Source of the DNA: an uncultured Lacinutrix sp.
GTDB taxonomy: Bacteria > Bacteroidota > Bacteroidia > Flavobacteriales > Flavobacteriaceae
Assembly (NCBI GenBank): GCA_937129145.1
Contig: CAKZMU010000009.1
Location: 80,551 to 144,550 of the forward strand
DNA length: 64,000 nucleotides
Reading direction: 5' to 3'
In this document: piece by piece, positions 1-64,000 of the stretch
Layout: each line of letters begins with the position of its first letter
How positions within the stretch are numbered: the first letter of the stretch is position 1
Made by a program: the position numbers and the translations under genes
Notes under the pieces: model-generated
Told to the model about the DNA's origin: nothing
Database searches by the model: none
Seen by the model: the letters and a program-made list of their open reading frames with translations, nothing else

Positions 1-537
1 AGTGAGTATGGTGCTCCAGGAGTGATTATTACCACGCCTAAAGTACTCGAACGTAAACCTAACAATATTCCAGAGCATTTAAAAACCCAAATGCAGGTCG
101 CTACTTTTGGCTATGGTAATGCAAATACCAATTTCGATATATTGGTTATTTCTAAAAAAATGGCATCAACAGAGCCTCCAGGAGGTCATGACCAAGAGCA
201 AACCAAAGAAGACGAAAACAAAATAGACCTTATTCAAGTAGCAGAGGCGCACCTTAAAAACTTTGAGAGTAGAGGCGTAAAAAATATTATCATAAAAAAT
301 GAACAGTTTATAACACCAAATGGTCAAGAAGGTTTAAAAACCTACGGAACTGGCGATTTTGTTACCGAAAACGGAAACGAAGAAAGGGGTAAATATGTCA
401 TTCTTGGCTTTACAACTGAAAATTTATTGCAAGAAGTAATTTTAGTTTGGAAAGAAGACGATGTATATGCCGACCAAATTATGGAGCGTGTTTTAAATTC
501 CATAGAATTAATTAAACTAGAAGAAGACGAAGAATAA
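1..537 (+). CDS. hypothetical protein, 5'-partial (frame is open to the window edge), immediately upstream of batA
   Basis: The reading frame is open from base 1 with no stop before 537. Its stop overlaps the batA start (TAATG). I recognise no motif. Confidence 0.5.
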   Translation, partial: SEYGAPGVIITTPKVLERKPNNIPEHLKTQMQVATFGYGNANTNFDILVISKKMASTEPPGGHDQEQTKEDENKIDLIQVAEAHLKNFESRGVKNIIIKNEQFITPNGQEGLKTYGTGDFVTENGNEERGKYVILGFTTENLLQEVILVWKEDDVYADQIMERVLNSIELIKLEEDEE

Positions 538-1544
538 TGCTAGAAGGAATAGACTTTTTAAATAAACAGATGTTTTGGGCATTCTTAACAATACCCTTAG
601 CAATTCTTTGGTATGTTTTTAAGCACAAAAAACAAATAGCAGAGTTTAAAATTTCTAGTATCAAAGGGTTCAAAACAGGAAGCTCATTATTGCCAAAATT
701 AAAACATGCTTTGTTCTTTTTACGATTGCTTGCTTTAGCATTATTAATTACAGCTTTGGCAAGACCACAAACGGTTGATGTATCCACAAAAACAAAAACC
801 ACCCGAGGAATAGATATCGTTATGGCAATAGATGTATCTGCAAGTATGCTCGCCAAAGATTTAAAACCAAACCGACTGGAAGCCTTAAAAAATGTAGCTG
901 CCGAATTTATTAACGGAAGACCCAACGACAGGATTGGACTCGTAGAATACGCTGGAGAAAGCTATACAAAAACACCAATTACAAGCGATAAATCTATTGT
1001 ATTACGCTCTTTAAGAGACATTAAGTACAATACTATTATAGATGGAGGTACTGCCATTGGTATGGGATTAGCAACTGCTGTAAATAGAATTAAAGACAGT
1101 AAAGCAAAAAGTAAAATCATTATTTTATTAACAGATGGTGTCAATAATGCAGGGTTTATAGACCCAAATACTGCAAGCGAATTAGCTCTTGAATATGGCA
1201 TAAAAACTTATACTATTGGCTTGGGAACAAACGGTATGGCATTGTCGCCAATTGCTCAAAGCCAAACAACTGGACAATTTCAATATGGTAGAATTCAAGT
1301 AGAAATTGACGAAGAGCTGCTAAAAGAAATAGCAAATGTTACTGGAGGACAATATTTTAGAGCGACTGATAATAGAAAATTAAAAGAAATCTATAAGGAG
1401 ATTGACAAATTAGAAAAAACAGATGTTGAGGAGTTTAAATTCTATAATTACGAAGAAAAATATAGGCCATTGGTGCTGTTCGCTGGTATATTGTTGCTCA
1501 TAGAATTATTATTACGATTTACAATTTTTAGAAGCTTTGTATAA
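537..1544 (+). CDS. batA: VWA domain protein BatA (aerotolerance operon)
   Basis: N-terminal TM helices, a von Willebrand A MIDAS-like motif (DVSASM ... LLTDGVNN), a C-terminal TM helix, and position at the head of the batA-E gene order. Confidence 0.85.
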   Translation: MLEGIDFLNKQMFWAFLTIPLAILWYVFKHKKQIAEFKISSIKGFKTGSSLLPKLKHALFFLRLLALALLITALARPQTVDVSTKTKTTRGIDIVMAIDVSASMLAKDLKPNRLEALKNVAAEFINGRPNDRIGLVEYAGESYTKTPITSDKSIVLRSLRDIKYNTIIDGGTAIGMGLATAVNRIKDSKAKSKIIILLTDGVNNAGFIDPNTASELALEYGIKTYTIGLGTNGMALSPIAQSQTTGQFQYGRIQVEIDEELLKEIANVTGGQYFRATDNRKLKEIYKEIDKLEKTDVEEFKFYNYEEKYRPLVLFAGILLLIELLLRFTIFRSFV

Positions 1545-2582
1545 ATGTTTCAATTAGAAGAAAAAATATGGTTTTGGCTACTACTTATCATTCCTGTGAT
1601 AGTGGTTCTCTTTTTGGTGCTTCAAATTTGGAAACGACACGTGCAAAAAAAGTTTGCAAACGACCATTTATTAAAGCGATTAAGCCCAAACAAATCAACG
1701 TTTAAATCGGTATTAAAAGTTATTGTTTTATGTTTAGCTTTTGCGTGTTTAACCATTGCGATGGTAAACCCTAAAATAGGCACTAAATTAGAAACCATAA
1801 AACGTGAAGGCGTTGATATTGTGTTCGCAGTCGATGTGTCTAAAAGTATGCTAGCTGAAGATATCGCTCCAAACCGACTAGAAAAATCAAAACAATTAGT
1901 CACTCAAATAATTAACAATCTAGCGAGTGATAGAATAGGAATTATTGCATACGCAGGAAAAGCATTTCCGCAGTTACCAATTACTACCGATTACGCGTCT
2001 GCAAAAATGTTTCTACAAAGCATGAATACCGATATGCTGTCATCACAAGGAACAGCAATAGACGAAGCCATTCAACTTGCAAAAACCTATTACGATGATG
2101 AGGAGCAAACCAATAGGGTGCTTATTATTATTTCTGATGGTGAAGACCATAGCAATATTGCCACTTCAATAGCTCAAGAAGCAAGCGATGAAGGCATTAA
2201 AATATTCACGATTGGTGTAGGCGAAACCAAAGGCGCTCCAATACCTATTAAACGAAACGGCATTGTTCTTAATTATAAGAAAGACAATCAAGGAGAAACC
2301 GTTGTTACCAAGCTCAATGAAGAAACATTAATTGATATTGCGAAAGAGGCAAACGGACAATATATTAACGGAAATAATACTGCCGAAGTGGTTGAAATCA
2401 TCCGGGATATTTTAAACAATATGGATAAAAAGGAGTTTGAAGCGAAGCAATTTGCAGAGTATAAAGACCAATTTCAATGGTTTTTGGGCTTAGGAATTTT
2501 CTTTTTACTCATAGACATATTTTTACTTGAACGTAAAACAGCATGGTTAAACCGTTTAAATTTATTTAACGAAAACTTATGA
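1545..2582 (+). CDS. batB: VWA domain protein BatB
   Basis: Second VWA protein (DVSKSM ... ISDGEDH) with N- and C-terminal TM helices, abutting batA. Confidence 0.85.
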   Translation: MFQLEEKIWFWLLLIIPVIVVLFLVLQIWKRHVQKKFANDHLLKRLSPNKSTFKSVLKVIVLCLAFACLTIAMVNPKIGTKLETIKREGVDIVFAVDVSKSMLAEDIAPNRLEKSKQLVTQIINNLASDRIGIIAYAGKAFPQLPITTDYASAKMFLQSMNTDMLSSQGTAIDEAIQLAKTYYDDEEQTNRVLIIISDGEDHSNIATSIAQEASDEGIKIFTIGVGETKGAPIPIKRNGIVLNYKKDNQGETVVTKLNEETLIDIAKEANGQYINGNNTAEVVEIIRDILNNMDKKEFEAKQFAEYKDQFQWFLGLGIFFLLIDIFLLERKTAWLNRLNLFNENL

Positions 2583-2647
2583 TTTTTTCACATAAAAAAG
2601 TAGTAATATTCGGTATGATTCATCAAACAGGGTCAAATCTATTTAAT

Positions 2648-3463
2648 ATGAAATACGTATTTGCATTTTTACTAACACTATCATTTTCTGTTGTTTTTGC
2701 ACAAGAAAAAGATAAAGCATTGCAAAAGTCCAACGATTTTGTCTATCAAGGTAATAGTTTGATTGAAGACGATTTTATTTCAGCAGAAAAAGAATACAGA
2801 AAAGCCATTTCAAAAAAACCGAGTAACGCTGTAGGTGCTTACAATTTAGGAAACGCCTATTACGAAACCAAAAACTTTGACGAAGCTTTATTGCGCCACA
2901 TAGAAGCTGCTAATGTTGCTAAAACCAAAGAAGAAAAGCACAGAGCATTTCACAATATTGGCAACACCTTAATGGAGCAAAAAAAGTGTAAAGAAGCGGT
3001 TGAGGCTTATAAAAACGCTTTAAGAAATAACCCAAGTGATGAAGAGTCCCGATACAATCTCGTAGTTGCTAAAGAATGTGCTGAACAACAGCAACAAAAC
3101 GAAGACGAGAACAAGGATAAGGACAAAAAAGACGAAGAGAAAGAAGACGAGAAGAAAGAGGATGAAGAAAAGAAGGACGATGGCGAAAAAGAAGATGAAA
3201 ACAAAGACGAAGGCGACCAAGATAAAAAAGATGGTGACCAAAAAGAAGATGAAGAAGGAAAGCCTAAAGACGATGAAAATCAGAAAAAAGATAGCGACCC
3301 TAAAAACCAGAAAGAAAAGCCACAACAGCAACCTGGAAAATTATCGCCTCAGCAAGTTAAAAACTTGTTAGAAGCCATGAATAATGAAGAGAAAAAGGTG
3401 CAACAAAAAATAAATGCTAAAAAAGCCAAAGGAAAGAAAGTAAAAGCCGAAAAAGATTGGTAA
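2648..3463 (+). CDS. batC: TPR protein BatC with an acidic/lysine-rich low-complexity tail
   Basis: The signal peptide starts at the internal ATG at 2648 (MKYVFAFLLTLSF). TPR-like repeats are followed by about 90 aa of K/E/D-rich sequence. The ORF-track start at 2579 is probably too early. Confidence 0.75.
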   Translation: MKYVFAFLLTLSFSVVFAQEKDKALQKSNDFVYQGNSLIEDDFISAEKEYRKAISKKPSNAVGAYNLGNAYYETKNFDEALLRHIEAANVAKTKEEKHRAFHNIGNTLMEQKKCKEAVEAYKNALRNNPSDEESRYNLVVAKECAEQQQQNEDENKDKDKKDEEKEDEKKEDEEKKDDGEKEDENKDEGDQDKKDGDQKEDEEGKPKDDENQKKDSDPKNQKEKPQQQPGKLSPQQVKNLLEAMNNEEKKVQQKINAKKAKGKKVKAEKDW

Positions 3464-3465
3464 AA

Positions 3466-5232
3466 ATGAAGTCTAAGCTCCTTATAATTACATTCTTAAT
3501 TACCTGTTTTGCTTCAGCACAAGTTACTTTTGAAGCGAAAGTCAGCAAGAAAAAATTAGGCATAAACGAGCGTTTACGCATTGATTTTGTGATGAATAAG
3601 GATGGCGATAACTTCACGCCACCTAGTTTTGAAAATTTTACTATTGTGGGTGGACCAAGTCAAACCATAAGCACACAATGGCTAAACGGCGTTAAAAAAT
3701 CTTCAAAAACGTTTAGCTACTTCTTAGCACCAAAAAAAAGAGGAAAATTCACTATTGGTCAATCTACTATAGAAATTGATGGTGAAATCTACAAAACAGT
3801 CCCTGTTACTATAGAGGTGACTGCTGCTATAGACAAACCAAAAGACCCTAACGACCCTAATTATATTGCTTCCCAAAGCATCCATTTGGTTGCCGAAGTC
3901 TCTAAAACCAATCCTTATTTAAACGAGGCTATTACAGTAGTTTACAAGCTCTATATTTCGCCAAATACAGGCGTTGAAACATGGCGAGAACTGGACAATC
4001 CTAGATATACCGATTTTTGGAGTCAGAATATAAATGTAAAAGAATTAAAGCTAATCCCAAGTAAATATAAAGGTGAAGATTATAGATATGTAGTATTAAG
4101 AAAAACTGTGTTATACCCTCAAAAAACAGGGAAGTTAAATATTGAACCTTTAACTTTAGATGTTAAAGTACAAGTGCCAACCAATAGACGTGATATTTTT
4201 GGAAGTAGGATGGTGAAAATGGTAAGTCGTACGGTTGCAGCAGGCAATAGAACAATTAATGTAAAGCCATTACCTGAAGCTGGGAAGCCATTGGGTTTTT
4301 CAGGAGCTGTTGGGGATTTTGACTTTGAGGTATCTACAAATAAAAGTAAGTTAAAAGCGACCGAGGCATTACAAGCTACAATAAAAGTATCTGGGAAAGG
4401 GAATTTAAAATTGTTTGAGCTTCCTAAATTAACATTGCCAAGTTCATTGGAAGTGTATGAACCAGAACACAGCGAAAAAGTATCCACAAACTTATCGGGA
4501 ATGCAAGGTCAAATAGCCGATAATTATACCATAGTACCTTCCTTTCAAGGAAAATACCCAATACCAAGTGTGTCGTTTTCATATTTTGACTTAAAAACGA
4601 AAAGGTATAAAACAATCACATCAGACGAAATTGTTATAAATGTCAACGAAGGTCCAATTAACAATAGTGCTGAACGCAACGACAATAATTCAAACCTTAC
4701 AAAGCAGCCTATTACGCAATCTGGAGGACAATTTCTATCGTTTAAAACAACAACAAAGTTCATTCCTAAAGAATCTTCGTATTTCTTTAAATCACGATTA
4801 TTTTGGATATTGTTGTTAGTGCCTTTTTTAATGATACCGCTGGCAATTTTCTTAAGACATAAAAAAGAAGAAAGAGACGGTGATGTTGTTGGAAACAAGA
4901 TTAGAGCAGCCAATAAATTAGCACGCAAATACTTGGGTGAGGCTAAAAAATCTTTAGGCAATAAAGAACAGTTTTATAACGCATTGGAACGTGCTTTACA
5001 TAATTATCTAAAAGCCAAACTGAATATTGAAACGAGTGACTTTAGTAAAGATAAAATTGAAGATTTATTAGCGAATAAATCTGTAAATAAAGATTCTATA
5101 GCAGAGTTTATTGATTTATTAAAAAGTTGCGAATTGGCTAGATATACGCCATTTACAAATGTAGAAATGCAACAGGATTATACTAAGGCATCACAAGTAA
5201 TATCTATTATTGACAAACAAATAAGACGATAA
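3466..5232 (+). CDS. batD: BatD oxygen-tolerance protein
   Basis: About 588 aa with a signal peptide, a late TM helix (LFWILLLVPFLMIPLAIFL) and a position after batC, which is the typical BatD architecture. ATG at 3466 is preferred over TTG at 3457. Confidence 0.8.
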   Translation: MKSKLLIITFLITCFASAQVTFEAKVSKKKLGINERLRIDFVMNKDGDNFTPPSFENFTIVGGPSQTISTQWLNGVKKSSKTFSYFLAPKKRGKFTIGQSTIEIDGEIYKTVPVTIEVTAAIDKPKDPNDPNYIASQSIHLVAEVSKTNPYLNEAITVVYKLYISPNTGVETWRELDNPRYTDFWSQNINVKELKLIPSKYKGEDYRYVVLRKTVLYPQKTGKLNIEPLTLDVKVQVPTNRRDIFGSRMVKMVSRTVAAGNRTINVKPLPEAGKPLGFSGAVGDFDFEVSTNKSKLKATEALQATIKVSGKGNLKLFELPKLTLPSSLEVYEPEHSEKVSTNLSGMQGQIADNYTIVPSFQGKYPIPSVSFSYFDLKTKRYKTITSDEIVINVNEGPINNSAERNDNNSNLTKQPITQSGGQFLSFKTTTKFIPKESSYFFKSRLFWILLLVPFLMIPLAIFLRHKKEERDGDVVGNKIRAANKLARKYLGEAKKSLGNKEQFYNALERALHNYLKAKLNIETSDFSKDKIEDLLANKSVNKDSIAEFIDLLKSCELARYTPFTNVEMQQDYTKASQVISIIDKQIRR

Positions 5233-5233
5233 T

Positions 5234-5995
5234 ATGAAGAAGATATTATACATACTAACAATTTTATTATGTACTTCTCTAGGTGCTCAAAATAACGTAT
5301 TGTTTGATGCTGGAAACAAAGCCTATAACGAAGGTGACTATCAAGAAGCTATTAATAGTTATGAAAGAATTTTAAACCAAGGCGTACATTCAAGCGAATT
5401 GTATTTTAACCTAGGCAATGCTTACTATAAACTTAATAGAATTGCACCAAGCATTTACTATTATGAAAAAGCCCTACAACTATCACCCAAAAACAAAGAC
5501 GTTAAAGCTAATTTGAGTTTTGCTAAAAACATGACCATAGACGCTATTGAAACTGTGCCAGAAATTGGGTTGTCGAGGATAAGTAAAAGCATTATAAACG
5601 CCTTTAGTTTTGATGCTTGGGCAATGTTTTCGGTAGGATTGGTTATGGTTTTTGCAATTCTGTTTTTAGGCTATTATTTTTCAAGCGCAACCTCTAAAAA
5701 GCGACTGGCTTTTATTGTGAGTTCATCGGCTATTATATTAGCTATTGTTTGTTTGTTTTTTGCCTATCAAAAATATAAATATGTACAAAAAGATAAACCA
5801 GCCATAGTTTTTGCTAAAGAAACCGATATTAAAACAGACCCAAATTTAAGAAGTGAAGTGGCCTTTACACTTCACGAAGGCACCAAAGTTCAGGTTTTGG
5901 AAACCTATGATGAAAATTGGACCAAAATAAAACTGGCAGATGGAAAAACAGGCTGGATTCCAACGGAAGATATTAAGCTGTTGAACAATATTTAA
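5234..5995 (+). CDS. batE: BatE: TPR plus C-terminal SH3-like domain protein
   Basis: Signal peptide, TPR repeats, two TM helices and a C-terminal SH3b-like segment (WTKIKLADGKTGWIPTEDI). It is the last gene of the bat cluster. Confidence 0.75.
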   Translation: MKKILYILTILLCTSLGAQNNVLFDAGNKAYNEGDYQEAINSYERILNQGVHSSELYFNLGNAYYKLNRIAPSIYYYEKALQLSPKNKDVKANLSFAKNMTIDAIETVPEIGLSRISKSIINAFSFDAWAMFSVGLVMVFAILFLGYYFSSATSKKRLAFIVSSSAIILAIVCLFFAYQKYKYVQKDKPAIVFAKETDIKTDPNLRSEVAFTLHEGTKVQVLETYDENWTKIKLADGKTGWIPTEDIKLLNNI

Positions 5996-6055
5996 TATTT
6001 CCTTAACAATTTTAACAAAATCAAAAAGTATATTTGCTTTTCAAAATTTTTTTGG

Positions 6056-6343
6056 ATGAACAAAAGTACTATTGCGCTTCTTTTTTCTATGTTATTTGTG
6101 GCCCTAATATCTGCGCCATCAATAATTAGTGCAGTAGATGATTCTGTTGATATATCCATACTGTACAGTATAACCGAAGAGGAAAATGAAAACATTAAAC
6201 TCACACTACCAGACAGTAAGCTCAAAGAAACAGATAATTTGTTTACAAATTCAAGTGACAAGCATTTAGTATATCGCAATAAAAAATATACTAAACCTCA
6301 CCTTAATTTAACCTTACCACCTCCAGAACAAAGTATTTTATAA
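6056..6343 (+). CDS. small hypothetical secreted/membrane protein
   Basis: 95-aa ORF with an N-terminal hydrophobic signal-like segment. No recognisable domain. Confidence 0.35.
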   Translation: MNKSTIALLFSMLFVALISAPSIISAVDDSVDISILYSITEEENENIKLTLPDSKLKETDNLFTNSSDKHLVYRNKKYTKPHLNLTLPPPEQSIL

Positions 6344-6469
6344 GCGGCTACACAAGGCTTCTAAGCCTGTGGCAGTTTGTCTAATAGAGAATCTATTAGT
6401 TGAAAAATAAATTATAGCTGTGTATTTTAGATATAACAGCCATAAAATTTTTAAATAAAATACTAAGTT

Positions 6470-7150
6470 TTGAAAAAAACAAGAACACATTTAAAATCAA
6501 AAATTACATTGTTGGTCTTTGCACTAACATTGCCTTTCATTGGGTTTAGTCAGGATAGTAATTTTGGAAATTGGTTAATTTACATTGGGAATAAAAAACT
6601 AAACTCCAAATGGAATATCCATAACGAAGTTCAGTACAGAAACTATAATGCTGTAGGAGATTTAGAGCAATTATTACTTCGTACAGGATTAGGTTACAAT
6701 ATTTCTAGCAAAGACAATATCTTGTTAGGATATGGTTATATCCTATCTGAAAACTATATAGGAAATACGGATGATAAAGCATCAGTTAACGAACATCGTA
6801 TATTTCAACAATTTACAACCAAACAAAATATTGGTAAGGTAAAGTTGAGTCATCGTTACCGTTTTGAACAACGTTTTGTTGAAGACGATTTTAAATTGCG
6901 ATTCCGTTATTTTTTAAGCCTTAATGTTCCCTTAAAAACAAATGATTCAGGAACAAGTCCGTTTTACCTTTCAGCTTACAATGAAATTTTCCTAAACTCC
7001 AAAAGCAGTATTTTTGACAGAAATCGTGTCTATGGAGGATTAGGATATAATGTCAATAAAAATGTAAGGGTTGAATTAGGCTATATGAACCAATTTTTTG
7101 AAACAACTAGTAGAGACCAATTAAATTTAATAACGTTTGTTACTTTTTAA
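6470..7150 (+). CDS. DUF2490-like outer-membrane beta-barrel protein
   Basis: Signal peptide, alternating aromatic/polar beta-strand pattern and a terminal F (ITFVTF). It resembles the DUF2490 family, which is often found near anion transporters. Confidence 0.55.
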   Translation: MKKTRTHLKSKITLLVFALTLPFIGFSQDSNFGNWLIYIGNKKLNSKWNIHNEVQYRNYNAVGDLEQLLLRTGLGYNISSKDNILLGYGYILSENYIGNTDDKASVNEHRIFQQFTTKQNIGKVKLSHRYRFEQRFVEDDFKLRFRYFLSLNVPLKTNDSGTSPFYLSAYNEIFLNSKSSIFDRNRVYGGLGYNVNKNVRVELGYMNQFFETTSRDQLNLITFVTF

Positions 7151-7183
7151 AAAATGTTTAAGTAACAATAAAAACCACTAACC

Positions 7184-9046
7184 ATGAAAAATCTATTTTC
7201 GAATTTAAGAGGTGATATTTTTGGAGGTGTTACAGCAGGGATTGTAGCATTACCTTTAGCATTAGCCTTTGGTGTATCCTCAGGATTAGGTCCAAGCGCT
7301 GGATTATATGGCGCAATTTTTATTAGCTTTTTTGCTGCACTTTTTGGAGGAACAAATACTCAAATTTCTGGACCAACTGCACCTATGACAGCCGTAAGTA
7401 TGGTTGTTATTGCAGGTGTTATTGCTGTAAACGATGGCGATGTTGAAAAAGCACTTCCAGCTATATTAACAGTATTTATTTTAGCAGGATTAATGCAAAT
7501 AGGTCTTGGTGCTTTAGGGCTTGGTAAGTATATTAGGTACATCCCTTATCCTGTTGTATCTGGATTTATGACAGCTATTGGAGTCATAATTTTAGTCACT
7601 CAAATTTTACCATCTTTAGGGTATTATCCAAAAGACGATGTGGAGTTTGTTGAGAGCTTCAAACCAGTAGCTGAAGAGTTAATATTGGAAAACATCCTAA
7701 AAGAAGAAGCGGGAGAAGGCATTTTGGTGCTTGAAGATTTTAAAGAAACAATTGACAGAGCTGAAAAAGTAACACCAAACCAAATACTCAAAGAATCTCA
7801 AACTCTAGCAGCTAAGGATGCGTCTGGTGTAATGGGAGCATTTAAAGTATTACCAAGAGCCTTACAAAATATTAATTGGCTTGAACTACTACTGGCTCTC
7901 GGTACTATATTTATCATTTATGGGTTTAAACGAATCACAAAAGCAGTTCCAAGCACATTGGTCGCATTGGTTGTAATGACCTCGATTGCCATTGGATTTA
8001 GTCTTAATTATCAGCCAATCGAAAGAATACCTGAAGGATTACCAACTATTAAAACTGAAATCTTCACCCAATTTAGCTTAGGCTCTATAACACCATATAT
8101 ATTTACAGCATTGACACTAGCACTATTGGGTGCAATCGATTCTCTATTAACTAGCGTTGTTGCCGATAATATGACAAAGACTAAACACAAACCTAATAAA
8201 GAATTAGTAGGTCAAGGAATTGGAAATACCATAGGCGCATTATTTGGAGGAATTCCTGGAGCTGGAGCTACAATTCGTACTGTAGTTAATATTAATTCTG
8301 GGGGGAAAACTAAGTTGTCAGGAATGATAGCTGGAATTATGTTGTTAATAATTCTATTGGCTTTAGCACCATTGGCATCAAAAATTCCTGCAGCAGTTTT
8401 AGCTGGAATTTTAATTACTGTTGGGATAGGTGTGATGGATTATAAAGGGCTAAGGGCTATTCCTGCTTTACCAAAAGATATAAAAGTAGGGCCTCTAAAA
8501 TTAAGCTCAGAAGTAGTCGTAATGCTAATCGTATTATTATTATCTACTTTTTGGAATTTAGTATTTGCTGTTGGAATTGGATTGGTAATTGCGTCATTAA
8601 TGTTTATGAAGAAAATTGGTGATTTAACCGCCGAACGTAGTGATGTGAAACCGCTAAAAGAAGAAGCTTGGAAAGATGAAATAGGATTCCCAGAAAACCT
8701 TAAAGAAGAAGTGTTTATCAAGCACCTTAAAGGGCCTTTGTTTTTTGGTTCCACAAGTGAATTCCAAAATCTTACTTTACAAATCCCAGATACCGCAAGT
8801 ACAGTAATCATGAGATTAGGCCGTATGCAGTATATGGACCAATCTGGATTATATGCCATGGAAGATATGCTTCAGGCACTACAAACTAAAGGTGTGGAAG
8901 TGTTGTTTGTAAATCTATTACAACAACCACGCTATATGATGGAACGAATTGATATTATTCCAGATTTTATTCCAGAAGAGCACATTTTCAATAGCTTTGA
9001 TGACTGTGCAAGCTGGGTTAAAGAAAACGTAAAAGACACGCATTAA
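7184..9046 (+). CDS. SulP family anion (sulfate/bicarbonate) transporter with C-terminal STAS domain
   Basis: 620 aa. The polytopic N-terminal part has SulP-type glycine-rich helices, and the C-terminal roughly 130 aa form a soluble STAS-like domain. Confidence 0.85.
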   Translation: MKNLFSNLRGDIFGGVTAGIVALPLALAFGVSSGLGPSAGLYGAIFISFFAALFGGTNTQISGPTAPMTAVSMVVIAGVIAVNDGDVEKALPAILTVFILAGLMQIGLGALGLGKYIRYIPYPVVSGFMTAIGVIILVTQILPSLGYYPKDDVEFVESFKPVAEELILENILKEEAGEGILVLEDFKETIDRAEKVTPNQILKESQTLAAKDASGVMGAFKVLPRALQNINWLELLLALGTIFIIYGFKRITKAVPSTLVALVVMTSIAIGFSLNYQPIERIPEGLPTIKTEIFTQFSLGSITPYIFTALTLALLGAIDSLLTSVVADNMTKTKHKPNKELVGQGIGNTIGALFGGIPGAGATIRTVVNINSGGKTKLSGMIAGIMLLIILLALAPLASKIPAAVLAGILITVGIGVMDYKGLRAIPALPKDIKVGPLKLSSEVVVMLIVLLLSTFWNLVFAVGIGLVIASLMFMKKIGDLTAERSDVKPLKEEAWKDEIGFPENLKEEVFIKHLKGPLFFGSTSEFQNLTLQIPDTASTVIMRLGRMQYMDQSGLYAMEDMLQALQTKGVEVLFVNLLQQPRYMMERIDIIPDFIPEEHIFNSFDDCASWVKENVKDTH

Positions 9047-9066
9047 AAACTTAAAAAATAAAAATC

Positions 9067-9699
9067 ATGATAAAAAATCAAGCAATTACAAAAGACGTAC
9101 AAGACCAATTAACGCCACAATCAGTATTAGCTGATTTAATGGAAGGAAACCAAAGATTTACTTCAGGAAACACTCAAAATGTAGATAATAAAGCATTGGT
9201 AGAACAAACCGTTGGAGGGCAATTTCCTAAAGCAGTTGTGCTATCTTGTATTGACTCAAGAGTACCAGTTGAAACTGTTCTAGACCAAGCCATTGGTGAT
9301 GTGTTTGTAGCTCGTGTCGCTGGAAATTTTGAAAACGTAGATATTCTAGGAAGTATGGAATATTCATGTAAAGTTGCAGGAAGTAAGTTGGTACTAGTAT
9401 TAGGTCACGAGGCTTGTGGTGCTGTAAAAGCAGCTTGCGATGGTGTTGAGCTAGGAAATATTACACATTTATTAAGTAATATTACTCCTGCTGTAAAGCA
9501 ATCGGCAGTTGAGGTTGAAGGTGAAGCAAACTCATCAAACAATGCCTTTGTTGCTAAAACAGTTGAGAACAACGTAAAACTAACTATGGACAGAATTAGA
9601 GAGAAAAGCCCAATTCTTAAAGAAATGGAGGATAATGGCGAGATTTCTATTGTTGGAGGTGTTTACATGTTATCTTCAGGGAAAGTAGAATTATTATAG
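9067..9699 (+). CDS. beta-class carbonic anhydrase
   Basis: Zinc ligand motifs CIDSRV and HEACGAV are present. Size is 210 aa. It lies directly downstream of the SulP gene. Confidence 0.85.
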   Translation: MIKNQAITKDVQDQLTPQSVLADLMEGNQRFTSGNTQNVDNKALVEQTVGGQFPKAVVLSCIDSRVPVETVLDQAIGDVFVARVAGNFENVDILGSMEYSCKVAGSKLVLVLGHEACGAVKAACDGVELGNITHLLSNITPAVKQSAVEVEGEANSSNNAFVAKTVENNVKLTMDRIREKSPILKEMEDNGEISIVGGVYMLSSGKVELL

Positions 9700-9713
9700 T
9701 TATTCTATAAGAC

Positions 9714-9742
9714 TAAAAAAGCCGCTTATAGCGGCTTTTTTT
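9714..9742. terminator. bidirectional rho-independent terminator between convergent genes
   Basis: The hairpin GCCGCTTATAGCGGC is flanked by an A-run upstream and a T-run downstream. Confidence 0.75.
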
Positions 9743-9759
9743 ATTGCTTAAAACTAATG

Positions 9760-10368
9760 TTACTTAGCCTCTGCGTAACGTCTTTCGATCTCATTCCAAT
9801 TAATTACATTAAAAAAAGCTTCAATATAATCTGGTCTGCGGTTTTGGTAATTTAAATAGTATGCGTGCTCCCAAACATCCAACCCTAAAATAGGTGTGCC
9901 TCCACAAGTTACTCCTGGCATTAATGGATTGTCTTGATTTGGTGTTGAGCAAACCTCAACTTTACCTCCTTTGTGTACACACAACCAAGCCCAACCTGAA
10001 CCAAATTGAGTCGCAGCTGCTTTACTAAAAGCTTCAATAAAGGCGTCTTTAGAACCGTAAGCTGCTTCAATCGCATCTTTTAATTCTCCAGATAAATAAC
10101 CTCTGTCTTCAGGGTTCATTACTTCCCAAAATAAAGAGTGGTTATAAAACCCTCCTCCATTATTTCTAACAGCGCCATTATTCATATCAAGATTAGTAAG
10201 AATATCTTCAATAGATTTTCCTTCTAAATCTGTTCCTGCAATCGCAGCATTCAGTTTTGTGGTATATCCATTGTGGTGTTTTGAGTGATGTATTTCCATC
10301 GTGCGTGCATCAATGTGAGGCTCTAAGGCATCATACGCATATTTTAATTTCGGTAATTCGAAAGCCAT
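9760..10368 (-). CDS. sodA: Fe/Mn superoxide dismutase
   Basis: [20 protein letters not shown] ... HHSKHH ... DVWEHAYYL are canonical Fe/Mn-SOD motifs. Confidence 0.93.
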
Positions 10369-10482
10369 AATTTTAAGTTTTTATATTAATATTTATTTTC
10401 CTATCAAATTTACAATAATGCTTTAAGTTTTGTGTAATTAAGTTATTAAGTTTCCTTATTTTGGTATAAAAATTATCTTTTC

Positions 10483-13400
10483 TTGAGTACATCTTCATTT
10501 AACATCTATAATGCTTCGGCTGGAAGTGGTAAAACCTACACTCTAGTTAAAGAGTATTTAAAAATACTGTTTAAATCGTCTTACAAAGATGCTTACAAAA
10601 ACATACTCGCTATCACTTTTACCAATAAAGCAGTTGGCGAAATGAAAGAGCGAATTATTGAAATGCTTAAACTATTTTCTGCTGAATCGATTATAGAAAA
10701 CCCAAATAGTATGTTTACTGATATCTGTAAAGAATTAGATATTAGCCCAAAACAACTCTCGATAAAATCAAAAAACATCCTAGAAAACATCATCCATAAT
10801 TATGCTGCTTTTGATGTTTCAACCATAGATAAATTCACGCAAAGAGTTATTAGAACCTTTGCTTACGACTTACACCTTCCTTTAAATTTTGAAGTTGAAC
10901 TGGACACAGACACGCTTTTGGCAAAAGCTGTTGATAATTTAATTGCTCGTGCAGGAACTGATAAAGAACTCACAAAAACACTTATAGATTTTACTATTGA
11001 GAAAGCCGATGACGACAAAAGTTGGGATGTAAGCTATGATTTTAATCCGATTGCAAAATTATTGGTCAACGAAAATCATGTACCCTATATTGAATTGCTA
11101 AAAAATAAAAGCTTAAACGATTTTAAAAACTTAAAAACTCACTTAAAAGAAGCATTAACAAAAACTTCAAAAACAATACAAGAAGAATCGCAAGCGGTTT
11201 TAACTTTAATAAGTGAAGCAGGATTGGAGCATAACGATTTTAGCCGAAGTTCGCTCCCTAAGCACTTTAAAAAACTAGCGAATAAAGATTATAAAGTCTC
11301 TTTCGATTTAAATTGGCAAAAAGACCTAATTGAAGGCAACTCGCTCTACCCTAGTCGAGTTACCCAAGATATTTCAAGTATTATTGATGGTATTCAGCCT
11401 GAACTAATTTCAGCATTTCAAAACACAAAACAATTAGTGGTTGATTACAATTTTCTACAAAATTTCTATAACAACGTCACACCTCTTTCGGTGCTTAACG
11501 AGATAAACAAAGAGGTTGCAAAAATTAAGGAAGACAAAAATATATTGCTTATATCAGAGTTCAATTCAATCATCAGCCAACACATTAAAGAACAACCTGC
11601 GCCTTTTATTTACGAGCGTATTGGCGAAAAATTTAAGCACTATTTTATTGATGAGTTTCAAGACACCTCAACCATGCAATGGCATAATTTAGTGCCACTT
11701 GTTGAAAATTCCTTGGCTGCCGAAAACGGAAGCGTCATGCTGGTAGGTGATGCAAAACAAGCTATTTATAGATGGCGTGGTGGAAAAGCGGAACAGTTTA
11801 TAAATTTATATAATGGCAACAACCCTTTTCATCTAGAATCAAACATTGAGCGGTTGCCAGTAAACTACAGAAGCTACAAAGAGATAATAACATTTAATAA
11901 TGGGTTTTTCAAGCACTTATCATCTTTCGTTTTTAGTGATGCTGCTTATGCAAAACTATACCAAGATAGCCATCAAGGTGAATTTAAAACCCATCAAGGC
12001 TATGTAAACATTGACTTTTTAGAGCTTAGTAGAGAAGATGACAGGGACACGGAATACCCAAAACAAGTGTTAAAAACCATAGATAACTGTCTAGAAAATG
12101 GGTTTGAGCTAAGAGATATTTGTGTACTTGTAAGAAAGAAAAAAGAAGGTGTCGCTGTAGCCAATTATTTGTCGGAACATGGAATGGACATTATTTCTTC
12201 GGAAACCTTGCTTATTGGTAATTCGCCTGAGGTTAAATTTATAATCAACCTTTTAAAGTTTATTCTTGAACCAAAAAACCTTCAAGTAAAAATTGACGTT
12301 GTTAGTTATTTGGCTGCCCATAAACTTGAAATTGAAGATACGCATGCATTTTACAAAGAGTTTATTGATTTAGATATTAAAGATTTTTTCTTGAAATGTA
12401 ATTCCTTCGGATTTAATTTTAGTTATACCGAAGCACTTCAAACTTCTGTTTACGAAGTTATTGAAGCTATTATTTATGGATTTAAGCTTGTAGAAACATC
12501 TAATGCCTACATTCAATTTTTCTTAGATTATGCATTGGATTACGTAAACAAAAAAAATGCTAACCTTGTAGATTTCATTACTAATTTTGAAACCAAAAAA
12601 GAATCATTAACAATTGTATCTCCCGAGGGTCAAAATGCAGTTCAAATCATGACCATTCATAAATCTAAGGGACTGGAATTTCCTGTGGTTATCTTTCCTT
12701 ATGCCGATTTGGATATTTACAAAGAAAACAACCCTAAAATATGGTTCCCATTACATCCTGAAAAATTTCAAGACTTTAAAGTCGCTTATTTAAACTACAA
12801 TAAAAACATTGAGGCTATAAATGAAGAGGGTGAACAGTTATACAGTCAACACCAATCGGAATTGGAATTAGACAACATCAATCTCCTATACGTTGCCTTG
12901 ACAAGACCTGTAGAACAATTACATATAATAAGTGATAAAAAACTGCTTAAAAACGGTAGTGAAAACCTAAAAACCTTTAGTGGGTTGTTTATTAATTATT
13001 TGAAGAATATTAATGAATGGGACGACACTAAACTATCTTATTCTTTTGGTGAGCAAAAAAGAGCACCAATTTCTAACGAAAAAACCATAGCCACACAAAA
13101 ACAAGAGCAATTTATTTCCATTCCTAAAAAAAATCACGGTATTAATATTATCGCAAACTCAGGATATTTGTGGGATACAGCCCAAAAAGATGCTATAGAA
13201 AAAGGAAATCTTATTCACGATATCATGTCTCAAATAAAAACCAAAGAAGATATTGATATTACCATGCAACATTTTATATCAGCCGCAGTAATTAACTCTT
13301 CGCAAGCAGAAGAAATAAAAACTGTGGTTGAGAATATTGTTAAGCATCCTAAATTATCACACTTATTTAGTCCTGATGCAACAATTTATAACGAAAAAGA

Positions 13401-13617
13401 TATTATCACAAAACAAGGCGATATTTTACGTCCCGACAGAATCGTAGTCAACACCAACAACACCGCTACAATTGTAGATTACAAAACTGGTTTGCCAAAT
13501 AATAAGCACATAAAACAAGTAGAGAATTATAATAATGCTCTAAAAGACATGTCTTTTAAAGTTACCAAAGGAATACTTATTTACACAAACGATTCCATAG
13601 AAATAAAAGAAGTGTAA
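10483..13617 (+). CDS. UvrD/AddA-like ATP-dependent helicase with C-terminal PD-(D/E)XK nuclease
   Basis: Walker A motif ([11 protein letters not shown]), UvrD-type helicase motifs ([19 protein letters not shown]) and a C-terminal nuclease motif (RPDRIVV ... IVDYKTG). Confidence 0.8.
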
Positions 13618-13637
13618 CTTTGCAAAAAACAAACATC

Positions 13638-14831
13638 ATGTACGGAAACATAAAAGAATATTTACAAAAAGAAATTCAAGATATTAAGGACAATGGTCTT
13701 TATAAAGAAGAGCGCATTATAACCTCAGCTCAAGGTGCCGAAATCACTCTAAATACAGGCGAAACCGTGCTAAATTTTTGCGCCAACAACTATTTAGGGC
13801 TATCATCGCACCCAGAAGTAATTCAAGCAGCAAAAGACACCATGGATACCTATGGTTTTGGCATGTCCTCGGTACGTTTTATTTGCGGAACTCAAGATAT
13901 TCATAAAGAATTGGAACAAAAGATTGCCGATTTTTATGAAACCGAAGACACTATTTTATATGCAGCAGCTTTTGATGCCAATGGTGGCGTTTTTGAACCT
14001 CTTTTAACAAAAGAAGATGCCATTATTTCAGATTCTTTAAACCACGCCTCTATTATTGATGGTGTACGTTTATGTAAAGCAGCAAGATATCGTTATAAAA
14101 ATAATGATATGGCAGACCTTGAAAAACAATTACAGGATGCTAATAACAATGGTGCTCGCTTTAAAATTATTGTAACCGATGGTGTGTTTTCAATGGATGG
14201 TTTAGTAGCACCATTAGATGACATTTGTGATTTAGCTGATAAATATGATGCCTTGGTTATGATAGATGAATGTCATGCAACTGGTTTTATAGGAAAAACA
14301 GGAAGAGGAACATTAGAAGAAAAAGGTGTTATGGGTCGTATAGACATTATAACAGGCACCTTAGGAAAAGCAATGGGTGGCGCAATGGGTGGTTATACCA
14401 CCGGAAAAAAAGAAATAATCGATATGTTGCGTCAACGCTCAAGACCATATTTGTTTTCAAACTCATTAGCACCAGCAATTGTTGGCGCATCAATTAAAGT
14501 ATTTGACCTTTTATCTAACGATACGTCGTTAAGAGATAAGCTAGAATGGAACACAAATTATTTTAAAAAAGGTATTAAAGATGCTGGTTTCGATATTGTA
14601 GATGGCGATTCTGCCATTGTTCCAGTAATGTTATATGATGCAAAATTATCTCAAATAATGGCAAACAAGCTGTTAGAGGAAGGAATTTACGTGATTGGGT
14701 TCTTTTTTCCAGTAGTACCAAGAGAAAAAGCTAGAATTAGAGTGCAATTATCCGCAGCCCACGAAAAAGAGCATTTAGACAAAGCAATTGCAGCCTTTAT
14801 CAAGGTAGGAAAATCACTCGAAATTGTTTAG
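13638..14831 (+). CDS. kbl: glycine C-acetyltransferase (2-amino-3-ketobutyrate CoA ligase)
   Basis: Class-II aminotransferase fold with a PLP-lysine context (GTLGKAMGG) and kbl-like length. ATG at 13638 is preferred over the TTG at 13620. Confidence 0.85.
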
Positions 14832-14879
14832 AACCTTTATAGATACTAGCATTTTAATATAAAAAAGTCAATATTTTCC

Positions 14880-14887
14880 TATATTTG
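14880..14887 (+). promoter_or_regulatory. candidate Bacteroidota sigma-A -7 box (TAnnTTTG)
   Basis: TATATTTG lies about 70 nt upstream of the ompA-like ATG. I saw no clear -33 TTG. Confidence 0.25.
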
Positions 14888-14957
14888 TCTTTGTTAATAA
14901 ATTTTAACAACTTACTTTTGCTTACAATTAACACTTAAAAATTAAAAATTATAGAAT

Positions 14958-16325
14958 ATGAAAAATCTTAGCAGATTAATGTTCGCTTTGTTGCTAGTAT
15001 TTGGTTTAAGCAGCATAAACGCACAAGACGACAACAATCCTTGGCAATTTGGCATTGGGACTAACGCCGTTGATTTTTATCCAGTTGGAGACAGTTCTCC
15101 TCTTGGTGGTACATTTGAAAAATTCTTTGATACTAGTCACTGGAATATTGGCCCTGTGGTTAATACTTTATCAGTTTCTAGATACCTAGGAGATGATTTC
15201 TCTTTAGGAGCAATCGGATCTTTCAACAGAATTAAAAAGTTTGGAGAAGCTGATGTAGACGGTTTAAGCTACATGGGGTTAGATGGTATTATCAAATACA
15301 GTCTTGGTAATGCTTTAAATTTAGGTAAATTAGAACCTTACTTAGCAGTAGGTGGTGGTTATACTTGGGTTGATAAAATTGGAGCTGGAACAGCTAATGG
15401 ATCATTTGGAATCAACTATTGGTTAACTGAAAATGTTGGACTAAATGTTCAATCTAGCTACAAGCACTCATTCGAAGATTATTTAGCGAAGCATTTCCAA
15501 CATTCATTTGGGGTTTCAGTTAAATTTGGAGGAAAAGATACTGATGGTGATGGCATCTACGACAAAAACGATGCTTGTCCAGAAGTTCCTGGTTTAGAAG
15601 CTTTCAATGGTTGTCCAGATAGCGATGGTGATGGTATTGAAGATTCAAAAGATACATGTCCTAACGAAGCTGGTTTAGCTGAATTTAACGGTTGTCCAGA
15701 TAGTGATGGTGATGGTGTGTCTGACAACAATGATAACTGTCCTAACGTAGCTGGATTAAAATCTTTAGCTGGTTGTCCAGATGCTGATGGCGATGGTGTA
15801 ACTGATGCTAGTGATAAATGTCCTAATGAAGCTGGTCCTTCTGCAAACAACGGTTGCCCTTGGCCAGATACTGATGGTGATGGTGTGTTAGATAAAGACG
15901 ACCAATGTCCTAACGAAGCTGGTACAGTTGCAAATAATGGTTGCCCAGAAATAGTAGTTCCTACTGTTGAGGTTCAAAACCAATTAACTGAATATGCTAG
16001 AACTATTAACTTTAATACTGGTAAGTCTTCTTTTAAATCTGGTACTGAGCCAACTTTACAGGCAATTACTGCCATTTTAAAAGAATACCCTAAAGCTAAC
16101 TTTACTATTGAAGGTCATACAGACAGTACAGGCGGTAAAGCTTTAAACCAAAGGTTATCTGAAGCTAGAGCAAATGCTGTTATGGATTACTTAGTAAATA
16201 ACGGTATCTCTGCTGCAAGATTAACTGCAAAAGGATATGGTCCAGATATGCCTATCGATAATAACAGAACAAGAGCTGGTAGAGCTGCAAACAGACGTGT
16301 TGAAGTGAAGCTTGTTGATATGTAA
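14958..16325 (+). CDS. OmpA-family protein with thrombospondin type-3 (calcium-binding) repeats
   Basis: Signal peptide, an N-terminal beta-barrel-like region, about 6 repeats of D(T/S)DGDG..D..D.CP...G, and a C-terminal OmpA peptidoglycan-binding domain (NQRLSEARA ... NRRVEV). Confidence 0.88.
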
Positions 16326-16356
16326 TAAGAATATAATTTTAAATTATATACCAAAA

Positions 16357-16385
16357 AACGCTCCGAAATTTCGGAGCGTTTTTTA
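16357..16385 (+). terminator. rho-independent terminator after the ompA-like gene
   Basis: The hairpin AACGCTCCGAAATTTCGGAGCGTT is followed by a T-run. Confidence 0.8.
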
Positions 16386-16395
16386 TTTTTACACA

Positions 16396-19155
16396 ATGCC
16401 TAGTTTTATAAATGATGTTCTAAAAGACCTTGAAAACAAAAAGGTTGATGTATCTAAAGTAAGTTTTGTACTTCCCAGTAAACGTGCAGGCGTATTTTTG
16501 AAAAATGAAATCGCTTCAAATGCCTCTGAAACAGTTTTTGCACCATCTATAAATAGTATTGAAGAATTTGTTGAAGAACTTTCTCAGCTTAAAAAAACAC
16601 CTAACACTGAGCTGCTTTTTGAATTTTATAGCACTTACAAAGCTGAAACTCCAAAAGACCTAGTAGAAACCTTCGATAATTTTTCTAAATGGGCTCAAAT
16701 ACTCCTACAAGATTTTAACGAAATAGACCGTTACTTAATCGACCCAAAAGTTATTTTTAATTATTTAAGCGCTATTCAAGATGTAAATCATTGGTCGCTG
16801 GAAAAAAACCAAACATCTTTAATAAAAAACTACTTGGCTTTTTGGAAGCGGTTATTTACCTACTATTCAAACCTTCAAAATGAGCTTATAAAAAAAAATA
16901 AGGGCTATCAAGGTTTAATATATAGAGAGGCTGTTGAGAATTTAGAAAGTTATATTCAGCTTAACCCAAATAAACATCATATATTTTTAGGGTTTAATGC
17001 TTTAAATAATGCCGAGAGCATCATAATTCAAGAATTGCTACAAACAGGTTCAGCAAGTATTTATTGGGATATTGACGACGTGTTTTTAAATAATACAAAT
17101 CACGATGCTGGATATTTTATTAGACAACACAAAAAAGAATGGACGTATTTAAAAAACAACCCATTTAAATGGTCACATAATCATTACACAGCTAAAAAAA
17201 ACATAATTGCAACTGGCATTCCTAAAAATGTTGGGCAAGCAAAATATGTGGGAGAATTACTCAGTAAGTTAAAAGCCGAAAAAGGGCATCTTAATAATAC
17301 CGCAGTTGTTTTAGGAGACGAAACATTGTTGTTGCCTGTTTTAAATTCGCTCCCTGAAAATATTGATGCACTTAACATAACCATGGGCTTTCCGTTAAAA
17401 TCCATTCCTTTAGCATCGTTGTTTGACCAATTGTTTTTATTACACAAAGAGGGCGGTGCTTCATACTATTATAAAGATGTTGTTGCCATTATTTCTCATC
17501 CGTATGTTAGACCACTATTTATAGATAATAATGAAGATTGTGGACTATTTATTATTGATACTATTTATAAAAACAATTTGGTTTTTATTGCTCTTAAAGA
17601 GCTTGTTGAGTTTTCACCTCAACAGGAAATTATTTTAAATCTATTATTTAGACCTTGGTCAAATAACACACAACTTGCACTACAAAACTGTTTAACACTA
17701 ATCCTTAAGATAAAGAAACACCTATCAATACACAAAAACGATAACTTGCTTGCGCTTGAATATCTTTACAGGTTCAACGAAGTGTTTAACGCCTTAGACA
17801 GTCTTAATTACAAGTACAGCTATATTACTTCAATAAATGCTCTATACAGCATATATAATGAATTACTCTCTCTTGAAACTCTTGATTTTAAAGGAGAGCC
17901 TTTAAAAGGGTTACAAATAATGGGAATGTTGGAATCTAGGGTTTTAGATTTTGAAACCGTAATTATCACCTCTGTAAACGAAGGTGTATTGCCATCTGGA
18001 AAAAGCAATAATTCTTTTATTCCTTATGATGTAAAAATTGAGAATAAACTACCCACTTATAAAGAAAAAGATGCCGTCTATACCTATCATTTTTATAAGC
18101 TTATTCAACGCGCAAAAAATGTTCATATACTATATAATACTGAACCTGATGTTATTAATGGCGACGAGAAAAGCAGGTTCATAGCACAATTGGAAATTGA
18201 AGGCATTCACAACATACAACACAACATCGTTACACCAGTAACGCCAAAAATAACCACTGACTTAAAGGTAATCTCAAAAACGGATGAAGTTATTTCTGTT
18301 ATAAAATCAATTTCAGAAAAAGGGTTTTCTCCATCATCTTTAACCAGTTATATTAGAAATCCTTTAGACTTTTATTATAGAAAAATTCTGGGAATACAAG
18401 ATTTTAATGATGTTGAGGAAACTGTGGCATCTAACACACTTGGTACTGTCGTTCATAATACGCTAGAAGATTTTTACAAACCTTTAATTGGCAAACTTTT
18501 AACGGTTGAAATTCTTAAAGGATTAAAATCTAAAATTGAAAAAACAGTAACCTTTCATTTTAAGGATATTTACAAAGAAGGTGATATAAAAAGTGGTAAA
18601 AACCTCATCATTTTTGAAATAGCGAAACGGTATGTTTTAAATTTTATAAATCTTGAAATTACACAAGTAAAAGAAGGAAACACAATAAAAATACTGGAAA
18701 TAGAAGCAGATGACAATAGGGTGAAATTAGACATTCCAGAATTGGATTTTCCTGTGTACTTAACTGGAAAAGTGGATAGGGTTGATGAATATAATGGTGT
18801 GACGCGAATTATAGATTATAAAACTGGAAAAGTAGAGCAAGGTAAAGTGACTATTGTGGATTGGGAAGATTTAAACACCGATTACGACAAGTATAGCAAA
18901 CCGCATCAAATTTTAGCTTATGCTTATATGATGAATGCTAAAACACCTTTTACAAATCCTGTTGAAGCTGGAATAATATCGTTTAAAAATTTAAACAACG
19001 GATTTTTAAAGTTTGGCGTAAAAGAATCTTCTCATAGTAGGTCTAAAAACGAGTTGATAACCCAAGAAACACTCGACAACTATTTTCTAGAACTCAAAAA
19101 GTTGATTTTAGAAATTTGTAATCCCCAAGTGGACTTTGTAGAAAAAGAGGTATAA
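16396..19155 (+). CDS. AddB-like PD-(D/E)XK nuclease family protein
   Basis: About 919 aa with a C-terminal nuclease motif (GKVDRVDE ... RIIDYKTGK). The start is set at ATG 16396, after the terminator. The ORF-track start at 16312 overlaps ompA and its terminator. Confidence 0.7.
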   Translation: MPSFINDVLKDLENKKVDVSKVSFVLPSKRAGVFLKNEIASNASETVFAPSINSIEEFVEELSQLKKTPNTELLFEFYSTYKAETPKDLVETFDNFSKWAQILLQDFNEIDRYLIDPKVIFNYLSAIQDVNHWSLEKNQTSLIKNYLAFWKRLFTYYSNLQNELIKKNKGYQGLIYREAVENLESYIQLNPNKHHIFLGFNALNNAESIIIQELLQTGSASIYWDIDDVFLNNTNHDAGYFIRQHKKEWTYLKNNPFKWSHNHYTAKKNIIATGIPKNVGQAKYVGELLSKLKAEKGHLNNTAVVLGDETLLLPVLNSLPENIDALNITMGFPLKSIPLASLFDQLFLLHKEGGASYYYKDVVAIISHPYVRPLFIDNNEDCGLFIIDTIYKNNLVFIALKELVEFSPQQEIILNLLFRPWSNNTQLALQNCLTLILKIKKHLSIHKNDNLLALEYLYRFNEVFNALDSLNYKYSYITSINALYSIYNELLSLETLDFKGEPLKGLQIMGMLESRVLDFETVIITSVNEGVLPSGKSNNSFIPYDVKIENKLPTYKEKDAVYTYHFYKLIQRAKNVHILYNTEPDVINGDEKSRFIAQLEIEGIHNIQHNIVTPVTPKITTDLKVISKTDEVISVIKSISEKGFSPSSLTSYIRNPLDFYYRKILGIQDFNDVEETVASNTLGTVVHNTLEDFYKPLIGKLLTVEILKGLKSKIEKTVTFHFKDIYKEGDIKSGKNLIIFEIAKRYVLNFINLEITQVKEGNTIKILEIEADDNRVKLDIPELDFPVYLTGKVDRVDEYNGVTRIIDYKTGKVEQGKVTIVDWEDLNTDYDKYSKPHQILAYAYMMNAKTPFTNPVEAGIISFKNLNNGFLKFGVKESSHSRSKNELITQETLDNYFLELKKLILEICNPQVDFVEKEV

Positions 19156-19157
19156 AA

Positions 19158-19994
19158 ATGACTGTCAAAAAAAACATATTAATTCTAGGAAAACACGACA
19201 AACCCATTCTAACCGATTTATATTATTTAGAAGATGGTAAACCCAAACCCATCATAATATTTTGTCATGGGTATAAAGGTTTTAAAGATTGGGGAGCGTG
19301 GAATGTAATGGCAAAAGAATTTGCAACACAAGGATACTGTGTTATAAAATTCAATTTTGCTTATAATGGAGGAACTGTTGAGCAACCTATAGATTTTCCT
19401 AATTTAAATGCCTTTGGAAACAACAATTACACAAAAGAATTAGACGATTTAGACTCGGTACTTAATTGGGTTGAAGCTAATTTAAGTTCAAATAATAACA
19501 TAAACACTAACAATATTACACTTTTAGGTCACAGTCGAGGTGGCGGAATAGTGACCATTAAAGCTGAAGAAGATTCACGAATTTCTAACATAATTTCTCT
19601 AGCTGGAATATGCGATTTTGGTAAGCGAACTGCCACAATTGGAAACTTGGAAGAATGGAAAAAAGAGGGCGTTAAATATGTTTTAAATGGTCGTACTAAA
19701 CAGCAAATGCCACATTTTTATCAATTCTATGAAGATTTTGAGCAAAACAAAGAGCGTCTTACTATAAAAAGAGCTGCTTCAAATTTAAAAATCCCTCATT
19801 TAATCATACATGGAGACGCAGATACGTCCATAGCAATTGAAGAGGCAAAAAACCTCCATCAATGGAACCCTAAAAGTGAATTAAAAATTATTGAAGGTGC
19901 CAATCACGTGTTTAACACCAAACATCCTTGGGAAAGCAGCAAACTGTCTCCTGAACTAGAGACTGTTGTTAAATATATTTTGGATTTTTGTTAG
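19158..19994 (+). CDS. alpha/beta hydrolase
   Basis: Nucleophile elbow GHSRGG, with late D and H residues (HGDADT ... GANHVF). Confidence 0.7.
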   Translation: MTVKKNILILGKHDKPILTDLYYLEDGKPKPIIIFCHGYKGFKDWGAWNVMAKEFATQGYCVIKFNFAYNGGTVEQPIDFPNLNAFGNNNYTKELDDLDSVLNWVEANLSSNNNINTNNITLLGHSRGGGIVTIKAEEDSRISNIISLAGICDFGKRTATIGNLEEWKKEGVKYVLNGRTKQQMPHFYQFYEDFEQNKERLTIKRAASNLKIPHLIIHGDADTSIAIEEAKNLHQWNPKSELKIIEGANHVFNTKHPWESSKLSPELETVVKYILDFC

Positions 19995-20068
19995 TGGAGA
20001 AGATGGGATTCGAACCCACGACCTCTTGACTGCCAGTCAAGCGCTCTAGCCAACTGAGCTACATCCCC
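19995..20068 (-). tRNA. tRNA-Ala (anticodon GGC)
   Basis: The reverse complement folds as a cloverleaf: acceptor GGGGATG with G3:U70, D arm GCTC/GAGC, anticodon loop CTGGCAG, and T arm GTGGG-TTCGAAT-CCCAT. Stems are GC-rich. There is one T:T mismatch in the acceptor stem. Confidence 0.85.
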
Positions 20069-20072
20069 TTTT

Positions 20073-20873
20073 TTATTTCAATCCACTCAACACTAAAACA
20101 GGTCTTGGGCTATGAAAATCTTTCTTTAAAATGGTGTTTTTCTCCCATTTCTTGGTAAAAAACCCTCGCTTACGTCTTACAACACACAACATATCTGGGT
20201 CGTTAGATTTAAAATGCTCTAAAACACCTTGAAATGTTGTAGCATTTTCTGTGGTTGTCGTGTTATTGACCATGTTACTTAATTCTTCATTCACATCAAA
20301 ATCGCCTTCATTGTAATATGGTGTTTTAACCAATAATAAACTGGCTATGGCATCAAATTTACTTTGAATCGCTTTTAATGGCTCTAAAACACCTTCCTTT
20401 TTTATAATAGCCGATTTAACAGCAAATAATATTCTTGCAATAGGTCTAAAAACATACCCTTCAGGAACAATAAGTACTGGTATTTGTGTTTGCTTTACGA
20501 TTTTTCCAGAGGTTTTTCCTAAAAAGACCTCCTCTTTAATCGAGTTGGTTCTTGGCTCAACAATAATAAGATCAATCTCACCTTTTTTACAAGCTAATTC
20601 AACAGTGTCTATTAGTTTTCCTTTAAGGGTTCTAGTTTGTACATCTACATCTTTAGTATCTATTTGAGACACCAAACTGTTTAAAAACTCTTGGCTTTCT
20701 CGTTCTAAAATATGGTCTATTTTAATCATAGTCCCAGCCTTTGTATATACGTTGTACACTTGCACTATATACAATCTTGCATCAAATGCTTTAGCAAAAT
20801 CAACAGCGTATTGCAAATGGCTTTTTGCATTTTTTGAGGAACCAACAGGAACTAAAATATTCTTCATAATCAA
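20073..20873 (-). CDS. tandem universal stress protein (UspA family)
   Basis: 266 aa with two Usp-like halves (ILVPVG ... and ILFAVK ...). Confidence 0.7.
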   Translation of the reverse strand: MIMKNILVPVGSSKNAKSHLQYAVDFAKAFDARLYIVQVYNVYTKAGTMIKIDHILERESQEFLNSLVSQIDTKDVDVQTRTLKGKLIDTVELACKKGEIDLIIVEPRTNSIKEEVFLGKTSGKIVKQTQIPVLIVPEGYVFRPIARILFAVKSAIIKKEGVLEPLKAIQSKFDAIASLLLVKTPYYNEGDFDVNEELSNMVNNTTTTENATTFQGVLEHFKSNDPDMLCVVRRKRGFFTKKWEKNTILKKDFHSPRPVLVLSGLK

Positions 20874-20948
20874 AATTTTAAAGACTAAATTTACTGAAAA
20901 TTATACTGCAAAAATAAGCATTAATAATAATTAGTTTTAAAAAAGCTT

Positions 20949-22283
20949 TTGAATACAAATATATCTTTAAAACAAATAAATAAATTGGCGATTCCTGCAT
21001 TAATTTCGGGAGTGTCTGAGCCTATTTTATCTCTTACTGATGCTGCTATTGTTGGGAATATTGAGGTAAATGCCACAGAATCTTTAGCAGCTGTTGGTAT
21101 TGTGACCACATTTTTATCGATGCTTATTTGGGTTCTTGGGCAAACGCGTAGTGCTATTTCGTCATTAGTATCTCAATACTTGGGCGCTAATAACCTTGAG
21201 GCTATCAAGTCGCTTCCAGCGCAAGCTATATTTCTTATTACATCTTTAAGTATATTGATAATAATTACCACATACCCTTTTGCCGAACCTATTTTTAAAC
21301 TTTATAATGCTTCAAATTTAATATTGGATTACAGTGTAGATTACTATAAAATTCGTGTGTTTGGCTTTCCTTTCACTTTATTTACCATTGCCGTTTTTGG
21401 AACCTTTCGCGGATTGCAAAATACCTACTATCCTATGCTTATTGCTATTGTTGGTACCATAGCAAACATTATTTTAGATGTCGTTTTGGTATATGGTGTC
21501 GAAGGTTTTATTCCTGCTATGAACATAAAGGGAGCTGCCTATGCAAGTGTGTTGGCACAACTCCTTATGGCAGCTTTATCTGTGTTTTATTTATTAAGAA
21601 AAACCGAAATTTCACTCATTCCACGGCTCCCGTTTAATAAAGAAATGCGAACGTTTATACTTATGATTCTTAATTTATTTGTGAGAACTTTAGCATTGAA
21701 TGTTACCTTATATTTTGCAAGTGCTTTTTCAACAAGTTATGGTGCAGCGTACATTGCCGCTTATACTATTGCTATAAACTTATGGTTTTTAGGTGCTTTT
21801 ATTGTCGATGGTTATTCAAGTGCTGGAAACATTTTATCAGGAAAATTATATGGTCAAAAAAACTATAAAAGTTTAGTGGTTTTAAGTAATAAGCTCATTA
21901 AATATGGTATTATTCTAGGAATTGCTATTGCCATTATTGGAGGCTTTTTATATTATCCTATCGGAAATATTTTTACTAACGACCCAGAAGTACTCAATCA
22001 GTTTTATAATATTTTTTGGATTGTATTGGCAATGCAGCCTATTTGTGCGTTGGCATTTATTTTTGATGGTGTCTTTAAAGGACTTGGTAAAATGAAGTAC
22101 TTAAGAAATGTGTTGCTGTTTTCAACATTTATCGTTTTTGTACCAATTCTTTTTTGGTTAGATTCCCTAGACTACAAACTGTATGCTATTTTTATAGCTA
22201 TAACTTTCTGGATGATTGCACGAGGCGTTCCTTTAATTATAAAATTTAGACGACAATTTTTGCGGCTTTCACAAAAGACGTAA
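20949..22283 (+). CDS. MATE family efflux transporter
   Basis: 444 aa with about 12 TM helices and a MATE-like N-terminus (INKLAIPALISGVSEPILSLTD). Confidence 0.8.
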   Translation: MNTNISLKQINKLAIPALISGVSEPILSLTDAAIVGNIEVNATESLAAVGIVTTFLSMLIWVLGQTRSAISSLVSQYLGANNLEAIKSLPAQAIFLITSLSILIIITTYPFAEPIFKLYNASNLILDYSVDYYKIRVFGFPFTLFTIAVFGTFRGLQNTYYPMLIAIVGTIANIILDVVLVYGVEGFIPAMNIKGAAYASVLAQLLMAALSVFYLLRKTEISLIPRLPFNKEMRTFILMILNLFVRTLALNVTLYFASAFSTSYGAAYIAAYTIAINLWFLGAFIVDGYSSAGNILSGKLYGQKNYKSLVVLSNKLIKYGIILGIAIAIIGGFLYYPIGNIFTNDPEVLNQFYNIFWIVLAMQPICALAFIFDGVFKGLGKMKYLRNVLLFSTFIVFVPILFWLDSLDYKLYAIFIAITFWMIARGVPLIIKFRRQFLRLSQKT

Positions 22284-22305
22284 CTTTGGCTTAATAATAT
22301 GGTTT

Positions 22306-22479
22306 ATGATGTTAGCAACAATACTTCAAGAGGTAAACATTGAAGAAAAAATAAAGAATGCTCCCGATAGTGGATATGAAATTGGTGTATTTATTGGCTC
22401 AATGCTACCTTTTGTGATTCTAGCTATCATCGCATATACTATATATTACTACAATAAAAAACGTATAAATAAAGAATAA
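22306..22479 (+). CDS. possible small single-TM protein (57 aa)
   Basis: My own translation gives MMLATILQEVNIEEKIKNAPDSGYEIGVFIGSMLPFVILAIIAYTIYYYNKKRINKE: one hydrophobic helix and a basic tail. It is below the ORF-track length cutoff. Confidence 0.3.
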   Translation: MMLATILQEVNIEEKIKNAPDSGYEIGVFIGSMLPFVILAIIAYTIYYYNKKRINKE

Positions 22480-22560
22480 GATGGTAGGAAATATGCTTTT
22501 TTTGACTTTAGCAATAATATTAATTGTTGTTTATTTTATTAACCGAAACAAGCGACGTTA

Positions 22561-23013
22561 ATGAGTAATATTCGAATTACAAAACAGTTTTCATTTGAAA
22601 CAGGTCATGCGCTTTATGGTTATGACGGAAAGTGCAAAAATGTTCATGGTCACAGCTATAGACTATTTGTGACGGTTATTGGTAAACCTATTTCAGATAG
22701 CTCAAATGTGAAATTTGGAATGGTTATCGACTTTGGTGACCTTAAAAAAATAGTAAAAGAAGACATTGTTGATGTGTTTGACCACGCCACAGTTTTTAAT
22801 GAAAATACACCTCATGTAGAATTAGCAAAAGAACTTGAAGATAGAGGTCATAATGTATTATTGGTGGATTACCAACCTACAAGCGAAATGATGGTGATAG
22901 ATTTTGCATCTAAAATAAAAAAGCGTTTGCCTCATAATATTGAATTATTCTCATTAAAACTCCAAGAAACAGCAACCAGTTTTGCCGAATGGTTTGCAAG
23001 CGATAATGAATAA
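22561..23013 (+). CDS. queD: 6-carboxy-5,6,7,8-tetrahydropterin synthase
   Basis: 150 aa with zinc/catalytic motifs (ETGHAL ... CKNVHGHSY). Confidence 0.85.
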   Translation: MSNIRITKQFSFETGHALYGYDGKCKNVHGHSYRLFVTVIGKPISDSSNVKFGMVIDFGDLKKIVKEDIVDVFDHATVFNENTPHVELAKELEDRGHNVLLVDYQPTSEMMVIDFASKIKKRLPHNIELFSLKLQETATSFAEWFASDNE

Positions 23014-23776
23014 AGCTACGCACATAACAATTCCTCAAGGAAAGAAAATTTATTTTTCGTCCGACAATCATTTAGGTGCACCAACACAAGAATCTTCATT
23101 GCCTCGTGAGAAAAAATTTGTGGCTTGGTTAGACGAGATTAAAGAAGATGCGGCTGCTATTTTTTTGTTAGGCGATTTGTTCGATTTTTGGTTTGAATAC
23201 AAAAAAGTAGTGCCAAAAGGCTTTACAAGAACCTTAGGGAAACTTGCCGAAATATCAGATTCTGGTATTCCTATTTACTATTTTGTTGGCAATCATGATT
23301 TATGGATGAATGGCTATTTTGAAGAAGAGTTAGGTATTCCTGTCTTTCATAAACCACAAGAGTTTTTCTTTAATCAAACCTCTTTTTTAATTGGTCATGG
23401 CGATGGTTTAGGGCCTGGAGACAAAGGCTATAAGCGCATGAAAAAAGTATTTACCAATTCATTTAGTAAATGGCTGTTTCGTTGGCTACATCCAGACTTG
23501 GGTGTGCGATTAGCACAATATATGTCTGTGAAGAACAAATTGATTTCAGGTGATGAAGACGCTAAGTTTTTAGGAGAAGACAACGAGTGGTTAGTGCAAT
23601 ATTGCAAACGAAAGCTTGAAGAAAGTCATCGTGATTATTTTGTGTTTGGTCATCGACATTTGCCTTTGGAAATTGATTTAAAGCCCAATTCAAAATACAT
23701 CAATCTTGGTGATTGGATACGATATTATACGTATGGAGAATTTGATGGTGAAAAAATGAGTTTAAAGAAGTATTAA
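23006..23776 (+). CDS. lpxH: UDP-2,3-diacylglucosamine diphosphatase-like metallophosphoesterase
   Basis: Calcineurin-like motifs SDNHLG, GDLFDFW, GNHD and GHRH. The ATG at 23006 overlaps the queD stop. Confidence 0.7.
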   Translation: MNKATHITIPQGKKIYFSSDNHLGAPTQESSLPREKKFVAWLDEIKEDAAAIFLLGDLFDFWFEYKKVVPKGFTRTLGKLAEISDSGIPIYYFVGNHDLWMNGYFEEELGIPVFHKPQEFFFNQTSFLIGHGDGLGPGDKGYKRMKKVFTNSFSKWLFRWLHPDLGVRLAQYMSVKNKLISGDEDAKFLGEDNEWLVQYCKRKLEESHRDYFVFGHRHLPLEIDLKPNSKYINLGDWIRYYTYGEFDGEKMSLKKY

Positions 23777-24162
23777 TAACTGTTTTTTAAGCGGTATTTT
23801 AAAACCCAAACAACATAACTTCCTAAAACTAGTTCGCCAATAACTCCTATAATATAAGGTGATGTTGGTGTTCCGTCAAAAAACAGACTTAATAATCTTC
23901 CAATACCTAAACCCAACATGAAAACGATGTTAGATACAATTGCTATACGAAGATATTTAGATTTTATAATGCCTAAAATCCAAAGTAAAGAAAAGCCCAA
24001 ATATAAACCCATGAAAGCTTTAAAAGCATTTTTCTCATCGATTGTATCTAAATAGATATCAAATTCTAAATCAGGTTGAAAACCATAAATAATTGCTACT
24101 GGAATTACAATTATTAAAGAGATAATTAAATGAATCTTATTTATTATATCAGATTTTTTCAT
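23773..24162 (-). CDS. small 4-TM membrane protein (DUF4345-like)
   Basis: 129 aa with four hydrophobic helices. Confidence 0.5.
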   Translation of the reverse strand: MKKSDIINKIHLIISLIIVIPVAIIYGFQPDLEFDIYLDTIDEKNAFKAFMGLYLGFSLLWILGIIKSKYLRIAIVSNIVFMLGLGIGRLLSLFFDGTPTSPYIIGVIGELVLGSYVVWVLKYRLKNSY

Positions 24163-24164
24163 AA

Positions 24165-25433
24165 CTAATCCTCTTCTTCGTGTGCTTCTATATCCTTAGT
24201 CAAGTCTAGTTTTCTAAACGATGGCATAGCAATTCCTGTGGTAACAACCGTTAAAAGTGTCATTGTGCCGCCAAAAACCACAGCATTCACTGTTCCCATG
24301 AGTTTTGCTGTCAACCCACTTTCAAAAGCACCCAATTCATTTGAAGAGCCAACAAACATAGAATTAACCGACGACACACGACCACGCATATTGTCTGGTG
24401 TTTTTAATTGTAAAATTGTTTGCCTTATTACCATAGATACGCCATCAGTTACACCGCTAAAAAATAATGCTGCCACCGAAAGCCAAAATGAGGTGGACAA
24501 TCCAAATACAATGATGCTAATACCAAACCCAAAAATAGCGACAAGCAGTTTCATCCCTGCGTTTTTGCTTATTGGAATATAAGCTGTTACCAACATGGTT
24601 AAAAATGCACCAACGGATGGAGCTGCAACCAAAATACCAAAACCTTTGGGGCCTACTTTTAAAATATCTTCAGCAAATACCGCTAATAACGCAACTGCTC
24701 CTCCAAATAGCACCGAAACCATATCTAACGTAAGAGCGCCCAAAATGGCTTTCGTTTTAAAGACGAAGGACACGCCTTCCTTTAGACTTTTCATAATAGG
24801 TTCGCCTATTTTTGGGTTAAGAATAGGTTTCTTTTTTATTCTAAACACCACGAGAAAAGCAAAAACCACCAAGGCAAAAACAATACATAACGACCAGTGT
24901 ACACCAATCCAACTAATAGAAAACCCCGCAAAAGCGACACCTAAAACACGAGATATTTGCCAAGTAGAGCTGCTCCACGTTGCTGCATTTGGATATAATT
25001 TTTTTGGAACAATTAAAGCTACTAATGAAAAAACCGTAGGGCTAAAAAAAGCTCTTAAAATTCCACCAAAAAAAACTAGAGCATATATAGAGTACAAAAT
25101 AACCTGTTTAGACCAGGTTGCTTCAATTTTAGATGTAGTTAACCAAAACAATCCAAAACTTATTAATGAAAATGCAGCAATACACCTTGCTAATAAATTT
25201 CGCTTTTCTTGCTGATCTACAATATGTCCTGCAAAAGGAGCCATTAAAAACGCAGGTATAAATTCACAAGCCCCAATTATACCCAAAGACAAGGGATCTT
25301 TTGTAAGTGCATAAACTTGCCATTCAATAACTACAAATTGCATTGACCATCCAAAAATTAATGCAAACCTAATTACAAGAAAAATATTAAATTCTTTAAA
25401 TCGAAGTGACGCATAAGGGTCTTTTTTTGCCAT
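24165..25433 (-). CDS. MFS transporter
   Basis: 422 aa with about 12 TM helices and an MFS-like loop motif. Confidence 0.8.
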   Translation of the reverse strand: MAKKDPYASLRFKEFNIFLVIRFALIFGWSMQFVVIEWQVYALTKDPLSLGIIGACEFIPAFLMAPFAGHIVDQQEKRNLLARCIAAFSLISFGLFWLTTSKIEATWSKQVILYSIYALVFFGGILRAFFSPTVFSLVALIVPKKLYPNAATWSSSTWQISRVLGVAFAGFSISWIGVHWSLCIVFALVVFAFLVVFRIKKKPILNPKIGEPIMKSLKEGVSFVFKTKAILGALTLDMVSVLFGGAVALLAVFAEDILKVGPKGFGILVAAPSVGAFLTMLVTAYIPISKNAGMKLLVAIFGFGISIIVFGLSTSFWLSVAALFFSGVTDGVSMVIRQTILQLKTPDNMRGRVSSVNSMFVGSSNELGAFESGLTAKLMGTVNAVVFGGTMTLLTVVTTGIAMPSFRKLDLTKDIEAHEEED

Positions 25434-25434
25434 A

Positions 25435-27126
25435 TTAAGATTTAATATCTCTCAATTTTAATTGTAACGATACTTTGCCGTTCCAATGGTTTTCATCAAC
25501 AGAATATACCGCTTTAAACAGTTTTCTGTTTTTTATCAAGCTCAGCTTGTCGCCTAACCCAAATCCTATACAGACTATTTTTTCTTTTCCTGATTGCGTA
25601 ACAGTAATTCGTAAATGTTTATCGTCTTCGCCAACACATTTGCCATAACCTGTATCTTTTAAATTATCTGTCATAAAAATCGGTGTCATATTTCCTGGAC
25701 CGAAAGGTGCAAATTGGTGCATAATGCGCATTAATTTATTATCAACTTGATGAAGATTAATTTTTAAGTCTATTTTAATCTCTGGAGTTAATAATGATTT
25801 GTTAATGGTTTTGGACACCTCATCTTCAAACGCTTGTTTAAAAGCATCGTAGTTTTCTTCCTTAAGTGTTAATCCAGCGGCATATTTATGTCCTCCAAAT
25901 TGTTCGATATGTTCACTACAAGCATCCAAAGCGTTATACACATCAAACCCTGACACCGAACGTGCCGAAGCTGCTAGCTTATCGCCGCTTTTGGTAAATA
26001 CCAAGGTTGGCCTATAATAAGTTTCGGTTAGCCTTGAAGCCACAATACCAATTACGCCTTTATGCCAAGTGTCTTGATAGACAACTGTTGTAAAGCGGTC
26101 TTGTTCATTGTTGTCTTCAATTTGTTGAAGAGCTTCAACAGTAATTTCTCTGTCTGCTTCTCGTCTATCTGTGTTGAATTCTTCTATTTCGGCAGCATAT
26201 TCTTCAGCTAATTTATAATCCATTTCAGTTAATAACGTCACCGCATAATTCCCATGTTTCATACGTCCAGCAGCGTTTATTCTTGGAGCGACAATAAACA
26301 CGACATCAGTAATCGTAAGTTCTTCCTTTTTAACCTGGTTGATAATAGCTTTAATGCCTGGTCTTGGATTGGAGTTAATCACTTGTATACCAAAATAGGC
26401 CAAAGCTCTGTTTTCACCAGTAATAGGAACAATATCGGCTCCAATTGCTGTGGCAACCAAATCTAAGTATTCAGCTAAATCTTCAACTTCTTTTCCTTCA
26501 TTTGAAGCCAAAGCTTGAATCAGCTTAAATCCAACACCACAACCACACAATTCTTTATATGGATACTCACAATCCTCACGTTTTGGGTCTAAAACTGCAA
26601 TTGCTACAGGCAATTTATTTCCTGGTCTGTGGTGGTCGCAAATAATAAAATCAATTCCTTTTTCTTTAGCATAAGCCACCTTATCTATGGCTTTTACGCC
26701 ACAGTCTAAGGCAATAATAAGTGTAAAATCGTTATCGTGAGCAAAATCAATACCTTTGAAGGAAACGCCATAACCTTCGTCATACCTATCAGGAATATAG
26801 GTGGCAATATTTTCTGACCGCGTTTTTAAGTAGGAGGACATTAAGGCTACAGACGACGTTCCATCCACATCATAATCGCCATATACTAAAATATTTTCGC
26901 CTTGAAGAAGTGCTACTTCAATTCTAGAAACAGCCAAATCCATATCCTTCATCAAAAAGGGATTGTGTAAATCGCTGAAGCTTGGTCTAAAAAACGTTTT
27001 GGCATCCTCGTAAGTTTCAATGCCTCGTTGTAGCAATAAAGTTGCCACCACATCATCTACTTGAAGTGCCTCTTTTAATGCTGCTACTTTGGCAGCTTCA
27101 GGTTTTGGTTTGAGCGTCCAGCGCAT
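25435..27126 (-). CDS. recJ: single-stranded-DNA-specific exonuclease RecJ
   Basis: DHH family motifs (GDYDVDG, DCGV, CDHHRP) plus a DHHA1 domain (GGHKYAAG). Confidence 0.92.
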   Translation of the reverse strand: MRWTLKPKPEAAKVAALKEALQVDDVVATLLLQRGIETYEDAKTFFRPSFSDLHNPFLMKDMDLAVSRIEVALLQGENILVYGDYDVDGTSSVALMSSYLKTRSENIATYIPDRYDEGYGVSFKGIDFAHDNDFTLIIALDCGVKAIDKVAYAKEKGIDFIICDHHRPGNKLPVAIAVLDPKREDCEYPYKELCGCGVGFKLIQALASNEGKEVEDLAEYLDLVATAIGADIVPITGENRALAYFGIQVINSNPRPGIKAIINQVKKEELTITDVVFIVAPRINAAGRMKHGNYAVTLLTEMDYKLAEEYAAEIEEFNTDRREADREITVEALQQIEDNNEQDRFTTVVYQDTWHKGVIGIVASRLTETYYRPTLVFTKSGDKLAASARSVSGFDVYNALDACSEHIEQFGGHKYAAGLTLKEENYDAFKQAFEDEVSKTINKSLLTPEIKIDLKINLHQVDNKLMRIMHQFAPFGPGNMTPIFMTDNLKDTGYGKCVGEDDKHLRITVTQSGKEKIVCIGFGLGDKLSLIKNRKLFKAVYSVDENHWNGKVSLQLKLRDIKS

Positions 27127-27147
27127 GAATTGATTTTGAGTAAATTC

Positions 27148-27570
27148 CTATTTATCGTGGTAATGTATTTCTATGTCTAATTTTGAAAACTGACGAAACA
27201 TTTCCATCACGCCACAGTATTTTTCAACCGAAAGATCAACGGCTTTTTTTATTTTCTTCTCGTTTAAATCCTTTCCGTAAAAGTGATAATCTAGTTTCAC
27301 TTTGTGAAAATATTTAGGGTGTTCTTGCGTTAATTCGCCTTCTACATCCATTTTAAACTCATAGTCAGTAACTTTCATTTTTTCTAAAACCGAGACCACA
27401 TCCAATCCTGAACATCCTGCAAGCGCAGACAACATCATGGATTTGGGAGATACTCCAAATCGTTCGTCTGAACCTTCAACTTCCGTATCCATTATAACTG
27501 AATTTCCTCCTGGATCATCAGATTCAAAAGTCATTCCTCCATTCCATTCAGCAGTGATTTTTCTAAACAT
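27148..27570 (-). CDS. OsmC family peroxiredoxin-like protein
   Basis: 140 aa with the two conserved Cys contexts (LAGCSG ... KYCGV). Confidence 0.75.
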   Translation of the reverse strand: MFRKITAEWNGGMTFESDDPGGNSVIMDTEVEGSDERFGVSPKSMMLSALAGCSGLDVVSVLEKMKVTDYEFKMDVEGELTQEHPKYFHKVKLDYHFYGKDLNEKKIKKAVDLSVEKYCGVMEMFRQFSKLDIEIHYHDK

Positions 27571-27637
27571 ATCTAAATAATTTTTCGTTTATTGTTAGTT
27601 CAAAAATACTACTTAAAAACTAAAATAAATTAAGAAT

Positions 27638-28240
27638 ATGGCATTAGTAACACCACTTAACCCTAATCATGATGAGGAAACCAAAAAACTTTCAGATTTC
27701 TACAATGAAACGCTTGGGTTTTGTCCAAATTCGGTACTCACAATGCAACGTCGTCCAGCCATTTCAAAAGCATTTATTAATTTGAATAAAGCGGTAATGG
27801 CAAATGAAGGTCGTGTGACTTCTGCCTTAAAACGCATGATTGCTTGGGTGAGTAGTAACTCAACTGGTTGCAGATATTGTCAAGCGCATGCCATAAGAGC
27901 TGCAGAACGTTATGGCGCTGAACAAGAACAATTAGATAATATTTGGGAATACCGAACACATCCTGCTTTTAACGAAGCTGAACGTGCTGCGCTCGATTTT
28001 AGTTTAGCAGCTTCTATGGTGCCTAATGCTGTTAATGAAGATATTAAAGCGAGATTACATGAACATTGGGATGATGGTGAAATTGTAGAAATGCTCGGTG
28101 TTATAGCGCTCTTTGGTTATCTCAATCGTTGGAATGATAGTATGGGAACCAATATTGAAGAAGGTGCTGTTGAAAGTGGCGAACAGTACTTAGGCAAACA
28201 CGGTTGGAATGAAGGCAAGCATGATGGGTCACAATATTAA
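27638..28240 (+). CDS. AhpD-like / carboxymuconolactone decarboxylase family peroxidase-related protein
   Basis: A CxxC motif in the context GCRYCQAH, which is typical of the AhpD core domain. Confidence 0.7.
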   Translation: MALVTPLNPNHDEETKKLSDFYNETLGFCPNSVLTMQRRPAISKAFINLNKAVMANEGRVTSALKRMIAWVSSNSTGCRYCQAHAIRAAERYGAEQEQLDNIWEYRTHPAFNEAERAALDFSLAASMVPNAVNEDIKARLHEHWDDGEIVEMLGVIALFGYLNRWNDSMGTNIEEGAVESGEQYLGKHGWNEGKHDGSQY

Positions 28241-28440
28241 ATTTGCATCGTATAGTATAAAAATCACATATTTGCACCTAGAAATGAAAAACACAATAGT
28301 ACATAACGCACCTAAATCACTGTTTTGCCAGTGGGATTATCGAGGAATAAGAGAATTATTCCTTCGGTCAAGGACGTTTTGTAGTTGTTTTAACTGATTT
28401 TTTATATACGATATAACTAAGAAAATCTATAATTATAACA

Positions 28441-28469
28441 AGCGTCCAAGAAATTGGGCGCTTTTTTTA
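28441..28469 (+). terminator. rho-independent terminator in an otherwise gene-free region
   Basis: The hairpin AGCGTCCAA-GAAA-TTGGGCGCT (9 bp) is followed by T7. Confidence 0.7.
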
Positions 28470-28835
28470 TTAAAAAAATCGAAGAATTTGAAAATAAATT
28501 TTAAAAACTAAAATATTAAGCATTGAAGAGTAAGCAATTGGGAGACAAACACTTGCACATAAACTCAAGTATCTGTTAAAAAACGGACAGGAATATCTTT
28601 GCTTAAACCCAACACAACTATTTGATTATCAATAAATTAAATTGAAGTTTTGCTTGTTTTTTAAAACATAGATTCTCATCTTTGCATCGCAGTTTTAAAT
28701 AACTACTGCAATACATATTAATAATTAAAAACAAGAAGCCATGCTAAAGTATATGATAGCATTACAACCCTTAGGTTATGATCTTGAGTCATTTACAAGG
28801 CTTCGGTATTTTCTGTAGATAATTTCCTAGAGAAG

Positions 28836-28869
28836 AATCCGAAGCAAACAAACTGTTTCGGATTTTTTT
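28836..28869 (+). terminator. rho-independent terminator in an otherwise gene-free region
   Basis: The hairpin AATCCGAAGCA-AACAAAC-TGTTTCGGATT (11 bp including one G:U) is followed by a T-run. Confidence 0.7.
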
Positions 28870-28951
28870 ATTCCAAAATTTTAAGAGTACATCAATCTGG
28901 CAGTTTTAAGAGCATCATAAAAAATGGTGCATTTAAGACAATAATAAACTA

Positions 28952-29497
28952 TTGAATAAAACAAACATGGAAAATAATTTACACAACAACTATGTCTTTA
29001 AAGCTATGGACGCATATCCATACGAGCTTGAAGAAACATTGGAAGCATTAAACTATGCTTTATCATATAACAATAAAGATGCGCAAGCATTATGCTTAAT
29101 GGGACGTGTTTATGCTGAACAATTAAAAGATTACGAAACAGCTAAACAATATTTTGCTGAAGCTATTGCGCAACACATGGAAATGCCAAAAACATATCCA
29201 TTTTATATCCAAACTTTATTATGGAATGGTGATTATGAAGAAGCAGATAAATTAATAACATTTGGACTAACTGTAAAGGGTACTGACAAAGCTTTATTAC
29301 AATTATTACAAGGTATTCTTTTTGAAAAACAGGGGGATTTTAAGGCTGCTATCAAGGCATATAAAAAAGCTAATAAAACAGCAACAAACAACTGCTTTAT
29401 TGAATATGTGAATAATGAAATATCTAGGGTTAAAAAGAAAATGGACCCCAGAAAGAAGAAGAAAAAGAAGTCTAACAAAAAAAGAAAGGGGAAATAA
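28952..29497 (+). CDS. TPR-like protein with poly-lysine C-terminal tail
   Basis: 181 aa with TPR-like helical repeats and the C-terminus PRKKKKKKSNKKRKGK. It is followed by the hairpin ATCGGCAA-TCTTGTC-TTGCCGAT. Confidence 0.55.
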   Translation: MNKTNMENNLHNNYVFKAMDAYPYELEETLEALNYALSYNNKDAQALCLMGRVYAEQLKDYETAKQYFAEAIAQHMEMPKTYPFYIQTLLWNGDYEEADKLITFGLTVKGTDKALLQLLQGILFEKQGDFKAAIKAYKKANKTATNNCFIEYVNNEISRVKKKMDPRKKKKKKSNKKRKGK

Positions 29498-29529
29498 AAA
29501 AATCGGCAATCTTGTCTTGCCGATTTAAT

Positions 29530-29613
29530 GGGAACTCGTCAACGTTGGAGAGTTGGTGCAGATTGTAAACCTGTTGCTTAAATGCTAAGAAAGTTCGAAT
29601 CTTTCAGTTCCCA
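29530..29613 (+). tRNA. tRNA-Tyr-like (anticodon GTA), class II, slightly non-canonical
   Basis: Acceptor GGGAACT/AGTTCCC, anticodon loop TTGTAAA, variable arm CTTA-AATGC-TAAG, and T arm GAAAG-TTCGAAT-CTTTC. Anomalies are C at position 8 and an A.C pair closing the anticodon stem. Confidence 0.7.
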
Positions 29614-29627
29614 CAAATAAATAGATT

Positions 29628-29700
29628 GACAAGGTGGCTGAACGGTTAAGGCAACAGACTGCAAATCTGTTTTTTGTGAGTTCAAATCTCACCCTTGTCT
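29628..29700 (+). tRNA. tRNA-Cys (anticodon GCA)
   Basis: Acceptor GACAAGG/CCTTGTC, anticodon arm ACAGA-CTGCAAA-TCTGT, T arm GTGAG-TTCAAAT-CTCAC, and discriminator U as expected for Cys. Confidence 0.85.
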
Positions 29701-29706
29701 CAAAAT

Positions 29707-29779
29707 AGTATCGTAGCTCAATGGCTAGAGCGCTCGGTTGTCTCCCGAGAAGTTGCGGGTTCGAATCTCGTCGGTACTG
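29707..29779 (+). tRNA. tRNA-Asp (anticodon GTC)
   Basis: Acceptor AGTATCG/CGGTACT, D arm GCTC/GAGC, anticodon arm CTCGG-TTGTCTC-CCGAG, T arm GCGGG-TTCGAAT-CTCGT, and discriminator G. Confidence 0.85.
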
Positions 29780-29780
29780 C

Positions 29781-29844
29781 GAAGCAGTTTAAGAGATGAG
29801 AAGTTTACCCTGAGCGTAGTCGAAGGGAATCTTGTCGGTACTGC
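29781..29844 (+). repeat. conserved 46-nt tRNA-trailer element (copy A) plus an 18-nt duplicate of the tRNA-Asp 3' end
   Basis: 29781-29826 is GAAGCAGTTTAAGAGATGAGAAGTTTACCCTGAGCGTAGTCGAAGG. 29827-29844 (GAATCTTGTCGGTACTGC) repeats 29763-29780 with 1 mismatch. The core matches copy B at 30181-30226. Confidence 0.8.
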
Positions 29845-29848
29845 AAAT

Positions 29849-29931
29849 CTGGGAGGATAATCCCGAAGGTTCGGGAGTGGTTTACTCGCTTTGGAAGCGA
29901 GAGGTTGTAGGTTCAAATCCTACCTCTCAGA
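29849..29931 (+). tRNA. tRNA-Pro-like (anticodon TGG) with a hairpin insertion in the D-loop
   Basis: Acceptor CTGGGAG/CTCTCAG (C1:G72 and A73, as in bacterial tRNA-Pro), anticodon arm CTCGC-TTTGGAA-GCGAG, and T arm GTAGG-TTCAAAT-CCTAC. The D region is about 10 nt too long because of the hairpin TCCCGAAGGTTCGGGA (29861-29876). Confidence 0.6.
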
Positions 29932-29937
29932 CAAAAT

Positions 29938-30009
29938 ACTCCGTTAGTCAAATGGCTAAGACGCCTGACTTTCTATCAGGAATTAAGGGTTCAATTCCCT
30001 TACGGAGTA
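29938..30009 (+). tRNA. tRNA-Glu (anticodon TTC)
   Basis: Acceptor ACTCCGT/ACGGAGT, anticodon arm CCTGA-CTTTCTA-TCAGG, and T arm AAGGG-TTCAATT-CCCTT. Confidence 0.8.
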
Positions 30010-30014
30010 CACAT

Positions 30015-30100
30015 TGAGATATAGCTTAATTGGTAGAGCGTCGCTCTCATAAGGCGAATGGTTTAGGTTCTCCCGATAGTTATCGGGACTAATATCTCAA
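30015..30100 (+). tRNA. tRNA-Met/Ile2-like (anticodon CAT) with a hairpin insertion in the T-loop
   Basis: Acceptor TGAGATA/TATCTCA, D arm GCTT/GAGC, and anticodon arm TCGCT-CTCATAA-GGCGA. The T-stem is TTAG(G)/(A)CTAA, but the T-loop is TTC followed by the 18-nt hairpin TCCCGATAGTTATCGGGA (30071-30088). Confidence 0.55.
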
Positions 30101-30106
30101 CAACAC

Positions 30107-30179
30107 GCAGGAATGGCGAAACGGCAAACGCACTCGACTTAGAATCGAGAAACTGGGAGTTCGAATCTCTCTTCCTGTA
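30107..30179 (+). tRNA. tRNA-Leu-like (anticodon TAG) with a short (5-nt) variable loop
   Basis: Acceptor GCAGGAA/TTCCTGT, a class-II-like D arm (TGGCGAAACGGCAAACGC), anticodon arm CTCGA-CTTAGAA-TCGAG, variable region of only AAACT, and T arm GGGAG-TTCGAAT-CTCTC. Confidence 0.65.
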
Positions 30180-30180
30180 C

Positions 30181-30246
30181 GAAGTAAGGAAAGAGATGAG
30201 AAGTTTATGCTGAGCGAAGTCGAAGTGAATCTCTCTTCCTGTACGA
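30181..30246 (+). repeat. conserved 46-nt tRNA-trailer element (copy B) plus a 20-nt duplicate of the tRNA-Leu(TAG) 3' end
   Basis: 30181-30226 is GAAGTAAGGAAAGAGATGAGAAGTTTATGCTGAGCGAAGTCGAAGT. 30227-30246 (GAATCTCTCTTCCTGTACGA) exactly repeats 30163-30182. Confidence 0.8.
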
Positions 30247-30247
30247 T

Positions 30248-30321
30248 GCTCCACTAGCCCAAATGGAAGAGGCAACAGTTTTAAGCGCTGTTAAGTCCAA
30301 GTTCGAATCTTGGGTGGAGTA
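30248..30321 (+). tRNA. tRNA-Leu-like (anticodon TAA) with a short variable loop
   Basis: Acceptor GCTCCAC/GTGGAGT (G1:U72), anticodon arm ACAGT-TTTAAGC-GCTGT (alternatively AACAG/CTGTT with a 9-nt loop), variable TAAGT, and T arm CCAAG-TTCGAAT-CTTGG. Confidence 0.6.
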
Positions 30322-30327
30322 CAAAAT

Positions 30328-30451
30328 AAGCTTATGGTGTAATGGAAAGCACACAAGGTTTAGCTCATGCATATCTATTTCAAGAAATAGGTATTCGTGA
30401 ATGCAAAGCATTTCGAACCTTGGAGTATGGGTTCAAGTCCTATTAAGCTTA
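30328..30451 (+). tRNA. tRNA-like gene (probably Arg, anticodon TCG) with a 52-nt insertion in the anticodon loop
   Basis: Acceptor AAGCTTA/TAAGCTT, D arm GTGT/GCAC, anticodon stem CAAGG (30354-58) / CCTTG (30418-22) enclosing 59 nt, and T arm ATGGG-TTCAAGT-CCTAT. The last 7 loop nt, TTTCGAA, form a canonical loop. The insert at 30359-30410 contains the hairpin CTATTTC-AAG-GAAATAG. Confidence 0.55.
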
Positions 30452-30456
30452 CAAAA

Positions 30457-30527
30457 TAACCTGTGGTGTAACGGTAACACTCAAGATTTTGATTCTTGTA
30501 TTATAGGTTCGAATCCTATCAGGTTAT
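30457..30527 (+). tRNA. tRNA-Gln (anticodon TTG)
   Basis: Acceptor TAACCTG/CAGGTTA, D arm GTGT/ACAC, anticodon arm CAAGA-TTTTGAT-TCTTG, and T arm ATAGG-TTCGAAT-CCTAT. Confidence 0.8.
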
Positions 30528-30535
30528 CAAAAAAT

Positions 30536-30608
30536 GGAACAGTAGCAAAGTTGGTCAATGCGTCGGACTGAAAATCTGAAAATACAGGTTCAATTCCTGT
30601 CTGTTCCA
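30536..30608 (+). tRNA. tRNA-Phe (anticodon GAA)
   Basis: Acceptor GGAACAG/CTGTTCC, anticodon arm TCGGA-CTGAAAA-TCTGA, and T arm ACAGG-TTCAATT-CCTGT. Confidence 0.82.
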
Positions 30609-30768
30609 CTAAAATTAAAGATTCCTGCCTATGCAGGAAATAATATCAAGCTGGTCTTGTTGAGTGTTTCGGTATAGCACTATTGTATAAATCGTTGCAG
30701 AAATGCATCATGAGTTTATGTTCAACTAGACTTGAAGGTTTTGACTGTTAACCAAAAAATGGTCTCCC

Positions 30769-30803
30769 CCTATAGGTCGTGGGTTCGACTCCCACTTATC
30801 CCA
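30769..30803 (+). pseudogene. orphan tRNA 3' half (anticodon-stem 3' strand, variable loop, T arm, acceptor 3' strand)
   Basis: CCTAT-AGGTC-GTGGG-TTCGACT-CCCAC-TTATCCC-A. No matching 5' half lies upstream. The complementary 5' half lies 3 nt downstream. Confidence 0.6.
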
Positions 30804-30806
30804 ATT

Positions 30807-30873
30807 GGGATAGTAGTTCAGTGGTTAGAACAATAGGATGTAGGTGTTGCTGGTTCGATTCCAGTCGTTTGCT
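30807..30873 (+). pseudogene. tRNA 5' half (acceptor 5' strand, D arm, anticodon-stem 5' strand) fused to an unrelated T arm and acceptor 3' strand
   Basis: GGGATAG-TA-GTTC-AGTGGTTA-GAAC-A-ATAGG is followed by ATGTAGGTGTT, then GCTGG-TTCGATT-CCAGT-CGTTTGC. The acceptor strands within this unit do not pair. GGGATAG and ATAGG pair perfectly with the upstream fragment at 30769-30803. Confidence 0.55.
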
Positions 30874-30888
30874 TGGAGAAATTCCTTG

Positions 30889-30950
30889 GCAATAGTAGCT
30901 CAATTGGTAGAGCACTGCACTTTTAATGCAGGTTTGGACTCAAAATCCAC
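30889..30950 (+). pseudogene. tRNA-Lys-like (anticodon TTT) fragment lacking a matching acceptor 3' strand
   Basis: GCAATAG-TA-GCTC-AATTGGTA-GAGC-A-CTGCA-CTTTTAA-TGCAG is followed by a degenerate T arm (TGGA-CTCAAAA-TCCA). No CTATTGC-like 3' strand lies downstream. Confidence 0.5.
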
Positions 30951-31450
30951 AATCAAAAGCCCATCATCTTTTAAAACTGATGACCAACGCAGATTGTCAT
31001 TCTGCTCAACAAAAATGACAAAAATAGTAGATTGCAAGTCGGCTTTAGATTCCTGCATTACTGACGCATCGGTCAACACTGGTCGTGGGAATGACAAAAC
31101 TAGAGCAGTCTTGAAAGTGCCTTGAAATACTGATTTTTAATAGTAGAAGTGGTTACTGTTTTGTAATAAGAAATTATATAAATCTGATTATCGATTCATA
31201 TAGTTGTCACAATACTCAGCACTAATTACAGGCACTATTAATATGAGTATTTCCGCACCAGAAAAATGATTTGCTTTCTGCTATTTTTAACAATGAAGAG
31301 ATATAAAAATATACTTCAATTAATGATGAACTCGTCATTGTTTTTTGAAGTTGGTAAGCCTTCCGTTACAAGAATTGCCGCCACGCTCAAAAATGGGCAA
31401 CAATAAATGTTTAATCTTCCTGAAATAAATTCAGGATAAAAAAATTAGAA

Positions 31451-32551
31451 ATGATGAAACGAGTAAGAATTAATGTTGGAGAAGTAGGATTGGTTTTCAA
31501 AAGAGGTGATTACAAAAGAGTAATTACTCAAGGAAAAAACTGGTTAGGGTTTGGCGAGCGTGTTTTAACCTATAACTTAGCTCATGCTTTCGTTGCTCCA
31601 AAAACACTAGAACTCTTGCTAAAAGACGAGGTGTTGGAGGCAATGTTAGACATTATTGAAGTAAAGGATGGTGAACTTGTATTGGTTTACGAAAAAGGGA
31701 GCTTTAAAACTGTTTTAACTGCTGGTCGTTATGTGTACTGGAAGGGTTTGATTAATCGTGAATATACACGCGTTGATTTAAGCAAAATTTATATTACTGA
31801 AAACATTGACAAAGCATTGTTTAGTAACTATGAATTAAGCAAATACATTCGAGTTTTTGAAGTAGCTGCTTACGAAAAAGCTATCCTTTTGGTAGATGAT
31901 GTATATACAAAGACGCTTGACGGCGGTACATACCGATTCTGGAGAAATGATACCACAATTAAAATTGCTAAGGCTGATTTACGTCAGTTACAACTAGAAA
32001 TTGCTGGACAAGAATTGTTAACTAAAGATAAAGCAGCTATTCGTATCAACTTTTACACACAGTATAAAGTAACAGATATTGAAAAGGCTTTACTAGGAAA
32101 CAAAGATTATGAAAAGCAATTATACATTGCTATGCAATTGGTATTGCGCGCTTACATTGGTACTTACACACTAGATGAATTGCTAGAGCGTAAAGAAAAC
32201 ATTGCAGAAGCTGTATTTGAAGATGTTAAAGCAAGTGCATCAAAATTAGGTGTAAGCGTTTTAAGCTGCGGTATTAGAGATGTGATTTTAACCGGAGATA
32301 TGAAAGAGATTATGAACCAGGTTTTAGTTGCACAAAAGAAAGCGCAAGCAAATACAATTACAAGACGTGAAGAAACAGCTTCTACTCGTAGCTTGCTAAA
32401 TACGGCAAAGTTGATGGAAGAGAATAACATGCTGTACAAGCTAAAAGAAATGGAGTATGTTGAAAAAATCGCTGAGAAAATTGGTGAAATCACAGTCTCA
32501 GGTAATGGTGGAATGGTAACACAATTGAAAGAGATTTTCTCTGGAAAATAA
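31451..32551 (+). CDS. slipin/SPFH (band-7) family protein
   Basis: 366 aa. The C-terminal half has an SPFH-like core and a coiled-coil (QKKAQANTITRREETASTR). Confidence 0.7.
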   Translation: MMKRVRINVGEVGLVFKRGDYKRVITQGKNWLGFGERVLTYNLAHAFVAPKTLELLLKDEVLEAMLDIIEVKDGELVLVYEKGSFKTVLTAGRYVYWKGLINREYTRVDLSKIYITENIDKALFSNYELSKYIRVFEVAAYEKAILLVDDVYTKTLDGGTYRFWRNDTTIKIAKADLRQLQLEIAGQELLTKDKAAIRINFYTQYKVTDIEKALLGNKDYEKQLYIAMQLVLRAYIGTYTLDELLERKENIAEAVFEDVKASASKLGVSVLSCGIRDVILTGDMKEIMNQVLVAQKKAQANTITRREETASTRSLLNTAKLMEENNMLYKLKEMEYVEKIAEKIGEITVSGNGGMVTQLKEIFSGK

Positions 32552-32560
32552 GTGGGTGTA

Positions 32561-32587
32561 AATGCGCTAGTTTTTAACTAGCGCATT
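32561..32587. terminator. terminator hairpin between convergent genes
   Basis: AATGCGCTAGTT-TTT-AACTAGCGCATT followed by a T-run. Confidence 0.75.
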
Positions 32588-32589
32588 TT

Positions 32590-34311
32590 TTATTTTGCTC
32601 CTAAAATATTTTTAACTTCCAAAGCCTTATCGCTAATAGCCTTTTGAGTCGCTTCAATATCAGCTTTAATTAAACTCGCATCATTTACCATATCGTTAGT
32701 AGTATTGACGGCTTTTAAATACCAATCTTCCCAAGTGCTGATAATTTCGATTTGTTCTTCAAGTGTATCTCCATTTTCCATGGCTAGCTTACTTTGTTTT
32801 TGCTCTTCTTCTAAACGGCTAATAGCTGCTTTCTCAATGCTTTTTAACACGCGTTTTGCAGTGTTTTCACCTGAGTTTACTAATTCAATAGCAGACACTA
32901 ATGCGCCTGTAGCTACATTCTTTAAAGTGCTTTTCGATACTTTGTCTATTCTATCATTATCTGTGTGGTAAAACTGGTCGGTAAAATGCCAAAACAACAC
33001 ACTTGGAATATCACCTCTTAAAAAAGGCACGTGGTCACTTCCGCCTTCATAAGGATTGGTGTTTACTTCCCAATTGGCACGTTTCCCTTGTTCTTTAAAC
33101 TTTTCGATGACGAAATCGTTTAGATAATGAGGTGTCATGTCTTCAATTTTTAGGGGTCTTCCTCCCCATTCGGTATGCTTATCGTTCCCTCTGGTCCAAA
33201 TCGCACTAGGGTCTGGCATTTTTTCTATTAGAAAAGAGCCTCCTGTTTTTTCGGTATCTTCTCCAACCATATCCAAAGATATTCCCCATTTAATATCCTT
33301 AGCTCTTATGCTATCTTCTTGAACATAGCGTCTGGTGGATACAATCTCGTCTCCCCAAAGAAAGGTAAGAGTTCTTTTTGGTAGAAATCTTCCGTCTTTG
33401 AACAATTTAGCAGCCACCGATGCCATTTCTAAAGTGGCTCCAACTCCTGAAGCATTATCGTTTGCTCCTGGTTCTTGAATATGAGCGCTAAAAGCCAATC
33501 GCTCTTTAGGTAATTCATTTCCTTTAATATCGGCAACAATGGTTAATTCTTCTGAAGGATAAATATTGGTTTTAACCTTTACGTTTAAAGTCGTTTTTCC
33601 TTTTGATAAGCTATTTTTTAGTCGCTCTTTAGCTTCAAAAGACATAGCAATTCCAAAAGATTTACTCACAGAATCCAATGGAACAGAACGAAATTGAATG
33701 GAGGTTATGTTTTTCTCTGGTTGCAAATAATCTGGATTATTATAAGTAATGATTCCGAATGCTCCACCTTCAGTTACAGCAGTTTTAAAAATTCGTCCTG
33801 GATGTGTTTCGGCAAAAACAATTTTATCTTTTACATCTGTTTCAGCTAATTTTTTAATGTCTTCTATGTAAATTACCTCAGCAGTCACGCCTTCTTCAGC
33901 TGTGCTGTAAGAGTTTATTGCAATCATGTTTCTATTGGTAGCATGACTAAGTAACGGCGTTTCTTCGCCATTAATAGTGACGGTTGCATCAACCGATTCC
34001 CATGTTGGTCTTTTTAACGGTCTTGTTTCAATGCGATACGTTAAAAAGTCTTCTCCTGTAGCATTTTCTTCTAAAACATAACCATCTTTTTCAAGCTGTT
34101 CAGCAATTTTGTAAACACTTTTGTTGAATCCTGTGTTCCCAACAACACGCCAATATTTTTCAACAAATGCTGTGGTTTCGTAAGCTAAATCTCCTGTAAG
34201 TTCTTGATTAACAACATCAAAATATTCTTCGGTAGTTATTTCATTGGTTTGCTTACATGAAACAAAAGTGATTACAAGTATTGTAAAAAAGTAAAAGATT
34301 TTTTTTGACAT
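32590..34311 (-). CDS. M28 family metallopeptidase with PA domain
   Basis: Lipoprotein-like signal (FVSC) and M28 zinc-ligand contexts (EPGANDNASG, GDEIVSTRRY, GGSDHVPF). Confidence 0.8.
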   Translation of the reverse strand: MSKKIFYFFTILVITFVSCKQTNEITTEEYFDVVNQELTGDLAYETTAFVEKYWRVVGNTGFNKSVYKIAEQLEKDGYVLEENATGEDFLTYRIETRPLKRPTWESVDATVTINGEETPLLSHATNRNMIAINSYSTAEEGVTAEVIYIEDIKKLAETDVKDKIVFAETHPGRIFKTAVTEGGAFGIITYNNPDYLQPEKNITSIQFRSVPLDSVSKSFGIAMSFEAKERLKNSLSKGKTTLNVKVKTNIYPSEELTIVADIKGNELPKERLAFSAHIQEPGANDNASGVGATLEMASVAAKLFKDGRFLPKRTLTFLWGDEIVSTRRYVQEDSIRAKDIKWGISLDMVGEDTEKTGGSFLIEKMPDPSAIWTRGNDKHTEWGGRPLKIEDMTPHYLNDFVIEKFKEQGKRANWEVNTNPYEGGSDHVPFLRGDIPSVLFWHFTDQFYHTDNDRIDKVSKSTLKNVATGALVSAIELVNSGENTAKRVLKSIEKAAISRLEEEQKQSKLAMENGDTLEEQIEIISTWEDWYLKAVNTTNDMVNDASLIKADIEATQKAISDKALEVKNILGAK

Positions 34312-34344
34312 AACGTGGTGTGTTTAGACTATAATATTACAACT

Positions 34345-34917
34345 TTATGAGATAATTTCAGCAACTTTATTTTTAAGCATCGGAATAACCTCTGCTTCAA
34401 ACCATGAATTTTTAGTTAACCAAAATCTATTTCGAGGTGAAGGATGTGGCAACACAAAATATTTTGGCAAATACTCTGTATAATTGGCAACCGTTTCTGT
34501 GAGTGTTTTTTTAGCTTCTTTTTTTAAATAATACTTCTGCGCATACATACCAATAAGAATAATCAGTTCTAAATTTGGCATAAAATCAAACAACGGTTGG
34601 TGCCATTGCGGTGCACATTCTGGTCGTGGAGGTAAATCGCCACTTTTACCTTTTCCAGGGTAGCAAAACCCCATTGGCACAATGGCAAATTTAGTTTCGT
34701 CATAAAAATCTTCATTAGACACATTTAGCCATTTACGTAATTGTTTACCGCTAGCATCATCCCAAGGGATTCCGGAATTATGAACTTTTGTTCCTGGCGC
34801 TTGACCAATAATGACAATTTTTGACTCTGGATGCCCAGAAACTACAGGTCGTGGACCAAATTGTAAATGTTTAGAACAAATGGTGCATTGGCCTATTTCG
34901 TGAAGTAACTCTTGCAT
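34345..34917 (-). CDS. uracil-DNA glycosylase superfamily protein
   Basis: Motifs GQAPG and HPSPRN. Size is 190 aa. Confidence 0.75.
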   Translation of the reverse strand: MQELLHEIGQCTICSKHLQFGPRPVVSGHPESKIVIIGQAPGTKVHNSGIPWDDASGKQLRKWLNVSNEDFYDETKFAIVPMGFCYPGKGKSGDLPPRPECAPQWHQPLFDFMPNLELIILIGMYAQKYYLKKEAKKTLTETVANYTEYLPKYFVLPHPSPRNRFWLTKNSWFEAEVIPMLKNKVAEIIS

Positions 34918-34950
34918 TAGTTAGATGTTTCAACTGCGCTTAACATGACA

Positions 34951-35622
34951 TTATTTTTTCCCAGACACAACAATTACAATTTCACCCTTAGGAGGTTTAT
35001 TGGTGTAATACTCCAATACTTCTTTGGCAGTACCTCGAATGGTTTCTTCATAAAGCTTCGTCAATTCTCTTGATACTGAAACTTGTCTGTCTTCGCCAAA
35101 ATAGTCGCAGAAATGCCCTAAAGTTTTCAATAATTTATGAGGGCTTTCATAAAAAATCATGGTTCTGGTTTCTTCAGCAAGTAGTTTTAGTCTTGTTTGA
35201 CGCCCTTTTTTTACAGGAAGAAATCCTTCAAATACAAATCTATCGTTTGGTAGTCCAGAATTCACCAATGCTGGCACAAATGCTGTTGCTCCTGGTAAAC
35301 ATTCTACATCTATATTATTTTCCAAGCAAGCTCTAGTAAGCAAAAAACCAGGGTCTGAAATTGCTGGTGTTCCAGCATCGCTAATTAAAGCAATGGTCAT
35401 TCCTGAATTGATTTTTTGAACAATGGCATTCACGGTTTTATGCTCATTGTGCATATGGTGAGACTGTGAGGGCGTATTAATCTCGAAATGTTTTAAAAGC
35501 TTTCCTGAAGTTCGCGTGTCTTCGGCTAAAATTAAGTCAGATTCTTTTAAAACCTCAATAGCTCTTAAAGTAATATCCTTTAAATTTCCTATTGGTGTTG
35601 GAACAATATAAAGTTTGCTCAT
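34951..35622 (-). CDS. rsmI: 16S rRNA (cytidine1402-2'-O)-methyltransferase
   Basis: The N-terminus LYIVPTPIGNLKDITLRA and the tetrapyrrole-methylase-like fold are typical of RsmI. Confidence 0.88.
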   Translation of the reverse strand: MSKLYIVPTPIGNLKDITLRAIEVLKESDLILAEDTRTSGKLLKHFEINTPSQSHHMHNEHKTVNAIVQKINSGMTIALISDAGTPAISDPGFLLTRACLENNIDVECLPGATAFVPALVNSGLPNDRFVFEGFLPVKKGRQTRLKLLAEETRTMIFYESPHKLLKTLGHFCDYFGEDRQVSVSRELTKLYEETIRGTAKEVLEYYTNKPPKGEIVIVVSGKK

Positions 35623-36363
35623 TTACTCAAACTTACTTTGAATAATTCCCATAAAACGCTCTTCAAACTCTTCCTTTCCTTCCCAATGGTTGTAATCTGG
35701 TTTTACGATGTTTTGAATTAAAGTGTTTACTTCCTCAAAAGATTGAGATGTATTAATTTGTGACACCACGCGCTCAAAATCTTCATTATTGCCATCAAAC
35801 AAATGCTTTATAAAAGCGATTTTATCGTTTAATCCAAACGTGAGTGCCTTCCCCTTTAAGGCATCGTTTAGCGTTTTTTTGGTGTCTTCTTTTGGTTTTG
35901 TTTCGGTAACAGCTTCAAAAACTGGCATATCTTTAAAACCAGCTGTCAGCTCTTCAAAATCATTTTCTGAATTATCTTCAGGAGGAATAACAGATTTTAG
36001 AAAATCGTCAACACCATGTGTTTCTTGAGGCATTTGAGCAACCATATCTTTAATTTTCTCAATCGCTGGTTCCATAATACCATCATCTTCTATCTCATCT
36101 AGATTTACATAAATTCTATCGCCAACCTCAACATTATCACTTACTTTATTGTTGAAAGCTTGGTCTAACATGCCAAAGAAAGACGAATCGCTGCCAATTG
36201 TTGGTATATCGTCTTCAAAATTTTCGTGAGCGAATTTCAAAACGGTTAACTTTTCATACAACGCTTCTACTTCTGCATGCATTTTTAAAACATCTTCTTT
36301 ACCTTTTAATTTTAGAATTCTATGTGCTATACTAATTAAATCTGATTCTAGCTTCTTCTTCAT
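35623..36363 (-). CDS. acidic hypothetical protein
   Basis: 246-aa ORF tightly abutting rsmI. No recognisable motif. Confidence 0.5.
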   Translation of the reverse strand: MKKKLESDLISIAHRILKLKGKEDVLKMHAEVEALYEKLTVLKFAHENFEDDIPTIGSDSSFFGMLDQAFNNKVSDNVEVGDRIYVNLDEIEDDGIMEPAIEKIKDMVAQMPQETHGVDDFLKSVIPPEDNSENDFEELTAGFKDMPVFEAVTETKPKEDTKKTLNDALKGKALTFGLNDKIAFIKHLFDGNNEDFERVVSQINTSQSFEEVNTLIQNIVKPDYNHWEGKEEFEERFMGIIQSKFE

Positions 36364-36464
36364 AACTTTTAAATTTAATGCGCTTTTGGTTTTTGATTTT
36401 TAATAAATTTACGCCACCTTTATGCAAACGAATATTTGCATTATTTTAGTGTTAAAATTACAAA

Positions 36465-37112
36465 ATGTTTCTTGAAAATACAGTAAATCATAAAGAACAA
36501 TTTGGTTGGATTGAGGTTATTTGTGGCTCCATGTTCTCTGGAAAAACAGAAGAATTGATTCGCAGGCTCAAACGTGCGCAATTTGCAAGGCAAAAAGTAG
36601 AAATTTTTAAGCCAGCTGTTGATGTGCGTTATGATGACGAAATGGTAGTATCTCACGACTCCAACGAAATCCGTTCAACTCCTGTTCCTGCAGCTGCAAA
36701 CATCCCTATTTTAGCGGATGGATGTGACGTTGTTGGTATTGACGAGGCGCAATTTTTTGATGATGAAATTGTAAGGGTTTGCAATGATTTAGCCAATAAA
36801 GGTATTCGTGTAATTGTTGCTGGATTGGATATGGATTTTAAAGGAAACCCCTTTGGGCCAATGCCAAATTTAATGGCAACTGCCGAATATGTAACTAAAG
36901 TGCATGCGGTTTGCACCAGAACAGGAAACTTAGCACAATACAGTTACAGAAAAGCCAAAAGTGATGATTTAGTACTTTTAGGTGAAGTTGACGAATACGA
37001 ACCTTTAAGTAGAGCTGCATATTACAAAGCCATGTTAAGAGACAAGGTGCGTAACATGAAGGTTAATGAAGCTGAAGAAATTTCTCCAAAATTAAAAACA
37101 GGAAATGGCTAA
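36465..37112 (+). CDS. tdk: thymidine kinase
   Basis: P-loop [11 protein letters not shown], the DEAQFF motif and a C-terminal zinc-ribbon-like region. Confidence 0.9.
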
Positions 37113-38211
37113 AGCTCAAGAAACGGTTCTTGAAATAGACCTTAATGCGCTTACGCATAATTTTGAATACCTCAAGTCGAAACTTAAAGAAAACACCAAG
37201 TTTTTAGCGGTTGTAAAAGCATTTGCTTATGGTAGCGATGCCGAAAAAATTGCACTCCATCTTCAAAATTTAGATGTAGATTATTTTGCAGTTGCTTATA
37301 CTTCAGAAGGTGTTGCGTTGCGAGATGCTGGCATAACAAAGCCTATTTTGGTATTGCATCCACAGCCAGTAAACTTTAAAACCATTATTGACCGCTGTTT
37401 GGAACCTAGTTTATATAATGCTAGAGTTTTGAGGAGTTTTATTTCTTGTGCAGAAAAAGAAAAACAGTCAAACTATCCTGTACACATAAAATTCAATACG
37501 GGCTTAAACAGACTTGGTTTTTGGGAAAATGATGTGGATTATATTTCATCACAATTAAAAAGCAACCACTCCATTAAAGCTGCATCTATTTTTTCTCACC
37601 TTGCTGCTAGTGAAGACTTAAATGAAAAAGAATTTACTCAAACTCAAATATCAAGTTTTAAAAATTCTGCAAAAGAGTTAATTGACGCCTTGGGTTACAG
37701 TGCCATGCTTCATCTTTGTAATACTTCAGGAATATTAAACTATCCCGAAGCACATTTTGATATGGTTAGAAGCGGCATAGCGTTATATGGTTTCGGAAAT
37801 TCTGCCAAAGAAAACAAAAATTTAAAACCCATAGCCTCTTTAAAGTCGGTTGTTTCACAAATACACTTAATAGAAAAAGGTGAAACGGTAGGCTATAATA
37901 GAGCTTATAAAAGTGAAGGTTTCAAAAAAATAGCAACTATTCCAATTGGTCATGCTGATGGGATTGGCAGACATTTTGGAAATGGTAAAGGATTTGTATT
38001 CATTAATAAAGAAAAAGCCAACATTATTGGAAATGTTTGTATGGACATGATTATGGTTGATATTACCCATATAGAATGTCATGAAGGTGACGAAGTAATT
38101 ATCTTTGATAATCAATTTACAGCCGAAAATTTAGCGGAATCTGCCAATACTATTTCTTACGAGTTAATTACTTCTATTTCTAGACGTGTAAAGCGAAAAA
38201 TTATAAAATAG
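37105..38211 (+). CDS. alr: alanine racemase
   Basis: PLP-lysine context (AVVKAFAYG), length of 368 aa, and a C-terminal beta domain. Confidence 0.88.
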
Positions 38212-38280
38212 TTTTAAGATTATTTTAACATTTGATTTTTTTGTATTTTGGGCATTAATTAACTAAAACATTAAACTATT

Positions 38281-38685
38281 ATGCTTAAAGAATTTAAGAA
38301 TTTTATTATGACTGGCAATGTAATTGATTTTGCAGTTGCAGTTATTATGGCAGGCGCTCTAGGTGCTGTAATTAATGGCTTTGTATCTAATATTGCAATG
38401 CCTTTTGTTGGTTACTTTGCAGGCGGAATGAATTTTGAAGACCTTCATTATGCAATGGACGGAAATGAATATGCATCATTAGCCGCAGCAAAAGAAGCAG
38501 GGGCTGCAGTTATTGCTTATGGAGCATGGATAAACACAATAATTAACTTATTAATTGTTGGATTAGTAATGTTTATGATAGTAAAAGCATACAATAAAAC
38601 TAAAAAACCAGCTGAAGAGGCTGCTCCAGCAGGACCTTCAGATAACGACTTACTTACAGAAATTCGTGATTTGTTAAAGAAATAA
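38281..38685 (+). CDS. mscL: large-conductance mechanosensitive channel
   Basis: MLKEFKNFIMTGNVIDFAVAVIMAGA is a canonical MscL N-terminus. Two TM helices. Confidence 0.92.
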   Translation: MLKEFKNFIMTGNVIDFAVAVIMAGALGAVINGFVSNIAMPFVGYFAGGMNFEDLHYAMDGNEYASLAAAKEAGAAVIAYGAWINTIINLLIVGLVMFMIVKAYNKTKKPAEEAAPAGPSDNDLLTEIRDLLKK

Positions 38686-38709
38686 CATTTAAAAATAAAC
38701 TTGTTAAAA

Positions 38710-38741
38710 AGAGGCGATTCTTAAGAATCGCCTCTTTTTTT
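38710..38741 (+). terminator. rho-independent terminator after mscL
   Basis: AGAGGCGATTCTTAAGAATCGCCTCT followed by a T-run. Confidence 0.85.
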
Positions 38742-38801
38742 GTTGGTCAATATTAACATCAAAATAAATTATTGCCTACTTTTGTTTCCTAAATTTTACT
38801 T

Positions 38802-39791
38802 ATGAAAGTAGCTGTTGTTGGTGCCACTGGAATGGTTGGCAATGTCATATTAAAAGTTCTTGAAGAACGTAATTTTCCTGTGTCTGAGCTAATTCCTGTA
38901 GCTTCTGAAAGAAGTGTAGGAAAAACAATTGAGTTTAGAGGAAAACCTTATAAAATAGTTGGACTTACTGATGCTGTAAATATGAAACCTGATGTGGCGT
39001 TATTTTCAGCTGGAGGGAATACCTCATTAGAATGGGCTACTAAATTTGCAAAAATTGGTACAACAGTCATCGATAATTCTTCGGCTTTTAGAATGGATCA
39101 GGACAAAAAATTAGTAGTCCCAGAAATTAACGCAAAAGCACTCACTAAAGAAGATAAAATTATTGCAAACCCAAATTGCTCAACCATTCAATTGGTTTTG
39201 ACTTTAGCGCCTTTACACAAAGCATACAAGATGAGGCGTGTGGTTGTGTCAACATATCAGTCTGTTTCAGGAACTGGTGTAAAAGCAGTTGAGCAACTTG
39301 AAAATGAAATTAATGGTATTGAGGGCGATATGGCATATCCTTATCCAATTGGACGAAACGCTTTACCGCATTGCGATGTATTTCTTGAAAATGGGTACAC
39401 TAAAGAGGAAATGAAATTAGCTAGAGAGCCTCAAAAAATATTGGATGATAGAACTTTTTCGGTGACTGCAACTGCCGTGAGAATTCCAACAGCTGGAGGG
39501 CATTCTGAGTCTGTAAACGTTCAGTTTGAAAATGATTTCAACCTACAAGAAGTGCGTGAATTATTAGCAAAAACCGAAGGCATTATTGTACAAGATAATC
39601 CAAATACAAACACCTATCCTATGCCGATTTTAGCACATGGAAAAGATGAGGTTTTTGTTGGTAGAATTAGACGCGACGAAACCCAACCAAACACTCTAAA
39701 TATGTGGATTGTTGCCGATAATTTACGAAAAGGTGCTGCTACCAATGCCGTACAAATAGCCGAATACTTAGTAACCAACCAATTATTATAG
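38802..39791 (+). CDS. asd: aspartate-semialdehyde dehydrogenase
   Basis: NAD-binding N-terminus VAVVGATGMVG and active-site context NPNCSTI. Confidence 0.92.
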   Translation: MKVAVVGATGMVGNVILKVLEERNFPVSELIPVASERSVGKTIEFRGKPYKIVGLTDAVNMKPDVALFSAGGNTSLEWATKFAKIGTTVIDNSSAFRMDQDKKLVVPEINAKALTKEDKIIANPNCSTIQLVLTLAPLHKAYKMRRVVVSTYQSVSGTGVKAVEQLENEINGIEGDMAYPYPIGRNALPHCDVFLENGYTKEEMKLAREPQKILDDRTFSVTATAVRIPTAGGHSESVNVQFENDFNLQEVRELLAKTEGIIVQDNPNTNTYPMPILAHGKDEVFVGRIRRDETQPNTLNMWIVADNLRKGAATNAVQIAEYLVTNQLL

Positions 39792-39918
39792 TGTAAGCCT
39801 TGTCGTTTATAGGGAAAATCTGCCTTTTAACATATCGTATGGAAATTTTGGTATTATAACTAATTAATTACTAGCAACTTTACCTTTTAGTTAAATTAGC
39901 TATCCAAATTTTCTATAA

Positions 39919-41004
39919 ATGACAAAAAATTACTCCTGTTTAATAGGGCTTTTGCTATTTGTATTTGCTTGTACATCGTGTTCGGAAGATGATAACTATG
40001 TACAGGTTCAACCTACGCCAACTTCTCCTGTGTCTTTAAACCTAGAGAATGTTCCTTATTCTAATCTTTCAGAATATAATTTTTTTGAAGGTAATATGGC
40101 AGATTTAACACCTGTTTACGGTGTTTTACCATACAAAATTACTAGCGGACTATTTATAGATTATGCCAAAGCACAAACATTTGTTTGGATGCCTAAAGGC
40201 TCTAAAGCCAATTATGTTAATGACCACAGTATATTAGATTTTCCTGATGGCGCCGTATTAATTACCACGCACTATTTTGAAAATGTCTTGCCTGAAAAGA
40301 ATAGAAAAATGATTGAAACACGCCTTATCATAAAAAAAGAAGGCGAGTGGGTATTGGTAAATTATAAGTGGAACAATGAACAAACAGAAGCAGTCTATAC
40401 TACCGAAGGTAGTTTTGTTAACGTAAAGATTGAAGACAATAACGAAGCTAAAGCTGTTAATTATAAAATCCCATCATATAACGAGTGCTTTACTTGTCAC
40501 AATAAATACGATGAGATTTTGCCAATAGGTCTAAAGCCACAAAATATTAATGCCGATTTTACTTTTAAAGACGGTGTAAAAAACCAATTAAAGAAATGGG
40601 CAGAATTTGGGTACTTAGAAACCTCCAATATTCCTGCTGAAATTGTTTCGGTAGTGGACTGGGCAGATGTTTCACAACCATTAGACTTAAGAGTTAGGTC
40701 GTATCTAGATATAAATTGTGCGCATTGCCATTCAGATAAAGGATACTGTGAGTATGCACCAATGAGATTTTCTTTTAAAGATACCGAAGACTTTGCAAAC
40801 ATGGGTGTTGATGTTGAGCATAATTTTGAACTTGAAGGAGACTTATCACACATTATAGCTCCAGGAAAACCAGAAGAATCAGCTTTGCTGTTTAGGCTTA
40901 AATCAACCTTAGACGAATATAAAATGCCAATTATGGGAAGAAACCTTCAGCATAAAGAAGGTGTACAACTTATAGAACAATGGATTAACTCATTAGAAAA
41001 ATAA
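39919..41004 (+). CDS. lipoprotein with two CxxCH heme-c binding motifs
   Basis: Lipobox (FACTSC) and the motifs CFTCH and CAHCH in the C-terminal half. Confidence 0.6.
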   Translation: MTKNYSCLIGLLLFVFACTSCSEDDNYVQVQPTPTSPVSLNLENVPYSNLSEYNFFEGNMADLTPVYGVLPYKITSGLFIDYAKAQTFVWMPKGSKANYVNDHSILDFPDGAVLITTHYFENVLPEKNRKMIETRLIIKKEGEWVLVNYKWNNEQTEAVYTTEGSFVNVKIEDNNEAKAVNYKIPSYNECFTCHNKYDEILPIGLKPQNINADFTFKDGVKNQLKKWAEFGYLETSNIPAEIVSVVDWADVSQPLDLRVRSYLDINCAHCHSDKGYCEYAPMRFSFKDTEDFANMGVDVEHNFELEGDLSHIIAPGKPEESALLFRLKSTLDEYKMPIMGRNLQHKEGVQLIEQWINSLEK

Positions 41005-41037
41005 AATTGAATAAAATATTATAATATCCCAATCAAT

Positions 41038-43098
41038 ATGAAAACAAAATTACTCTTTTTAATTATTTGCTTAATGCCTTTTGCTATTAAGGCGCAAAGC
41101 AGTTCAAACACTTGTTCAGCAGCAGATGCTGCAACACATATAACAAGCGGTGGAACATACTCAATAACCTCGTTTGATGGAACAGCACCAGCTCCTGGTT
41201 GCTCTCCTGGAAGTATCGCAAGCAATGGAGAATGGTTTGCATATACACCAGCTAACGATTATCAAGTTACTATTTCGTCTGATATTGCTGGAAACGATGG
41301 AAAAGACACTAAACTTCAGGTTTATAATGGGACTTGCGCTGCTTTAAACTGTTTCGCAAATAGTGATGATGATGGTGTAGATGTTTACAGTCGTCTATCC
41401 GTCGTACAATTTGTAGCTCAAGCAAATACAACCTATTATATTGCTTGGGATAATAGATATGATTCATCTGCCTTCGATTTTGAATTAACCGAAACCACAC
41501 TACAACCAATTAGCTTTACTGAGCAATCAAGGTCTGGTGGCGGAACTTTAAGGGGTGCCGTAGATATGAATAATGATGGGTTAGACGATATTGTCTCTAT
41601 TGTTCCAAAAAACGTAAACGATAGTAATGTTTACGATATAAATATTCAAGAGCAAGAGCCTAATGGCAGTTTTACTGGTCACGATTACCCAGTTTCTGCG
41701 CCTTACAGTGCATCGTGGAGTTTAGCTGCTGGTGACTATAATGGTGATGGATACAATGACCTTGTTTGGGGAAATGGTTCTGGTGTAAACATTATTAAAG
41801 CAACTAACAGCGGAACTGATTATGCCATTGCTGAAACGCAAAGTGGCATATTTACTCAGCGTACAAATTTTGTGGATATCAACGAAGATGGTCGTTTAGA
41901 CGTTTTTATTTGCCACGATATTGCACCAAACATATACTATATGAATGAACCAAGTGGGTTAGAATATTATCAAGGAGCCGATCCAAATGGTGTTCCCGAA
42001 GGATTAGGTATTTACCCTTCTGGAGGTAATTATGGTTCTGTTTGGGTAGATTACGATAATGATGGTGACATCGATATGTTTATGGCAAAATGTGGTGGTG
42101 GTACAGCTAGACGTACAAATCAGTTATTTAGAAACAATGGAAATGGGTCTTTTACCGAAGTTGCTGCGGCAGCAAATTTAGCCGACCCAATTCAAACATG
42201 GTCTGGAGCATGGGGAGATTATGATAATGATGGAGATATGGATGTTTTTATTGGTGGTTACAATGGTACGTCTCACAAAATGATGCGTAACAATGGGGAT
42301 GGTACTTTTACCGATATTACGGCAACTACAAATTTAGGATTCTTTACTTATACAGGTATTGATAATGTAACTGCAGATTTTAATAATGATGGGTTTATAG
42401 ACATTCTTTCTAATGGTAATATTTTAGTTAACGACGGTAATCCAGCAAATATGTCGTTTACAGCTTACACTACAGATGTGCCTCCTCAAGGTGCTATTGG
42501 AGATTTAGATAATGATGGCTTTTTAGATGTTGCCAGCGGTTCTAAAATATATTATAATAACGGAAGCCCTAACAATTATTTTAAAATAAAATTAAACGGA
42601 AGTGGTCTTAATAAGGCTGGAATTGGAGCTCGTATAGAAATTACTACTAGTTCTGGAACTCAAATACGTGATGTTAGAAGTGGTGAAGGATTTAGATACA
42701 TGAATAGTTTAACAACGCACTTTGGTCTAGGTGTTGACACAAATATTACATCTGTTAAAGTGTATTGGCCTTCTAATACAGTAGATATCATGAACAATGT
42801 TGGTGTAAATCAAACCATTACTTTGTCTGAAGGTTCTACATTAAGCACACAAACTGAAGTATTTGCCGAGGATTTAACATTGTTCCCTAATCCAGCAAAA
42901 AGCACCTTATATGTTCGTACAAAATACAACCTGAGCGATGCCATTTATACCGTTTTTGATATTTCTGGTAAGCGTGTGTTAAACAGTAAATTTGGAAGAG
43001 AAAATACTGTTAATGTATCATCGTTAAGTACTGGAACTTACTTTTTAAGAGTGATGCAAGATGGTTTATCTCACACACAAAAATTTATTAAAGAGTAA
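41038..43098 (+). CDS. FG-GAP/VCBS repeat protein with ASPIC/UnbV-like region and T9SS C-terminal sorting domain (CRTAC1-like)
   Basis: Repeated D.N.DG..D motifs, a GARIEI...RDVRSGEGF segment, and a C-terminal roughly 80 aa of LFPNPAKSTLYV...GTYFLRV type. Confidence 0.75.
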   Translation: MKTKLLFLIICLMPFAIKAQSSSNTCSAADAATHITSGGTYSITSFDGTAPAPGCSPGSIASNGEWFAYTPANDYQVTISSDIAGNDGKDTKLQVYNGTCAALNCFANSDDDGVDVYSRLSVVQFVAQANTTYYIAWDNRYDSSAFDFELTETTLQPISFTEQSRSGGGTLRGAVDMNNDGLDDIVSIVPKNVNDSNVYDINIQEQEPNGSFTGHDYPVSAPYSASWSLAAGDYNGDGYNDLVWGNGSGVNIIKATNSGTDYAIAETQSGIFTQRTNFVDINEDGRLDVFICHDIAPNIYYMNEPSGLEYYQGADPNGVPEGLGIYPSGGNYGSVWVDYDNDGDIDMFMAKCGGGTARRTNQLFRNNGNGSFTEVAAAANLADPIQTWSGAWGDYDNDGDMDVFIGGYNGTSHKMMRNNGDGTFTDITATTNLGFFTYTGIDNVTADFNNDGFIDILSNGNILVNDGNPANMSFTAYTTDVPPQGAIGDLDNDGFLDVASGSKIYYNNGSPNNYFKIKLNGSGLNKAGIGARIEITTSSGTQIRDVRSGEGFRYMNSLTTHFGLGVDTNITSVKVYWPSNTVDIMNNVGVNQTITLSEGSTLSTQTEVFAEDLTLFPNPAKSTLYVRTKYNLSDAIYTVFDISGKRVLNSKFGRENTVNVSSLSTGTYFLRVMQDGLSHTQKFIKE

Positions 43099-43122
43099 AA
43101 AACTAACTAATATATAATACTA

Positions 43123-43149
43123 AGCCATCTCAATTGAGATGGCTTTTTA
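43123..43149 (+). terminator. rho-independent terminator
   Basis: AGCCATCTCAATTGAGATGGCT followed by T5. Confidence 0.8.
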
Positions 43150-43175
43150 TGTTATTTTTGCAGTTAACTATTTAT

Positions 43176-44093
43176 ATGCTTAAGGTTAAAAATATTTCTT
43201 TTGGTTATAAAAAAAGCAAGGTTTTAAAAACTGTTGACTTTTCGGTATTGCCTAGTGAAAATGTTTCAATTATTGGTGAAAGTGGCTCAGGAAAAAGCAC
43301 TTTGTTGAAGTTAATATATGGTGAATATGATTTAGATGAAGGTTCTATAAGTTGGAAAAATCAATCCATATTAGGTCCAAGTCACAACTTGGTAGTTGGT
43401 TATGATTTTATGAAATATGTAGCTCAAGAATTTAACTTAATGCCTTATATAACCGTTGAGGAAAATATTGGCAAATTCTTGTCGAATTTCTTTCCTGAAG
43501 AAAAACAAACACGCATCAATGAACTTATTGAAATTGTTGAGTTAATTGAGTTTGCAAACGTAAAAGTGAAATATTTAAGTGGAGGTCAAAAACAGCGAGT
43601 GGCTTTGGCTAGAGCCATAGCGTTACAGCCAGAAATTATTTTGTTGGACGAACCTTTTAGCCATATTGACAATTTTAAAAAACAATCACTACGTCGAAAC
43701 CTATTTGGCTATTTAAAAAAACACAATATTGCCTGCATTGTTGCAACGCACGATAAAAATGATGTACTCCCTTTTTCTGATAAAATAATTGTACTTCATA
43801 AAGGAGTAATTCTAGCAAATGACGCACCACAAGTATTATACAAAAACCCTAAATCACCTTTAGTTGCTTCGTTTTTTGGTGAGTTTAGTGTTCTAGAACC
43901 TTACGGAATTTTATACGCACATCAGCTTAAATTAGTTGAACATTCTAGCCTAAAAGCAACTGTGTTAGAAAGCTATTACAACGGCAATCATTACTTAGTT
44001 AAAGCAACGGTAGATGATGCCATTGTTTTTTTTGAATCTAAATCTGCCATTAAAACTAACGACGTGGTGTGTTTAGAAGTTTCTAAAAGCTAA
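43176..44093 (+). CDS. ABC transporter ATP-binding protein
   Basis: Walker A GESGSGKST, signature LSGGQKQR and Walker B ILLDEP. The start is placed after the terminator, at ATG 43176. Confidence 0.85.
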   Translation: MLKVKNISFGYKKSKVLKTVDFSVLPSENVSIIGESGSGKSTLLKLIYGEYDLDEGSISWKNQSILGPSHNLVVGYDFMKYVAQEFNLMPYITVEENIGKFLSNFFPEEKQTRINELIEIVELIEFANVKVKYLSGGQKQRVALARAIALQPEIILLDEPFSHIDNFKKQSLRRNLFGYLKKHNIACIVATHDKNDVLPFSDKIIVLHKGVILANDAPQVLYKNPKSPLVASFFGEFSVLEPYGILYAHQLKLVEHSSLKATVLESYYNGNHYLVKATVDDAIVFFESKSAIKTNDVVCLEVSKS

Positions 44094-44543
44094 TTATTCA
44101 ATTTTTTGAATCAATATATTTTTCCCATTAAAAACAACCATATCATTAATACTTTTGCCCAGTAATAGTTTTCCAATGGGTGAAATAGATGAAATGGCAT
44201 AAAACGATTGACCGTTCACTTCTAATTTTCCTGCGCTTACAGCAATAAAATAGTTTAACTGGTTGGTGTAAACCAACGACCCAAGCGCCACCACGGTAGC
44301 GCTTTTATCAACTTGAACCCTATTTAAAACAGCCCGCATTTTATTGATTTCAGCTAATTGATTTCCTGTTTTTTCGCGTTCAAGTTGTAGCATTGCTCTA
44401 CCTGTTTCATGTTTATCTCCTGCGCTGCTTTTGGTTTCGGACAATAAGGATTCTTGAATTTCTAAAATAGTATTTTGAATAATTAACAAACGATTATCTA
44501 TAAACTCAATACACTTGTTGTATAATTTTTCCTTAATAGACAT
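44094..44543 (-). CDS. GreA/GreB C-terminal-domain-like protein
   Basis: 149 aa with an N-terminal coiled-coil and a C-terminal FKBP-like segment (ISPIGKLLLGKSINDMV). Confidence 0.5.
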   Translation of the reverse strand: MSIKEKLYNKCIEFIDNRLLIIQNTILEIQESLLSETKSSAGDKHETGRAMLQLEREKTGNQLAEINKMRAVLNRVQVDKSATVVALGSLVYTNQLNYFIAVSAGKLEVNGQSFYAISSISPIGKLLLGKSINDMVVFNGKNILIQKIE

Positions 44544-45652
44544 TACACTAAATCAGCTAATTCCTTACCAACCAAACTTCCTATGGCAACTCCCATTCCG
44601 CCAAGTCGGACGCCGCAAAAAACATGATTGGACACTTGTTTTACAATTGCTTTTTTCTGGCTTCCAACTCCCATAATTCCACTCCATCTATGGTCAATTT
44701 CAAAAGGTGTTTCTGGTAAAATTGTAGTTTTAAGTAGTTGTTCTAATTTGTTTTGGATGGTTTTTGTTTGTCCAAAATCCGTGGTTTCTTCAGTTTTATA
44801 GTCAAGGTTTCGACCTCCTCCAAACAATATTCTATTATCAATATTTCTGAAATAATAGTACCCTCTTTCTAAGTGAAAAGTACCCTTTATTTGTAAATTT
44901 TTTATTGGCTTAGTAATTAATACTTGTGCTCTTGCTGGCTTTACGCCTTCTATATTTAGTTGAGAAGAAAACCCATTGGTGGCTATTAGTAATTTTGAGG
45001 ATGAAAATTCAAAATGATTTGTGTCTATTTTAACCGAATTATTGTCTTCAAAAAAACCTGTTACAGTTGTATTGTTTAAAATTTTAATTCCTTTTGATAA
45101 CACTTTCTTAAGTAAGGTTTCCATCATTTTGCCTGTGTCCAATTGCCCTTCAAACTTATTGAAAATATACTTCTGTTTTATATTTATAAATTGAAAAACA
45201 TTGTCGCTAACACTATACACATTATCATTAAAAATTGGTTTAAGCAACCTATTTATAGCTTCCTTTTTCTCTAAACATTCTTCTAATAAGTTGTCTTGAT
45301 TGGAAAACAACTCAAACCCTCCCAATGCTTTATAGTTAATAGCCTTATCGCTTAGGGTTTTTCTTAGTAATTGCAAACCATCAATACGTTTTTTTACGAG
45401 CTCTAAGACTTCTTCTTTTGTGTGTGATTTTAAGTCGTCCAAAATTTCACTTAAACTACCAAAACATGCAAAGCCAGCATTTTTTGTGCTAGCTCCTTGT
45501 GGCAATATGCCTTTTTCGAGTATTAAAATTTTAGCTTCTGGAAAACGTCCTTTTAAATGCAATGCACAGTTAAGTCCAACTATTCCACTACCAATTATAG
45601 TATAATCAACATCTGTTAACCACGATTTTATTTCCCAATACGACAATTTCAT
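44543..45652 (-). CDS. FAD-dependent oxidoreductase (DAO family)
   Basis: N-terminal dinucleotide-binding motif IIGSGIVGL. Size is 369 aa. Confidence 0.75.
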   Translation of the reverse strand: MKLSYWEIKSWLTDVDYTIIGSGIVGLNCALHLKGRFPEAKILILEKGILPQGASTKNAGFACFGSLSEILDDLKSHTKEEVLELVKKRIDGLQLLRKTLSDKAINYKALGGFELFSNQDNLLEECLEKKEAINRLLKPIFNDNVYSVSDNVFQFINIKQKYIFNKFEGQLDTGKMMETLLKKVLSKGIKILNNTTVTGFFEDNNSVKIDTNHFEFSSSKLLIATNGFSSQLNIEGVKPARAQVLITKPIKNLQIKGTFHLERGYYYFRNIDNRILFGGGRNLDYKTEETTDFGQTKTIQNKLEQLLKTTILPETPFEIDHRWSGIMGVGSQKKAIVKQVSNHVFCGVRLGGMGVAIGSLVGKELADLV

Positions 45653-45692
45653 AGAGTAAAAATAGTGGTTTTGATTGATTATGTGTTAAAAA

Positions 45693-45720
45693 CAAAAAAA
45701 CCTGAATTTTCATTCAGGTT
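45693..45720 (-). terminator. rho-independent terminator downstream of accC
   Basis: On the minus strand, the hairpin AACCTGAATGAAAATTCAGGTT is followed by a T-run. Confidence 0.8.
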
Positions 45721-45727
45721 TCTTTAA

Positions 45728-47080
45728 TTAATCTTTATACTGTTCATCCATTTCAAAATCTTCCATGAATTTAGTAGTATAATTACCTGCTAAATAATCT
45801 GGATGGTCCATTAATTGTCTGTGAAACGGAATGGTTGTTTTTATCCCTTCAATAATAAATTCATCTAAGGCACGCTTCATTTTATTGATGGCCTCTTCAC
45901 GAGTTTGCGCAGTTGTAATTAACTTGGCAATCATTGAATCGTAATTTGGCGGAATAGAATACCCTGCATATACATGCGTATCTAAACGCACGCCATGACC
46001 TCCAGGAGCGTGTAATGTTGTAATTTTTCCTGGTGATGGTCTAAAGTCGTTAAATGGGTCTTCGGCGTTAATTCTACACTCAATTGAATGTAAATTTGGA
46101 GAATAATGCTTTCCAGAAATTGGCACACCAGCAGCTACTAATATTTGCTCACGAATCAAATCGAAATCTATTACTTGTTCCGTAATAGGGTGCTCTACTT
46201 GAATACGTGTGTTCATTTCCATGAAATAGAAATTTCTATGCTTATCAACCAAGAATTCTACCGTCCCAGCGCCTTCATACTTAATATATTCGGCAGCTTT
46301 TACAGCAGCTTCACCCATTTTTTTACGTAAGGCTTTGGTCATAAATGGAGAAGGAACTTCTTCCGTTAGCTTTTGATGGCGTCGTTGCACCGAACAATCT
46401 CTTTCAGATAAATGGCAAGCAACACCTCGAGAATCTCCAACAATTTGAATTTCAATATGTCTAGGTTCTTCAATGAGTTTTTCCATGTACATATCGTCAT
46501 TTCCAAAGGCTGCTTTCGATTCTTGTCTTGCAGAATCCCAAGCTTCTTTTAAATCTTCAGGTTTCCAAACGGCACGCATCCCTTTTCCACCACCTCCTGC
46601 AGAGGCTTTAAGCATTACAGGATAGCCTGTTTCTACAGCAAGCTTTTCACATTCTTCAAAATCTTCTATCACACCTTCACTTCCTGGAACACATGGCACT
46701 CCTGCTGCTTTCATCGTAGCTTTTGCGTTGGCCTTGTCTCCCATTCTATCAATCATTTCAGAAGATGCTCCAATAAATTTAATGTCGTGTTCCCCACATA
46801 TTTTTGAGAATTTGGCATTTTCAGATAAGAATCCATATCCAGGATGTATCGCATCGGCGTTAGTAATTTCTGCCGCTGCAATAATGTTAGACATTTTTAA
46901 ATACGATTCGTTACTAGGTGCTGGACCTATACAAACCGCTTCGTCAGCAAATTTTACGTGAAGACTTTCGGCATCAGCTGTAGAATATACTGCAACTGTT
47001 TTAATTCCCATTTCTTTACAGGTTCTAATAACACGTAATGCTATTTCCCCTCGATTGGCTACTAATATTTTTTTAAACAT
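45728..47080 (-). CDS. accC: acetyl-CoA carboxylase biotin carboxylase subunit
   Basis: [20 protein letters not shown] plus ATP-grasp motifs. The start is set at the internal ATG at 47080. The ORF-track start adds 24 non-conserved residues. Confidence 0.93.
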
Positions 47081-47179
47081 AACTCTTGTTTTAAAAATTT
47101 CAAATTCCTTACTCCAAATTCCAAATATTGGATTTTGAGTCCCGATAATCATCGAGATGTGTTTTGGAATTTTTAATTG

Positions 47180-47656
47180 TTATGATGGGTCCACCAAAAA
47201 TAATGGTTGGTCAAATTCTACTGGAGAAGAGTCGTCAACTAGTATTTTAACTATTTTACCAGAAACTTCAGATTCTATCTCATTAAAAAGTTTCATTGCC
47301 TCAATAATACAAAGTACATCCCCTTCTGAAATATTTTGTCCTACCTCAACAAATAATGGTTTATCTGGTGATGGTTTTCTGTAGAAGGTTCCTATAATAG
47401 GTGATTTTATTGTAATATATTTTGAGTCGTCCTCAGCTGGAGCTGCTGGTGTAGCTGTTGGTGCAGGCGCGGAAGCAACTGGTTGAGCAGCGGCTTGTGG
47501 CATTTGCGCTTGTACTGGAACTTGCTGTACTATTGTGGTTTCAGAATCTGATCCTGTTTTAATGGTGATTTTTACATCATCCATCTCCAATTTAACCTCG
47601 TTAGCACCAGACTTGGCAACAAACTTGATTAAGTTTTGAATCTCTTTTAAATCCAT
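47180..47656 (-). CDS. accB: biotin carboxyl carrier protein
   Basis: Biotinylation motif [10 protein letters not shown] and an Ala/Pro-rich linker. Confidence 0.92.
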
Positions 47657-47685
47657 AATTTGCTATTTTTAATTTAGTTAGTTTG

Positions 47686-48681
47686 TTAAGAATTATAGGC
47701 CCATTTTAAATAAATGGAACCCCAAGTAAATCCGCCTCCAAAAGCGGCAAAAATTATATTATCTCCTTTTTTAAGGTGTGATTCGTAATCGTGTAATAAT
47801 AACGGAAGCGTTGCCGACGTAGTATTACCATATTTTTCAATATTCATCATTACCTTGTCTTTGTCGAGCTCTATCCTGTTGGCGGTTGCATCAATAATTC
47901 GTTTATTGGCTTGATGAGCAGCTAACCAAGCAACATCATCTTTTGTTAAATTATTGCGCTCTAATATTTTTACTGCTACATCTGCCATATTAAATACAGC
48001 ATTTTTAAATACTGTTTTTCCGTCTTGAAAAACATAATGCTTACCATCGTTAAAAGCCTCTTGAGTCATAGGGTAAGATGAGCCACCATAAGTTGCTTGT
48101 AAAAACTCCCTTCCAGAGCCATCGCTTCTAAGGTATTCGTCTTGAAGTCCTAAACCCTCTTCATTAGGTTCAAATAAAACAGCTCCTGCGCCATCTCCAA
48201 AAATGATACACGTTGCTCTATCTTCATAATTAATAAATGATGAATTTTTATCAGCGCCTATTAATAACACATTTTTATATCTTCCTGATTCAATATATTT
48301 TGCAGCTGTAGACATTCCAAACAAAAAGCTTGAACAGGCTGCCTCCAAGTCAAAAGAAAATGCGTTTGTAGCACCAATTTGTGTTGCTGTATAAGCAGCT
48401 GTTGACGCTGCCTTCATATCTGGAGTTGCGGTTGCAACTATAACGAGTTCTATATTTTTTGGGTCAATTCCTTTTTTCTTTATTAAATCTTCTGCCGCTT
48501 TAATAGCCAAAAAAGAGGTTCCTTTCCCTTCATCTTTAAGGATTCTACGTTCCTTAATTCCTGTTCTAGTTGTAATCCATTCATCATTAGTATCAACCAT
48601 GGTTTCCAATATTTGGTTGGTTAATACATATTCTGGCACATATGCGCCAACAGCTGTAATCGCTGCTGTGATTTTACTCAT
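47686..48681 (-). CDS. fabH: 3-oxoacyl-ACP synthase III
   Basis: Active-site context AACSSF, HQANKRI and the GNTSA motif. Confidence 0.9.
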   Translation of the reverse strand: MSKITAAITAVGAYVPEYVLTNQILETMVDTNDEWITTRTGIKERRILKDEGKGTSFLAIKAAEDLIKKKGIDPKNIELVIVATATPDMKAASTAAYTATQIGATNAFSFDLEAACSSFLFGMSTAAKYIESGRYKNVLLIGADKNSSFINYEDRATCIIFGDGAGAVLFEPNEEGLGLQDEYLRSDGSGREFLQATYGGSSYPMTQEAFNDGKHYVFQDGKTVFKNAVFNMADVAVKILERNNLTKDDVAWLAAHQANKRIIDATANRIELDKDKVMMNIEKYGNTTSATLPLLLHDYESHLKKGDNIIFAAFGGGFTWGSIYLKWAYNS

Positions 48682-48811
48682 AGTTATAGTTTAGTTTTGA
48701 ACAAAAAGTCGCAAAATTGACGTAAAACGCCAAAAAAGTGATGAAAAATACCACTTTTTACACAAATATGGTGCAAAATAGGTGTTTTTGGCTTCAAAAA
48801 AAATTTATCAT

Positions 48812-48838
48812 AAAAAAAACGCTCACAAGTGAGCGCTT
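48812..48838 (-). terminator. rho-independent terminator after rpmF
   Basis: On the minus strand, the hairpin AGCGCTCAC-TTGT-GAGCGTT is followed by T8. Confidence 0.75.
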
Positions 48839-48860
48839 AATTATATTGTTAGCAATGTGC

Positions 48861-49061
48861 TTATGCTATATTTTCTTCTTGAGAATTATCTACCAACACT
48901 TGACCTCTGTAGTAAAGTTTTCCTTCGTGCCAATGAGCTCTGTGGTATAAGTGTGCTTCTCCTGTAGTAGGACACGTAGCAATTTGTGGTACTGTTGCCT
49001 TGTAATGTGTTCTTCTCTTATCTCTTCTTGTTTTCGAGATTTTTCTTTTAGGATGTGCCAT
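48861..49061 (-). CDS. rpmF: 50S ribosomal protein L32
   Basis: [19 protein letters not shown] is a canonical L32 N-terminus. Confidence 0.92.
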
Positions 49062-49069
49062 TTTCTATA

Positions 49070-49615
49070 TTATTTATCCGTTAATAATTTTTTTAATGTA
49101 TTCCAACGAGGGTCAATATCCTCATTTTCTGTTTTTTCTTCTAAGCTTTTTGGGCTTAATTCTTCTAATTTATTGAGTATTTCTGAGCTTAAAGACCCGT
49201 CTATTACGCCTGGGTGCACTCTTTTATGCGGAACTGATAACACAATTAATTCGTAAATATATTGCGAAATATCCACTTCATATTCTGAATGAGGTATGAT
49301 TAAAATTTCCTCATTTTCATCATTATACTCATTTCCGAACTTTACAACCAAATTAAAATCGTTTTCGATAGCTTGGTCAAAAGGTTCGTTTGTTAAATCA
49401 CAGTTTACATTAACTGCTCCAGACACTATAAAATGCCATTCTAATAACGTTGTTTTTTTATTTAAAACAACTTTTACATCTAGATTAGCATCGTTAAATT
49501 CGTCGTACTCAAAATGGTTAAAGAACTTATTGTCAATTTTATACTCGAAATGATGTTCTCCTTGTTTTAATCCTATAAATTGAATTACAAACTCTTTCAT
49601 TTTCTTCATCTCCAC
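49070..49615 (-). CDS. DUF177 (YceD-like) protein
   Basis: Conserved position upstream of rpmF, an acidic sequence, about 175 aa. Confidence 0.7.
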   Translation of the reverse strand: MEMKKMKEFVIQFIGLKQGEHHFEYKIDNKFFNHFEYDEFNDANLDVKVVLNKKTTLLEWHFIVSGAVNVNCDLTNEPFDQAIENDFNLVVKFGNEYNDENEEILIIPHSEYEVDISQYIYELIVLSVPHKRVHPGVIDGSLSSEILNKLEELSPKSLEEKTENEDIDPRWNTLKKLLTDK

Positions 49616-49682
49616 ATTTATTTCGAGCGTGCAAATATATAAAATAATATTTACCTATTTGTGGTTATAAACATTTTTTTGT

Positions 49683-50729
49683 TTATATCTTTTTTCTTTG
49701 TTTTTTTAAGGGATTGCTACTTATTTTTTGAAATTCTTCTCGGTTTTTAAAAATTTGAATTCCTGTAAACAGTGCTTCTTTAAACGAACTGTTATCGGCT
49801 TGTCCTTTTCCTGCTATTTCATAAGCTGTTCCGTGGTCTGGAGAGGTTCTCACACCACTAAGTCCAGCAGTGAAATTTACACCTTGACCAAAAGATAGTG
49901 TTTTAAATGGGATGAGTCCTTGGTCGTGATATGCAGCAATAATAGCGTCGAAATTGTTATAATTGTTGGAGCCAAAAAAACTATCGGCCGAATAAGGTCC
50001 AAAAACCAATTTCCCAGTGTCACGTATCTCTACCAATGTTGGTTTTAAAATGTCATCATCTTCGGTTCCAATAACACCATTGTCTCCTGTATGAGGGTTA
50101 ATGCCTAAAACAGCTATTTTTGGCTTTCTAATACCAAAATCTATTTTTAATGTTTTATTAATGGTTTCTATTTTTGATGTAATCAATTCTTTGGTGATTT
50201 TTGATGACACTTCACTCACAGGAACATGGTCCGTTAAAAGTCCCACCTTTAAACTATTGGTAATCATAAACATGAGGCCTTCGCCTTCTAGTTCTTGAGA
50301 TAAATAGTCGGTGTGCCCTGGAAAATTAAAAGAACTTGACTGAATGTTGTGTTTGTTAATTGGTGCTGTTACTAAAACATCAATTTTATTGTTTTTTAAA
50401 TCATTTGTTGCTGTCTTAAAAGATTTTATGGCATACTCACCTATTTTCATATCCTCGTTGCCAAAATTAATGGCCACGTTTTCTTTCCAAACGTTCAGTA
50501 CATTAACTTTACCATGTATAGCCTGTTCTGGTTTATGAATTCCGTTAAAACTTATATCACTTTTAAAATGTGTTTTAAAAAACGCAAATGCTTTATTTGA
50601 CGCGTAAATAATTGGTGTGCAAAAATCAAGAATTCTATTATCCTCAAAAGTTTTAAGAATTATTTCGCCACCAATGCCATTTAAATCCCCAACAGAGATA
50701 CCCACTAAAACTTTTTCCTCTTTTCTCAT
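49683..50729 (-). CDS. pdxA: 4-hydroxythreonine-4-phosphate dehydrogenase
   Basis: Motifs GHTDYL, AAYHDQGLIP and RTSPDHGTA. Confidence 0.9.
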   Translation of the reverse strand: MRKEEKVLVGISVGDLNGIGGEIILKTFEDNRILDFCTPIIYASNKAFAFFKTHFKSDISFNGIHKPEQAIHGKVNVLNVWKENVAINFGNEDMKIGEYAIKSFKTATNDLKNNKIDVLVTAPINKHNIQSSSFNFPGHTDYLSQELEGEGLMFMITNSLKVGLLTDHVPVSEVSSKITKELITSKIETINKTLKIDFGIRKPKIAVLGINPHTGDNGVIGTEDDDILKPTLVEIRDTGKLVFGPYSADSFFGSNNYNNFDAIIAAYHDQGLIPFKTLSFGQGVNFTAGLSGVRTSPDHGTAYEIAGKGQADNSSFKEALFTGIQIFKNREEFQKISSNPLKKQRKKI

Positions 50730-50791
50730 TAATAATGATGACTTTTGTTTGTAATTTTGATGTTACAAATTTAACTAAATAAAACCGTTAT

Positions 50792-51382
50792 ATGTTTACT
50801 GGTATTATAGAAGATATTGGAATAGTTACAAATTTAAAGAAAGAAGGAGATAATATTAGTATAACTATTGAAAGTAGTATAACCAACGAATTAAAAATTG
50901 ACCAAAGTGTTGCCCATAACGGTGTTTGTTTAACTGTTGTAAACATAAAAGATAAAGAATATACAGTAACTGCCATTAAGGAAACCATTGATAAATCTAA
51001 CATAGGTGGTCTAATGGTTGGTGGTTTGGTAAACCTAGAAAGAGCCATGAAGCTTGGTGATAGACTCGACGGACATATAGTTCAAGGGCATGTAGACCAA
51101 GTTGCAACTTGTATAGACGCAAAAGAGCTTGATGGAAGTTGGGAATACACTTTTAGGTATGACGCTTCACTAGAAAACATTACCATCGAAAAAGGTTCTA
51201 TCACTGTTAATGGCGTAAGCCTAACTGTGGTTAATTCTAAAAAAGACACTTTTAGCGTCGCTATTATACCTTATACTCACGAGCACACAAATTTTAATAC
51301 TCTAGCAAATGGAACTATTGTTAATTTGGAATTTGATGTAATAGGGAAATACGTGAGCAAGCTTCAGAAAAAGACAGCTTAA
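50792..51382 (+). CDS. ribE: riboflavin synthase
   Basis: MFTGIIE N-terminus and the duplicated lumazine-binding repeat (GVCLTV / GVSLTV). Confidence 0.92.
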   Translation: MFTGIIEDIGIVTNLKKEGDNISITIESSITNELKIDQSVAHNGVCLTVVNIKDKEYTVTAIKETIDKSNIGGLMVGGLVNLERAMKLGDRLDGHIVQGHVDQVATCIDAKELDGSWEYTFRYDASLENITIEKGSITVNGVSLTVVNSKKDTFSVAIIPYTHEHTNFNTLANGTIVNLEFDVIGKYVSKLQKKTA

Positions 51383-51576
51383 CGTTTAGATTTTGATTTA
51401 ATAAAACCTAAATGTTTTATCGCTCCGTAAACAAGTGCTAAGACAAACACAAAAACTACAGCACCGTCAATAGGCAGTCCAACTGGTGGTGGTCCCGAAG
51501 GCGGCGGCGGTACAGGTCCTCCCTGATAGGCGTAAGCCATATTAGAAAAAACAAATAAGATTTGGGTTATTTTCAT
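51379..51576 (-). CDS. 65-aa protein made of a signal peptide plus a PID-type C-terminal sorting-like domain
   Basis: MKITQILFVFSNMAYA (signal), a Pro/Gly-rich linker, then the motif LPIDG followed by a hydrophobic helix and a basic tail (KSKSKR). Confidence 0.5.
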   Translation of the reverse strand: MKITQILFVFSNMAYAYQGGPVPPPPSGPPPVGLPIDGAVVFVFVLALVYGAIKHLGFIKSKSKR

Positions 51577-51935
51577 ATTGTTTTATGAATCATTTTGCTG
51601 TAAAAGTATGAAAAAAAGCGAGTTATCAAAATTTTTACTACAAAAAACACCTATGAAATGCTCAAAAACATCGATTAAGTGCATTCTAGGTTACAATTGA
51701 CACTAACTAATTGACTAAATATTAAAAGAATTAACTGTGTTTATAATCCCTTTGTTATCCCTTAATATGGCAAAAATAAATATTTTGTATGTATTTTCTG
51801 AAATATTTTTGGGTTTATTGATATCGTTTCAAAAAACGATAGGTTAAAATTTGACACTTACTTGTTTGTTAAGTCACTCCTATTTCTGTGAAAACAAAAA
51901 GGTTTTAGTAAAAAAACTAAAACCTTGCTTTTGTT

Positions 51936-51949
51936 GTGGTCCCACTTGG
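51936..51949. repeat. 14-bp direct repeat of the tRNA(CAT) 3' end (candidate distal att site of an island)
   Basis: GTGGTCCCACTTGG is identical to 61699-61712. On the minus strand it is followed by its own terminator hairpin (GGTTTTAG-TTTTTTTA-CTAAAACC plus a T-run). Confidence 0.6.
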
Positions 51950-52254
51950 AATACTACTAATTACAATTATAGAGAGTGTTGTGGAGTAATACGGAGTTTC
52001 GAATAGATTTATTGTTTACTGAAAGAGTAATAAAGAATACTATAGATGTATAAAGGTTTGAGCATCGATTGATTTTTTTATCCTTTTTGTCAAAATTAGA
52101 AAGGCCATTCCTACAAAAGAATAGCCTTTTCATTTTTATATTATATCTATGTCTTTCATAATTTCTAAAGAAACAGGTGCTACTGGGTTAGAAATCATTT
52201 TAAATACTTGATAGAATTTTGCTAATTGCCCCATAGCTATATATAATTTCACTT

Positions 52255-53379
52255 TTAATTGCTTACTAAAAATCCAGAGTTAAATGCATACTGATTCCAT
52301 TTTGGCAATGGATGAAATTCACTCGCCTGCACATCTCTAAACAAACGTTCTAATTCATTTTTACTGTAATAACTTCCACCTCCAATAAGCTCCATGGCAT
52401 ATTTAACTGTGTCAATACAAGCCTCGCTTACATTTGTTTTTAAGCTTAGAATTTCTGATGATAGTTGTTTGGAAGGTGAGAATTCGAGTTCATCTGTACG
52501 TTCATACATGGCTTTCCATTGTACTTTGGCGCTTAAAAATGCATTGTCCAATTTACCTAATACATAAGGCATATGACCTTGATTTGATGTGTTGTTCTTA
52601 GCAAAATTGATGGCAATTTCTCTAGCACGTTCAGCAATACCAATATAAGCAGACATTATTAATGGCATAGCCACTGTGATTACAATATTCCAAACATTAT
52701 GAAACTCATCTTGTGGTCTTTCTAAAGCAATCGCGCTATCTGGAACAAACACGTCTTTTAAAACTACGGTTTGAGAACCTGTTGCTCTCATTCCCATAAC
52801 ATGCCAATCGTCTAATAGACTTAATCCTTCTGTTTTAAAAGGCACTCCAAAATGCAATACTTTGCGCTCACCTCTTTCATTTTCATAAGGTGCTGAAGTC
52901 ACTAATATGTTTCCTGTAGCTGACTGACTCGCAAATGCCTTTTTTGCATTTACCAAATAACCACCCTCTACTTTAGTCATTTCTCCATTAGAACCCAACC
53001 AATCTCTTGCACCTGTACTTACAAGTACTAATTGATTATCTGCAACATTAGCCAATAATGGTTTGCCTGTGTTTTTATGTTTGTATTTCCAAACTGTAGC
53101 AGCCACAAGGTGTTGATGCATTGAAAACGCTAAAGCTGTTGAACCACAATTATTTCCAAATAGTCTAATAATATTACATACTTCAGAGTAAGGCAAACCT
53201 GCTCCTCCTAATTCTTCTGGAACCATTAAAGAGAAAAACTCATTCGCTTTTAACTTCTCGTAATTTTCATAAATGAATTCACCTGTTTTATCTTTTTCTG
53301 ATGCATATTCTGCAAAAGATTGTGCTAAATCATTAGCTATTTTATTCCAATCTGTATTATTTGATGTTACTGTATTCAT
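52255..53379 (-). CDS. acyl-CoA dehydrogenase-fold flavoprotein (possibly an oxygenase rather than a dehydrogenase)
   Basis: 374 aa with ACAD-like three-domain organisation. The C-terminal ERLFRDVQASEFHPLP aligns with the ACAD ERLYRDARITEIYEGT motif, but P replaces the MCAD-type catalytic Glu. Confidence 0.65.
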   Translation of the reverse strand: MNTVTSNNTDWNKIANDLAQSFAEYASEKDKTGEFIYENYEKLKANEFFSLMVPEELGGAGLPYSEVCNIIRLFGNNCGSTALAFSMHQHLVAATVWKYKHKNTGKPLLANVADNQLVLVSTGARDWLGSNGEMTKVEGGYLVNAKKAFASQSATGNILVTSAPYENERGERKVLHFGVPFKTEGLSLLDDWHVMGMRATGSQTVVLKDVFVPDSAIALERPQDEFHNVWNIVITVAMPLIMSAYIGIAERAREIAINFAKNNTSNQGHMPYVLGKLDNAFLSAKVQWKAMYERTDELEFSPSKQLSSEILSLKTNVSEACIDTVKYAMELIGGGSYYSKNELERLFRDVQASEFHPLPKWNQYAFNSGFLVSN

Positions 53380-53414
53380 TATTTCTTGTTTTTTATGATT
53401 AATCCTTTTGATGT

Positions 53415-54923
53415 TTATTGGTTTTGTAATTGTAATACGCTGTCGGTTAGCATCTGTTGATGCACTTTATTACCTTCTTCTTCAACAATATCAATGATCT
53501 CTTCAATGTCTTTTTTAGACGTTCTAAAATTGACGATGCAGCTTCTTAAGCAATAATTTTCGTTGATAATAGCATTAGAAATAAACACTTCTCCGCTTTT
53601 TTGTAATCGCGTTGTTAGTTTTTCGTTTAACTCATTTAAGTACACTTGTTTATTTTCTAAATGTTGAGGTATTTCTGAAGGTATATACCTAAACGTCGCG
53701 ATACTTAAACTTTGGGTTACTGCATCAAGGTTTGGGTGTTGATCTGCTAATTCAAATAATAATTTAGACAACTTTATATCTTCAGATATCATTTCTTGAT
53801 AACCTTGTCTTCCTACTTGCTGAAGCATTAACCATACTTTTAATGCTCTAAATCCTCTAGAATTTTGAAGTCCGTATTCATAATAATTTTGTTCAGCATC
53901 TTCTGTATCAAAATTGAAATACTCTGGATGTGAACTATATGCATCAGTTAAATGTTTTGGGTTTTTAACCAAAGTACAACCAGCTTCTAACGGACTATAC
54001 AACCATTTGTGTGGGTCGATCGCAATAGAGTCTGCTTCTTTTATACCTTTAAAAGTTGCTTCTAATTCTGGAATAATATTGGCTGGTGCACCATAAGCTC
54101 CATCAACGTGAAACCACATATGATACAATTTACAAATGGCCGAAATACCTTCTAAATTATCGACTGTTCCTGTGCTTACATCACCAGCAGTACCAACTAC
54201 AAAAAAGGGTTCATTGCCTTCAATAATATCTGTTGTGATTGCGTTTTCTAATGCTTCTAAATTCATTTTATTATCCGCATCAGTTTCTATCCATCTAATT
54301 GCATTTGTTCCGTGTCCAAATAAAATGGCAGCTTTATCTATCCATGTATGTGTTGACTTTGAACAATACATGATTAGTTTTTTCTTCAAAGAACCAAGGC
54401 CTTCTTCTTTAATATTGGCTGGTGCTTTAGCTGTTCGTGCCGCAAGAAATGCTGTGAAATTTGCCATGTTCCCACCACTAACTAACACACCTCCATAATT
54501 AGATTCTACTCCAATAAATTGTGCTAGCCATTGTATGGTTTGCTTTTCAATTTCTGTTGCCATTGGTGATAATGCAAATGCGCCAACGTTAGGGTTTACC
54601 GAAGCTGCTAACAAATCTCCTAATGCTCCAATTGGTGCTGCTGAACCTGTGATATAACCCATAAATTTTGGGTGGCCATTAAATAATGAATGGTTATACA
54701 ATAAATCTGTAGCTTTCTCTAATAAAACTGATGCAGAGGTTCCGTTTTCTGGAAATGATTGATTACCTAATAGCGACTGTAACTGCTTTGGTGTTTCGCC
54801 AGTCGTAACTGGTCGCTCCGAAATAGTTTCGTTAAAACCAGAGATACTATCTATTAAGTTATGTCCTAAAGATTTAAATTCTTTAGCTGTTAATTCTAAT
54901 GGTGCTTTTCTATTATTCTCCAT
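53415..54923 (-). CDS. PLP-dependent group II amino-acid decarboxylase
   Basis: 502 aa with PLP-lysine motif SIAIDPHKW and HVDGAYGA, typical of the aromatic-amino-acid, glutamate and DABA decarboxylase family. Confidence 0.85.
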   Translation of the reverse strand: MENNRKAPLELTAKEFKSLGHNLIDSISGFNETISERPVTTGETPKQLQSLLGNQSFPENGTSASVLLEKATDLLYNHSLFNGHPKFMGYITGSAAPIGALGDLLAASVNPNVGAFALSPMATEIEKQTIQWLAQFIGVESNYGGVLVSGGNMANFTAFLAARTAKAPANIKEEGLGSLKKKLIMYCSKSTHTWIDKAAILFGHGTNAIRWIETDADNKMNLEALENAITTDIIEGNEPFFVVGTAGDVSTGTVDNLEGISAICKLYHMWFHVDGAYGAPANIIPELEATFKGIKEADSIAIDPHKWLYSPLEAGCTLVKNPKHLTDAYSSHPEYFNFDTEDAEQNYYEYGLQNSRGFRALKVWLMLQQVGRQGYQEMISEDIKLSKLLFELADQHPNLDAVTQSLSIATFRYIPSEIPQHLENKQVYLNELNEKLTTRLQKSGEVFISNAIINENYCLRSCIVNFRTSKKDIEEIIDIVEEEGNKVHQQMLTDSVLQLQNQ

Positions 54924-54950
54924 GATGTTTTGTTTTAAAACGTTTAATTA

Positions 54951-55295
54951 TTAAGCCGCTGTTATTAAAATGCGTTCTATACCAGCAAAGCAATTATTCA
55001 TTATAATCCTGTGTTCTTTTTTTGCTCTTACTAGAAGATTTTTTACTTCAAAAAGAAATGCTTGTAATTGATTTTTTGAGTAGTTTTTATCTTCTATTGC
55101 TTTGCATATTTTCTGAATGCCTTGATAATCATTATCAGCATTAAACTCGGTTTGCATTTTATTAATTTCAGTTTCACTAATATGAATAGAGGTGAAATCG
55201 ATATGATTCTTTTTTGTGAAATTTGAATGCATTAAAAATAAAAGCAGATACACTTTTAGTTCTTCTGTTGTCCATGTTGGTTTATGATTTTTCAT
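54951..55295 (-). CDS. hypothetical protein
   Basis: 114-aa ORF between the LRR gene and the decarboxylase gene. No recognisable motif. Confidence 0.45.
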   Translation of the reverse strand: MKNHKPTWTTEELKVYLLLFLMHSNFTKKNHIDFTSIHISETEINKMQTEFNADNDYQGIQKICKAIEDKNYSKNQLQAFLFEVKNLLVRAKKEHRIIMNNCFAGIERILITAA

Positions 55296-55315
55296 GACTT
55301 TGGTACTTTTAAATT

Positions 55316-56170
55316 TTAATTACAGTTTTCGCCAAAAGCTGAGAAACCATCAATACCTGATGACCAGTTTGCATTACTATAAATAGCATCATCTACTTCA
55401 ATACAATAAAGGTTAGAATTAGACCTTGCTTCAAAATCGGTTAAGCTTCCATTGTTTCCATTCTTTACACTTAGGTTTGTTAGTTGATTATTAGAGACGT
55501 CTAAGTCTTCTAATAAACTGTTTTGGCTTAAATCTAATTCTGTAAGTTGATTATGAGCTACTTTAAACCAATACAAATTCGCACTATTCGTAACATCTAT
55601 ACTGGTTAAAAGGTTATTAGAAGTACCTAATCTTACAAGATTTATATTATTTGCTACATCTAAATCTGTTAATTGGTTATTATCGCAGATTAATACCTCT
55701 AAATTTATGTTGCTTCTAACGTCAATACTCGTTAGACTATTTATATAAGCACTAACAGTTTTCAATTCTAAATTGTTACTTAAATCTAAACTTGTAAGCT
55801 GATTGTCTTCTGTATTTAAATTACTTAACTTTAGATTATCGCTTACATCTAAATTGGTTAAACTATTACCATAACATTCTAACACTTCAAGGTTTGTAAA
55901 TGCATCTATACCTTGTAAACTACTAATGTTTTTCTCTGAAACATCTAACTGAATTACAGCTTCGGCATCTGTGATTAAAATGGTTCCGTTTAAGCCATTG
56001 GTATCTATCCCTAAATCGATTAGGGCTTGTTCAAAATTTGAGTCTGGAATGTTGACTTCCGTTCTTTCTGTTTTTTCTACATCATCATCGTTTTTACTGC
56101 ATGATGAGAACATTGTTAGAGCCATTAATAGGCTTAAAATTGTACGATTTGTTGTATTAAGTGATTTCAT
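55316..56170 (-). CDS. leucine-rich repeat lipoprotein (single LRR module)
   Basis: Lipobox (MFSSC), an IPDSNFEQALIDLGID head, about 22-aa LRRs (LT.LD.S.N..L) and a CIEVDD..YSNANW...F.ENC cap. The module is the same as in the neighbouring 1133-aa ORF. Confidence 0.8.
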   Translation of the reverse strand: MKSLNTTNRTILSLLMALTMFSSCSKNDDDVEKTERTEVNIPDSNFEQALIDLGIDTNGLNGTILITDAEAVIQLDVSEKNISSLQGIDAFTNLEVLECYGNSLTNLDVSDNLKLSNLNTEDNQLTSLDLSNNLELKTVSAYINSLTSIDVRSNINLEVLICDNNQLTDLDVANNINLVRLGTSNNLLTSIDVTNSANLYWFKVAHNQLTELDLSQNSLLEDLDVSNNQLTNLSVKNGNNGSLTDFEARSNSNLYCIEVDDAIYSNANWSSGIDGFSAFGENCN

Positions 56171-56255
56171 TATTTATTGTTTTAAATTTGATTTTTGAGT
56201 ATAGGAAGCCACCAAACCTATGACGGCTTCCAAAATTTTTAATATGTGATTTGAA

Positions 56256-59200
56256 TTAGTTTACGACCAGTTTCTTTACTGTTTCGCCTAAATTATTTTT
56301 GATATTTACTAAATATATTCCCGAAGGGATTTGACTAACATTAACAGATTGATTGTTGTTAATTGTTGTTGCCAAAATGCTCCTTCCGTTGAAATCATAG
56401 ATTTTTATTTGCGAATCTTCTTGAAGCCCTTTTACATAAAATACCTCTGATGATGGGTTTGGATATAGACTTACAGTATCAAATATGGATTCTTCATTTA
56501 CTCCTAATGATTCACAATTTTCATCAAAACTTGTTTGCGCATCTATATAACTACTCCAAAGTGCGGTACTGTAAGGTGCGTTATCTACTTGAATACAATA
56601 CAGATTGGGATTATTATCTGCTTCAAAATCAGTAATGATAGTGTTATTGCCATTTTTAACATTAAAACTTGTTAGTTGGTTATTGGCAGCATATATTTCA
56701 ATTAGCACTGTATGATTATTTAAATCCATACTTGTTATTTGATTACTTGCAAAACTTAATTCCTCTAAATCAAGATTGTTACTAATATCTAATGTTGTTA
56801 GTTGATTTTCATACAACTCCAGATATGTTAAATCTGGATTATTACTTACATTTATATTTGTAAGTTGACATGTAGAACATGTTAATGATTCTAATAAAAT
56901 GTTGTTAGATACATCTAAACTACCAATTGCATTTCCGCCTGCGTGCAATTCTTTTAATGCTATATTATTTGATATATTTAAACTTGTTAAATCATTATTA
57001 TTACATATTAATATTTCCAAATCTTCAAGACTATTAATGCCTTCCAGATCTTCAATATCATTATTTCCAATTCGTAATTCTATTAAATTTATAAAGCCTT
57101 CTATTCCTGTTGCATTTGAAATATTTTCATTACCTACATCTAGACTTATTACTGCTTCTGCTTCCGACTGAAGAATATTTCCTGTTAAACCATTATTATC
57201 ATATCCTAAATCGATTAAGGCTTGTTCAAAATTTACATCTGGAATAGCAATAGTTGGAAACGGAACGCTACAGTCTTCGCTAAAATTTGTTTGTGGGTCT
57301 ATAAAGGCACTCCAATTTGCATTACTATAGGCAACATCATCTACTTCAATACAGTATAGACTTGGGTTGTTTGTTGCATAGACTCCATCTATATTAACAT
57401 TATTTCCATTTTTTACATTAAGGTTGGTAAGTTGATTATTAGTTATTGATAATTCAAACAATTGAAGATTATTACTAGCATCCATATTTGTAATTTGGTT
57501 ATAACCAATAAGTATTGAAGATAATGCTGTATTGTTTTCAATATTTAAAACTGTTAGTTGATTATTATCTGCTAGCAACTCGTACATGACCATATTGTTC
57601 CCAAGCAATAGTGTTGTTAATTGATTATGACTGCAATCCAATTGTGCAAGCGCTAAATTATTACTTACATCTAAGCTCGTAAGATTATTGTTTTCACATT
57701 GTAGGGCGCTTAAATTTGTAAAGCCTTCAATTCCTAAAAGACTAGAAATATTTTTATTGTTAACATTAAGATTTGTTACCGCTTCGGCTTCACTTTGTAA
57801 AATATCACCTGTAAATCCATTAGTGTCTATACCTAAATCTATGAGTGCTGTTTCAAAATTATCATCTGGAATAGCAATGGTTGGCGCAGATGCATTACAA
57901 TCTTCACTAAAACTAGTTTGTGCATCAATATTCGTCCAATTCGTATTACTATACGCAACATTATCTACATCAATACAAGTTAAATTAGAATTATTTGTTG
58001 TGCTTATACTCGTAAGCATCGTGTTGTTTCCATTTTTTAAGTTTAAACTTGTTAAATTATTATTAGCACAACTAAAAACTGCTAATGCAGGATTATTACT
58101 CAAATCTAAACTTGCTAATTGGTTTCCCCAAACCCTAAAATCTTCTAACAATATGTTATTGCTAACATCTATACTTAAAATTTCTCCATCAGAACAACGT
58201 AATTCTTTTAAATTAATATTCGTATTTACGTTTAAACTGGTGAATAAATTGCTATAACATTGAAGGTATTCTAATGCAGTTGCATTGCTAACATTCAAAT
58301 TAGTAATATCGTTACTATAGCAATACAATGTTTGTAATAAAGAAAGGTTACTTACATCTAAACTTGTGAGTTCATTAGAATGTACATACATAGTTTCTAA
58401 TACAGTATTGTTGCTTACATTTAGATTAGTTAACTGATTAAAAGGCACACTCAAATAAGTTAATAGTGTATTACTACTTATATCTAAACTCGTTAATTGA
58501 CTATTTATGGCTATTAAATATGTTAAGGATGTATTATTGCTAATATCTATACTTGACAGGTTATTGTTACTACAATCTAACGTTTGCAAAGCAGTATTAC
58601 TGCTTAAATTTAAACTCGTCAAATTGTTGTTACTACAAACAATACTAGTAACATTAACAAAACCTTCTATACCTTGTAGAGAATTGATGCCTTTATTATT
58701 TAGTGCTAACGTGTTTACAGCCTCGGCATCAGATTGTAAAATAAGACCATTTATTGTTCCATCACTGTCTTGACCAGCGTCTATAAGTGCTTGTTCAAAA
58801 TTAGAATCTGGAATAGCGACTGTTTGTGCAGTTGTTGCTGCTATAGAAAACATAGTAAATAACATCCAAAACATAGTTTTGCTTTTCAACTTATTCACAC
58901 GTTTTAAATACTCTTTTTTTGTATTGCTTTTTTTAGGAAATGGAACATACATAGGTGTATTTTCTACATAATGCTTATAAAGGTTTCCAAATTCTTTTCG
59001 TAAATCTTTTTCTTCAAAAAAGGTTCCTATAATGAAATATGCCGATAAGAAAATGGCAAAAACAAGATGAGTTCCTGTCATAACTGGTGTAGCCCAAAGT
59101 CCCAACATGCCTCCAAAATAAATTGGATGTCTCATGTACTTATAAAACCCAACCACTTCAAAATTTAATGGTTTATAAGGTTTTTTCATGATCTCGAAAT

Positions 59201-59657
59201 ACACTTGTCTCAAACCAAAGAAATCTAAGTGGTTAATTAAAAATGTACTGATAAATAGAATAGACCATCCAATAAAAAAAAGAGCATACATAAAGTAATT
59301 TAGAGTAATATTAGAAGACACGTCCCATAATAAACCGCCTAATGGTTGCCATTGTATAACCAAAAAGAATAGCAATAAACCAGAGACTAAAATAAAAGTG
59401 CTGCGTTCTATAGCTCTTGGAAAATAGCTAGAGAAAAAATCTTTGAACCATGGTCTTGCCATGATGCTGTGCTGCACTCCAAAAAGAGCAACTAAAACTA
59501 AGTTGTTAAGTAGTGCTAATAAGAATGGCACTCTTGGTTCTTGGTCGATAGATATTTCAGGTATTAAATGACTTACTGATAATATCCAGTATACGATAGA
59601 GGCAAAGCCAACTAAATAGGCCGCGATTGAATAGATTAACATTGTAAAACTTTTCAT
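56256..59657 (-). CDS. in-frame fusion ORF: ICMT/MddA-like membrane methyltransferase (aa 1-245), then an internal signal peptide, three LRR modules and a T9SS C-terminal sorting domain
   Basis: The N-terminal domain is polytopic and has the RHPIYFGG...EEKDL motif of the isoprenylcysteine/phospholipid methyltransferase family. There is an internal ATG at 58874 (MFWMLFTMFSIAATTAQT). LRR modules cover aa 281-588, 592-797 and 801-1048. The C-terminus is SLYPNPSSEVFYV...GIYLVNI. Confidence 0.75.
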   Translation of the reverse strand: MKSFTMLIYSIAAYLVGFASIVYWILSVSHLIPEISIDQEPRVPFLLALLNNLVLVALFGVQHSIMARPWFKDFFSSYFPRAIERSTFILVSGLLLFFLVIQWQPLGGLLWDVSSNITLNYFMYALFFIGWSILFISTFLINHLDFFGLRQVYFEIMKKPYKPLNFEVVGFYKYMRHPIYFGGMLGLWATPVMTGTHLVFAIFLSAYFIIGTFFEEKDLRKEFGNLYKHYVENTPMYVPFPKKSNTKKEYLKRVNKLKSKTMFWMLFTMFSIAATTAQTVAIPDSNFEQALIDAGQDSDGTINGLILQSDAEAVNTLALNNKGINSLQGIEGFVNVTSIVCSNNNLTSLNLSSNTALQTLDCSNNNLSSIDISNNTSLTYLIAINSQLTSLDISSNTLLTYLSVPFNQLTNLNVSNNTVLETMYVHSNELTSLDVSNLSLLQTLYCYSNDITNLNVSNATALEYLQCYSNLFTSLNVNTNINLKELRCSDGEILSIDVSNNILLEDFRVWGNQLASLDLSNNPALAVFSCANNNLTSLNLKNGNNTMLTSISTTNNSNLTCIDVDNVAYSNTNWTNIDAQTSFSEDCNASAPTIAIPDDNFETALIDLGIDTNGFTGDILQSEAEAVTNLNVNNKNISSLLGIEGFTNLSALQCENNNLTSLDVSNNLALAQLDCSHNQLTTLLLGNNMVMYELLADNNQLTVLNIENNTALSSILIGYNQITNMDASNNLQLFELSITNNQLTNLNVKNGNNVNIDGVYATNNPSLYCIEVDDVAYSNANWSAFIDPQTNFSEDCSVPFPTIAIPDVNFEQALIDLGYDNNGLTGNILQSEAEAVISLDVGNENISNATGIEGFINLIELRIGNNDIEDLEGINSLEDLEILICNNNDLTSLNISNNIALKELHAGGNAIGSLDVSNNILLESLTCSTCQLTNINVSNNPDLTYLELYENQLTTLDISNNLDLEELSFASNQITSMDLNNHTVLIEIYAANNQLTSFNVKNGNNTIITDFEADNNPNLYCIQVDNAPYSTALWSSYIDAQTSFDENCESLGVNEESIFDTVSLYPNPSSEVFYVKGLQEDSQIKIYDFNGRSILATTINNNQSVNVSQIPSGIYLVNIKNNLGETVKKLVVN

Positions 59658-59826
59658 GATTATTTATTTTTAAGTTCGAGACAAACATATTCACGAAAAG
59701 AGTGGATAGCACAAAATTTAATGGATACAAATGGGTGACAAGCGCCTAATTTACGGATGACAAATGGGTGACGAAAAGAAAAATAAATTTATTAACTAAT
59801 TAGTAATCAGTATTTTAATAAATTAA

Positions 59827-61596
59827 TTAAAATGTTTTTAAAAAAGCGTCTAAATCTTCTTCAGGTGACAGATTAAGTTTTTTTCTGAGCCTGTTTCGGC
59901 TCTTTTTTACGGAAGAAGGGTTGATATTTTGAAGTGCTGCTATCTGTTTTGTATCTAAATCTAGTTTGATTAATGAACATAATCTTATTTCCGTTTTGGT
60001 TAAACCTTCAAATTGAGTGGTTAACTTATCATAGAACGAACTGCTTAACGCATCTATTTTGGTATAAAAGTCATCTGCACTTTTATCAACCCAAATTTTG
60101 TTTTTTATTTCGGTATCTAATTCCTCTAACTCTTTGGCGCGTTTTCTGCCTGTTGAGGTTTTTAGATTCTCCATACGTTCTGCTAAAGACAAAGCCCATT
60201 CTTGGTTATTAGATATATTAACAGCAAAATTGGTAAGGTCTTTTTTCTTATATTCTATTTCTGAGTTTAATAATTTATTCTGTAAGTCTTTATATTTCAC
60301 ACGTTGTTTATATCGATAGTATAGTAAACTCATTAAGAAAATAGCAGCTAGACTTCCAAAAATTATCCATTGGCTTTTTGCTCTGTTTTTTGTGTTAAGT
60401 AATGAAATCTCTGATTCTTGAGTTTTAAGTTTTTCCTCTGCAATACGCGCTTCTTTAGCTTTAACAATACTGTCTAATCGCATGGTTTTAGCAAATTCCA
60501 TTTGCTGCAACTGCTTACCAACTTCATCTTTTTTTAAGCTATCATTTAAAGTGGCCATTTCTTCATGATATTCTAAAGCTTTAACTTTATTACCTAAAGC
60601 TTTGTATCCACGATATAGACAATCACAAGCGTTTTTCTTTTGTATTAGACTATTTAATTCGAATGCAATTTTGTAACTTCTTGTACAAGTTTCAATACTT
60701 TTTGAATATGCTTTTTGCTCGAGATAAAGTTCACCTAAGTCGATAACAGTTTCGGATATTAATGGTAGACTCCCTATTTTTTCACGAAGCGCTAAGCTTC
60801 TATTGTAATAATTTAATGCCTCCTTAAGACTTCCTTTTTTTTGATAAACATCACCAATATAACCTAGTGATATTGCTTTATTTCTTGCCAATTTAAGTTC
60901 GCTTGTTCGCTTTAAACTTCTATTAAAATAGTCAAGAGCCAAATTATAATCTGCTTGTTTTAAGTAGGACTTCCCTATATTATTGAGAGTTAATGAATTA
61001 TTCTTATCAATTTCCAAACAACGTTGAAAATAGGTTATTGCTTTCTCACTATTACCTTGATCATAATATAAATCACCAATGGTATTTAAAGTAAAAAATG
61101 TTCTGTTGTTATCTCCTAGTTCTTCACGGATTTTCAGGCTTTTTTGTAAGTAATTTAAAGCTTTTATACCATTGCCTATATCACTATAAACGATTCCAAA
61201 TTTATTGTAAGTTGCTGCTATACCTTCTTTATCTCCTAGTTCTTTTTCAATAACAAGTTCTTTTTCAAAATGTCTAAGCGATTCTATATAATTTCCCTTA
61301 ACCCAATTTGCTGTCCCTAAAGCTTTGTGTGCATGAGCAATGTGCTTTTTAGACTTGATATTTGTCGCATAATCGTATTCTATTTTTCCATAGTATATTG
61401 TACTGTCTGGTTCGGTAAATACTATATTCCAAGAGTACTCTCCTAAGGCATTTAACCTTAAACTATCTTGCTTAGTTATATCGTTCCAAACGGATAAAAG
61501 AGAATCCATCTCTATGTCAAAATCAGTTTTATTTTCTTGACCAAAAGAAGAATAGCTAATCAAAAGAAGAAAAAAAAGTATGGCTCGTTTAAACAT
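59827..61596 (-). CDS. TPR-repeat, single-TM, LuxR-type HTH transcriptional regulator
   Basis: Signal peptide, multiple TPR repeats, a TM helix (WIIFGSLAAIFLMSLLYY) and a C-terminal HTH (TEIRLCSLIKLDLDTKQIAALQNINPSSVKKSRNRLRKKL). Confidence 0.8.
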   Translation of the reverse strand: MFKRAILFFLLLISYSSFGQENKTDFDIEMDSLLSVWNDITKQDSLRLNALGEYSWNIVFTEPDSTIYYGKIEYDYATNIKSKKHIAHAHKALGTANWVKGNYIESLRHFEKELVIEKELGDKEGIAATYNKFGIVYSDIGNGIKALNYLQKSLKIREELGDNNRTFFTLNTIGDLYYDQGNSEKAITYFQRCLEIDKNNSLTLNNIGKSYLKQADYNLALDYFNRSLKRTSELKLARNKAISLGYIGDVYQKKGSLKEALNYYNRSLALREKIGSLPLISETVIDLGELYLEQKAYSKSIETCTRSYKIAFELNSLIQKKNACDCLYRGYKALGNKVKALEYHEEMATLNDSLKKDEVGKQLQQMEFAKTMRLDSIVKAKEARIAEEKLKTQESEISLLNTKNRAKSQWIIFGSLAAIFLMSLLYYRYKQRVKYKDLQNKLLNSEIEYKKKDLTNFAVNISNNQEWALSLAERMENLKTSTGRKRAKELEELDTEIKNKIWVDKSADDFYTKIDALSSSFYDKLTTQFEGLTKTEIRLCSLIKLDLDTKQIAALQNINPSSVKKSRNRLRKKLNLSPEEDLDAFLKTF

Positions 61597-61698
61597 TATG
61601 AATTTTAGTTGGTTGTGATTGAAAAATACTTGCTCTAAGGTAAAGAAAAATATAACGAAGAAAAAAGCCTCTCATTTCTGAAAGGCTTGTGTTTAAAA

Positions 61699-61712
61699 GT
61701 GGTCCCACTTGG
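61699..61712. repeat. 14-bp repeat (tRNA-proximal copy) overlapping the tRNA(CAT) 3' end
   Basis: GTGGTCCCACTTGG is identical to 51936-51949. Confidence 0.6.
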
Positions 61713-61773
61713 GCTCGAACCAAGGACCCTCTGATTATGAGTCAGATGCTCTAACCAACTGAGCTATGGGACC
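61700..61773 (-). tRNA. tRNA with anticodon CAT (elongator Met or Ile2/lysidine type)
   Basis: The reverse complement reads GGTCCCA-TA-GCTC-AGTTGGTTA-GAGC-A-TCTGA-CTCATAA-TCAGA-GGGTC-CTTGG-TTCGAGC-CCAAG-TGGGACC-A. The cloverleaf is GC-rich and canonical, and is followed on the minus strand by a terminator hairpin. Confidence 0.88.
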
Positions 61774-61820
61774 AATTAAGGCTGCAATATTACTACTTAT
61801 TTTATTTCTTAGCAAGGAAA

Positions 61821-62234
61821 TTATTCTTTATTAGTACGCTCTTGGCACAGCTCAATTAACACACCGTTTGTCGATTTTGGATGTAAAAAAGCGACCAACT
61901 TATTATCGGCTCCTTTTTTAGGTTTATTGTTTAAAATAGTAAAGCCTTCTTCTTTTAATCGTTTTATTTCTTTTTCAATATCATCTACATCAAACGCTAT
62001 GTGGTGTATGCCTTCGCCCTTTTTCTCAATAAATTTTGCAATTGGGCTGTCTTCGTTAGTCGCTTCTAAAAGCTCAATTTTATTCTCTCCTACCTTAAAA
62101 AATGATGTTTTAACGCCTTCGCTTTCTACCGATTCTGTTTTATAATGTGGTTCACCAAAAAGTTTTTCAAACAACTCATTGGACGTTTCAATGTTTTTTA
62201 CCGCAATTCCTATATGTTCAATTTTATTCATCAT
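61821..62234 (-). CDS. mce: methylmalonyl-CoA epimerase (VOC/glyoxalase family)
   Basis: 137 aa with IEHIGIAV ... GIHHIAF ... LIEL metal-ligand contexts. Confidence 0.8.
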   Translation of the reverse strand: MMNKIEHIGIAVKNIETSNELFEKLFGEPHYKTESVESEGVKTSFFKVGENKIELLEATNEDSPIAKFIEKKGEGIHHIAFDVDDIEKEIKRLKEEGFTILNNKPKKGADNKLVAFLHPKSTNGVLIELCQERTNKE

Positions 62235-62302
62235 GCTACAAATTTAATTTAAAACACTAACGTTTTAAAGCATTAACTAACGAAATGTATTATTTTTGTG
62301 GC

Positions 62303-62695
62303 ATGGAAAGTAATAGACAGAAAAAAATAGCATCGGTTTTACAACGAGATTTAGTAGATGTGCTGCAAAATGCAGCAACGCAAGGTGGTATGAAAGGTGT
62401 AATTATTTCGGTAACAAAAGTAAATGTAACTGTTGACCTTTCCATTGCGAAAGTGTATTTAAGTATTTTTCCTGTTGAAAAAGGCGCAGAATTATTAGAG
62501 GGCATCACATCCAACGCTGCACTTATAAAACATGAATTGGCGCAACGCACCAAACACCAGCTAAGACGCATGCCTCAGCTGTCTTTTTATATTGATGATT
62601 CGTTGGAATATATTGATAAAATTGACCGTTCTTTAAAAGGGTTGGACAACCCATTGAATGACCCTGATTTATTAGAAAAAAGAAAGAAAAAATAG
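62303..62695 (+). CDS. rbfA: ribosome-binding factor A
   Basis: MESNRQKKIASVLQRDL is an RbfA-type N-terminus. ATG at 62303 is preferred. Confidence 0.88.
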   Translation: MESNRQKKIASVLQRDLVDVLQNAATQGGMKGVIISVTKVNVTVDLSIAKVYLSIFPVEKGAELLEGITSNAALIKHELAQRTKHQLRRMPQLSFYIDDSLEYIDKIDRSLKGLDNPLNDPDLLEKRKKK

Positions 62696-63898
62696 TTGAG
62701 TTTTCCTTTTTATATAGCTAAACGTTATCTGTTTTCTAAAAGCAGTAATAATGCCATTAATTTTATTACGATAATTGCTGCTATCGGAATTATTATTGGT
62801 AGTGCTTCGCTGTTTATTGTGTTGTCTGGTTTTGCTGGTTTAAAGGATTTTAGCCTTCAGTTTACATCTTTTGTGGACCCCGACCTTAAGGCAATTCCAA
62901 CTCAAGGAAAATCATTTACACTTTCTGAAGATATTGTAAATAAGATTAATAACGTTGAAGGCATCGCTTCTTACACTAAAATTATTGAAGAACGCGCAGT
63001 ACTCAATTTTAAGGATAAACAGCTTATCGTAACCCTAAAAGGTGTTGACCAAAATTACCCGCAAACTACCATTGATTCTCTTGATGTTATTGGCCAATGG
63101 TTTGAGCATGGAACAGACCAAATAGTTGCTGGCTCTGGTGTTTCAAATTATTTGTCCTTTGGAATTTTTGATTATGGAGAAAGTATTAAGGTTTCGGTGC
63201 CTAAGCCTGGAAAAGGGCAGCCAACATCTGTAAATTCAATCTTTAAATCGGTTAATGCGGTAAATTCAGGGATTTTTGTGGTTAACGAAGACCTTGATAA
63301 CTCACTTATATATGCCAATTTAGAAACCGCACAATACTTGCTCAATTATAATGAAAACCAAGTAAGTGGCATTGAATTTGTACTCGAAGACATCGAAAAT
63401 ATTGAAACTGTACAAGAAGAACTAAAGTTAGCACTAGAAAATTCTTTTGCCTTAAAAACCAGAGAACAACTAAACGATGCGCTTTATAAAATGTTAAATA
63501 CCGAAAATCTTGCCGTATATTTAATATTTACGTTAGTGTTAATTATTGCACTTTTTAATGTTATTGGTTCAATAATTATGATGATTCTAGACAAGAAGAA
63601 AAACCTAAACACCCTGTTTAATATTGGTGCTACCGTAAAAGATATTAGAAAAATCTTTTTTCTTCAAGGAAGTTTAATGAGTGTGTTGGGCGGAAGTGTT
63701 GGATTGTTTTTGGGTTATCTTATTGTTGTGCTACAAAAACAATTTTCGCTTGTTATGATAACTGCCAGCTTCCCATATCCTGTAGCGATAGACCTGAAAA
63801 ATATTTTTATAGTATTTGTTACTATAACCATTTTAGGAATCTTAGCTTCTAAATTAGCATCGTCAAGAATCACAAAGCGATTAATCGTTGAGGCTTAA
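62696..63898 (+). CDS. FtsX-like ABC transporter permease (LolC/E family)
   Basis: 400 aa: one N-terminal TM helix, a large periplasmic domain and three C-terminal TM helices. Confidence 0.8.
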   Translation: MSFPFYIAKRYLFSKSSNNAINFITIIAAIGIIIGSASLFIVLSGFAGLKDFSLQFTSFVDPDLKAIPTQGKSFTLSEDIVNKINNVEGIASYTKIIEERAVLNFKDKQLIVTLKGVDQNYPQTTIDSLDVIGQWFEHGTDQIVAGSGVSNYLSFGIFDYGESIKVSVPKPGKGQPTSVNSIFKSVNAVNSGIFVVNEDLDNSLIYANLETAQYLLNYNENQVSGIEFVLEDIENIETVQEELKLALENSFALKTREQLNDALYKMLNTENLAVYLIFTLVLIIALFNVIGSIIMMILDKKKNLNTLFNIGATVKDIRKIFFLQGSLMSVLGGSVGLFLGYLIVVLQKQFSLVMITASFPYPVAIDLKNIFIVFVTITILGILASKLASSRITKRLIVEA

Positions 63899-64000
63899 GC
63901 AAATTGAAAATCTGAAAACTTATCTTCCACCTCATCAAAAGCTGCAAACACATCTTTCGCGTCGTCGCTGGTAACCATTTTCATTCGGTAGTCTTTAAAA
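63895..64000 (-). CDS. 3' end of an unidentified minus-strand gene (partial)
   Basis: My translation of the reverse strand gives ...FKDYRMKMVTSDDAKDVFAAFDEVEDKFSDFQFA-stop, open to the window edge. The stop overlaps the plus-strand stop (TTAA). Confidence 0.4.
   Translation of the reverse strand, partial: FKDYRMKMVTSDDAKDVFAAFDEVEDKFSDFQFA

What the first reader, a model, noticed from the sequence alone, without database searches (positions are those of the whole stretch)
30163..30246. Second copy of the 46-nt element with an exact 20-nt duplication of the tRNA-Leu(TAG) 3' end (copy B)
GAATCTCTCTTCCTGTACGA occurs at 30163-30182 (tRNA 3' end) and again at 30227-30246. The two copies are separated by GAAGTAAGGAAAGAGATGAGAAGTTTATGCTGAGCGAAGTCGAAGT. 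Compared with copy A the central core is conserved. The 5' arm has changed (GTAAGGAA-AGAGAT), so it now complements this tRNA's own end (ATCTCT-C-TTCC-TG-TAC). That is apparent covariation across two different tRNA contexts. It argues for a selected RNA structure or a target-primed insertion mechanism rather than chance.
Basis: seen in the sequence. Interest (0 to 1): 0.8.

Follow-up and report, generated by a model that had tools for sequence, protein, structure and literature searches.

The report
tRNA-linked T-loop hairpin insertion element
The duplicated tRNA end is real and marks one copy of a small, highly conserved, folded element that sits just after transfer-RNA genes in hundreds of bacterial genomes and restarts the tRNA sequence from a fixed point in its T-loop; I found no described family that fits it.

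Summary
The 20-nt repeat is exact (30163-30182 = 30227-30246), and the window holds exactly two copies of the element, after tRNA-Asp and after tRNA-Leu(TAG).

This is not a local artefact. The same 31-nt core, GAGAAGUUUA-[3 bp]-UGAGCGNAGUCGAA-[3 bp]-A, occurs in at least 119 genome loci and at least 120 metagenome loci. Most loci are Flavobacteriaceae; some are labelled Patescibacteria, Cyanobacteria or other groups.

The anatomy is the same everywhere:
- A tRNA gene lies upstream on the same strand.
- A 5' arm pairs with the sequence that follows the core.
- After the core, the tRNA sequence restarts exactly at T-loop A58 and runs to about position 74-76.

Both helices covary and contain many G·U pairs, so a single strand of tRNA polarity is the structured form. 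Related genomes show empty sites, decayed copies, tandem arrays, solo copies and an insertion at a non-tRNA TTCG^A site. The element follows 202 of 412 tRNAs with a TTCGA T-loop, but only 1 of 62 with other T-loops.

It has no Rfam family and no match in phage, plasmid or viral collections. Six full-text literature searches found no description.

Best reading: a new gene-less duplicative insertion element aimed at T-loop-like TTCGA sites by base pairing. The catalyst and any host function are unknown.

The parts
30107..30179 (+). tRNA-Leu(TAG), 73-74 nt with a short variable arm and no encoded CCA. This intact upstream gene has its 3' end duplicated. Its T-loop is TTCGAAT (30160-30166).
   Evidence: ARAGORN; Rfam tRNA at 66.6 bits
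30164..30182 (+). X1: first copy of the duplicated segment, from A58 through the T-stem 3' strand, acceptor 3' strand and discriminator A, plus CGA.
   Evidence: Sequence; X1 and X2 are identical over these 19 nt (20 positions compared, the only mismatch is just past the repeat)
30184..30197 (+). 5' arm X' (GTAAGGAAAGAGAT). It is complementary to X: AGAGAT pairs with 30229-30234, AGGAA with 30235-30239 region and GTA with 30242-30244. It can also pair with X1.
   Evidence: Sequence; minimum-free-energy folds; P1 covariation in the family
30198..30207 (+). Invariant single-stranded joiner GAGAAGTTTA between helices P1 and P2.
   Evidence: The two positions the search pattern left free are conserved in 124-128 of 128 relatives, and the joiner is also kept in model-detected copies
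30208..30227 (+). P2 hairpin. The stem is TGC (30208-30210) with GTG (30225-30227), forming C-G, G·U and U·G pairs. The loop is TGAGCGAAGTCGAA (30211-30224). Its TCGAA (30220-30224) is the reverse complement of the T-loop TTCGA.
   Evidence: P2 is 97% paired, with CG, GU, AU, GC and UA pair types; the loop apex tolerates insertions and U21-A34 changes to C-G in variants
30228..30246 (+). X2: junction A plus the second copy of the tRNA 3' end. It forms the 3' strand of P1. tRNA-Leu(TAA) starts 2 nt later, at 30248.
   Evidence: Sequence; ARAGORN
29707..29779 (+). tRNA-Asp(GTC), the host of copy A. Its T-loop is TTCGAAT.
29784..29847 (+). Copy A: arm GCAGTTTAAGAGAT (29784-29797), core (29798-29828) and X2 AATCTTGTCGGTACTGCAAA (29828-29847). 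X2 matches X1 (29764-29783) at 18 of 20 positions. The C-to-T change keeps P1 paired as G·U.

Best explanation
Copy B is one of two copies in this window of a widespread, previously unclassified, gene-less insertion element.

The element has two parts:
- a variable 5' part: a 14-nt arm here, and in many Flavobacteriaceae about 60 nt that includes a terminator hairpin plus a short arm;
- a nearly invariant 31-nt core: a 10-nt joiner, a 3-bp stem, a 14-nt loop and one A.

It lies just downstream of an intact tRNA gene. It is followed by a restart of the tRNA sequence at T-loop A58.

Inferred mechanism. The element is placed at T-loop-like TTCG^A sites. The site is read by base pairing: the core's invariant UCGAA is complementary to TTCGA, and the 5' arm is complementary to the 4-14 nt that follow A58. 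Insertion duplicates the downstream segment instead of splitting the gene. The upstream copy therefore keeps the tRNA whole, and the downstream copy becomes one strand of the element's own stem. The active form is a folded single strand of tRNA polarity, either RNA or single-stranded DNA. Arrays grow by repeated events at the tRNA or by unequal exchange between the repeats. Older copies decay.

Shown here: the anatomy, the conservation, the covariation, the strand polarity, the link to TTCGA, the presence/absence polymorphism, the decay and the polarity of arrays.

Inferred, not shown: recognition by base pairing, the duplicative joining step, and whether the catalyst is a protein acting in trans or the element itself.
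For: 1. Family size and anatomy.
- At least 119 genome loci hold 151 elements.
- At least 120 metagenome loci hold 140 elements.
- 121 of 151 and 96 of 111 lie within 600 nt downstream of a same-strand tRNA. These cover 19 and 24 anticodon types.

2. The duplication boundary is fixed.
- The upstream copy is immediately preceded by TTCG in 73 of 88 metagenome cases. Most of the rest (11) are preceded by the stem of the previous array unit.
- The boundaries can be read directly.

3. T-loop sequence dependence.
- 202 of 412 tRNAs with TTCGA carry an element, against 1 of 62 with TTCAA or other T-loops. Fisher p = 3e-15, but the tRNAs are not phylogenetically independent.
- In the window, both elements follow TTCGA tRNAs.

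4. Non-tRNA targets.
- In L115 the element follows TTCG^A at the 3' end of a SpoIIE-domain ORF, with a 30-nt duplication and a matching 5-nt arm.
- L098 shows a diverged example.

5. Structure.
- Both helices covary and hold frequent G·U pairs, for example 45 U·G and 17 G·U in P2. On the opposite strand these would be A·C mismatches.

6. Turnover.
- tRNA-Trp to secE: empty in L029 and L087, decayed in L009 and L067, filled in 12 others.
- tRNA-Asp is empty in the syntenic Dokdonia array L116 and filled in the window and in L095.
- The window's own tRNA-Met site is empty but is filled in L007, L061, L088 and L027.

7. Arrays.
- Among 40 arrays, the tRNA-proximal unit has the better core in 14 and the distal unit in 1. 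The proximal unit has the better tRNA-end copy in 19, the distal in 1.

8. Solo copies that kept X occur away from any tRNA: L013 at 2568 and L076 at 2176.

9. The loop motif also occurs as inverted pairs inside other hairpins in the same genomes.
Against: - No transposase, integrase or reverse transcriptase is consistently nearby. The recurrent neighbours are housekeeping genes in conserved order: xerC-like, hpf, tRNAs, tuf, tRNA-Trp, secE, nusG.
- The element is absent from 2.9 million viral contigs, 50,697 phage records and 72,556 plasmid records. No vehicle for spread between phyla is visible.
- The duplication length varies from about 16 to about 90 nt. No known transposase does this.
- I cannot derive how an arm complementary to a new tRNA end is made.
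- At orthologous sites in different genera, the spacer has diverged while the core, X2 and the P1 pairing are kept. This looks like selection in the host, not simple selfish decay.
- The search pattern fixed 21 of the 31 core positions, so core invariance is partly due to how loci were found. The free positions and the model-detected variants are nevertheless conserved.
Confidence: 0.45

Rival explanations
1. A host-useful, cis-acting RNA. The arm, core and X2 are transcribed with the tRNA and fold into a mimic of the tRNA's T-arm plus acceptor 3' strand, with an enlarged 'T-loop'. tRNA enzymes such as RNase P, RNase Z or the CCA-adding enzyme, or tRNA-end-targeting toxins, would act on it or be titrated by it. 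It could serve as a 3'-processing signal, a punctuation mark between tRNA and downstream RNA, or a decoy. Selection keeps the duplicate identical to the tRNA. This is compatible with an origin by insertion.
For: - RNA-like covariation with G·U pairs.
- At orthologous tRNA-Thr, tRNA-His, tRNA-Trp and tRNA-Gln sites in many genera, X2 follows lineage-specific changes of the tRNA end. 36 of 99 pairs are identical and the median is 1 mismatch. The arm changes in step, while the spacers diverge.
- Elements sit inside highly expressed tRNA operons, for example between tRNA-Thr and tRNA-Tyr and between tRNA-Trp and secE.
- The single-base junction (A) between P2 and P1 is kept in 121 of 128 copies.
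Against: - Many close relatives lack the element or carry decayed copies at the same site, so it is dispensable.
- P1 length ranges from 4 to 14 bp, so most copies are not full minihelices.
- Long Flavobacteriaceae units place a terminator between the tRNA and the element, and no consistent promoter is seen.
- Non-tRNA and solo copies exist.
- There are no expression data.
Confidence: 0.3
2. A small self-cleaving or self-ligating RNA. P1 docks the tRNA-end copy, and the core cuts or joins at the P2/P1 junction next to A58. This would release or attach an 18-20-nt tRNA 3' fragment, either as a spare part for tRNAs cut in the T-loop or as the RNA step of the element's own spread.
For: - The architecture resembles a ribozyme with its substrate: an invariant core, two helices, a one-base junction exactly at the duplication boundary, and a loop apex that tolerates insertions.
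- tRNA-adjacent small ribozymes have a precedent in theta ribozymes (PMC10879173, listed).
Against: - No match to any ribozyme family in Rfam, even at E up to 10 or in other loci.
- The sequence cannot be threaded onto hammerhead, HDV-like, hairpin, twister or pistol cores (my own inspection).
- No complementarity between joiner and loop that would give a pseudoknot.
- No biochemical data.
Confidence: 0.1
3. Scars of ordinary integrase-mediated integration at tRNA genes. The two tRNA-end copies would be attL and attR of an island whose interior was almost entirely deleted.
For: - Direct repeats of a tRNA 3' end starting in the T-loop are the classic signature of tyrosine-integrase elements (established knowledge).
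- An integrase-family gene lies about 1 kb upstream in 22 loci.
Against: - In 21 of those 22 loci the integrase gene is part of a conserved xerC-like/hpf/tRNA/tuf gene order, not of an island.
- The repeats are only 46-110 nt apart.
- The same 31-nt core lies between them at 24 different tRNA types and in several phyla, which independent deletions would not produce.
- G·U covariation indicates a single-stranded structure.
- No matches in phages or plasmids.
Confidence: 0.04
4. A chance or strain-specific local tandem duplication with no wider meaning.
For: None beyond the fact that tRNA arrays are prone to rearrangement.
Against: - Zero matches expected in shuffles.
- Hundreds of homologous copies elsewhere.
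- Covariation in both helices.
Confidence: 0.01

Closest known systems
Integrative elements that target tRNA genes through tyrosine integrases (T-loop sublocation class)
   Same: Insertion is tied to the T-loop. The tRNA gene stays intact. A direct repeat of the tRNA 3' end, from the T-loop to the terminus, flanks the inserted DNA. Successive events can give arrays of partial tRNA ends.
   Different: This element is 46-110 nt and encodes nothing. It has no element-linked integrase and no phage or plasmid copies. It carries a conserved 31-nt folded core with RNA-like covariation. It serves at least 24 tRNA types, each with its own matched repeat.
REP/REPIN and MITE-type small intergenic repeats, and IS elements that insert into hairpin loops (IS1397 and ISKpn1 in REP loops)
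   Same: It is short, non-coding, multi-copy and hairpin-forming. It is scattered near gene ends and shows presence/absence polymorphism and decay. The loop motif also occurs as inverted doublets and inside terminator hairpins.
   Different: REPs and MITEs are lineage-specific, whereas this core is the same across phyla. MITEs have terminal inverted repeats and short target duplications of fixed length. Here the 'inverted repeat' is made from the target itself, and the duplication is 16-90 nt starting at a fixed base.
IS200/IS605-family single-strand transposition, including its miniature PATE derivatives
   Same: Both involve a strand-specific, folded single strand, a hairpin next to the joining point, and a short target (TTAC or TTGAT there, TTCGA here) that could be read by base pairing with bases in the element.
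   Different: IS200/IS605 insertion makes no target duplication and would split a tRNA at the T-loop. No TnpA or TnpB gene was seen near any copy.
Theta (minimal HDV-like) ribozymes next to phage tRNAs (PMC10879173)
   Same: Both are small conserved structured RNAs placed directly after tRNA genes, plausibly acting on the tRNA 3' end.
   Different: There is no HDV-like fold and no Rfam hit. This element is absent from viral contigs. Theta ribozymes do not duplicate the tRNA end.
tRNA-like 3'-end processing modules (the mascRNA type, downstream of MALAT1) and tRNA acceptor/T-arm minihelices
   Same: A T-arm-like stem followed by an acceptor 3' strand lies downstream of another RNA.
   Different: The acceptor 5' strand is usually missing. 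The T-loop is replaced by a 31-nt module. No processing data exist.

Membership tests
Known self-cleaving ribozyme classes (hammerhead, HDV-like/theta, twister, twister-sister, pistol, hatchet, hairpin) | Match to the family covariance model (core sequence plus secondary structure) | tested here: not met
   cmscan of 29400-31200 at E up to 10 gives only tRNA and noise hits. Seven other loci searched at E up to 0.01 give the same result.
Known self-cleaving ribozyme classes | Site-specific self-cleavage | not testable with these tools
   Needs in vitro transcription or end-mapping.
Tyrosine-integrase tRNA-targeting islands | Direct repeats of the tRNA 3' part flanking the insert | tested here: met
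   X1 and X2 are identical over 19 nt here. 100 of 151 and 88 of 111 elements elsewhere have an upstream copy.
Tyrosine-integrase tRNA-targeting islands | An integrase gene and kilobases of cargo between the repeats | tested here: not met
   The repeats are 44-110 nt apart. The neighbouring genes are housekeeping.
MITE / classical insertion sequence | Element-borne terminal inverted repeats and a short target-site duplication of fixed length | tested here: not met
   The only inverted repeat is arm against target copy, and it changes with each tRNA. The duplication length is about 16-90 nt.
REP/REPIN | Extragenic palindromic units, often as inverted doublets, specific to a lineage and linked to a RAYT transposase | tested here: inconclusive
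   Inverted doublets of the loop motif exist. However, the core is shared across phyla, and whole genomes could not be searched for a RAYT gene.
IS200/IS605-type single-strand elements | No target duplication; subterminal hairpins at both ends; a TnpA gene in autonomous copies | tested here: not met
   A duplication is nearly always present. No TnpA was found among the ORFs within 3.5 kb.
CRISPR array or solitary repeat unit | Constant repeats alternating with different spacers; cas genes or a leader nearby | tested here: not met
   Some arrays have about 32 nt of core plus about 32 nt between cores (L001, L097, L018). The 'spacers' within an array are the same tRNA-derived sequence. No cas genes were found among the neighbours.
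tRNA intron (group I, or protein-spliced bulge-helix-bulge type) | Interrupts the tRNA, so that removal is needed to make it functional | tested here: not met
   The upstream tRNA is complete without the element (66.6 and 58.3 bits). In copy A the first copy gives the better T-stem.

The most novel reading that the evidence does not exclude
This is a new class of guide-directed mobile nucleic acid. A roughly 45-nt folded RNA or single-stranded DNA would recognise T-loop-like TTCGA sites by base pairing, through its UCGAA loop and a reprogrammable 5' arm. It would then join itself to the downstream strand at A58, either by its own catalysis or with a still unknown host enzyme. That would make it the smallest known site-specific, duplicative insertion system, acting in several bacterial phyla.
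Probability: 0.2. Interest if true: 0.95.

Novelty: categorically new. Interest (0 to 1): 0.82.

Why it matters
If the reading is right, tRNA genes in marine Flavobacteriaceae, in genomes labelled as candidate-phyla-radiation bacteria, and in other groups are shadowed by a tiny conserved folded element. It copies their 3' ends from a fixed T-loop base without harming the gene.

This would matter in three ways:
- It would be a new way for DNA or RNA to target the most conserved short sequence in biology, the T-loop.
- It would be a compact candidate for a programmable recognition or joining module, or for a new ribozyme or protein-binding RNA.
- It would be a practical annotation issue. These units create partial-tRNA repeats and mislead tRNA finders: with its intron option, ARAGORN built a false 'intron-containing tRNA-Pro' out of copy A.

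Even if it turns out to be only a repeat family, it is a large conserved RNA-like motif that is missing from Rfam.

Tried and rejected
- Phage origin of the array. Flanking genes are chromosomal housekeeping genes: RecJ, MFS, OsmC and Band 7. There is no close phage relative. The core has no viral, phage or plasmid hit.
- Known RNA families. Rfam gave nothing at permissive thresholds.
- Hammerhead, HDV-like, hairpin, twister and pistol cores. I tried to thread the sequence onto each by hand. The junction lengths and catalytic bases do not fit.
- A joiner-loop pseudoknot. I found no complementarity.
- Protein coding. The GAG AAG TTT frame is open, but the variable loop base falls on a second codon position and the stems covary, so I rejected it.
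- Retron-like ncRNA. There is no template region between the hairpin and the 3' stem strand.
- Origin from mature tRNA by reverse transcription. I looked for CCA in X2 where the gene lacks it and found no consistent pattern (L036 is a lone case).
- An associated enzyme. Clustering of 773 neighbouring ORFs gave only conserved housekeeping gene order. ORFs beside solo, non-tRNA and inverted-pair copies gave no transposase.
- Long-range inverted copies of the loop motif flanking an ORF. None were found.
- Literature. Six full-text searches, including one for the sequence strings themselves, found no description.
- Mechanisms to create the arm for a new target. I tried fold-back synthesis, hairpin-capped breaks, template switching and tRNA-primed cDNA. 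None reproduces the order X, reverse-complement arm, core, X without a pre-existing donor. This remains unexplained.

Full report
**1. What is in the window**

The region 29540-30960 (+) is a chromosomal tRNA array. Its flanks encode RecJ, an MFS transporter, OsmC, a TPR protein, a Band 7 protein, an M28 peptidase and UDG. GC content is about 34%.

tRNA-Leu(TAG) occupies 30107-30179. Its T-loop is TTCGAAT at 30160-30166.

The sequence between the copies breaks down as follows:
- a 14-nt arm, GTAAGGAAAGAGAT (30184-30197);
- the joiner GAGAAGTTTA (30198-30207);
- a 3-bp stem, TGC with GTG (30208-30210 and 30225-30227);
- a 14-nt loop, TGAGCGAAGTCGAA (30211-30224).

After one A (30228) the tRNA sequence resumes. 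tRNA-Leu(TAA) begins at 30248.

Copy A, after tRNA-Asp, has the same layout. Its arm is 29784-29797, its core is 29798-29828, and its second tRNA-end copy (X2) is 29828-29847. X2 matches the first copy (X1) at 18 of 20 positions.

The core pattern occurs exactly twice in the window, with none expected by chance. A covariance model built later also finds only these two sites.

**2. It is a family, not a local accident**

I scanned one genome per species (GTDB) with the pattern GAGAAGTT-N3-8-TGAGCGNAGTCGAA. The same pattern in metagenome contigs returned 120 loci, also at the limit, holding 140 elements.

About 95 of the 119 genome loci are Flavobacteriaceae or other Bacteroidota. The rest are labelled Patescibacteria/CPR (Woese-, Roizman-, Levy-, Shapiro- and Blackburnbacteria, and CPR2), Cyanobacteria, Chlorobiota, Omnitrophota, 'Gammaproteobacteria' assemblies and one Nanoarchaeia bin. 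Labels on metagenome bins may be unreliable.

There is no match in 2.9 million viral contigs, in phage records or in plasmid records.

**3. Constant anatomy**

- 121 of 151 genome elements lie within 600 nt downstream of a same-strand tRNA, covering 19 anticodon types.
- 96 of 111 evaluable metagenome elements do the same, covering 24 types.
- 100 of 151 and 88 of 111 have an exact upstream copy of the sequence that follows the core.
- That upstream copy is immediately preceded by TTCG in 73 of 88 cases. In 11 of the others it is preceded by the stem of the previous array unit.

The repeat therefore always starts at T-loop A58. It ends at about position 74-76 of the tRNA, and includes CCA where CCA is encoded. 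In many Flavobacteriaceae the repeated unit runs on through the trailer and a rho-independent terminator, giving units of about 95-115 nt. Short units of about 63-75 nt, like the two in the window, also form arrays (L001, L097, L018, L016, L052).

**4. Structure**

I aligned 128 distinct 45-nt elements (A1) and counted pairs.

| Measure | Result |
|---|---|
| P1 (7 bp: arm with the first bases after A58) | paired in 78% of cells |
| P2 (3 bp) | paired in 97% of cells |
| Pairs with changes on both sides | 10 of 10 |
| Shuffles reaching the observed values | 0 of 500 |
| Paired cells when partners are slid by one or more columns | falls from 84% to 30-55% |

G·U pairs are common: 45 U·G and 17 G·U in P2. 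On the other strand these would be A·C mismatches. The structured molecule is therefore a single strand with the polarity of the tRNA.

P1 starts directly at N59, so it uses two T-loop bases that are unpaired in a tRNA. Only one base, the A, separates P2 from P1 in 121 of 128 copies.

Model-detected variants add further points:
- The loop apex accepts insertions of 11-30 nt (L020, L039, L085).
- The U21-A34 pair becomes C-G in L087 and L039.
- Tandem G·A/A·G pairs are invariant.
- GAGAAGUUUA is kept even where the P2 hairpin is replaced (L048).

No Rfam family matches, either here or in seven other loci.

**5. Evidence for insertion, loss and targeting**

The window's array is syntenic with L095 (array plus the Band 7 gene) and with L116, a Dokdonia bin.
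- tRNA-Asp is filled in the window and in L095 but empty in L116.
- tRNA-Leu(TAG) is filled in L116, but with a 51-nt spacer instead of 17 nt.
- The window's tRNA-Met (61699-61773, minus strand) is followed by its terminator and no element. The orthologous sites in L007, L061, L088 and L027 are filled.
- Between tRNA-Trp and secE, L029 and L087 are empty, L009 and L067 hold decayed remnants, and 12 other loci are filled.

Elements follow 202 of 412 tRNAs whose T-loop reads TTCGA, but only 1 of 62 with TTCAA or another T-loop. Fisher p is 3e-15, but the tRNAs are not phylogenetically independent. In the window, the two hosts have TTCGA, while the Cys, Pro-like, Glu and Phe tRNAs have TTCAA and carry no element.

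In L115 the element lies at the 3' end of a SpoIIE-domain ORF. The 30-nt duplication again begins right after TTCG, and a 5-nt arm matches the next bases.

Solo units that kept the tRNA-end copy sit away from any tRNA in L013 and L076.

In 40 arrays, the unit nearest the tRNA is better preserved than the farthest. For the core the count is 14 to 1; for the tRNA-end copy it is 19 to 1.

**6. Evidence that pulls the other way**

At orthologous sites in different genera, the spacers have diverged. Yet the core is kept, X2 follows lineage-specific changes in the tRNA end, and the arm follows X2. Among 99 X1/X2 pairs, 36 are identical and the median is 1 mismatch. This looks like selection or concerted evolution in the host.

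No enzyme gene travels with the element. The recurrent neighbours are a conserved gene order: xerC-like, hpf, tRNA-Thr/Tyr/Gly/Thr, tuf, tRNA-Trp, secE, nusG, rplK.

Long arms are near-perfect reverse complements of the tRNA end. Arm B is the full complement minus two bases, and L097, L003, L034 and L048 show the same. This suggests templated synthesis rather than slow selection. I could not find a mechanism that produces the order X, arm, core, X at a new tRNA without a matching donor.

**7. Interpretation**

The core's UCGAA is the exact complement of TTCGA. The arm is the complement of what follows A58. The boundary of the duplication coincides with the junction of the two helices. Together these fit a guide-and-target arrangement: the element is joined to the downstream strand at A58, and the upstream strand is re-completed, so the tRNA survives.

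I rank this duplicative, base-pair-guided insertion as the best explanation, at 0.45. Whether the intermediate is RNA or single-stranded DNA is open. A host-useful tRNA-end mimic (0.30) is compatible with that origin and explains the long-term conservation. A small ribozyme (0.10) is attractive on architecture alone. Integrase scars (0.04) and chance (0.01) are effectively excluded.

**8. Comparison with known systems**

The element resembles tRNA-targeting islands in its T-loop start, intact tRNA and direct repeats. It resembles REP/MITE repeats in being small, multi-copy and hairpin-forming, with turnover. It resembles IS200/IS605 elements in using a strand-specific folded single strand with a short target.

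It fails a defining feature of each:
- It has no integrase and no cargo.
- It has no element-borne inverted repeats and no fixed-length duplication.
- It does have a duplication, and it has no TnpA.

It is not a CRISPR array, a tRNA intron or any Rfam family. Six literature searches found no description. That is not proof that none exists.

**9. Limits**

- The loci were found with a pattern that fixes 21 core positions.
- Bin taxonomy is uncertain.
- The counts include orthologous sites.
- Nothing here measures transcription or catalysis.

Noticed in passing
window 29848-29931 (hairpin 29861-29876): A tRNA-Pro(TGG)-like gene starts right after copy A. It carries a 16-nt palindromic insert, TCCCGAAGGTTCGGGA, in its D-loop region. 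The syntenic gene in L116 (2901-2974) lacks the insert. Default ARAGORN misses the gene. With the intron option it builds a false 123-nt 'tRNA-Pro with intron' that starts inside copy A's core.
   Followed up: partly
window 30012-30100 (hairpin 30071-30088): A tRNA-like gene with a CAT anticodon has an 18-nt hairpin, TCCCGATAGTTATCGGGA, inside its T-loop. A near-identical hairpin (TCCCGATGGCTATCGGGA) precedes a duplicated tRNA-Thr 3' end in L110. This looks like a second kind of small insert tied to the T-loop.
   Followed up: partly
window 30328-30452: A tRNA-Arg(TCG)-like gene has an insert of about 52 nt at the anticodon loop. ARAGORN predicts it only with the intron option. Whether this is a real intron or a pseudogene is unknown.
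   Followed up: no
window 30734-30835: Weak sub-threshold hits to Y RNA-like YrlA (32.9 bits against a gathering score of 69) and to tmRNA lie in the distal part of the array. This suggests further tRNA-like modules of unclear nature.
   Followed up: no
window 61540-61773 (-): tRNA-Met and its terminator are an empty site for the element. The orthologous sites in L007, L061, L088 and L027 carry it.
   Followed up: yes
L116 1960-2055 and 2620-2700; L116 2356-2520 and 2901-3040: In the syntenic Dokdonia array, two tRNAs carry a 22-nt hairpin, CCTGCCTGCCGGCATAGGCAGG, between the T-stem and the T-loop. tRNA-Cys and tRNA-Pro there have 3'-end duplications with different, shorter loops (AAGCGTAAC and AAAGACAAGGTCAAC) in place of the 31-nt core.
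   Followed up: partly
L069 1855-1904; L022 7485-7546; L051 1937-2017: The loop motif TGAGCGNAGTCGAA also occurs as inverted pairs that form long hairpins, like REPIN doublets. In L051 the pair sits inside the loop of a terminator hairpin and is preceded by GAGAAGTTT.
   Followed up: partly
L002, L076, L077, L081, L082, L091, L044, L047 (about 60 nt upstream of the core): In the loci labelled Patescibacteria or 'Gammaproteobacteria', the tRNA end is followed first by a hairpin of about 40 nt. Its 5' strand (C/GTTCGAC-NN-GCTCA) is the complement of the core loop. Then come the arm and the core. The role of this extra hairpin is unexplained.
   Followed up: partly
L053 3388-3510 and 5340-5486 (-): A repeated unit of about 120 nt contains two or three tandem modules of the type GTTTA-stem-TGAG...CGAA-stem. 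It has no arm, no tRNA end and no tRNA nearby.
   Followed up: no
L115 2449-2560 (-): The element is inserted at TTCG^A in the last 40 nt of a SpoIIE-domain ORF, with a 30-nt duplication. This is the clearest non-tRNA target.
   Followed up: yes

Follow-up and report, generated by a model that had tools for sequence, protein, structure and literature searches.

Leucine tRNAs of bacteria usually carry the long variable arm of class II, which spans at least 10 nt. The window (the whole stretch of DNA analysed here, 64,000 nucleotides) contains two neighbouring tRNA genes whose anticodons, UAG and UAA, are those of leucine, and neither of them has this arm. Which amino acid do such tRNAs carry, and do they work in translation at all? 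The first-pass annotation had noticed that the pair breaks the usual bacterial rule, and it named mis-assigned identity, decoys and charging by a non-standard route as possible readings.

Results

Two short-arm leucine tRNA genes in a chromosomal tRNA array

The two genes are members of a tRNA array, and the features of the locus are as follows.

28952-29497, TPR gene, one flank of the array
29530..30609, + strand, tRNA array (Tyr, Cys, Asp, Pro, Glu, Met, Leu-UAG, Leu-UAA, Arg, Gln, Phe; tRNA calls), in which Pro, Met and Arg are each interrupted by a small insertion in the window genome
29530..29614, + strand, tRNA-Tyr(GUA), 85 nt, with a long variable arm
29707-29780, + strand, tRNA-Asp, with a copy of the 64-nt element directly after it
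29781..29844, + strand, 64-nt element, second copy (covariance model, 81.8 bits)
29849..29932, + strand, tRNA-Pro(UGG), D-loop replaced or extended by the hairpin UCCCGAAGGUUCGGGA (Rfam 36.3 bits, D-arm skipped)
30015..30101, + strand, tRNA-Met(CAU)-like, T-loop GAUUC replaced by the hairpin UCCCGAUAGUUAUCGGGA at 30071-30088 (Rfam 30.6 bits, partial)
30107..30180, + strand, tRNA-Leu(UAG), 74 nt (ARAGORN; Rfam tRNA model 66.6 bits, E=1e-13)
30181..30244, + strand, 64-nt element between the two Leu genes (covariance model, 75.1 bits)
30248..30322, + strand, tRNA-Leu(UAA), 75 nt (ARAGORN; Rfam tRNA model 49.9 bits, E=4e-9)
30328..30452, + strand, tRNA-Arg with a 52-nt insert in the anticodon loop (about 30360-30411)
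30734..30955, + strand, degenerate tRNA-like segments 3' of the array (T-arm/acceptor fragments and three weak tRNA/YrlA/tmRNA-like matches)
31451-32551, SPFH/Band_7 gene, other flank of the array

As the first-pass annotation had stated, both units are well-formed tRNAs, being called by ARAGORN and matched by the Rfam tRNA model over their full length. The variable regions are indeed 5 nt each (AAACT and TAAGT in the DNA) and the long arm is missing; the anomaly is thus real. The end of the second unit had been placed at 30321; this position is indeed the discriminator A73, but the gene runs on to C74 at 30322. That annotation made no mention of the surrounding tRNA array, the long-armed tRNA-Tyr within it or the repeated 64-nt element.

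The tRNA-Leu(UAG) gene begins with a G1.U72 pair, has the discriminator A73 and ends at N73-C74 with no encoded CCA. Its D-arm TGGCGAAACGGCAAACGC consists of a 3-bp stem with an A13/A22 mismatch and the D-loop AAACGGCAAA; it is collinear with that of E. coli leuW (TGGCGAAATTGGTAGACGC), which bears out the leucine-type D-arm reported earlier for this unit. The anticodon loop is CUUAGAA and the 5-nt variable loop is AAACU. In tRNA-Leu(UAA), G1.U72 and A73 recur, together with the D-arm UAGCCCAAAUGGAAGAGGC, the anticodon loop UUUAAGC and the 5-nt variable loop UAAGU. Pair 3:70 is A-U in the former and U-A in the latter. With a leucine anticodon, a variable loop of 4-5 nt and an otherwise full cloverleaf, both genes fall into the class of type I tRNA-Leu. 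When tRNA-Leu(UAG) was aligned to 8 E. coli tRNAs, leuW was the best match, with a 12-nt gap at the leuW variable arm. E. coli leuZ shares G1.U72 and A73 with both window genes and has a D-arm of the same length. Position 37 is unusual in both: A37 in tRNA-Leu(UAG) against G37 in leuW, and G37 in tRNA-Leu(UAA) against A37 in leuZ, which could affect decoding. BLAST of each gene against all E. coli genomes gave no match, a query of 74 nt being too short for a significant score in a database of 28 Gb. A sigma-70 promoter scan likewise gave nothing beyond the shuffled expectation, such a scan being uninformative for Bacteroidota promoters.

The array sits in a Bacteroidota chromosome and not in a phage, because the genes around it encode T9SS sorting domains, BatD, RecJ, biotin carboxylase and SPFH (about 34% G+C). 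Phage records, searched for near-identical sequence, contained no match to the region, and look-ups of the flanking proteins among metagenome contigs led to contigs that end at the array or to proteins absent from the records. With 11 (about 12) same-strand tRNA genes in 1.08 kb, the locus has the density of a supernumerary array. The Pro, Met and Arg genes can be recognised only when small insertions are allowed for, while in the sister species (Gaetbulibacter) the corresponding tRNA-Pro (73 nt), tRNA-Met and tRNA-Arg(ACG) are all intact. The three interrupted neighbours suggest that selection on the whole array has been relaxed.

Conservation and covariation across Flavobacteriaceae

By using the adjacent SPFH protein as a query, we collected 80 syntenic loci from marine Flavobacteriaceae, 72 of which had enough upstream sequence; the closest relative was Gaetbulibacter sp. 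S0825 (92%). At least five tRNA genes stand at the same position upstream of the SPFH gene in 48 of the 72 loci, representing at least 15 genera. A Leu(tag) gene of 74-75 nt occurs in 37 loci, a 75-nt Leu(taa) gene in 27 and both in 24. The array is accessory, because its gene content varies widely within single genera (0-17 tRNA genes in Tenacibaculum, 1-15 in Winogradskyella and 1-17 in Aquimarina), and some congeneric relatives lack the array or one or both short Leu genes. Since every carrier and non-carrier must decode UUA and CUA, the array copies are presumably additional to another tRNA-Leu set. From this presence and absence within genera we infer that canonical long-arm tRNA-Leu(UAA/UAG) genes lie elsewhere in the genome.

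These observations bear on the idea that the two genes are the principal housekeeping decoders of UUA and CUA and not accessory copies. In its favour, TTA is the main leucine codon of the window (48.8% of Leu codons), the array is chromosomal, syntenic and old, and its genes end at N73-C74 without CCA, as do the window's housekeeping tRNA-Ala and tRNA-Met. Yet the congeneric relatives without the array or the short Leu genes must still decode both codons, and array genes are often interrupted. We therefore consider a principal housekeeping role improbable.

The arm-less cloverleaf is maintained by compensatory change. The 34 distinct Leu(tag) sequences show 99.3% pairing and both-side changes in 13 of the 20 pairs; the corresponding values for the 26 distinct Leu(taa) sequences are 96.3% and 18 of 20. 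None of 500 shuffles reached any observed measure, and sliding the 3' partner reduced pairing to 28-68%. Pair 31:39 of Leu(taa), which is U.G in the window, is GC in 12 relatives, AU in 5, UG in 5, UA in 2 and CG in 1. Because this pair covaries, the anticodon loop of Leu(taa) has 7 nt, and the 9-nt loop that had been drawn for the second unit is ruled out. Both Leu genes are thus under purifying selection for a cloverleaf without the long arm.

The same evidence decides against decaying pseudogenes from an old phage or mobile-element insertion. Such an origin would agree with the phage tRNAs that are the closest sequenced relatives (see below) and with the disruption of neighbouring genes in the window genome. 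But in both families every stem stays paired through compensatory changes, over a range of at least 15 genera, and each window Leu gene differs from its Gaetbulibacter counterpart by just one D-loop base, which leaves the pseudogene reading with hardly any credibility.

Columns invariant in the alignments of both Leu types are U8, A14, A15, G18G19, A20a, U33, the anticodon, U48, the T-loop, A73 and C74. A73 is present in 76 of 79 array Leu genes, and lengths of 74-75 nt are found in 41 of 46 array Leu(tag) and 30 of 33 array Leu(taa) genes. We had considered A15:U48 as a leucine-specific mark, which was ruled out, this pair being common to most isotypes of the array. Discriminator bases fit the isotype rules for nearly all array members. 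The array has oddities as well, namely U37 in all Asp and Glu genes and weak 1:72 pairs.

Long arms are kept throughout the related arrays in tRNA-Ser (86-92 nt) and tRNA-Tyr (83-86 nt). The 85-nt tRNA-Tyr of the window serves as an internal control here, since it retains the class II form that its synthetase requires. Long-armed leucine relatives on the same backbone also exist: two Tenacibaculum species have an 83-nt Leu(tag) gene with a 13-nt arm, orthologues that share the acceptor, D and T arms with the short-arm genes, and one Winogradskyella array contains a long-armed Leu(taa) of 87 nt. The short-arm genes therefore probably descend from class II tRNA-Leu, as judged from these shared arms.

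Phage relatives of the short-arm genes

The closest sequenced relatives of the array Leu and Cys genes are phage tRNAs. Window Leu(tag) shares 83% identity with its tRNA-Leu(UAG) counterpart in the T5-like Vibrio phage VspSw_1, which has the same acceptor stem, nearly the same D and T arms and a 5-nt loop; the tag and taa genes of this phage are adjacent, as in the array. Window Leu(taa) gave full-length matches of about 76% to annotated tRNA-Leu genes of 74-78 nt in many phages, including Schitoviridae, Demerecviridae, Ounavirinae, Otagovirus and Streptomyces phages. Phage T5 itself keeps a short arm (85 nt).

Viral contigs were scanned by D-arm signature and short-arm spacing, with the anticodon left unspecified. 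The family signature comprises the D-arm UAGCCCAAHUGGNAGAGGC, a distance of 26-28 nt from the D-arm to G53, and A73; the D-arm signature of the UAG type is UGGCGRAA..GG.A.ACGC. Window Leu(taa) fits the signature that retrieves more than 120 viral contigs. As many as 125 of the 127 matching tRNAs have a leucine anticodon, and all six types are represented (tag, caa, taa, cag, aag and gag). Since leucine is the only thing that these anticodons of the UUR and CUN boxes share, the tRNA body is tied to leucine. A73 was found in 114 of the 127 short-arm tRNAs and an encoded CCA in 62. In viral loci, which were chosen for containing a short Leu gene, 188 of 231 Leu genes are short, and the long arm is present in 61 of 62 Ser and 26 of 27 Tyr genes.

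Representatives of these phage tRNAs come from VspSw_1, Pectobacterium phage My1, Citrobacter phage Michonne (with two short-arm Leu genes), the Moogle-like phage Sf14, Pseudomonas phage PPSC2, Sulfitobacter phage phiCB2047-B and Streptomyces phage JPandJE. They resemble the window genes in mostly having G1.U72, A73, a leucine-type D-arm and a 5-nt variable loop, often with A37 beside UAG. The likeness ends at the 3' terminus, where many phage copies encode CCA, whereas the chromosomal array copies stop at C74 like host genes. The family therefore seems to be phage-associated, with the array copies in the gene style of the host. The phage genes are annotated plainly as tRNA-Leu, and our literature search found no paper that remarks on their missing arm. 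Published tRNAscan-SE isotype scores, the kind of check that the first-pass annotation had proposed, are available for a Moogle-like phage from the genus of Michonne, and Leu is the top model for each of its three Leu tRNAs (PMC12482277).

Evidence for leucine as the amino acid

For E. coli LeuRS, A73 and tertiary elements are crucial while the anticodon and the long arm are not, and arm-less variants are active (PMC9976931). A non-standard charging route, as had been suggested for these tRNAs, is accordingly not needed. Both window genes keep the positions relevant to LeuRS, namely A73, U8:A14, A15:U48, G18G19, A20a, U54:A58 and the leucine-type D-arm with its 3-bp stem. The other synthetases of the A73 type recognise anticodon bases that neither gene has (sequence and PMC9976931). 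In animal mitochondria, the identity of tRNA-Leu is set by A73 and A14 (PMC9976931), and a type I tRNA-Leu of Streptomyces coelicolor has been leucylated experimentally (PMC6614811). Charging by the host LeuRS is not guaranteed, because E. coli LeuRS is unable to charge the S. coelicolor tRNA (PMC6614811) and removal of the arm lowers the affinity of Aquifex LeuRS.

Taken together, we put the probability at roughly 0.75 that the two genes encode functional leucine isoacceptors and belong to a phage-type tRNA-Leu family without the long arm. On this reading the host LeuRS would charge both tRNAs with leucine in the ordinary way, and on the ribosome tRNA-Leu(UAG) would read CUA/CUN and tRNA-Leu(UAA) would read UUA/UUG. 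The loss of the arm would be tolerated in Leu and not in the Ser and Tyr genes of the same arrays. Bacterial TyrRS relies on the long arm. Bacterial SerRS does so as well (PMC7609411), and LeuRS does not, which would explain why the arm was lost in Leu only. The most likely explanation is thus ordinary in mechanism, that is, genuine leucine tRNAs that have lost a dispensable arm.

A changed identity is another reading: the tRNAs would read leucine codons while charged with another amino acid, as do the yeast mitochondrial tRNA-Thr(UAG) and the Ashbya tRNA-Ala(UAG). A class I shape with a leucine anticodon is indeed the look of known reassignment tRNAs (PMC7609411), and position 37 is non-canonical. 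Marks of codon reassignment, however, are missing from both genes, since there is neither a G3:U70 pair for alanine nor an enlarged 8-nt anticodon loop, the loop being 7 nt with a covarying 31:39 pair. A73 and the leucine-type D-arm are present, the same body occurs with all six leucine anticodons and almost nothing else, and the long-armed Leu relatives share its backbone. TTA also makes up 4.8% of all codons in the window, so that misreading would be catastrophic. The mis-assigned identity raised at first is therefore very unlikely.

Alternatively, the genes could encode non-translating tRNA-like RNAs, such as decoys or sponges for tRNA-targeting nucleases, or regulators. The accessory nature of the array would suit such a role, as would the unusual anticodon-loop bases (U37 in Asp and Glu) and the weak 1:72 pairs, and the tRNA region of T5 also encodes tRNA-like stable RNAs to which no function is assigned. 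Against this, neither the anticodons nor U33 vary between genera, even though LeuRS makes no use of these bases, and a codon-matched anticodon would be needless in a decoy. The discriminators fit the isotype rules in nearly every array member and all tertiary-pair positions are conserved as well. We hence regard the decoy role proposed earlier as unlikely, and functional leucine isoacceptors as the better description of the two genes.

A 64-nt element at tRNA 3' ends

The 64-nt element found after tRNA-Asp and tRNA-Leu(UAG) in the window is absent from both positions in Gaetbulibacter. Each copy starts with GAAG (GAAGU in the one between the two Leu genes), followed by a stretch that can pair with the 3' end of the local tRNA, the conserved core GAGAUGAGAAGUUUAUGCUGAGCGAAGUCGAAG and a copied tRNA 3' end. 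The copy at 30181..30244 ends in an exact repeat of the last 18 nt of tRNA-Leu(UAG) (G57 to C74), and that at 29781..29844 in a near-copy of the tRNA-Asp 3' end. With a covariance model we found 22 confident copies in 16 loci of Flavobacteriaceae, of which 19 follow Asp and 3 follow Leu(tag); some are in tandem. Metagenomes contain the 20-nt core as well, in more than 120 contigs. When a tRNA lies upstream of a metagenome copy, its last 14 nt are repeated in 76 of 102 cases, compared with 1 in the shuffled control, and these copies follow at least 25 anticodon types. Neither 100 phage or viral loci nor an exact-core scan of viral contigs contained the element, and a phage origin for it was rejected on this basis.

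A GIY-YIG ORF of 85-100 aa stands directly upstream in 12 of 132 metagenome copies (Pfam E = 1e-12 to 1e-16). The stop codon of some of these ORFs lies inside the element core. Both window copies are devoid of any ORF, GIY-YIG or other; to judge from their sequence, they look like ORF-less miniature derivatives, at most, of a GIY-YIG-linked cassette at tRNA 3' ends.

Single-sequence folds of the element are no better than those of shuffles (z = -0.6 to -1.4), and its structure comes from comparative analysis only. Self-cleaving ribozymes were considered as well. In the theta ribozyme, which is a nested double pseudoknot, helix P1 pairs an internal strand with the ~7 nt that directly follow the tRNA (PMC10879173). 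The core contains no complement to GAAGUAA or AAAGCAG that could form this helix. HDV-like/theta, twister, pistol and hatchet ribozymes were rejected, there being no P1 partner and no Rfam ribozyme match at E<=1, and a hammerhead was ruled out because the core lacks the C3U4...G8A9 bases and has no Rfam match.

The nearest precedent for the cassette is T4 SegB, a GIY-YIG nuclease (PMC2330249). Both SegB and the HNH nuclease of T5 (PMC13096335) have their gene amid tRNA genes with tandem amplification of tRNA segments, which the present element family resembles. Unlike these two, the element has a conserved, roughly 33-nt RNA-like core, a tRNA-complementary segment and a duplicated tRNA 3' end. 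Most of its copies lack an ORF, as do the two in the window, and the link to a nuclease is known from sequence. Our literature search for a GIY-YIG/tRNA-end cassette found nothing beyond the papers cited.

Discussion

The type I tRNA-Leu(CAA) of S. coelicolor (Fan et al., NAR 2019, PMC6614811) is comparable with the window genes in being chromosomal, with a leucine anticodon and a short loop; it coexists with long-arm tRNA-Leu and is leucylated by the single LeuRS (PMC6614811). In Streptomyces, A73 is no identity element and charging needs a special LeuRS domain (PMC6614811), whereas A73, G1.U72 and an E. coli-like D-loop are strictly conserved in the array genes. Compared by features, the window genes also differ in having UAG and UAA anticodons, a place in an accessory array and a family shared with phages of many hosts. 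Animal mitochondrial tRNA-Leu has a short variable loop too, but it is organellar, structurally relaxed and served by a dedicated mitochondrial LeuRS, while the window genes have a fully canonical D-loop/T-loop elbow.

The array itself resembles the L-arrays, e.g. the trn operon of Anabaena (PMC8421152), in which dense same-strand extra tRNAs occur patchily with homing-endonuclease-type elements. L-arrays add isodecoder redundancy and are horizontally spread and non-syntenic (PMC8421152), whereas the Flavobacteriaceae array occupies one conserved chromosomal position in many genera. This position, kept in 48 of 72 genomes, favours vertical descent, set against a patchy content and phage-like Leu and Cys genes. 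We found no earlier description of the array in a literature search beyond the papers cited. The Anabaena L-array is induced under translational stress (PMC8421152), and by analogy it is a speculative thought that the Flavobacteriaceae array may be a reserve tRNA set.

Defence against phages offers a possible selective reason for shedding the arm, since Septu and retron-Eco7 cut E. coli tRNA-Tyr in the variable arm (PMC13096335). Phage tRNAs are also proposed to escape anticodon nucleases via anticodon-loop changes (PMC10264068), and the array tRNAs have unusual bases in this loop. We thus put forward, quite tentatively, that arm loss was an anti-nuclease adaptation of phage tRNA-Leu (against Septu and retron-Eco7 PtuAB) and that the array was domesticated as a nuclease-proof reserve set. 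Leu alone could have shed the arm, as LeuRS, unlike SerRS and TyrRS, does not need it, and a phage-derived array with altered position 37 and weak 1:72 pairs would then have been kept at one locus and remodelled by GIY-YIG-type elements. Short tRNA-Leu genes may have passed between phages and chromosomes in either direction.

Bacterial type I tRNA-Leu as such was already known; what is new is the size of the family, its association with phages and its fixation in a conserved chromosomal array. The textbook rule is thereby corrected: beyond animal mitochondria and a single Streptomyces tRNA, the short-arm form of tRNA-Leu makes up a large natural family among phages with many different hosts, and it has become fixed in chromosomes of the Flavobacteriaceae, a major marine family. 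For annotation, this means that Leu tRNAs of such short length, whether from phage or from bacterial arrays, ought not to be discarded as pseudogenes or mis-calls. The family also provides a natural experiment on synthetase recognition, in which Leu sheds its arm while Ser and Tyr of the same clusters nearly always keep theirs, and a testable link to tRNA-targeting immunity.

A 64-nt element at tRNA 3' ends

Two copies of a 64-nt element directly follow genes of the tRNA array, and related copies were located at loci elsewhere:

window 29781-29844: 64-nt element, directly 3' of tRNA-Asp
window 30181-30244: 64-nt element, directly 3' of tRNA-Leu(tag)
L218 1-560, L232 2660-3180, L221 and L226: members of the same element family

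The 3' end of the preceding tRNA (Leu(tag) or Asp) is duplicated at the close of each element, which also holds a stretch complementary to the end of the local tRNA. The family extends to more than 120 metagenome contigs, where at least 25 kinds of tRNA precede the copies. A small ORF predicted to encode a GIY-YIG nuclease was found in 12 of 132 copies. Neither Rfam nor the searchable literature yielded a description of this family.

Interrupted genes and flanking structures

Three array genes are interrupted when compared with those of the Gaetbulibacter locus (L003), and two further structures flank the array:

window 29500-29526: 10-bp hairpin (AAAUCGGCAA..UUGCCGAUUU), 3 nt ahead of the array's first gene
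window 29849-29932: interrupted tRNA-Pro
window 30015-30101: interrupted tRNA-Met
window 30328-30452: interrupted tRNA-Arg
window 30643-30955: tRNA-like segment, 3' of tRNA-Phe

All three insertions lie in tRNA loops: Pro and Met have similar hairpins (UCCCGA..UCGGGA) in place of part of the D-loop and part of the T-loop, respectively, while the anticodon loop of Arg(ACG) contains a 52-nt insert. The upstream hairpin is identical in Gaetbulibacter, the sequence preceding it differs, and it gives a terminator score on the minus strand; the end of the TPR gene, an array leader and a module boundary are candidate roles.

Downstream of tRNA-Phe, approximately 150 nt are conserved with Gaetbulibacter and terminate in a T-arm and acceptor 3' strand (..GUGGGUUCGACUCCCACUUAUCCCA). 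Because the matching acceptor 5' strand and D-arm (GGGAUAGUAGUUCAGUGGUUAGAAC) come immediately afterwards, the 3' half precedes the 5' half in this segment, which gave weak Rfam matches to tRNA, YrlA and tmRNA. Debris is one possible reading; a permuted or tRNA-like RNA, comparable to the annotated 'tRNA-like stable RNAs' in the tRNA region of phage T5, is another.

Base identities and 3' ends

We surveyed the array tRNAs of the window and of the syntenic loci L003-L082. Every one of the 51 tRNA-Asp and 41 tRNA-Glu genes has U37, whereas the phage counterparts checked have a purine at this position. In Leu(UAG) and Pro, position 37 is mostly A; in Leu(UAA) and Phe it is mostly G. The tRNAs for Leu, Glu, Arg and Asp have either G.U or A-U as their 1:72 pair.

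Genes of 71-74 nt called with A34 anticodons occur in the arrays of L006, L009-L012, L018-L020 and L022 (for example, L011 7929-8000). The calls, putative in register and identity, comprise Tyr(ata) with loop GUAUAUC and U73, Phe(aaa) and Asp(atc). One such gene is the sole tRNA remaining at the array locus in some Winogradskyella species.

Two tRNAs lie outside the array:

window 19994-20068 and 61699-61773 (minus strand): Ala-GGC and Met-CAU

Like the array genes, both encode N73-C74 and not CCA. Since these non-array genes also lack it, completion of 3' ends by a CCA-adding enzyme appears to be general in this genome.

What the first reader, a model, noticed from the sequence alone, without database searches (positions are those of the whole stretch)
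30609..31130. Array tail: a tRNA with its 3' half placed 3 nt upstream of its 5' half, plus chimeric and truncated tRNA pieces and repeated short motifs
The segment 30769-30803 (CCTAT-AGGTC-GTGGG-TTCGACT-CCCAC-TTATCCC-A) is followed after ATT by 30807-30837 (GGGATAG-TA-GTTC-AGTGGTTA-GAAC-A-ATAGG). The acceptor (7 bp, one G:U) and anticodon stems (ATAGG/CCTAT) of these two pieces are perfectly complementary, but the order is permuted: 3' half first. This gives a tRNA body whose acceptor stem is closed by a small loop and whose anticodon loop is open. It could be a circularly permuted tRNA-like gene, or it could be the junction of two tandem copies that each lost their outer halves. Downstream lie a foreign T arm with an acceptor strand (30849-30873) and a Lys(TTT)-like unit without a matching 3' strand (30889-30950). 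There is also an isolated anticodon-arm-like hairpin, GCAGA-TTGTCAT-TCTGC (30989-31005). Three short motifs recur: AGATTCCTGC at 30619 and 31047, GGTCGTGGG at 30775 and 31081, and ATAGTAG three times.
Basis: seen in the sequence. Interest (0 to 1): 0.6.

Follow-up and report, generated by a model that had tools for sequence, protein, structure and literature searches.

The report
Permuted tRNA mimics inside conserved RNA
The "scrambled tRNA" is real, but it is not array debris: it is one of two tRNA look-alike modules inside a roughly 640-base structured RNA that Flavobacteriaceae keep next to a stomatin-like gene, and I found this RNA in neither Rfam 15 nor the papers I could search.

Summary
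30769-30837 folds as a cloverleaf whose acceptor stem is closed by a 4-nt loop and whose anticodon loop is open.

It is not decay. The same arrangement sits at the same place, upstream of an SPFH/stomatin-like gene, in 79 Flavobacteriaceae genomes and in about 75 metagenome contigs. Compensatory changes are plentiful: 96% of cells pair, 22 of 33 pairs change on both sides, and there are 72 different acceptor strands. G·U outnumbers A·C by 110 to 8, so selection acts on a + strand RNA.

The "foreign T arm" and the "Lys-like unit" form a second module of the same kind. Their acceptor stem is also made across the junction.

Both modules lie inside a covarying RNA of about 640 nt (30646-31290). 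It has a near-invariant 5' domain and a long 3' domain.

The module has the topology of the tRNA-like domain of bacterial YrlA Y RNAs. It is not a YrlA member: it scores 35 bits against a threshold of 69, it lacks the Ro60-binding motif, and no rsr gene is nearby.

The tRNA array is a variable insert at this locus, and GOLLD RNA is present in 14 related loci. Function is unknown. I infer tRNA mimicry that recruits tRNA-recognising factors, possibly with RNase P cleavage.

The parts
30619..30641 (+). Hairpin AGATTCCTGC-CTAT-GCAGGAA after tRNA-Phe. It is not conserved between genomes and marks the gap between the array and the RNA.
   Evidence: Sequence. Scored as terminator-like on the minus strand. 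This stretch differs between genomes.
30646..30735 (+). 5' domain. A closing helix (30646-30655 with 30725-30735) encloses three hairpins. This is the most sequence-conserved part of the RNA (GTCTTGTTGNGTGTTTCNGTA...).
   Evidence: Conservation profile over 79 genomes. RNAalifold helices with compensatory pairs. The pattern retrieved 99 metagenome contigs.
30743..30764 (+). Hairpin H0 (GACTGTT / AATGGTC) with the conserved loop AACCAAAA.
   Evidence: 7 pairs, 5 of them with changes on both sides. 94% of cells paired in 79 sequences.
In order: closing-stem 3' strand 30769-73, variable-loop equivalent 30774-78, T arm 30779-95, acceptor 3' strand 30796-802, loop 30803-06, acceptor 5' strand 30807-13, U8-A9, D arm 30816-31, closing-stem 5' strand 30833-37.
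   Evidence: MFE fold. All four helices covary and the acceptor helix has 7 of 7 compensatory pairs. The model scores 118.7 bits here. Rfam YrlA scores 35.2 bits. Re-joined halves give a cloverleaf.
30849..30931 (+). tRNA-like module B. It comprises T arm 2 (30849-65), acceptor-2 3' strand (30866-72), loop (30873-88), acceptor-2 5' strand (30889-95), D arm 2 (30898-913) and a complete anticodon-like arm (30915-31, loop CTTTTAA). It is open in the variable region.
   Evidence: RNAalifold: acceptor 2 has 7 of 7 compensatory pairs and 92.7% of cells paired. Anchor test: 5.95 of 7 paired against 3.26 in the control. Rfam tRNA scores 30.5 bits for 30889-30955.
30935..30949 (+). Degenerate T-arm-like hairpin TGGA-CTCAAAA-TCCA after module B.
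   Evidence: Sequence. A similar hairpin occupies the same place in many homologues, while other homologues carry a different hairpin there.
30962..30982 (+). Hairpin CATCA / TGATG with a near-invariant 11-nt loop TCTTNTAAAAC.
   Evidence: 5 pairs, 4 of them compensatory, 95.6% of cells paired. Also predicted.
30989..31005 (+).
   Evidence: Aligned in fewer than half of 79 homologues; 92% Watson-Crick and 3 of 5 pairs compensatory.
31034..31274 (+). 3' domain. It is a long irregular hairpin closed by 31034-40 with 31268-74. It contains a variable hairpin (31042-31106) that carries a window-specific insert.
   Evidence: RNAalifold on 79 sequences gives several helices of 7-11 pairs, nearly all with compensatory changes. 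G·U 184 against A·C 47. The default MAFFT alignment is weaker here.
31283..31290 (+). Conserved T-run after the last helix. This is the likely 3' end of the RNA (inferred).
   Evidence: Conservation profile. The simple terminator scan did not call it.
31451..32551 (+). SPFH / stomatin-like protein gene (366 aa), the constant downstream neighbour of the RNA.
   Evidence: Pfam Band_7. Closest solved relatives are stomatin and QmcA. It lies downstream of the RNA in all 107 loci of at least 9 kb that carry this gene, while most other neighbours are not conserved.
28952..29497 (+). Small TPR protein gene (181 aa, lysine-rich C-terminal tail), the frequent upstream neighbour. The tRNA array lies between this gene and the RNA.
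   Evidence: Pfam TPR. Translation. Present upstream in 60 of 107 loci, about 1.25-1.35 kb from the SPFH start where there is no array.

Best explanation
30769-30837 is a tRNA-mimic module: a T arm, an acceptor stem closed by a small loop, and a D arm, all enclosed by a 5-bp helix that stands where the anticodon stem would be. A second module of the same kind follows directly at 30849-30931. Both are internal parts of one conserved structured noncoding RNA of about 640 nt on the + strand (30646 to about 31290). In Flavobacteriaceae this RNA lies upstream of a stomatin-like SPFH gene and usually downstream of a small TPR-protein gene.

**Shown**
- The fold, its conservation, its covariation and its strand.
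- The retention of the tRNA tertiary-contact nucleotides: U8, A14, G15-C48, G18-G19, and T54-Ψ55-C56-A58 as TTCGA.
- The constant feature across genomes is the 'top half' of a tRNA (the T arm stacked on a closed acceptor stem, plus the D-arm elbow). The acceptor sequence, the loop length and even the point where the cloverleaf is opened all vary.

**Inferred**
- The modules fold into L-shaped tRNA look-alikes. These give the long RNA rigid elbows and docking sites for factors that recognise the tRNA top half, such as RNase P, TruB/TrmA-type modifiers and the CCA-adding enzyme.
- In the variants with 15-24-nt loops, the loop is probably cut by RNase P and trimmed. Those loops often begin ACCA, ACTA or ACAA straight after the acceptor 3' strand. 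Cutting would leave a nicked, base-paired, multi-piece RNA, as happens with Mycobacterium smegmatis YrlA and with two-piece tmRNA.
- In this window the loop is only 4 nt, so the acceptor is probably a closed hairpin.
- The RNA probably works together with the co-conserved SPFH protein and perhaps the TPR protein.
For: **Fold.** MFE equals the permuted cloverleaf. Re-joined halves give a canonical cloverleaf.

**Covariation, 20 sequences.** 96.2% of cells are paired, against 38-54% when partners are slid. 22 of 33 pairs change on both sides. No shuffle out of 500 reaches the observed score.

**Distribution.** The model scores 50-133 bits at the orthologous site in 79 genome loci, with tRNA junctions at 44 bits or less. 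It scores 59-128 bits in about 75 metagenome contigs, each about 90 nt downstream of the 5'-domain pattern.

**Anchor-based test on 172 loci.**
- Junction 1 pairs at 6.38 of 7 positions with 72 distinct strands; the control gives 3.52.
- Junction 2 pairs at 5.95 of 7 with 78 distinct strands; the control gives 3.26.
- A third junction is present in 20 loci.

**Strand.** G·U/U·G 110 against A·C/C·A 8. The same direction holds in every domain.

**Whole-RNA structure.**, 46 of 77 predicted pairs have compensatory changes.

**Context.** Only the SPFH gene is always conserved next to the RNA, and the TPR gene often. The RNA is present where no tRNA array exists.

**Topology.** The module matches the YrlA model at E = 1.9e-6 and at 30-45 bits in 20 homologues.

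**Precedent for processing.** A YrlA with a 7-bp closed acceptor is cleaved by RNase P in vitro, and is cleaved and CCA-tailed in vivo (PMC4201824).
Against: - There are no expression data. The transcript ends, the promoter and the claim of a single ~640-nt transcript are all inferred from conservation. The simple scan found no convincing promoter or terminator.
- No partner protein or activity has been tested. RNase P cleavage is argued only by analogy.
- The folding energy of the module alone is not exceptional (z = -1.26; z = -0.69 for the 141-nt stretch).
- In this window the acceptor of module B has two mismatches (5 of 7 paired).
- The alignment of the 3' domain is uncertain under default MAFFT.
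- Conserved adjacency to the SPFH gene could reflect a cis-regulatory role rather than a trans-acting one.
Confidence: 0.7

Rival explanations
1. It is a bacterial Y RNA (YrlA family). Its tRNA-like domain tethers an Ro60 (Rsr) ring to an effector such as PNPase.
For: The module topology is the same: T arm, closed acceptor-like stem, D arm. Rfam YrlA is the best non-tRNA match, at 35.2 bits and E = 1.9e-6, and it scores 30-45 bits in homologues. YrlA features are taken from PMC4201824.
Against: - The score is half the gathering threshold of 69 bits.
- The Ro60-binding 5'-strand motif GNCGAAN0-1G is absent from the window RNA and occurs upstream of module A in only 2 of 78 homologues.
- None of the window's 16 ORFs of 400 aa or more was identified as a TROVE protein. 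Thirteen were scanned against Pfam and one is annotated FG-GAP in L001. The two not scanned are 947 and 1133 aa, far larger than an Rsr of about 500-550 aa.
- The constant neighbours are SPFH and TPR genes, not rsr or rtcB.
- The module is embedded in about 640 nt of conserved structure, not in an 80-130-nt RNA.
Confidence: 0.07
2. It is a long structured 5' leader or cis-regulator of the downstream SPFH mRNA. On this reading the tRNA-like modules act as processing or sensing sites.
For: The RNA is on the same strand as the SPFH gene and always lies 560-940 nt upstream of it, even where that protein is only 44-55% identical. There is a further conserved hairpin in the spacer before the start codon.
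Against: - A conserved T-run follows the last helix at 31283-31290.
- A promoter-like site lies between the RNA and the gene at 31287-31315, matching 10 of 12 positions.
- Optional elements are tolerated between the RNA and the gene: Flavo-1 and other inserts of up to about 300 nt.
- 640 nt with 2-3 tRNA mimics is far larger than known leaders.
Confidence: 0.15
3. It is debris: the junction of two tandem copies of one tRNA gene that lost their outer halves, with other truncated tRNA pieces around it.
For: Tandem identical tRNAs with a short spacer would give complementary strands across the junction automatically. The element sits at the end of a tRNA array that does contain degenerate tRNA-like units.
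Against: - About 160 loci from many genera keep the same order.
- 72 different acceptor strands all still pair.
- All helices covary.
- G·U far outnumbers A·C.
- The element is present in genomes with no array.
- No orthologous locus examined shows two complete copies in its place.
Confidence: 0.02
4. It is a true circularly permuted tRNA gene. On this reading its transcript is circularised and re-opened to give a working, decoding tRNA, as in Cyanidioschyzon merolae.
For: The 3' half lies upstream of the 5' half. The body is complete apart from the anticodon loop. Some variants carry ACCA after the acceptor 3' strand.
Against: - The residues that flank the 5-bp closing stem are not conserved as an anticodon loop. 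There is no invariant U33, no purine 37 and no fixed anticodon.
- Most variants close the acceptor with a loop of 0-7 nt.
- No bulge-helix-bulge motif is evident, and bacteria are not known to have that splicing pathway (established knowledge; not tested here).
- In the closest relative, L003, the module is opened at a different point.
Confidence: 0.02
5. It is a DNA-level feature: a recombination or integration hot spot made of tRNA-like sequence that captures tRNA arrays and GOLLD genes.
For: tRNA arrays of 0-18 genes lie immediately upstream of it, and GOLLD does so in 14 loci. Module content differs even between close relatives, as in L003.
Against: Strand-asymmetric G·U pairing and compensatory changes in hairpins point to selection on an RNA. 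The near-invariant 5' domain is not tRNA-like. No phage, plasmid or viral copies were found.
Confidence: 0.05

Closest known systems
YrlA, the bacterial Y RNA-like family (Rfam RF02553; Chen et al. 2014, PMC4201824)
   Same: The module order is the same: T arm, acceptor-like stem closed by a loop, D arm, all enclosed by a helix in the anticodon-stem position. The D and T arms are near-invariant and the acceptor stem is free to vary. A 7-bp closed acceptor is known to be an RNase P and CCA-adding substrate in M. smegmatis.
   Different: - There is no Ro60-binding motif and no rsr/rtcB neighbourhood.
- The score is half the family threshold.
- There are two or three modules in series.
- They are embedded in a ~640-nt RNA with unrelated 5' and 3' domains.
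- The neighbours are SPFH and TPR genes.
Two-piece (circularly permuted) tmRNA of alpha-proteobacteria, cyanobacteria and some beta-proteobacteria
   Same: The gene order puts the T arm and acceptor 3' strand before the acceptor 5' strand. The linking loop is excised, giving a base-paired two-piece RNA with a tRNA-like top half.
   Different: - There is no G3·U70 alanine identity; the pair is G3-C70 here.
- There is a full D arm instead of a degenerate one.
- There is no tag reading frame.
- ARAGORN finds no tmRNA.
- Rfam tmRNA models score 8-25 bits against thresholds of 47-84.
Circularly permuted tRNA genes of Cyanidioschyzon merolae and some green algae and archaea (PMC3978253)
   Same: The 3' half of a tRNA body is encoded upstream of the 5' half, and the two are joined across the acceptor ends.
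   Different: Those genes yield real decoding tRNAs through a circular intermediate and bulge-helix-bulge splicing. Here no anticodon loop can be rebuilt, the acceptor is mostly closed by a tiny loop, and the organism is a bacterium.
GOLLD and ROOL large ornate RNAs (Rfam RF02032, RF03087)
   Same: They are large, heavily structured RNAs of unknown function that sit next to tRNA islands (PMC5737381, PMC12286853). GOLLD itself lies directly upstream of this RNA in 14 related loci. There it contains a T-arm / closed-acceptor / D-arm junction of the same type.
   Different: No GOLLD or ROOL match in the searched part of the window, 29400-31400. This RNA is chromosomal and vertically conserved in one bacterial family. 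It was not found in phage, plasmid or viral collections.
Flavo-1 RNA motif (Rfam RF01705; Weinberg et al. 2010)
   Same: It is a Bacteroidetes motif that turns up inside some homologous loci, between the RNA and the SPFH gene (48.7 bits in L118).
   Different: It is an optional hairpin element of about 100 nt. It is absent from this window and is not part of the conserved core.

Membership tests
YrlA / bacterial Y RNA (RF02553) | tRNA-like domain with the order T arm, closed acceptor-like stem, D arm | tested here: met
   Fold, covariation, alignment to the YrlA model.
YrlA / bacterial Y RNA (RF02553) | Reaches the Rfam gathering score of 69 bits | tested here: not met
   35.2 bits in the window. 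30-45 bits in 20 homologous loci.
YrlA / bacterial Y RNA (RF02553) | Ro60-binding stem with the 5'-strand motif GNCGAAN0-1G (PMC4201824) | tested here: not met
   No match anywhere in the window RNA. Only 2 of 78 homologues have it upstream of module A, in a variable stretch.
YrlA / bacterial Y RNA (RF02553) | Encoded next to rsr (Ro60 orthologue, TROVE domain), often with rtcB/rtcA | tested here: not met
   Pfam scans of 20 ORFs, including 13 of the 16 ORFs of 400 aa or more, show no TROVE or RtcB. One further ORF is annotated FG-GAP in L001. The two not scanned are 947 and 1133 aa. The conserved neighbours are SPFH and TPR. The rest of the genome could not be searched.
YrlA / bacterial Y RNA (RF02553) | Discrete RNA of 80-130 nt bound by Rsr | not testable with these tools
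   Needs RNA-seq or immunoprecipitation. Conservation suggests a unit of about 640 nt instead.
Circularly permuted tRNA gene | 3' half encoded upstream of the 5' half of one tRNA body | tested here: met
Circularly permuted tRNA gene | The ends rebuild a functional anticodon loop (U33, anticodon, purine 37) | tested here: not met
   The residues flanking the closing stem vary freely among homologues.
Circularly permuted tRNA gene | Bulge-helix-bulge motif, a circular intermediate, and processing to a chargeable tRNA | not testable with these tools
   No bulge-helix-bulge motif is evident by eye. Circular RNA and charging need experiments.
Two-piece (permuted) tmRNA | tmRNA model match, G3·U70 pair and a tag-peptide frame | tested here: not met
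   ARAGORN finds no tmRNA. Rfam tmRNA_permuted scores 16.2 and 8.1 bits against 47. The acceptor pair 3-70 is G-C.
GOLLD RNA (RF02032) | Match to the conserved 3' half of GOLLD | tested here: not met
   No Rfam match in the window. nhmmer with a neighbouring-locus GOLLD finds only tRNA-like noise in the window.
Flavo-1 RNA (RF01705) | Match to the Flavo-1 model | tested here: not met
   No match with E up to 10 in 30950-31330 or in 29400-31400.
Canonical tRNA gene or pseudogene | 5' and 3' acceptor strands of one unit pair with each other in the normal order | tested here: not met
   ARAGORN calls nothing in 30610-31130. The Rfam tRNA hits at 30807-30873 (26.2 bits) and 30889-30955 (30.5 bits) have unpaired acceptors. 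Each strand pairs across the junction instead.

The most novel reading that the evidence does not exclude
The element marks an undescribed class of large structured RNA (about 640 nt) in Flavobacteriaceae. It would be built around two or three serial, domain-swapped, circularly permuted tRNA bodies. [quoted passage not shown] This RNA would function as a particle with the co-conserved cage-forming SPFH protein and the basic-tailed TPR protein. The locus would also serve as the docking site for tRNA arrays and GOLLD RNA.
Probability: 0.2. Interest if true: 0.85.

Novelty: new variant of a known kind. Interest (0 to 1): 0.72.

Why it matters
- **A new occurrence of a rare design.** tRNA mimicry with a closed acceptor stem was previously described in bacteria for Y RNAs and, in permuted form, for two-piece tmRNA. 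Here the same design recurs two or three times in series, inside a much larger conserved RNA that has nothing to do with Ro60.
- **It points to what the mimic is for.** What selection keeps is the tRNA 'top half' (the T arm stacked on the acceptor, plus the D elbow). That makes this a natural test case for the purpose of such mimics.
- **A new candidate large RNA.** The RNA is a family-wide candidate with a fixed protein neighbour of a cage-forming family. It is also physically linked to tRNA islands and to GOLLD RNA, whose functions are a long-standing open question. It offers a chromosomal setting, in genera that include named, sequenced isolates, in which to study that link.
- **A practical annotation point.** Annotation pipelines will mislabel the region as tRNA pseudogenes. 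Rfam tRNA passes its threshold at 30889-30955.

Tried and rejected
- **tmRNA, standard or permuted.** Only weak Rfam hits appeared, caused by the T arm. ARAGORN is negative.
- **Permuted group I intron flanking permuted exons.** I considered this because the order (5' domain, tRNA 3' half, tRNA 5' half, downstream domain) resembles engineered permuted intron-exon constructs. No Intron_gpI match at E up to 10 was found, and no anticodon loop can be rebuilt, so I rejected it.
- **Flavo-1 as the 3' domain.** Rejected. Flavo-1 is an optional insert elsewhere and is absent here.
- **Phage, plasmid or viral origin.** The viral-contig scan gave one 22-nt chance match inside a coding region. There was no blastn match in the phage or plasmid collections.
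- **Anti-phage defence association.** PADLOC gave nothing for the SPFH protein and one weak TPR hit.
- **Protein coding in the region.** The ORFs 30844-31125 (+) and 30900-31097 (-) are listed. The region shows hairpin covariation and many length changes between genomes. No formal coding test was run.
- **Promoter and terminator scan.** It was uninformative; Bacteroidota promoters are not covered.
- **First anchor-based junction script.** The register was off by one, which gave chance-level pairing. The corrected version is.
- **Literature.** Searches for a described Flavobacteria RNA of this kind found nothing. Absence from the held library is not proof of novelty.
Full report
**1. The observation**

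- CCTAT-AGGTC-GTGGG-TTCGACT-CCCAC-TTATCCC-A
- then ATT
- then GGGATAG-TA-GTTC-AGTGGTTA-GAAC-A-ATAGG

RNAfold returns the permuted cloverleaf as both the minimum-energy and the centroid structure. The energy by itself is ordinary (z = -1.26). If the two halves are re-joined in the normal order through an artificial 7-nt loop, ARAGORN calls a canonical 76-nt tRNA. The body is therefore complete apart from the anticodon loop.

The nucleotides that make the tertiary contacts of tRNA can be read directly in the sequence: U8, A14, G15 with C48, G18-G19, and the T loop TTCGA.

ARAGORN calls nothing between 30610 and 31130. The Rfam tRNA model gives only marginal matches with unpaired acceptors, at 30807-30873 (26.2 bits) and 30889-30955 (30.5 bits).

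**2. The host and the first lead**

The window is a bacterial chromosome of about 34% G+C with housekeeping genes. The gene just downstream at 31451-32551 encodes an SPFH/Band_7 protein. Its closest relatives in the genome collection are all Flavobacteriaceae, with Gaetbulibacter at 92% amino-acid identity.

The best non-tRNA Rfam match to the element is YrlA, the bacterial Y RNA-like family. It scores 35.2 bits with E = 1.9e-6 against a gathering score of 69. As a control, the ordinary junction between tRNA-Cys and tRNA-Asp scores 17.7 bits with the same model.

YrlA RNAs contain a tRNA-like domain in exactly this order: T arm, acceptor-like stem closed by a loop, D arm (PMC4201824).

**3. 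Comparative test**

I fetched 80 loci around SPFH orthologues. The element and the whole stretch after the tRNA array are conserved at 67-84% identity in the same position in almost all of them.

On a 20-sequence alignment the six helices I named behave as follows:

- 96.2% of cells are paired, against 38-54% when the partners are slid by 1-3 columns.
- 22 of 33 pairs show changes on both sides.
- All 7 pairs of the acceptor helix show changes on both sides.
- None of 500 shuffles reaches the observed covariation score.

A covariance model built from that alignment scores 50-133 bits at the orthologous site in 79 loci. Junctions between ordinary neighbouring tRNAs score 44 bits or less.

A pattern taken from the conserved 5' domain retrieved 99 metagenome contigs. 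About 75 of them carry the element roughly 90 nt downstream on the same strand, at 59-128 bits.

I also ran a test that does not depend on any alignment. It takes the 7 nt after each T arm and the 7 nt before the next D arm, in 172 loci:

| Junction | Positions paired (of 7) | Distinct 3' strands | Control: strands from different genomes |
|---|---|---|---|
| First | 6.38 | 72 | 3.52 |
| Second | 5.95 | 78 | 3.26 |
| Third (20 loci) | 6.69 | 10 | 4.14 |

G·U/U·G cells outnumber A·C/C·A cells by 110 to 8. This fits selection on a + strand RNA and does not fit a DNA palindrome.

It is not met. The orthologues keep the permuted order.

**4. The neighbouring 'pieces'**

The 'foreign T arm with an acceptor strand' (30849-30873) and the 'Lys-like unit without a 3' strand' (30889-30950) form a second module:

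- T arm 2
- acceptor 3' strand (30866-72)
- loop
- acceptor 5' strand (30889-95)
- D arm
- a complete anticodon-like arm

The acceptor helix pairs at only 5 of 7 positions in this window. Across 79 genomes it is 92.7% paired and all 7 pairs show compensatory changes.

Module B is opened in the variable region, whereas module A is opened in the anticodon loop. The anticodon triplet of module B is not conserved (TTT, GTA, CAT, TAA, GTT and others), while the loop positions on either side of it are nearly constant (C32, U33, A38).

Some Tenacibaculum and Aquimarina genomes have a third module with a class II body.

In the closest relative, L003, module A itself has a class II D arm and is opened at a different point. 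The constant feature is therefore the tRNA 'top half': T arm, closed acceptor and D elbow.

Acceptor loops fall into two classes. In 74 distinct sequences, 53 are 0-7 nt long and 21 are 18-24 nt long. Across the wider set of 172 loci, loops of 9 nt or more often begin ACCA, ACTA or ACAA immediately after the acceptor 3' strand.

**5. The larger unit**

Conservation over 79 genomes runs from about 30644 to about 31290. RNAalifold finds one large covarying architecture (independently, one search gives 77 pairs of which 46 have compensatory changes):

- a 5' domain closed by 30646-55 with 30725-35; this is the most sequence-conserved part
- hairpin H0 (30743-64)
- modules A and B
- a hairpin with an invariant 11-nt loop (30962-82)
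- a long 3' domain closed by 31034-40 with 31268-74
- a conserved T-run at 31283-90

G·U exceeds A·C in every domain.

That this is a single transcript of about 640 nt is an inference. The promoter and terminator scan was uninformative.

**6. Genomic context**

Among 107 loci of at least 9 kb that carry the SPFH gene, that gene lies downstream of the RNA in all of them. A small TPR protein with a lysine-rich tail lies upstream in 60. Every other neighbour seen in this window (RecJ, OsmC, CMD, M28 peptidase, UDG and others) is shared only with the one to three closest relatives.

The SPFH protein is down to 44-55% identical in some metagenome loci and is still adjacent to the RNA. Its closest solved relatives are the ring- and cage-forming stomatin and QmcA proteins.

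The tRNA array between the TPR gene and the RNA varies from 0 to 18 genes. The RNA is therefore not a by-product of the array.

In 14 loci a GOLLD RNA lies directly upstream of the RNA (147 bits, E = 2e-39 in L085). GOLLD and ROOL are known to sit near tRNA islands (PMC5737381; PMC12286853).

No copy was found in viral contigs, phage genomes or plasmids.

**7. How it most likely works**

What is shown: a conserved, strand-specific RNA structure whose modules keep the shape-determining nucleotides of tRNA.

What is inferred:

- The modules fold as L-shaped tRNA look-alikes. They give the long RNA rigid elbows and docking surfaces for proteins that read the tRNA top half.
- Where the acceptor loop is long and starts with a CCA-like triplet, RNase P and 3' trimming probably nick it. 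The precedent is M. smegmatis YrlA, which RNase P cleaves in vitro and which is cleaved and CCA-tailed in vivo. Two-piece tmRNA is a second precedent.
- In this window the loop is 4 nt, so module A is probably a closed hairpin.
- A functional link to the SPFH and TPR proteins is suggested only by conserved adjacency.

**8. Comparison with known families**

The module works like the YrlA tRNA-like domain, but membership fails on three tested features:

- the family score threshold
- the Ro60-binding motif
- the rsr neighbourhood

It is not a tmRNA, a GOLLD or a Flavo-1 RNA.

It is not a C. merolae-type permuted tRNA gene, because no anticodon loop can be rebuilt.

Rfam 15 has no family that reaches its gathering score across the RNA; the only qualifying match is a marginal tRNA hit to module B at 30889-30955. 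Five literature searches found no description of it.

**9. Verdict**

The 'decayed junction' and 'array tail' readings are wrong.

The element is a new variant of a known kind, the closed-acceptor tRNA mimic. It is present in series inside what appears to be an undescribed large structured RNA of Flavobacteriaceae. Its function is unknown.

My confidence that this is a selected RNA module is high. My confidence in the proposed mode of action is moderate to low.

Noticed in passing
window 29781-29843 and 30181-30246; L015 about 7810-7950; L086 about 1830-2030: A roughly 64-nt unit follows tRNA-Asp and tRNA-Leu(TAG). It is an insert (GAAG..AGAGATGAGAAGTTTAnnCTGAGCGnAGTCGAAGnGAATCT) followed by a second copy of the tRNA's own last 17 nt or so. 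The start of the insert is complementary to the acceptor 3' strand of each tRNA (ACTGC-GAA-GCAGT; CCTGTAC-GAA-GTAAGG). One metagenome contig carries it twice in tandem. It has no Rfam match.
   Followed up: partly
window 30331-30452: A tRNA-like gene with an insert of about 57 nt in the anticodon loop (CAAGG ... CCTTG). ARAGORN and Rfam do not call it. A similar interrupted tRNA lies next to GOLLD in L085. The insert is far too short for a bacterial group I intron.
   Followed up: no
window 29871-29931, 30020-30078, 29528-29613: Degenerate array members: a tRNA-like unit without a D arm (Rfam 36.3 bits), a partial tRNA with a CAT loop (30.6 bits), and a weak class II tRNA(GTA)-like unit (15.6 bits).
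   Followed up: no
L085 817-1319 (-); L005, L006, L009-L012, L017, L020-L022, L080, L089, L124: GOLLD RNA lies between the tRNA array and the conserved RNA in 14 related loci and is absent from this window. About 160 nt into these GOLLD copies there is a T arm, then an acceptor 3' strand, a short loop that often begins ACC, and a complementary 5' strand with a D arm (for example TATCTAA/TTGGATA pairs at 7 of 7). This is the same closed-acceptor junction as in the finding.
   Followed up: partly
L118 374-473 (-); L155 634-730; inserts in L004, L016, L019, L020, L031, L065, L075, L081: A Flavo-1 RNA motif (RF01705; 48.7 bits in L118) occurs as an optional insert between the RNA and the SPFH gene in some genomes (GCGTNAGGGATAG...GATAGCCCGACC). 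It is absent from this window.
   Followed up: partly
window 31352-31385 and 31246-31256: There is a conserved hairpin in the spacer before the SPFH start codon (GGTAAGCC-TTCCGTTAC-...TTGCC). The motif TTTCCG also appears at 31249-31254 inside the 3' domain. Both are conserved across genera and could be a shared protein-binding site.
   Followed up: no
window 28952-29497: The small TPR protein that often flanks the locus ends in a very basic tail (KKKMDPRKKKKKKSNKKRKGK). That would suit nucleic-acid binding.
   Followed up: no
window 31056-31094: A window-specific insert of about 38 nt sits inside the variable hairpin of the 3' domain. It carries the second GGTCGTGGG copy. Other genomes have a short palindrome at this position (AGATTYCYGC...GCRGGAATGAC).
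   Followed up: partly
L001, L002 (metagenome contigs carrying the identical SPFH protein): Both shown assemblies that carry the identical SPFH protein stop shortly upstream of the gene (56 and 407 nt), inside or just after the conserved RNA. This suggests that assemblers stop within this RNA and tRNA-array region.
   Followed up: no
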